Position numbers and translations under genes: made by a program. Positions 1 through 32,000 of a stretch of DNA of 32,000 nt are shown piece by piece. The stretch covers positions 90,001 through 122,000 of the forward strand of contig NZ_CP046577.1 of assembly GCF_013365435.1 (NCBI RefSeq), read 5' to 3'. Every line of letters begins with the position of its first letter. Within the stretch, counting starts at the first letter, position 1. This DNA is from Wolbachia endosymbiont of Litomosoides sigmodontis (GTDB lineage Bacteria; Pseudomonadota; Alphaproteobacteria; Rickettsiales; Anaplasmataceae). The notes below the pieces were generated by a model that worked only from the letters and a program-made list of their open reading frames with translations, had not been told where the DNA came from and did not search any database.

Positions 1-144
1 AATGAGGAGAAGGATATAGTAGAAGATTTGGTAACGGCAGCATTCAATGATGCTGTTAAGAAGGCAGAGGAGGATATGACAAATACAACCTCCGATCTTG
101 CAGGTATGATGAGTTTACCACCTGGGTTTAAACTTCCCTTTTAA
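1..144 (+). CDS. ybaB: YbaB/EbfC-family nucleoid-associated protein, C-terminal 47 codons only (5' part outside window)
   Basis: Frame 1 reads [47 protein letters not shown]-stop. The AxNDAxKKAEE ... LPxGxKLPF tail is the conserved YbaB C-terminus. Confidence 0.75.
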
Positions 145-635
145 AATTTTTCTACATAAAATTTCTGGTGTTTCTAGTACTTCTTTAGTAACGTACCTAC
201 AACGTTGTATAAAGATGAAGGAAACTGTAGAGTAGTAGAAGTGATATGTGAGGAGTAAAGAAGGGCTAGAGCTAGGTGACACAACTGTATAAACATAGCA
301 ATTTATAGGTAATTTACGCAATAAATGGTATTATTTAATGTCTCCTTCTTGTATTATCTTAGTAGTCCCTTTATTATTGTTCCAATACCACGCACTGGAA
401 TCTAGTAAACTTGTTTAATATTTTCGTCATCTTATGGTTTTTTAGTATAGAAAGCCAGCATCAAGCGCTGGAATATCGGGTAACTGCCACCGTCGTAGCA
501 AAATTCTTGTAATATCCCTAAGGCGCTGGTAAACAGAGGGATGAAGGTAGCTACAAATATTCAAGGAGTTTATTAAACAGTAGCTAACAGAAGGAATCTG
601 TTAACCCATGAAGGAGTTCCTTAATTTAAGTTTTT

Positions 636-1686
636 ATACCAATAACCACTATAAAAAGAACGAATAGACAATAATGAGAAAGGAGATAGACTAAAATAAG
701 TAAAATAGCAAGGTTTAAGTAGCATTAAATCAAAATTATTGGGTAAAAAGTCGTGAAATCAATAAAAGAAATGCTAAGGAAAGTGCGGAATAACGTATAT
801 ATTGCAAAAAAAACTAAATGCTATAATTGTAGCAAAAATATGCTGTTCTTTAAGAACAGCGCTAACTGCACGGGTGAAGCCCTAAAATTTAGAAGAGAAG
901 AAAAATTATTTGCCCTCAACATTGTAGAAAAATTCTCTTGAATCAGACTTAACAAATTGAAGTATAGATACAAAGTAATCCTAATATTACCATATAAAGA
1001 AATGAAGATTAAGAATCCAGGAAAAATTTGGCTTGAATTTTAGCAAATCTCAGTGCAGCATAAAATTATATAAAAATGAGATTTTTGTGTATTGTGCTAA
1101 GACCAATTTACAATGAACAAAATAAAGGTGACAGGAAAAGTTTTAAAAAACTTAATGAAACTATTGTAAGTATCATAAACAAGAGAGTTATTCATCTTTA
1201 ATGAATCGCGGTTTGGCACACATTTGAAAGTTGATACTGGTGATTTAAAAAGAGTGTTGTACACAGGTTAAAGTAAAATGAAGTAGACAAAAATTTTTAT
1301 TTCTACAGTGCAATTAGTTCTAGAAATGAAAAGAATTTTAGGTTGTTTGCACTAAATGTCAACATTGGTTGTATAAATATGTGTTCTGAACAAATGTTGC
1401 AATAAGGACGGGAGGGACCTTTCTTGTCATGAATTTTGTTAATTAGCATAAGTCAAAGAATTTAAAGGTACCTAAAAATATCAAGGTTATATACCTACTA
1501 AAGCTTAATCCTATTGAAAGGCTTTAGTTGTATACAGAACAGAGCATTTTATATGGTAAAGTCTATAATACAATTGCTTTGCTTGAGGGTGCTTTGTACA
1601 GATTTATTACTTCCTCTTCCTTGCTCCGTAATAAAATAACTTTTGTAATGTCACTTATTTGACTTATTAACAACGAGAATTGGTAT
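636..1686 (+). mobile_element. Degenerate IS630/Tc1-mariner-family element, copy A (about full length, transposase frame destroyed)
   Basis: Termini ATACCAAT...ATTGGTAT. Collinear with copies B, C, F and G. Translated remnants include PRPIYNEQNKG, IFNESRF (first catalytic D box, D to N) and LNPIE (1505-1519). Many stops and frameshifts. Confidence 0.75.
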
Positions 1687-1693
1687 TAGGTAC

Positions 1694-1880
1694 TTTATTC
1701 ATGTAGTTAATACTGTTCTGAAATGCAATGTGTTTTTGCTGAGGCTATTATACTGTGCTTTTTTGCTATAATTACAGCATTTAGTTCTTTTTCATATATG
1801 CGTTATTTCTTATTTTCTTCAGCATTTTTTTACTGGTTACACGATTTTTTCATCCAATAATTTTGATTTTAATTTAGCAA
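1694..1880 (-). mobile_element. Inverted internal 5' fragment of the same IS family (about IS nt 78-268)
   Basis: Reverse complement aligns by eye with 3210-3400 of copy B (aaaattattggatgaaaaa ... aataacgcatat ... aaatgctgtaatt ... ctgcatgaataaa). Confidence 0.6.
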
Positions 1881-2083
1881 CTATATAACTGATAATTCAA
1901 TTGCATACAGTTGTTTTAGATTTATAATAGATAGATAATCATTGTTATTTAAAAATAACCTTTAAGTGCTTTCTTAAAAAGGCGAAAATAGAATAGCACA
2001 TGGTAGTATAATAAGGACTTATGGGGTGTCAATCTATGTATGAATTGCAATTAGAAACTAGTATTTAAAATTAAGGTAACATT

Positions 2084-2404
2084 ATGAACAATTTCGAACA
2101 AATAAAAAAAGACATAGCAGAAAATGATGTGGTGTTATACATGAAAGGTACATCTGATTCTCCTCAATGTGGGTTCTCTGGACTTGTTGTATCAATTCTC
2201 AAAAAATTGAATGTGAAGTTTAAGTGCATTGATGTTTTGGAAAATGATGAGACACGTCAGTCCATAAAAAAGTTTTCTGATTGGCCAACAATTCCACAAC
2301 TATACATAGGGGGAAAGTTTATTGGTGGCTGTGATATCACTCGTGAGATGTATGAAAAAGGAGAGTTGCAGAGTTTGCTAAAAGAAAAAAAGATTGTTGA
2401 ATAA
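2084..2404 (+). CDS. grxD: Monothiol glutaredoxin, Grx4 family
   Basis: 106-aa ORF with the CGFS active site (SPQCGFSG) and the WPTIPQLYIGGKFIGGCDI motif. AAGG-type RBS lies upstream. Confidence 0.9.
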   Translation: MNNFEQIKKDIAENDVVLYMKGTSDSPQCGFSGLVVSILKKLNVKFKCIDVLENDETRQSIKKFSDWPTIPQLYIGGKFIGGCDITREMYEKGELQSLLKEKKIVE

Positions 2405-2438
2405 AACTTTAAAAAACTTGACTTCGGAAAGCTAAACC

Positions 2439-2704
2439 ATGTTGCCATATTTAATAGATGAGTGGCTTAATACTATTGATTTTACAGAGTAATTTTGCTA
2501 CTTGTCATTATCCAAGCTTAATCACTTTTATGGTCATCAATTTCTATTGATGTAAATACTACATGATTATTGTCATTAAAGATTTATCCCAAGAACATCT
2601 TAATTATTAAGCCAAAAGCCGAAAAAGGATTTTATATGTAAATTTTTTCCCCGAAAGCAGCTTTATATTAGCAGTTAATTCTTGCAAATAGCTGTTCCAT
2701 TATT
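2439..2704 (+). pseudogene. argD: Class-III PLP aminotransferase (ArgD/DapC-like), N-terminal remnant, ends at IS terminus
   Basis: Degenerate translation YLIDEWLNTIDFTE*FCYLSLSKLNH ... LLSQKPKKDFICKFFPPKAALY*QLILANSCS. It parallels yL.D..G..yIDF.sGiav.sLGH.hP ... LA.KL...sF.dKvFF.NSG.E..E..lKiAR.y. Stops are present and it abuts the IS end at 2705. Confidence 0.45.
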
Positions 2705-3132
2705 ATACCAATTATCATTGGTAATAAGTCAAGTAAGTGATATTGCAGAGTTGTTTGATTGCGAATAAGAAAGAGAGGAATCTCTTTGTACAAAGAGGAG
2801 CTCTCAAGCAAAGCAATTGTATTATAGACTTTACCATATAAAATGCTCTGTTCTGTATACAACTAAAGCCTTTTAATAGGATTGAGCTTTAGTAGGTATA
2901 TAACCTTGATATTTTTAGGTACCTTTAAATTCTTTGACTTATGCTAATTAATAAAATTCATGACAAGAAAGGTTCTTCCCATCCTTATTGCAACATTTAT
3001 TCAGAACACATATTTATACAACCAATGTTGACATTTAGTGCAAACAACCTAAAATTCTTTTCATTTCTAGAACTAACTGCACTGTAGAAATAAAAATTTT
3101 ATCTAGCTCATTTTACTTTAACCTGTGTTCTA
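2705..3132 (-). mobile_element. Inverted 3' portion (about IS nt 651-1079) of the IS family, forming the left arm of foldback composite B
   Basis: Begins with outer terminus ATACCAATTATC. The reverse complement shares runs of 76 bp and 68 bp of perfect identity with copy A (1315-1390 and 1521-1588). Ends at ...aacctgtgttcta, directly abutting the left terminus of copy B. Confidence 0.8.
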
Positions 3133-4211
3133 ATACTAATTCCTACTATACAAGTAACGGATAGACAATAACGGAAAAAATCTAGACTGAAGTAAGTAAA
3201 ATAACAAGGTTTAAATTGCGTTGGAATCAAAATTATTGGATGAAAAAGTCGTGGTAAAAGAAATGCTGAAGAAAGTGCAAAATAACGCATATGTTGCAAA
3301 AAAAACTAAATGCTGTGCTGTAATTGCAGCAAAAAGCACAGTACAGTAGCTGTAGCAAAAATATGCTGTATTTTAAGAACGGCACCAACTGCATGAATAA
3401 ATCATCTAAAATTTGGAAAAGAAGTAAAATTGTTTACTCACTTAAAGTCGTAAAAAACTAGATTGAATCAGAGTTAATTTGATAAGTTGAAGTATGGATA
3501 CAAGAAAATTCTAATATCACCATTAAAGAAATGAGAACAAGAATCTAGGAAAAATTTTGCTTGAATATCAGCAGTTTACAGTATATCGTAATATGCAAAA
3601 AATGAAGTTTTCATATATTATGCCAAGACCAATTTACAATAAACAAGATAAAGGTAAGCAGGAAAAGTTTTAAAAAAAACTTAATGAGCCTATAGGTAAG
3701 TATCTGGGAAAAGTTGCTCATCTTTGATGAATAGTGATTTACATACATTTAAAAATTGAAACAGGTGATTTGAAAAGGGCGCTAGAACACAGGTTAAAGT
3801 AAAATAGGTAAATAAAAATTTTTATCTCTACAGTATAGTCAATCTTAAAAATAGAGAAGTTTCTAGCTTGTTCATACCGAATATCAACACTGATTGTATA
3901 AATATTTGTCTTGAACAAATGTTACAATGTTAAAGGATAGGAAAAACCTTTCTTGTTATGAATTGTGTTAGTTGGCATAAGTCAAAGAATTTAAAGGTAC
4001 CTAAAAATATCAAAGTTATATACCTACTAAAGCTCAATCCTATTGAGAGCTTTGGTTGTTATAAAGCAGAGTATTTTACATAATAAAATCCATAATACAA
4101 TTGCTTTGCTTAAGAGCTCTTTAGTGCAAAGAGATTCCTCTCTTTCTTATTCCGCAATTAAATAACTCTGCAATGTCACTTATTTAACTTGTTAAGAATG
4201 AGAGTTAGTGT
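3133..4211 (+). mobile_element. Degenerate IS630/Tc1-mariner-family element, copy B (full length 1079 bp, dead)
   Basis: Left end ATACTAATTCCTACTATA, right end GAGAGTTAGTGT. Remnants: PRPIYNKQDKGKQEKF (about 3620-3670), LVMNCVSWHKSK (3952-3987, second D box with D to N) and LNPIE (4033-4047) in the same frame. Multiple stops. Confidence 0.8.
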
Positions 4212-4600
4212 TAGTAAAAGGTTATAATGCAGGGGTAATTACTCCAGGAATACATGGATCAACTTATAGTAGTAATCGAATTACTATGATTGTTGATAAT
4301 ATAGTGCTTAGTATAACGCTGAAAAAAGGTTTCCTTAATCATATTGAGGAAGTTAGTAAATATCTAAAAGAAAAACTGTTGCTTTTAATTGAAGAATTTC
4401 CGGAGATAATTTCTAAAATTCGTGGTGAGTGGGGAAGGCTTATTTACAGAAATAGAACTTTAAACTTCTTTATAATGATAAAATTATCAGCAGTCTCTTG
4501 ATCAAGGTTTAATAGCAACTGAGATTTTGAATAGTAGAGTAATAAGAATAACCCTTCACTTATTGTTGAGGATAAATATATAGGCGAGCGTGTGATATAC
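4212..4600 (+). pseudogene. argD: Class-III PLP aminotransferase (ArgD/DapC-like), C-terminal remnant
   Basis: PGIHGSTYSSNRITMIVDNIVLSI...FLNHIEEVSKYLKEKL...FPEIISKIRGEWGRLIY parallels E. coli ArgD [25 protein letters not shown]...DIRGMGLLIGAEL (from memory). After a frame change, RVIRITLHLLL parallels nvIRf.PPLii. The apparent start of listed ORF 4208-4501 lies inside the IS terminus. Confidence 0.65.
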
Positions 4601-4741
4601 TCTATAATTTATTTTTTAAGGTTAAAGTTACATTAACATTTTAAATATGTAAAACTTATCCTATAAAACTTTGAGCTTGCAAATGCTTCTTATAACATAT
4701 AAAATTAGCTCTGTTTTTCGTCTCAATAACATCATACTTTA

Positions 4742-6028
4742 ATGAATTGGTTATTGGTTTTAATATTATCAGTAATTTTTATTTTGTTAATTTTATCGTT
4801 TTTGTTTTCAGGAGCAGAAATAGGTTTAACTTCAATTAGTCGTTCTCTAGTCAATAAGCTAAAACTAGACGGCAGTAAAAGAGCCAAGATGATAGACCAC
4901 TTATTAAATAAAAAAGAATTAACAATAGGAACAATATTACTTGGAAATACAATTATTAATATTACTTGCTCCGTTTTATTTACAGCAATATTTATAAATT
5001 TCTTTGGAAATGAAAGTGTTTTTCTATCAACGATTGTAATGACGTTTTGTATCTTGCTGTTCTGTGAGGTACTACCAAAAACTTATGCTATGCAAAATCC
5101 TGAAAAATTTACGTCATTCTCTGCTTATTTTGTATTGTTTTTTGTCAATGTTTTTTCTCCATTAACGTTAAGCATTCAATTTATTGTCAATTTCATTTTA
5201 AAATTATGTGGTCTTCATAAGAATAGGGAGGCGATATCTGCAGCAGATGCAATGCGTAACATGATTGCTCTTCACCGCAGTGAAGGAACAATGTTACAGC
5301 AAGATTTAGATATGTTAAGCAGCATACTTGACTTAGCTGAAACAGAAATATCAGAAATTATGACCCATAGGAGAAACCTATTTTCTCTTGATATAGATAA
5401 GAATAAAGAAGAATTAATAAGAGAAATTTTAACTAGCAGCCACAGTAGAGTACCTTTATGGCAAAAAGAGCCAGATAACATTGTCGGAGTAGTTCACGTG
5501 AAGAATTTAATAAATGCTTTGCGTGAAAAGGATAATAAAGTAGATGAGGTTGACGTTGCTCGAGTTATGTCAAAACCTTATTTCTTGCCAGAAAGTACAC
5601 CGCTCAGTGTACAACTTCATAACTTCCGCAAAAATAGGAAACACCTTGCATTTGTTATTGATGAATATGGAGTGCTGCAGGGAATTGTAACCCTTGAAGA
5701 TATACTGGAAGAAATAGTTGGGGAAATTTCTGATGAACATGATTTAGTTACGGAGAATTTTATAAAGAAGATATCTGATAATGTATATCACATAGAAGGA
5801 AAATCTACTATTAGGGATATTAACAGACAGTTACACTGGGATCTCCCTGACGAAGAAGCTACAACTTTAGCTGGTATGATTGTAAATGAGATAGAGCGCA
5901 TTCCTGAAGAAGGTGAGGAATTTTCTATGTTTAGTTTTTACTTTAGGATTTTAAAAAAAGATAGAAATATTATTACTGTTATTGAAGTACAAGTAAAAAC
6001 TGATAGTACTGTAATAGCAATTAGTTAA
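4742..6028 (+). CDS. tlyC: Hemolysin-C / CorC-HlyC family membrane protein (DUF21 + CBS pair + CorC_HlyC)
   Basis: 428-aa ORF. N-terminal multi-TM DUF21 region, CBS region (IMTHRRNLFSLD...VPLWQKEPDNIVGVVHVKNL) and C-terminal VIDEYGVLQGIVTLEDILEEIVGEI motif. Confidence 0.85.
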   Translation: MNWLLVLILSVIFILLILSFLFSGAEIGLTSISRSLVNKLKLDGSKRAKMIDHLLNKKELTIGTILLGNTIINITCSVLFTAIFINFFGNESVFLSTIVMTFCILLFCEVLPKTYAMQNPEKFTSFSAYFVLFFVNVFSPLTLSIQFIVNFILKLCGLHKNREAISAADAMRNMIALHRSEGTMLQQDLDMLSSILDLAETEISEIMTHRRNLFSLDIDKNKEELIREILTSSHSRVPLWQKEPDNIVGVVHVKNLINALREKDNKVDEVDVARVMSKPYFLPESTPLSVQLHNFRKNRKHLAFVIDEYGVLQGIVTLEDILEEIVGEISDEHDLVTENFIKKISDNVYHIEGKSTIRDINRQLHWDLPDEEATTLAGMIVNEIERIPEEGEEFSMFSFYFRILKKDRNIITVIEVQVKTDSTVIAIS

Positions 6029-6037
6029 TTGAATTTA

Positions 6038-6295
6038 ATGGAAAATATAGTAAAAGTAACGGCTAAGGAGTTAAAGAATTATACAGAAAGAATTGAAAAA
6101 CTTGAACAAGAAAAGAAGAGTGTATACGATCTCATTTGTGATGTATATGCAAAAGCGCAGGTAGAAGTCGTAATACAAAAATGATGAAACAAATTATTAG
6201 GCTGAGAAAAATGGAAGATGATGATAGAGTATAGACAAGAGATATTGCTTAATACTTATGAACGCGCATTGGGAATGAGTTGCAAAGAAAATTAG
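6038..6295 (+). pseudogene. gapR: GapR-like DUF2312 nucleoid protein gene with two compensating single-nucleotide frameshifts
   Basis: Frame a (from ATG 6038): MENIVKVTAKELKNYTERIEKLEQEKKSVYDLICDVYAKAQ. Frame b (6160-6225): GRSRNTKMMKQIIRLRKMEDDD. Back to frame a (6227-6295): EYRQEILLNTYERALGMSCKEN-stop. The concatenation aligns without gaps to Caulobacter GapR ...[68 protein letters not shown] (from memory). Frame a itself hits TGA at 6182. Confidence 0.65.
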
Positions 6296-6859
6296 GTGAA
6301 TAACAGGATTGTGATTGGAATAAGTGGAGCATCTGGTGCTATTTATGGTGTGCATATTTTAAAGGCACTAAAAAGTGCTAATTGTGAAACACATTTAGTA
6401 ATAAGCCGTGCTGGAAGAATAACTATATCTCATGAAGTTACAGAAAGACTTGAAGATATTATATCACTTGCAGATTTTTATTATTGTGAAGAAAGAATAG
6501 GAGAAAAAATAGCGAGTGGCTCATTTAAAACTTTAGGTATGGTTGTTGCTCCATGTTCTATGAAAACAATGTCTGAAATTGCATCAGGTGTTACTTCCAA
6601 TCTGTTAACAAGAGCTGCAGATGTAACACTAAAAGAAAGAAGAAAATTAGTTCTTATAGTGCGAGAATCACCACTACACCTTGGTCATTTACAGAATATG
6701 CTGAAATTAACAGAGATGGGGGCAATAATTGCTCCGCCAATGCCTGCTTTCTATACCAAGCCAAAATCGTTAGAGGATATTGTAAGTCACTCTATTGGCA
6801 AAGTGTTGAGTTTATTTAATATCAAATTACCTGACTTCAAAGAATGGCAAGGAGTATAG
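6296..6859 (+). CDS. ubiX: Flavin prenyltransferase UbiX
   Basis: 187-aa ORF with GTG start. IVIGISGASGAIYG nucleotide-binding N-terminus, VVAPCSMKT and PPMPAFY motifs typical of UbiX/Pad1. Confidence 0.9.
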   Translation: MNNRIVIGISGASGAIYGVHILKALKSANCETHLVISRAGRITISHEVTERLEDIISLADFYYCEERIGEKIASGSFKTLGMVVAPCSMKTMSEIASGVTSNLLTRAADVTLKERRKLVLIVRESPLHLGHLQNMLKLTEMGAIIAPPMPAFYTKPKSLEDIVSHSIGKVLSLFNIKLPDFKEWQGV

Positions 6860-6862
6860 CAA

Positions 6863-7786
6863 GTGACAATTATCATCGATGGTAAAAAAATAGCTGATGG
6901 CCTGTGTGAGGAATTATCACAAAAAATCTCTATTTTAAGAAGAAAGCACAACATTTTTCCTTGCCTTAAAGTAATTCTTGTAAACAAGAATCCAGCAAGT
7001 CAGATTTATGTTCGTAATAAACAAAAAAAAGCAGAATCAATAGGCATAAATTCTGAAACTATTGTTTTACCTGATAACATTTCGGAAAATAAATTAATTG
7101 AAAAAATTAATGAATTAAATGATGATCCATCTGTAAATGGCACTTTAGTACAGCTACCTTTACCAAGTCACATTAGGGCAGGAAAAGTAATTAACACAGT
7201 GAATGTTGAAAAAGACGTAGATGGCTTTCATGATGAAAATGTTGGTAGATTAGTTAAAGGTGAAAGAAATTGTCTTGTACCTTGCACTCCTAAGGGAGTT
7301 TTGCATTTAATTAAGTTGGTTGAAACTGATCTTTCAGGTAAAAATGCAGTGGTGATTGGTAGGTCAAACATTGTGGGTAAGCCAATGCTTTACCTATTGT
7401 TGCAAGAAAACTGTACTGTTACTATTTTGCACTCGCAAAGTAAAAATTTAGCTGAATATTGCTCTAAAGCAGATGTAGTAGTTGCAGCAGTTGGAAAGCC
7501 AAATTTTGTCCAAGAAAGCTGGATAAAGGAAGGAGCAATAGTGATTGACGTTGGCATAAATAGTGTAAATATGAAGGGACGGACAAAACTTATAGGTGAT
7601 GTTAACTTTGATAGAGTAAAAGAAAAAGCCAAAGCTATTACGCCAGTACCAGGGGGCGTTGGCCCGATGACCATTGCATTCTTGATGATAAATACTGTTA
7701 TTGCTACTTGCTTGCAGAAGAAAGTTGAAATTTCTGATTTTATGAGCTTAATACCAGTTTCTACTGTACAAGGAACGAATAGGTAA
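6863..7786 (+). CDS. folD: Bifunctional methylenetetrahydrofolate dehydrogenase/cyclohydrolase FolD (last 11 codons supplied by an IS terminus)
   Basis: 307-aa ORF with GTG start. Motifs: [52 protein letters not shown]. Nucleotides 7751-7786 are the IS left-end sequence. Confidence 0.9.
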
Positions 7787-7813
7787 TAATGAAAAAGAAG
7801 CCATGCTAAAGTA
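7751..7813 (+). mobile_element. 63-bp left-terminal fragment of the IS family, overlapping the folD 3' end
   Basis: ataccagtttctactgtacaaggaacgaataggtaataatgaaaaagaagccatgctaaagtaa matches the first ~63 nt of copies E and G. Confidence 0.65.
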
Positions 7814-8113
7814 ATGCTAATTCTCATTGTTAATGAGTTGAATAAATAACATTACAGAGTTGTTTAATTGCAGAGTGAGAAAGAGAGGTAATAAATTTGT
7901 ACAGACCACTCTCAAGCAAAGTGATTTTATTATAGACTTTATTACGCAAAATGTTCTATTCTATATAGAACTAAAATTTCCCAATAGGAATTAAGCTTGG
8001 TGAGTATTGTAGTAGATGTATAACTCGATATTTTAAAGTAATTCTAAAATTTTTAACTTATATTAATTAATATAATTCATGGCAAGAAAGGCTTCTTGTA
8101 TTCTTATATTATT
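7814..8113 (-). mobile_element. Inverted 3' portion (about IS nt 793-1079), left arm of foldback composite C
   Basis: Starts with outer terminus tgctaattctcattgttaatgag. The reverse complement is collinear with 8890-9186. Confidence 0.7.
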
Positions 8114-9186
8114 TCCAATATGCAAGAAACGGATAGGTAACAATAAAAAAGAAAACTTACTGAAGTAAGTAAAATAGTGAAGTTGAAATGGTATTGAAAT
8201 CAAAATTTTTGAATGAAAAAGCCGTGGAATCAGCAAAAGAAATGGTGAAGAAAGTGCGAAATAACGCATGTGTTGCAAAAAAACTAAATGCTGTAATTGT
8301 AACGAAAAGCATAGTATAACAGCAGTAGCAAAAACATGTTTCATTTTAGAAACAGCATTAACTGCGTGGATAAAGCATCTAAAATTTGGGAGAAAAGAAA
8401 GATTGTTTACTCTTCCTCAATGTCGTAGAAAGGCTAGATTGAATCAGAGTTAATTTGAATAAGTTGAAGTATGGATACAGAAAATTCTAATATTACTATT
8501 AAAGATAAGGATTTAGAAAAATTTGTCTTGAATATCAGCAAGTCTACAGCACACTGTAATATGCAAGAATGGAATTTTCATATATTACGCAGAATTAATT
8601 CATAATGAACAAAATAAAGGTAGTAGAAAGAATTTGAAAAAACTTAATGAGGCTATTGGTAAGTGTCTTGAACAAGAGTTATTTATCTTTGATAAGCGAA
8701 GTTTACCACGCATTCAAAAGTTGGTACAGGTGATTTAAAAAGGATGTTAGAACGCAGGTTAAAGTAAAATTAGGTAGGTAAAACTTTTATCTCTACAGGA
8801 GCTAATTCTAAAAATAGAGAGAGTTCTGGCTTATTTATACCGAATGCAAACACTGATTGTATAAATATATTTCTTGAACAAATGTTGCAATATTTAAAAA
8901 TATGAGAAGCATTTTTTGTCATGGATTATGCTAGTTGATACAAATTAAAAATTTTAGAAACACCTGACAGTATTGAGTTATATATCTACCATCATATTCA
9001 CCAGGCCTTAATCCCTATTGAGAGACTTTAGTTGTATATGAAATAGAACATTTTGCGTAATAAGATCTATAATAAAATTACTTTGCTTGAGAGTGTCTGT
9101 GCAAATTTATTACTTCTCTTTCTCACTCTGCAATTAAACAACTCTGTTGTGTCATTTATTTGACTCACTAACAAGAGAGTTGGTAT
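8114..9186 (+). mobile_element. Degenerate IS630/Tc1-mariner-family element, copy C (dead; left terminus slightly deleted)
   Basis: VMDYAS (8918-8935) and LIPIE (9008-9022) lie in the same frame, with D and E 32 codons apart. Right terminus gagagttggtat ends at 9186. Many stops. Confidence 0.8.
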
Positions 9187-9402
9187 AAGATCTATAATTG
9201 TGCAGTAATATAATTGGGCAAGATGAAAGATATTGAAATAGTAGGGCTAAAAGTATGATTAATAATAACTTTTTTTTTGCTGTATCTGAGCACAACTTTC
9301 TTCGATGATTGTAATTTTAATTTACTATACTGTGGACTCAGTTGCAATTTAGATCTATCATATAAAAATTTTAGGTAACATAAAAGAATTTGTTAAATAG
9401 CA

Positions 9403-18928: not shown

Positions 18929-19816
18929 GTGTCTGTTTTAGTAAGTAAAGATACAAGATTAATATGTCAGGGTTTTACTGGTGCACAAGGTACATTTCAT
19001 TCAGAGCAAGCTATCAGCTATGGAACAAAGGTGGTTGGTGGTGTAACTCCAGGGAAAGGTGGAAGTTCTCACCTTAATTTGCCGGTCTTTGATACTGTAG
19101 CAGAAGCTAAAGAGAAAACTGATGCAAATGCTACGGTCATATATGTACCTGCTAAATTTGCTGCTGCTGCAATATTTGAAGCAATAGATGCAGAGATAGG
19201 GTTGATAGTTTGTATTACAGAGGGCATTCCTATACTTGACATGGTAAAGGTTAAGCATGCACTTGTTAATTCAAAGAGTCAATTGATTGGTCCTAACTGT
19301 CCTGGAATTATTACACCTGAAGAATGCAAAATAGGAATCATGCCAGGACATATTCACAAGCGTGGGCATATAGGAATTATGTCTCGTTCTGGAACTTTAA
19401 CTTATGAAGCAGTTGCACAAACAACCGCTGTTAACCTTGGCCAGTCAACATGCATTGGAATTGGAGGAGATCCTGTTCATGGTATGACATTCGTTGACTG
19501 CATGGAACTATTTTTAAAAGATGAAGATACTCATGGTATTGTAGTTATTGGTGAGATTGGTGGAAATGAAGAAGAAGATGTATCATATTTTGTGAAGACA
19601 GAAAAAATTAAAAAGCCAATTGTTGCATTTATAGCTGGTCAAACAGCACCTCCAGGAAGACGCATGGGGCATGCTGGAGCGATTATTTCTTCTAGCGGAG
19701 GAAGTGCTGGTGCAAAGCTAGAAGTTATGAGCAGTGCTGGTATTGCAATTGCGGAAACTCCTGCAGTGATTGGCAAAAAGGTTTTAGAAGTAATGCATAA
19801 GGCTTATATTGCCTAA
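18929..19816 (+). CDS. sucD: Succinyl-CoA synthetase alpha subunit
   Basis: 295-aa ORF with GTG start, 3 nt after suc[20 protein letters not shown] and phosphohistidine loop GHAGAII. Confidence 0.95.
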
Positions 19817-19823
19817 ACTGAAA

Positions 19824-20600
19824 CTATAGAAATCCTATATCGCCAGTCATAAATATGTTGTCTAACCATTCGATTAGTAATTTCCCTCCTGGAAAATTCA
19901 CTGAGGTCTGTCGAGTAATCGAGTATCCACGTAGCACGGATGCAACGAATACTGCACAGGCTCCACTACCACATGAGGCAGTTATACCTGTGCCTCGCTC
20001 CCAAACTCTTAAAGCTATTTCTCCAGATTTTTCAACTTGCGCAATGTTGACATTTACTTTCTTGGGAAAGAATATATGATTTTCTAATTTTGGTCCCAAG
20101 CTTTGCAACGGTATTTCGCTTATGTTATCAACAAAAAAAACTATGTGAGGATTACCAATATTTACTGCAACTGGATCTTTTAACATGTGAAGCTTTATGG
20201 GTAAATGAAGTGGATCACACTTAGCAGAAAGAGGAATTTTATACCACTCAAACAGTGGTTTGCCCATGTTGACCTTGATAGATTTGACGCCAACTTTAAA
20301 GCACTCTAAAATGCGCTCGTTTATTAACTCAATAGTAGCATACTTAGTACTTTTTTCTGACATTATTAAATATCCAACGCAACGTGCTGCGTTCCCGCAC
20401 ATTTCAACTTTGCTACCATCAGCATTATAAATGTGCATAAAACAATCAGCTGCACTGGAGTTGGTTATTACTATAACTTGATCACAGCCATTTTGATTGG
20501 CAATTTTTCTATAATTCCAGTTTAAATTATTTGTTAAACGTGAGTCTATGATAACAAGGTTGTTACCAGTGCCATGCATTCTTTCTAGGACTTTGGCCAT
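19824..20600 (-). CDS. dapF: Diaminopimelate epimerase
   Basis: 258-aa ORF. MHGTGNNLVIID start and both catalytic Cys contexts (EMCGNAARC and SCGSGACA). Confidence 0.9.
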   Translation of the reverse strand: MAKVLERMHGTGNNLVIIDSRLTNNLNWNYRKIANQNGCDQVIVITNSSAADCFMHIYNADGSKVEMCGNAARCVGYLIMSEKSTKYATIELINERILECFKVGVKSIKVNMGKPLFEWYKIPLSAKCDPLHLPIKLHMLKDPVAVNIGNPHIVFFVDNISEIPLQSLGPKLENHIFFPKKVNVNIAQVEKSGEIALRVWERGTGITASCGSGACAVFVASVLRGYSITRQTSVNFPGGKLLIEWLDNIFMTGDIGFL

Positions 20601-21151
20601 TCATTATAAAAAAATATTTCCTCTATTGGCTTTCTTGTCTTTTCTTTGACTTCAGCCCCTTTTTTTTCGTAACCAATTGCTATCACTGACATTACGTTAA
20701 AATCATCGGGTATATTGAACTTTTTCACTATTTTATCTCTATCAAATCCACCCATTTGATGAGCCATTAAGTTCATAGATGTAGCCTGTAACATAAGTGC
20801 ATAATTTGCTGCACCAGTGTCATGGCTACCCCAAAAATTTGCTCCTTTTGTGTGATCACGGAAATTTTTAGCGCTCAATGATATGATTAATATTTGTGTA
20901 TCTTTTGTCCACTTTTGATTATATTCAGTAAGGCAACTCAGTAATTTTTTCCATGCATTTTGATTACTTTGTCTGTTACATATCACATATCTCCATGGCT
21001 CATCACCATAACATGAAGGAGATAGTCTTGTAGCTTCTATTAGCATATTTATTTCTTTCTGATGTACTAATTTACTTTGGTCATATGAACGTCCGCTATG
21101 CCTTATTTTTATCAATTCTAATAGATCTTCTTTACTTATCATTTTTAACAC
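20585..21151 (-). CDS. Nitroreductase-family protein
   Basis: 188-aa ORF. IRHSGRSY...LIEATRLSPSCYGDEPWRY is a typical nitroreductase-fold N-terminus. Overlaps the dapF start by 16 nt. Confidence 0.75.
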   Translation of the reverse strand: MLKMISKEDLLELIKIRHSGRSYDQSKLVHQKEINMLIEATRLSPSCYGDEPWRYVICNRQSNQNAWKKLLSCLTEYNQKWTKDTQILIISLSAKNFRDHTKGANFWGSHDTGAANYALMLQATSMNLMAHQMGGFDRDKIVKKFNIPDDFNVMSVIAIGYEKKGAEVKEKTRKPIEEIFFYNEWPKS

Positions 21152-21304
21152 TCAATAAAAAACTAGCTCTACATGGTAGAGTATTGAAAGAAGTTTAACC
21201 TTTTTATTTCACACAAGGAACATAATTATGAGCAACAAAAGCAAAATTTAAATTGCAAGATTCCTAAATGTAATTAGCTTTAATATATTTTGACTTAGGG
21301 GAAT

Positions 21305-21845
21305 ATGTTTACAACGCAATCTACCAGTAAATCGGTGTTAATTGAAGTCTTTTTTTGTGTTTTATTCCTATTTCTAATGGCTCAAATAAGCATGCCGTTA
21401 CAGGCTGTGCTATATTATATACACTACAAAGTTTAGGAGTAATGCTTGTTGGACTTGAATTTAATCACAGGACAGCATTATATTCTGTATTTACGTATTT
21501 ATCACTTGGTTCAGCAAGATTACCTGTTTTTGCAGATTTTCTTGGTGGCTATTACACTTTCCTTAAGCCAGCAAGTGGATATTTAATTGGATTTTTAGCA
21601 GCTGTTATAGTTATGGGCAAAGTAAACCAAACCAATTGCTAAAAACTCTAAATGTAAATCACTTATACGCGATTCTTGAACTGTCTAGCTGGTACAGCCA
21701 CAAATCTTTGCTTGTGGTATTAATTTGGCTTGCTATTCACGTGAGTTTAAAACAAGTAGTAATGGTTGGCGTGCTACCGTTTATTCTTTCTGGTTTGGTA
21801 AAGATTTTCCTACTTATAGTAGCTTTACAATATTTAAGAAAATGA
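21305..21845 (+). pseudogene. bioY: Biotin transporter BioY gene disrupted by at least two frameshifts
   Basis: Three frames are needed: MFTTQ...LFLMAQISMPLQAV (21305-21430, stops), then LYTLQSLGVMLVGLEF...LPVFADFLGG...LKPASGYLIGFLAAVIVMG (ORF 21355-21642), then IWLAIHVSLKQVVMVGVLPFILSGLVKIFLLIVA (ORF 21636-21845). Together these match the BioY pattern AQIsiPl..vPiTLQtLgVlLaG...lPvFaG...G.l.GPtgGYLiGF...GvlPFlpGDllK. Confidence 0.7.
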
Positions 21846-22582
21846 TAAGGTTTCGTCTTCACCATTTCATGTGCGCTCTTGCGTTTTAAGGATATAGTAT
21901 TCTCTAAATTTTGCAAAAAATGATATAGAAAGGTGGCAAATAAGGTAATCGCTGACCCCAATCCTCAAGTCGAAATAATCGGTAATCTTGATAGTATTTA
22001 TAGTACTTGTTCAAACCAGACTCAGTAAGGTAAATGCACTATACAAGCTAAAGTTTTAGAGCAGCTGGACAGGAGGTATATGGAGATTTTAAGAATAAAA
22101 ATTGGAGAGATTTTTACCTGGAGTGAAGTAGTGAAAAGAATCATGGAGAAAATGTCTTTAGAAAAATTTGACTACACATGTGAGTGGTATAACTGAAAGT
22201 CATATAAAAAATATGCAAAGGAGCTCTTTTGCCTTCTATATAATGCGTTGATAAAAATGTATAGAAAAATAATCAGGAAAAAGGTGCTTTACCTAAATTA
22301 GCTAGAAATGGCGTTTTTCAGTCCCTCCTTCTCCTATTATATCAACATCGTCTTCTCGTCATTCTAATGCTTTCTTTTCTTGTCTATTCTAGTGCCTTAA
22401 CACTAAGATCCAGTCTTTTGTAATCATTGAAAACGTTATATTTTGTCACAAAACAGCTGCTTTCATAAGACTACATATAAAATAACCAAGAAGCATCACA
22501 TGCTAAACTAAAAGGGAGAAAAGGATCATTTATCCTTTATTAGAATAATTCACTCTCTTCCTCGGTAAAATATGGGTAATTG

Positions 22583-23352
22583 ATACCAATTTCTACTATA
22601 TAGGGAATGGATAGATGAAAAGAAGCCATACTGAAGCAAGTAAAGTAATGAGGTTTTAATGGCATTGAAATCAAAATTATTGAATGAAAAAGTCATGGAA
22701 CCAACAAAATAAATGTTGAAGGAAGTGCAAAATAACGTGCATTTTACAAAAAAACTAAATGTTGTAATTGCAGCAAAAAAGCACAGTATAGTAGCCGTAG
22801 CAAAAATAGTTTTATTTTAAGAACGGCATTGGCTATATAGATAAAGTATCTAAACTTTGGAAGAGAAACTATTTGCTCTTTTTTTATGTTATAGAAGAAC
22901 TAAGTTTGAATTGTAGTCAATTTAAGAATAAGAACCTGGAAAAATTTATCTTGGATGTCAGCAAGACTACAGTACTGTAATATGTAAAAAATAAAGTTTT
23001 TGTATATTATACCGGGACCAATTTACAATGAACAAGATAAAAGTGGATAGGAAGAGTTTAAAAAAACTTAATGAGGTTGTTGGTAAATATCCTAAGTAAG
23101 AATTATCCATCTTTGATGGATCGCAGTTTAGCGTACATTCAAAGGTTGGATACGGGTAGTTTAGAAAGAGTGTTAAAACACAGGTTAGAGTAAAATTTGG
23201 CAGACAAAGTTTTTATCTTTATAGGCAGTTAATTCTCGAAGTGGAGGGAATTTTAGCTTATTTGCACCGAGAATATATACATTGATTGTATGAATATATT
23301 TCTTGAATAAATGTCGCTCTATTTAAGAATGTGAGAAGCCTTTGCTCTTTAG
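22583..23352 (+). mobile_element. Degenerate IS630/Tc1-mariner-family element, copy E (3' truncated near the xth stop)
   Basis: Left end ataccaatttctactatatagg. Collinear with other copies through ...aagaatgtgagaagcctttgct. Right boundary is good to about +/-10 bp. Confidence 0.75.
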
Positions 23353-23361
23353 GAGAAAGTA

Positions 23362-24147
23362 TCATCCTATAACGCACACAACAGGTGTATGATCGGATGG
23401 ATTTTTTAACTTGCGTAGTCTGTCGACTATATAGCATATTTCCAACCTATCTGCTGCTTGTGGTGATAACAGCATATGATCTATTCTCATTCCTTGATTA
23501 TTTCTTGATGAATTGCCTTGATAGTGCCACCAGCTAAACTGTTGTAAATTTGGATGGCATATTCTAAATGCATCTTTAAATCCAAGATTCAAGATTGCTC
23601 TTAATTTCTCACGTTCTCTTATATGAAAACACACTTGATCAGTCAATAAAGTTGGATCAAAGACGTCAATTTCATCTGGTGCAACATTATAATCGCCGGC
23701 TATAACAGTTAGTTCCTCATTCTTTAGCAAATTGTCCATTCTTTCATATAGTTTATCAAAAAACTTGAGTTTATATTCAAATACATGAGAGTCTGGGCTT
23801 TGACCATTTGGAACGTATACGCTACCTACTCTTATCTTTTGATTATTGTGTTTTATTAAGCACTCTATATAACGAGCTTCTTGATGACCTTCTACAATGT
23901 CAATTTTAAATTTCTCTAGTATTGAATGCTTGGATAAAACACAAACGCCATTTCTTGCGGCCTGCCCGTAGACAATACATTCATATCCCAGCTTTTCTAT
24001 TTCTATGTAAGGAAATTGTTTTTCTGTGCATTTTATCTCTTGCAGTAAAATTATATCTATTTGATCATCGACTATAAAATTACAGAGCTGATTAACCCTC
24101 TTGCGTATAGAGTTTACATTCCAAGTTGCAATTTTTAGCATCAGCAA
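23362..24147 (-). CDS. xth: Exodeoxyribonuclease III
   Basis: 261-aa ORF. KIATWNVNSIR start, LQEIK, and C-terminal SDHTPV, typical of the ExoIII/APE family. Confidence 0.9.
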   Translation of the reverse strand: MLMLKIATWNVNSIRKRVNQLCNFIVDDQIDIILLQEIKCTEKQFPYIEIEKLGYECIVYGQAARNGVCVLSKHSILEKFKIDIVEGHQEARYIECLIKHNNQKIRVGSVYVPNGQSPDSHVFEYKLKFFDKLYERMDNLLKNEELTVIAGDYNVAPDEIDVFDPTLLTDQVCFHIREREKLRAILNLGFKDAFRICHPNLQQFSWWHYQGNSSRNNQGMRIDHMLLSPQAADRLEICYIVDRLRKLKNPSDHTPVVCVIG

Positions 24148-24848
24148 TCCTTATTAATTAGGTCAATTAAACTTTCTTGAGTAGGTAGTCTTGCTGTTAT
24201 AATTTTTTTCCATTTGATTGGCTTCAAGCTGTCAACAATATTCTTGCTCATAGCACATGCAGTTACATTGTCCATTGCGTTAGATAAACCACTCTTTAGA
24301 ACTAGAGAACAGAATATTCTTGCTGTCTGTGAAGAGAAAAAAGCAACACTATTAATTTTACCACCTAATAATAAATTTTTACACCTATTAGTGAGGCCCC
24401 TTTTAATAAGGGTCTTATAAAATATAACTTCTCTTACGTTAAAACCTTCTTCGGATAATCTCTTTTTTAAGTCGCATGATACTTCTTGCCCTCTTATATA
24501 CAAGAACTTTACTGCTCTTGAGTAGTAATTTTTTATGAATGATATCAGCCCTTCAACATTGCTGTCTGCTGATATAATATCAGAAAACCCTGAATCCTTT
24601 GCAGTTTGCATAGTCGAATTACCAACTGTAATGATTGGAAGATCACCTACTCTGCATATTTGGCTAAATGCTTTCACGCTGTTCTTGCTTGTGGATATTA
24701 CCACATCAAATTCATATGCAGATATGTCAGGCTGCAAATGCTTTATTGTAAATACTGGTTCTATATATACTTTATACCCATATTTCTTTAGTGTACTTCT
24801 TGTATTTAGTGAATCTGATAAAGGCCTTGTTAATAAGATAGACTTCAT
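24141..24848 (-). CDS. hemD: Uroporphyrinogen-III synthase (HemD family)
   Basis: 235-aa ORF. ILLTRP...L...G...EP, FDVVISTSKNSV and SVAFFSSQTA follow the two-lobed HemD pattern. 7-nt overlap with xth. Confidence 0.7.
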   Translation of the reverse strand: MKSILLTRPLSDSLNTRSTLKKYGYKVYIEPVFTIKHLQPDISAYEFDVVISTSKNSVKAFSQICRVGDLPIITVGNSTMQTAKDSGFSDIISADSNVEGLISFIKNYYSRAVKFLYIRGQEVSCDLKKRLSEEGFNVREVIFYKTLIKRGLTNRCKNLLLGGKINSVAFFSSQTARIFCSLVLKSGLSNAMDNVTACAMSKNIVDSLKPIKWKKIITARLPTQESLIDLINKDC

Positions 24849-25304
24849 TCTAATCTACTTTACTATAGGTAAAAATAATACCTTTGATGGATAAATTACT
24901 GAATAAAAATTTTTAAATAGATTATATTTTCTGTTACTAATACTTAATTTCATTAAAATTTTGTAATTGACTCTTACAGAAATTTTGTTAGAAGATAAAT
25001 GTTCATTTTTCTTTATGAAAATTTAAAGTAAGCTAGACTTTATCAATTGCTACTCTAGATGTGTCACTGCTACTCATTGTTTTTATTTCTTCACTTTTAT
25101 TTGTGAATTTAATTCTTGTTAGTGTAAAGATTTTTTTTATGCTAGATGAGCTTAGATATTAAAGAAATTTTAGGCTTTACGGCACCTTTCATTATCTTTT
25201 TTTAATACTCAATGGTATGAATAACCTAAAAATGCAGCTAATTAAGCTCGTTATATTACCATTGATGATAATTCTCTTGTTAAACTTGTTTATCAAACCT
25301 TATT

Positions 25305-26386
25305 ATACTAATTTTTATTGCTAATGAATCAAATAAGTGAGATTGCAGAATTGTTTAATTGCGAAATGGGAAAAGAGAGGCAATAAATTTGCACGAAGCA
25401 CTCTCGAGCAAAGCAATTGTATTATAGGTTTTATTATGCAAAATATTCTGTTTTATATATAACTAAAGTCTCTTAATAGGATTGACTCAGGTGAGTATAG
25501 TGTTAAATACATAATCTCGATGTTTTTATATACCTTTAAATTTTTTTAACTTATTTCAACTCTTATTTATCTATGATAAAAAGGCTTCTTGTGTTCTAAA
25601 ATATTAGAACCTTTATTCAAGGAATATATTCATATAATTATTGTTGACATTTTAGTGCAAATAAGCTAAAATTCCTTCCGTTTTTATGATTAATTACACT
25701 GTAGAGATAAAAAATTTTGTCTACTAATTTTACTTTAACCTATGTTCTAACGTTATTTTTAAATAGCTACACCCAACTTTTGAATATGTACCAAACTGTG
25801 ATTTATCAAAGATGAATAATTCTTGTTCAGGATACTTATAATGGTTTCATTAAGTTTTTTTTAACTCTTTCTGCTTACCTTTATCTTACTCATTGTGAAT
25901 TGATTTTGGTATAATGTGCGAAAACTTTATTTTTTGCATATTACTATAAACTTGTTACATTCAAGCCAAATTTTTCCTGAGTTCTTATTCTCATTTCTTT
26001 AATGTAATATTAGAGTTTTTATATCAGTACTTCAATTTGTCAAATTGATTCTGATTCAATCTAGTTTTTTTTACGAAGTTGAGGGAGTAAACAATTTTTC
26101 TTCTCTTCCAAATTTTAGGTGATTGCAGTTAATGCTGTTCTTGAAATGCAGCATATTTTTGCTATGGCTGTTATACTGTGTTTTTTGCTGCAGTTACAGC
26201 ATCTAGTTTTTTTGCAACATATACATTATTTTGCGTTTCCTTCAGCATTTCTTTTGCTGATTCCACGACTTTTTTTATCCAATGATCTTGATTTTAACGT
26301 TATTTAAGCCTCGTTATTTTATCTACTTCAGTAAAGCTTCCTTTCTATTATTGTCTATCTGTTTCTTGTACAGGGGTAATTGGTAT
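25305..26386 (-). mobile_element. Degenerate IS630/Tc1-mariner-family element, copy F (full length 1082 bp, the only long copy on the minus strand)
   Basis: On the plus strand it runs from RC right end atactaatttttattgctaatgaatc to RC left end ...tacaggggtaattggtat (26386). Collinear in reverse complement with copies A-C. Confidence 0.8.
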
Positions 26387-26919
26387 AAGTATCCTGGACA
26401 AGAATTATTCATCTTTGATGAATCGTGGTTTGATACATATTCAAAAGTTAGGTACGGATGTTTAAAAATGGCGTTAGAACATAGGCTAAAGTAAAATTAG
26501 TAGACAAAATTTTTTATCTCTACAGCGTAATTAATCATAAAAATGGAAGGAATTTTAGCTTATTTGCACTAAAATGTTAACAATAATTGTATGAATATAT
26601 TCCTTGAATAAAGGTTACAATATTTAAGAACACAAGAAGCCTTCTTATCATAGATTATAAGAATTGAAATAAGTTGAAAATTTGAAGGTATCTAAAAATA
26701 TCGAGATTATGTACTTAACGCTATACTCACCTGAGTCAACCCTATTATAGAGACTTTGGTTGTATATAAAATAGAATATTTTGCATAATAAAATCTATAA
26801 TACAATTGCTTTGCTTGAGAGTACTTCATGCAAATTTATTGCCTCTCTCTTTCCCATTTCACAATTAAACAACTCTGCAATCTCACTTATTTGATTCACT
26901 AGCAATGAAAATTAGTATA
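26387..26919 (+). mobile_element. 3' portion (about IS nt 566-1079) in plus orientation, forming the second arm of foldback composite F
   Basis: Begins aagtatcctggacaagaattattc. Includes IFDESWF (26411-26431). Ends ...gcaatgaaaattagtata. About 90% identical by eye to the reverse complement of 25305-25840. Confidence 0.8.
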
Positions 26920-27184
26920 AGGTCCTGCTTTTGAAAATGGTCATTTAATGACTATACATTGAAGGTAAATGAGAGTGCTATTTAATACAGTGCCAGTAAT
27001 ATTAAAGACTGATGCTACTATATATCCAATGAGAAAAGTAGTGGATAGTGTAGTAATTAAGCTTTTTGAATAAATTATTGTTTTCTTTCTATAAGTAAGC
27101 TTCTCTTTCTTACCACTCGTAAATTAAGCATGATTGATATATTGTGATATGAACTCATTCGAAAAACAATATGAAGACTAAGAG

Positions 27185-27269
27185 TGCCCGAGAGAAGACT
27201 TGAACTTCCACAACTTAAAAAGTTACTAGCACCTGAAGCTAGTGCGTCTACCAATTTCGCCACTCGGGC
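27185..27269 (-). tRNA. tRNA-Leu (anticodon CAG), long variable arm
   Basis: Reverse complement GCCCGAG-TG-GCG-AAATTGGTAGA-CGC-A-CTAGC-TTCAGGT-GCTAG-TAACTTTTTAAGTTGT-GGAAG-TTCAAGT-CTTCT-CTCGGGC-A folds as a class II tRNA. Confidence 0.9.
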
Positions 27270-27284
27270 TTTTTGTAATTTACT

Positions 27285-28757
27285 ATGTTTAGATTAAATA
27301 ATATACTTAAACAATTTTTAGTTTTAAAGGTAATGCTAGATAATATAAACCTAGATCAAATATTTTTTGCTCAGAATAATGTTAATATTAATAACGTGTA
27401 TAAGATAGTCAACGACGCTTTGAATAATAGTGATGGTGGTGAGCTATTTTTAGAATTTTGCCAATCAGAGTCTTTGATTTTTGATAATAACATATTAAAA
27501 CACATGGATTTAAATACCAGAAAAGGGTTTGGCCTAAGGTCCTTTTGTAAAGATAGTACATCTTTTGTTTGTTCTTCTGAAATTAGTGAAAAAGAAATAA
27601 GTAATGCTGCTGCTATAGTTAAAAGTTCAGTGTCTTTAAATAAAACAAATTTGGTAAATTTAAATAAAGGAGCAAAAAAACTATACTCGAGAATTAATCC
27701 AATAAATGAAATAGATCTAAGTTTAAAGATTAAGCTGCTCAATGAGGTTAATGAGTATGTAAGATCCAAAAATAACTGCGTGAAGCAGGTAAAAATAGCT
27801 TTAAGTGGAGAATGGCAAGTTATACAAATAATAAAGGGTGATTGCGGATTAAGTGACATTAGGCCTCTCGTGCTTTTTAATGTGCTGGTTGTTGTAGAAA
27901 AAAATGGCCGAATTGAAAGTGGTTTTGCAGGGCATGGAGGACGAGATTCTTATAGCAAGTTTATTTCCGAGAAAGGGTGGAAAAAAGTTGCAAATCAAGC
28001 GTTGAAACAAGCGCTAATAAATCTTGAGGCAATTCCAACTCCAGCTGGAGAGATGACTGTTGTTCTCGGTCCAGGCTGGCCAGGGATATTATTGCATGAA
28101 GCTGTAGGTCATGGCCTTGAAGGTGATTTTAATCGCAAAGGGGTTTCAGCGTTTTCCCATTCTATAGGTAAACAAGTAGCGGCTAATGATATTACTGTAG
28201 TTGATGATGGAACTCTACCTAATTTACGTGGTTCTATTAATATAGATGATGAAGGTACTCAGCCTGGTTGTAATATATTGATAGAAGATGGGATCCTAAA
28301 AGAATATATGCAGGATCATATGAACGCTAAACTTATGGGTGTAAATCCAACTGGTAATGGTAGAAGGGAGAATTATAAAGAAGTTGCCATGCCACGCATG
28401 ACAAACACCTATATGTTACCAGGAAAGTACACACCAGAAGAAATAATATCTAGCGTGAAGAAAGGCCTATATGCAGTAAATTTTAGTGGTGGTCAGGTTG
28501 ATATAACGTCAGGGAAGTTTGTTTTCTCATCTTCAGAAGCTTATTTAATAATAAATGGTAAAATTGCACAGCCGGTCAAAGGAGCAACACTCATTGGTGA
28601 TGGTCCTACAGTGCTAAAGAAAGTTTCCATGATTGGCAACGACTTAAAGTTGGATCCAGGTATTGGCATATGCTCAAAAGATGGGCAAAATGTGCCTGTT
28701 GGTGTTGGTCAACCAACACTCAAAGTTGATTCGATTACAGTAGGTGGGTGGAACTAG
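27285..28757 (+). CDS. tldD: TldD-family metalloprotease (true start possibly ATG 27333)
   Basis: 490-aa ORF. HEAVGHGLEGDF zinc motif, RRENYKEVAMPRMTNTY and GGQVD motifs. ORF start 27285 is only 16 nt from the tRNA-Leu 5' end. Confidence 0.9.
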   Translation: MFRLNNILKQFLVLKVMLDNINLDQIFFAQNNVNINNVYKIVNDALNNSDGGELFLEFCQSESLIFDNNILKHMDLNTRKGFGLRSFCKDSTSFVCSSEISEKEISNAAAIVKSSVSLNKTNLVNLNKGAKKLYSRINPINEIDLSLKIKLLNEVNEYVRSKNNCVKQVKIALSGEWQVIQIIKGDCGLSDIRPLVLFNVLVVVEKNGRIESGFAGHGGRDSYSKFISEKGWKKVANQALKQALINLEAIPTPAGEMTVVLGPGWPGILLHEAVGHGLEGDFNRKGVSAFSHSIGKQVAANDITVVDDGTLPNLRGSINIDDEGTQPGCNILIEDGILKEYMQDHMNAKLMGVNPTGNGRRENYKEVAMPRMTNTYMLPGKYTPEEIISSVKKGLYAVNFSGGQVDITSGKFVFSSSEAYLIINGKIAQPVKGATLIGDGPTVLKKVSMIGNDLKLDPGIGICSKDGQNVPVGVGQPTLKVDSITVGGWN

Positions 28758-28794
28758 TATTAGTTCTGCTAAGCGGTGTGAGAGATAACAAATA

Positions 28795-28826
28795 GGAGAT
28801 TGTGGAAAAGATTTATCTCCTTTTTT
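28795..28826 (+). terminator. Rho-independent terminator candidate downstream of tldD
   Basis: ggagat (28795-28800) pairs with atctcc (28815-28820), extendable by A-T. 14-nt loop, followed by TTTTTT (28821-28826). Confidence 0.5.
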
Positions 28827-29136
28827 CTATGTTAAGTAGGATGCAACTCTTCATTCGAATGAAGCATTTCTTCGTTCGGATTGTATAAAATATGAGTTTT
28901 TGTGATAAACAACATAATGCAGTATTTATCATTCAGTATGATTGTTCATCAGTAGAATATTTTCTGGTTATTCGGAAATTTTCACGTCATCCTTTTAGAC
29001 TTCAAAATGTTTTTTGTAATTAGGGGGGTTTTAATTGCTTTGGGCAACAGGAATATCTTTTTCAAGAAATACAGTAATACCTTATGCACTTTCGCAATTT
29101 TTTGATACGTCTCATAAATCTTAAAATATCTATCTT

Positions 29137-32000: not shown

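Follow-up and report, generated by a model that had tools for sequence, protein, structure and literature searches.

What process has placed, four times within one short stretch of a Wolbachia genome, the left terminus of an insertion sequence (IS) directly against an inverted copy of its own 3′ part? The window, which is the whole stretch of DNA analysed here, comprises 32,000 nt of wLsig, the Wolbachia endosymbiont of Litomosoides sigmodontis, and 27% of it derives from a single decayed IS630-family element. An earlier note on this DNA had described the four structures (composites B, C, D and F) as a foldback architecture of a dead IS630-like element. It had proposed for them either a head-to-head ancestor trimmed by one-ended deletions and mobilised as a unit, or repeated foldback formation, for example by template switching during gap repair. 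The foldbacks are old self-insertion scars of a dead IS, and no new kind of element.

The identity of the element is borne out by several findings. The IS consensus is ~1090 bp, and in stitched form it matches DDE_3 (PF13358) with E=6.2e-25. The closest intact proteins (P0001–P0004, 52–63% identity) are Wolbachia IS630-family transposases in which HTH_32/HTH_33 and DDE_3 are present, and stops and frameshifts occur throughout every window copy. The features of the family are therefore found here, namely a DDE_3-type transposase with N-terminal HTH domains, encoded by the single gene of a ~1.1-kb element with short terminal repeats. Judged by its protein, the IS is a member of the IS630 family (IS630/Tc1/mariner superfamily), and it is a now-dead IS of Wolbachia supergroup D. 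Three intact relatives (L002, L020 and L029) are 1088–1103 bp in length and carry 13/14-bp terminal repeats (TACCAATTC.CATT), with no long or internal inverted repeat. The copies and fragments of the IS in the window are the following.

637..1686, plus strand: copy A, full-length and decayed, left end solo, right end fused to an inverted 5′ piece (nhmmer model 2–1092, E=1e-252).
1687..1873, minus strand: inverted 5′ fragment, IS 277 to 89, adjoining the right end of A at a TTA site.
2705..3132, minus strand: B arm, inverted 3′ part, IS 1092 to 652.
3133..4211, plus strand: B core, full-length decayed copy, with the junction GTGTTC-TAA-TACTAATT.
7752..7814, plus strand: left-end fragment Z, IS 2–64, outside the C arm.
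7815..8104, minus strand: C arm, inverted 3′ part, IS 1092 to ~802, ~290 bp.
8105..9186, plus strand: C core, full-length and decayed, left end degenerate, with the junction TTC-TTA-TATTATTTCC.
16046..16480, minus strand: D arm, inverted 3′ part, inner end at site 652 as in B, outer terminus degenerate.
16481..17175, plus strand: D core, with an internal deletion (IS ~363–469) and truncated at ~817; full length in the sister genome wLbra.
22583..23347, plus strand: copy E, solo, truncated at ~824.
25305..26386, minus strand: F core, full-length decayed copy.
26387..26918, plus strand: F arm, inverted 3′ part starting at IS site 564.
29137..30107, plus strand: copy G, solo, truncated at ~990; left end orthologous in L052.

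All four composites lie essentially where the earlier note had placed them, each with a left terminus that adjoins an inverted 3′ arm, and the nhmmer E-values of the arms (2e-66 to 2e-131) mean that these are not chance matches. B and D share one junction, as had been claimed, since the inner ends of both arms are at IS position 652. The F junction, read on the core strand, is GGATAC-TTA-TACCAAT. Composite C stands, but its junction, formerly put at 8113/8114, is at 8105/8106, and its arm is shortened to ~290 bp. The claim that both outer ends are right-type holds for B and F and fails for C, because the right terminus of the C arm is joined at a TAA site to Z, which gives C a left-type outer end on the arm side. 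Thus, the outer ends of B and F (right/right) and of C (left, from Z, and right) look like two transposase-competent ends in inverted orientation, while in D the arm terminus is degenerate and the core is cut short. The gene folD ends within Z, which provides its stop and the 12 codons before it, and Z is present in wLbra as well (L054, 10890–10952). The wLbra ortholog of copy E is full length, with 86% identity and TGA/TGA flanks.

The target of the IS, as inferred from non-nested copies and intact relatives, is T-N-A in roughly a CTNAG context, and this triplet appears to be duplicated upon insertion. Non-nested termini have T at −2 in 53/59 cases and C at −3 in 30/59. Matching T-N-A flanks are found at ~10/18 solo copies in wLsig and wLbra, the pairs being mismatched in the other ~8/18, and at 6/8 copies in insect Wolbachia. 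The pairs include TGA/TGA (L030) and TCA/TCA (L002), which are impossible from a contiguous TA, so that a 3-bp T-N-A duplication fits instead of the TA dinucleotide insertion and duplication typical of IS630. On the evidence of these flanks, we take T-N-A to be a variant target inside the IS630 family. The IS itself contains 119 T-N-A sites, with good targets at positions 63–67, 276, 564, 652 and 802. The sites used by the junctions rank 2, 3, 5, 20, 22 and 23, and at least three of eight used sites fall in the top 5 of the target ranking (P=0.002).

Junctions were surveyed in ~40 kb of wLsig and ~210 kb of wLbra, the wLbra loci being picked around IS copies. In every junction the terminus is complete and the position is a T-N-A site of the IS consensus; for all junction types, an intact terminus lies at a site of the host copy that obeys the target rule. 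The left junction at site 652 (..GTGTTC-TAA-TAC..) occurs at 10 loci, which are B, D and eight in wLbra, and the complementary right junction (ATTAGTA-TAA-CGCCC) is found in L024. Site 802 is used by C, L021 and L035, and site 564 by F and also by right junctions in L007 and L027. Mirror-image products, in which an inverted 5′ piece adjoins a right end, include the fragment at 1687–1873 beside copy A, whose wLbra ortholog is L023. The adjacency of arm and IS is thus recurrent and no local accident, as the same junctions appear again in wLbra; it is neither confined to the window loci nor made of unrelated junction sequences.

All ~26 junctions (10 types) in the ~250 kb sampled are inverted in orientation, and a single direct insertion, since collapsed, has left an 18-bp scar behind the L011 core. 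Because each combines a complete terminus with a T-N-A position, and because the used sites rank high, the junctions are, by their sequence, transposase-made insertions into an oppositely oriented IS copy. The half of the target that is kept is the shorter one (Mann-Whitney p=0.027). Compound forms also occur, in which the two ends occupy separate positions in a single target (L021 at 68/802, L010 at 383/652 and L007 at 564/652). No complete same-site nested pair was present in the ~250 kb sampled, where neither B, C, D or F nor any wLbra locus keeps both halves, and such a pair is therefore a postulated precursor.

The whole account that we favour, and that we hold to be probable though far from secure, is that an inverted IS-in-IS insertion has left one of its halves in each foldback, which moved as a unit by like ends and whose arms later underwent conversion and recombination. 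During an old burst, IS copies would have landed in other IS copies at T-N-A sites. Only inverted-orientation events would survive, since direct insertions probably collapse to one copy by homologous recombination. The transposase may then have brought together like ends of the two nested copies (right with right or left with left) and moved the composite as a unit, and recombination would have erased the complete nested pairs. At each locus there would remain a full core and, attached to its terminus, the shorter half of the copy that was hit, together a 1.4–1.6 kb unit with two like ends and 290–530-bp inverted arms. Against the whole account, independent hits could explain part of the recurrence of site 652, as its target score is high, and the compound forms L021, L010 and L007 need extra steps.

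Unit mobilisation via two like ends is the leading idea for the survival of one half, and the compound pair L021/L035 in wLbra is its one direct support. The two cores are 91–94% identical and the two arms 90%, against a background of 81%, and the flanks are unrelated, which suggests that this composite moved as a unit. The earlier proposal of unit movement accordingly stands for this one pair of copies, but not for the 652-type copies, which carry no such signal. In seven wLbra 652-type composites, neither the cores nor the arms group as a clade, and core and arm genealogies do not correspond (Mantel r=-0.38, p=0.85), in a comparison of low power on a star-like tree. The outer T-N-A flanks match in B (TTA and TTA) and C (TAA/TAA) and mismatch in F, L011 and L035, a match frequency no better than the ~33% chance rate.

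This lack of a subfamily signal among 652-type cores or arms, the mostly mismatched outer flank duplications and the high target scores of the used sites within the IS (ranks 2, 3 and 5) would all be expected if hot spots at 652, 802 or 564 were hit independently, the other target half being lost later by deletion or rearrangement with no unit movement. We consider this unlikely, though deserving of real weight. It would require one site out of 119 to have been struck independently ~10 times, and site 652 accounts for 11/26 junctions where the target model gives an expected share of 10% (P=2e-5). Moreover, at 8 or more loci the 5′ half must have been removed with its break precisely at the core terminus, and neither L021/L035 nor the compound of Z with an 802 junction, present at three loci, is explained.

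A second alternative, which we judge quite improbable, is that complete inverted nested pairs were split into left- and right-junction halves by homologous recombination with distant solo copies, through inversions or translocations. IS-mediated rearrangement is indeed active, with at least one inversion and one flip between wLsig and wLbra, both kinds of half are known for sites 564 and 652, and flank duplications are scrambled even in solo copies. However, splitting predicts equal halves per site, whereas in this sample site 652 has left and right junctions in a ratio of 10:1 and site 802 of 3:0, and only right junctions occur at sites 63–71, 276 and 381–402. Nor does it predict that the shorter half is kept.

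The age of the composites and the similarity of their arms bear on the explanations that do without self-insertion. The wLbra locus L054 holds B, C and D at orthologous sites, with all four right-end/flank adjacencies kept but connected in another way, and both outer right ends of F are at orthologous sites in L030 and L052. This means that the composites are older than the wLsig/wLbra split. The B arm is closer to its neighbour A (91% as a whole and 97% within a stretch of 298 nt) than to its own partner (83%). Its inner ~300 nt are 92–100% identical to the 3′ part of A, and its outer ~100 nt resemble the B core; by this pattern, the inner part is a gene-conversion tract. The resemblance of the C, D and F arms to their own partners, which the earlier note had seen by eye, is clear in F (89–93%) and weak in C (83%, against ≤81% elsewhere) and D (85% over 149 nt), and in wLbra the arms show no special closeness to their own cores. 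As a sign of how the arms arose, this likeness does not hold up: identity along the arms is patchy, species-specific states are common to arm and core in F and in C, and the composites predate the split, which together argue for later gene conversion. Arm and partner thus evolve in concert. In the two genomes compared, arms are homogenised with partners or neighbours via gene conversion, and recombination between arms has flipped the central segment and produced an inversion of roughly 13 kb.

Transposase-free foldback formation, by template switching or hairpin priming in gap repair or replication, would suit the closeness of the arm to its partner in F and, weakly, in C and D, but it is very improbable, because the complete termini lie on exact T-N-A targets, as in ordinary insertions, and not on microhomologies, because the same junction is present at 10 loci, and because the composites are older than the species split, their patchy identity pointing to conversion, with wLbra arms no closer to their own cores. 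A head-to-head dimer trimmed by nested deletions, or naturally long terminal inverted repeats, would agree with the anchoring of all junctions at an intact terminus and is scarcely credible either, given that the inner ends are discrete, shared, high-scoring target sites with no spread of deletion end-points, that complementary right ends exist at 653 and 564 in wLbra, and that intact relatives lack an internal inverted repeat and carry terminal ones of only ~14 bp instead of ~400 bp.

Self-insertion has parallels in other systems. In maize, double Ds (Ac/Ds, hAT superfamily) is an inverted copy within an identical copy, with an 8-bp duplication, half double Ds is a full copy plus a half, and the few active loci from which double Ds is known cause chromosome breakage. 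As in the wLsig composites, one full copy is joined to a half, and like or unlike ends can pair variously and drive rearrangements; unlike Ds, the wLsig and wLbra elements are dead, bacterial and of another superfamily, they occupy 10 loci or more, and sequence is all that is known of them. In composite transposons of the Tn10/Tn5 type, inverted IS copies bracket a segment that is movable as a unit, and their arms recombine. The wLsig composites differ in that they have no cargo, in that one arm is a fragment of only 290–530 bp, which abuts the terminus of the other copy with nothing in between, and in that the right end stands at both outer boundaries. Foldback (FB) and Galileo elements of Drosophila have long, hairpin-capable TIRs, with arms of tandem subrepeats as their normal family structure, and are associated with inversions. 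The likeness to the wLsig composites lies in the hairpin-capable inverted repeats and the association with inversions. An FB-type element was nevertheless rejected, as the wLsig arms simply repeat the 3′ part of the IS and arose as a side effect when an IS with 14-bp repeats inserted into itself, and as its intact relatives are without long ones. The composites also differ from MITEs (short, <~600 bp, non-coding), as the earlier note had held, being 1.4–1.6 kb in length and containing a full-length decayed copy.

In Wolbachia, whose genomes are unusually rich in dead IS, 18 cases of an IS split by another IS have been described (Cerveau et al. 2011, PMC3205602). These are ordinary two-sided interruptions, not one-sided self-insertions at recurrent sites, and include no repeated composite. 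For wLsig and wLbra, only “more ISs” have been reported, and nested structure was not analysed (PMC8116671). Gene conversion among non-functional IS copies in wBm, also of supergroup D, is attributed to Cordaux 2009, as cited in PMC3205602. As in wBm, conversion keeps dead IS similar, here in the A/B-arm, F and C pairs; here, however, conversion links the two arms of a composite or copies lying close together, and crossovers are seen too (the flip and the inversion).

Mariner pseudo-elements, which belong to the same superfamily (Tc1/mariner/IS630) as the wLsig IS, transpose better with two identical preferred ends than with the natural left-right pair, 26-fold in the case of Mos1 RR (PMC4505599), and this speaks for the account favoured here. 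Mos1 RR and Mboumar-9 LL likewise have like ends at both sides, but they are engineered and assayed in vitro, and the right-right forms of wLsig and wLbra are read from genomes. We tentatively suggest, with rather less than even confidence, that the 652-type right-right composite is a distinct, preferentially mobilised, non-autonomous “foldback” derivative, born of self-insertion, and that two identical preferred ends, or ends drawn together by the arms, may have transposed better than the natural left-right pair and so carried it to 10 loci or more. If so, bacteria would have in it a natural equivalent of the engineered Mos1 RR and of maize half double Ds, and the rule that the shorter half is kept would mirror which composite gets mobilised. 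Nothing in this analysis suggests a cellular function for the composites.

For Wolbachia, the composites show that an IS without target immunity, in a small and gene-dense endosymbiont genome, survives preferentially inside its own copies and thereby gives rise to a family of long inverted repeats. With the flip and the roughly 13-kb inversion, such repeats account in part for why synteny is poor in supergroup D Wolbachia, and they break short-read assemblies, wLbra contigs ending inside them. The composites also show concerted evolution of dead DNA. If like-end unit mobilisation is true, they would offer a natural example of end preference shaping which transposon derivatives spread.

The repeated element of the window is a decayed insertion sequence (IS) of about 1.09 kb. 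Self-comparison of the window recovers seven copies, here termed A to G, and five fragments (four inverted arms and an inverted 5′ piece beside A), and consensus and HMM mapping adds a 63-bp left-end fragment, Z, that is absent from the self-comparison result. Copies, fragments and Z together make up 27% of the window, and the housekeeping genes folD, mrdA, proS, sucCD, tldD and xth flank IS copies. The majority consensus contains stops and frameshifts throughout. When frame-stitched, it matches the DDE_3 domain (E=6e-25) and shares 52–63% identity with intact insect-Wolbachia transposases of the IS630 family, so the term “dead IS630-like element” used in the earlier note is correct. That note also considered that the intact element might naturally carry terminal inverted repeats of about 400 bp; in intact relatives, the terminal repeats are instead 13/14 bp and long inverted repeats are absent.

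Copies B, C, D and F are composites, in which the left terminus of a core copy is joined to an inverted 3′ arm. Consensus and HMM mapping, which placed the four arms and the four cores, confirms all four of these loci, including the junction shared by B and D. At C the adjacency of arm and left terminus also stands. The Z fragment outside the C arm and the mirror-image structure at A had been missed. Window coordinates and IS consensus positions are as follows.

1687–1873: inverted 5′ piece at the right end of A (IS 277 to 89), mirror image of the arm/core structure
2084–2404: glutaredoxin gene (grxD)
2705–3132, minus strand: B arm, inner end at IS 652
3133–4211, plus strand: B core
7752–7814: Z left-end fragment, 63 bp, immediately outside the C arm
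7815–8104, minus strand: C arm, inner end at about IS 802
8105–9186, plus strand: C core
16046–16480, minus strand: D arm, inner end at IS 652
16481–17175, plus strand: D core, internally deleted and truncated at the 3′ end
25305–26386, minus strand: F core
26387–26918, plus strand: F arm, inner end at IS 564

Alignment of the termini of IS copies from wLsig, its sister genome wLbra and insect Wolbachia defines the element proper as TACCAAT...ATTGGTA, with a T-N-A flank on either side (for example at window 2703–2705, 4211–4213 and 26386–26388, and at the homologous loci L002 and L030). The left and right flanks are equal in about 10/18 solo copies of wLsig/wLbra and in 6/8 copies of insect Wolbachia. 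The equal flanks include TGA/TGA (L030, the ortholog of E) and TCA/TCA (L002, intact), which TA duplication cannot explain. A target matrix built solely from 59 termini without adjoining IS sequence has, counting both ends, T at −2 in 53/59 and C at −3 in 30/59, and these frequencies point to a target of roughly CTNAG. The element thus appears to make a 3-bp T-N-A duplication in a CTNAG-like context, in place of the canonical TA of IS630/Tc1/mariner; a literature search found nothing specific on a T-N-A target in IS630.

The arm/core junctions of B, C, D and F all lie on a T-N-A, and the terminus is intact in each. The sequence is ..GTGTTC-TAA-TAC.. at B and D, ..TTC-TTA-TAT.. at C, and ..GGATAC-TTA-TACCAAT at F. 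Among the 119 T-N-A sites of the IS consensus, the target score ranks site 564 second, 652 third, 63 fifth, 802 twentieth, 276 twenty-second and 67 twenty-third, and the chance that at least three of the eight used sites would fall in the top five is P=0.002. The match to the target rule, the intact terminus and the high site ranks together argue that the junctions are transposase-made insertions of one copy into an oppositely oriented copy. A head-to-head dimer cut back by nested deletions, one of two models in the earlier note, would leave scattered end-points and is excluded by junctions at discrete target sites; the other, foldback formation by template switching, is excluded by the intact termini at those sites. 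Other origins were rejected as well. Single-copy autointegration would leave the 3′ part unduplicated. Sister-copy hybrid-end insertion calls for a further partial copy, as does Campbell integration of an inversion circle, and none is present. Assembly artefact is contradicted by identical junctions in the independent wLbra assembly and in Logan contigs. Self-insertion, together with an age before the wLsig/wLbra split and subsequent concerted evolution, is considered highly probable.

A scan of species-representative genomes yielded 49 loci, mostly from wLbra, the Wolbachia of Litomosoides brasiliensis. This genome has about 90% ANI to the supergroup D genomes, which include wLsig (PMC8116671). 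Confinement of the junctions to the four window loci had been named as a sign of chance nesting; instead, the same junctions recur across wLbra loci. The 652 junction, identical in sequence, is found in L005, L007, L010, L011, L016, L018, L037, L039 and at a second site in L054, and probably in L014, where the sequence is cut off. The 802 junction is also present in L021 and L035. Right junctions join the core right end to an inverted 5′ piece and lie at sites 63–71, 276, 381–402, 564 and 653; the one at site 653 in L024 (ATTAGTA-TAA-CGCCC) exactly complements the 652 left junction. All of the approximately 26 junctions (10 types) are inverted. If direct nested insertions collapse by homologous recombination, a near-absence of direct events is expected. 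Their sole trace lies in L011 (WQMO01000018), where 18 bp of the IS right terminus are repeated in direct orientation just past the core right end, consistent with collapse, through later recombination, of a direct self-insertion at site 1075. A junction of another kind, common to L018 (5143–5694) and L044 (2356–2881) of wLbra, joins IS 232 to inverted 965, internal to internal, and departs from the terminus-anchored rule.

At no sampled wLsig or wLbra locus are both target halves found at one site, and it is the shorter half that survives (left junctions 564–1029, right junctions 63–653; Mann-Whitney p=0.027). A nested inverted pair would offer four ends. Valid pairings would take the arm with the core (right-right), the core with the inverted 5′ piece (left-left), only the inner copy, or the pair as a whole. 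Mobilisation of a right-right or left-left composite would generate exactly the two classes observed. Complete pairs could be reduced to one copy if a flip were followed by deletion between the resulting direct repeats, which would account for none being seen. The probability of unit mobilisation via like ends is judged to be slightly below even. In its favour, L021 and L035 carry one compound with unrelated flanks (core-core 91–94% and arm-arm 90% identity, background 81%), and the compound of Z (64–68) and the 802 junction is found at three loci. Site 652 accounts for 11/26 junctions against 10% expected by target score (P=2e-5, or P=0.14 if the score is threefold too low), with left and right junctions in a 10:1 ratio. 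Having the preferred end on both sides is reported to make mariner elements more active than natural ones (PMC4505599). Recurrence at 652 may, however, partly reflect independent insertions, as this site is a genuinely good target. Also against unit mobilisation, the nested precursor is not seen in the sampled loci, and arm and core genealogies are uncorrelated across those seven 652-type composites of wLbra that supply both (Mantel r=−0.38, p=0.85), in a weak test that gives no significant correlation even between two halves of the same cores. The neighbour-joining tree of 5′ regions is star-like and lacks a 652-type subfamily signal. Outer T-N-A flanks match in B and C, in favour of unit mobilisation, and differ in F, L011 and L035, against it, with L005 confounded by inversion; this rate is near chance expectation, and flank matching was dropped as proof of unit insertion.

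L054, which comprises 20 kb of wLbra surrounding folD, contains the Z fragment, C arm and C core at the wLsig site and in the same state, and its 652-type composites flank both ends of a block matching window 4212–16045. In wLbra, L030 and L052 carry orthologs of the two outer right ends of F and of G's left end. These placements indicate that the composites are older than the wLsig/wLbra split. The IS burst was not much older than that split; E/L030, the only undisturbed orthologous pair, is 86% identical against a paralog background of 76–81%. Positional orthologs were dropped as a clock, since of those compared only E/L030 is undisturbed. A and L023-A, and likewise the B arm and L023, are 78% alike, no closer than random paralogs, which we read as conversion noise. 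In the outgroup empty-site test, L053 (TldD locus, 84% identical) is without synteny to the left of the F composite.

The likeness of arms to their own partners, proposed in the earlier note for C, D and F, holds only in part. It had been missed that the B arm is only about 83% identical to its own core and 97% identical to the neighbouring copy A over a 298-nt inverted tract (window 1290–1587, the 3′ part of A, and 2803–3100) whose two halves bracket the glutaredoxin gene. B arm identity to A is 92–100% over IS 655–975 and 67–78% beyond, and the F arm matches its core at 94–98% in two blocks and about 70% in between. Within the 70-nt terminal stretch of F, at least 7 states are common to the wLsig arm and core, with alternatives common to the wLbra arm and core. 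For C, arm-core identity within a genome is 83.0% and 89.8%, compared to 78.3% for orthologous arms and 81.8% for orthologous cores. Such patchy, genome-specific identity indicates gene conversion after the split, and does not support the idea that arms resemble their partners because they were formed from them. The 652-type arms of wLbra are no closer to their own cores than to others. Dead IS copies in wBm undergo gene conversion according to Cordaux 2009, as cited in PMC3205602. The A/B-arm tract, against a background of 76% and with wLbra counterparts only 80% alike, is a recent conversion tract that could serve as a substrate for inversion of grxD.

The B and D composites keep all four right-end/flank adjacencies in both genomes but link them differently; getting from one arrangement to the other takes, at minimum, a large inversion and a flip of the central 1–652 segment, both by crossover. 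The block at 4212–16045, from the aminotransferase fragment/CNNM gene to smpB, has the same orientation in L054, and its neighbours on the grxD and sucCD sides are swapped and inverted relative to wLbra, with breakpoints within the B and D composites. The L054 and L023 contigs both stop at IS position 468 and fit one another, and C shows the same type of flip against L021/L035 relative to the Z fragment. Contig ends in L023, L054, L052 and L055 (wLbra/Logan) fall in the IS, two at position 468 and the others at termini. Because the wLbra draft is broken up by IS repeats, IS and foldback counts from it are too low.

The 12 C-terminal codons of folD (6863–7786) and its stop (together 7752–7786) also come from the Z fragment. 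FolD is 307/308 aa long in wLsig/wLbra, whereas most other Wolbachia have 295–298 aa; an old IS insertion has thus reshaped the C-terminus of this essential enzyme. Elsewhere in the window, two tandem 132-bp units with 92% identity (12200–12463) lie in a 401-aa ORF (11697–12902) that has a faint WH2 Pfam match only and no NCBIfam match, and is conserved in wLbra (400 aa). Right after the B core, a 97-aa ORF (4208–4501; 77 aa in wLbra) whose sole match is Aminotran_3 looks like a gene fragment or pseudogene.

Among the closest analogues of the composites are the double Ds and half-double Ds of maize, for the former of which the literature search found nothing specific, and classical composite transposons. 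Nested IS insertions counted in Wolbachia (PMC3205602) and engineered Mos1 right-right elements (PMC4505599) are also close. The paper on wLsig and wLbra mentions just “more ISs” in these genomes (PMC8116671), and no prior description of a recurrent one-sided self-insertion architecture was found in the literature search. These composites do not constitute a new mechanism class, and a cellular function is not evident. They bear on the evolution of transposons and of endosymbiont genomes, and are useful in annotation and assembly.
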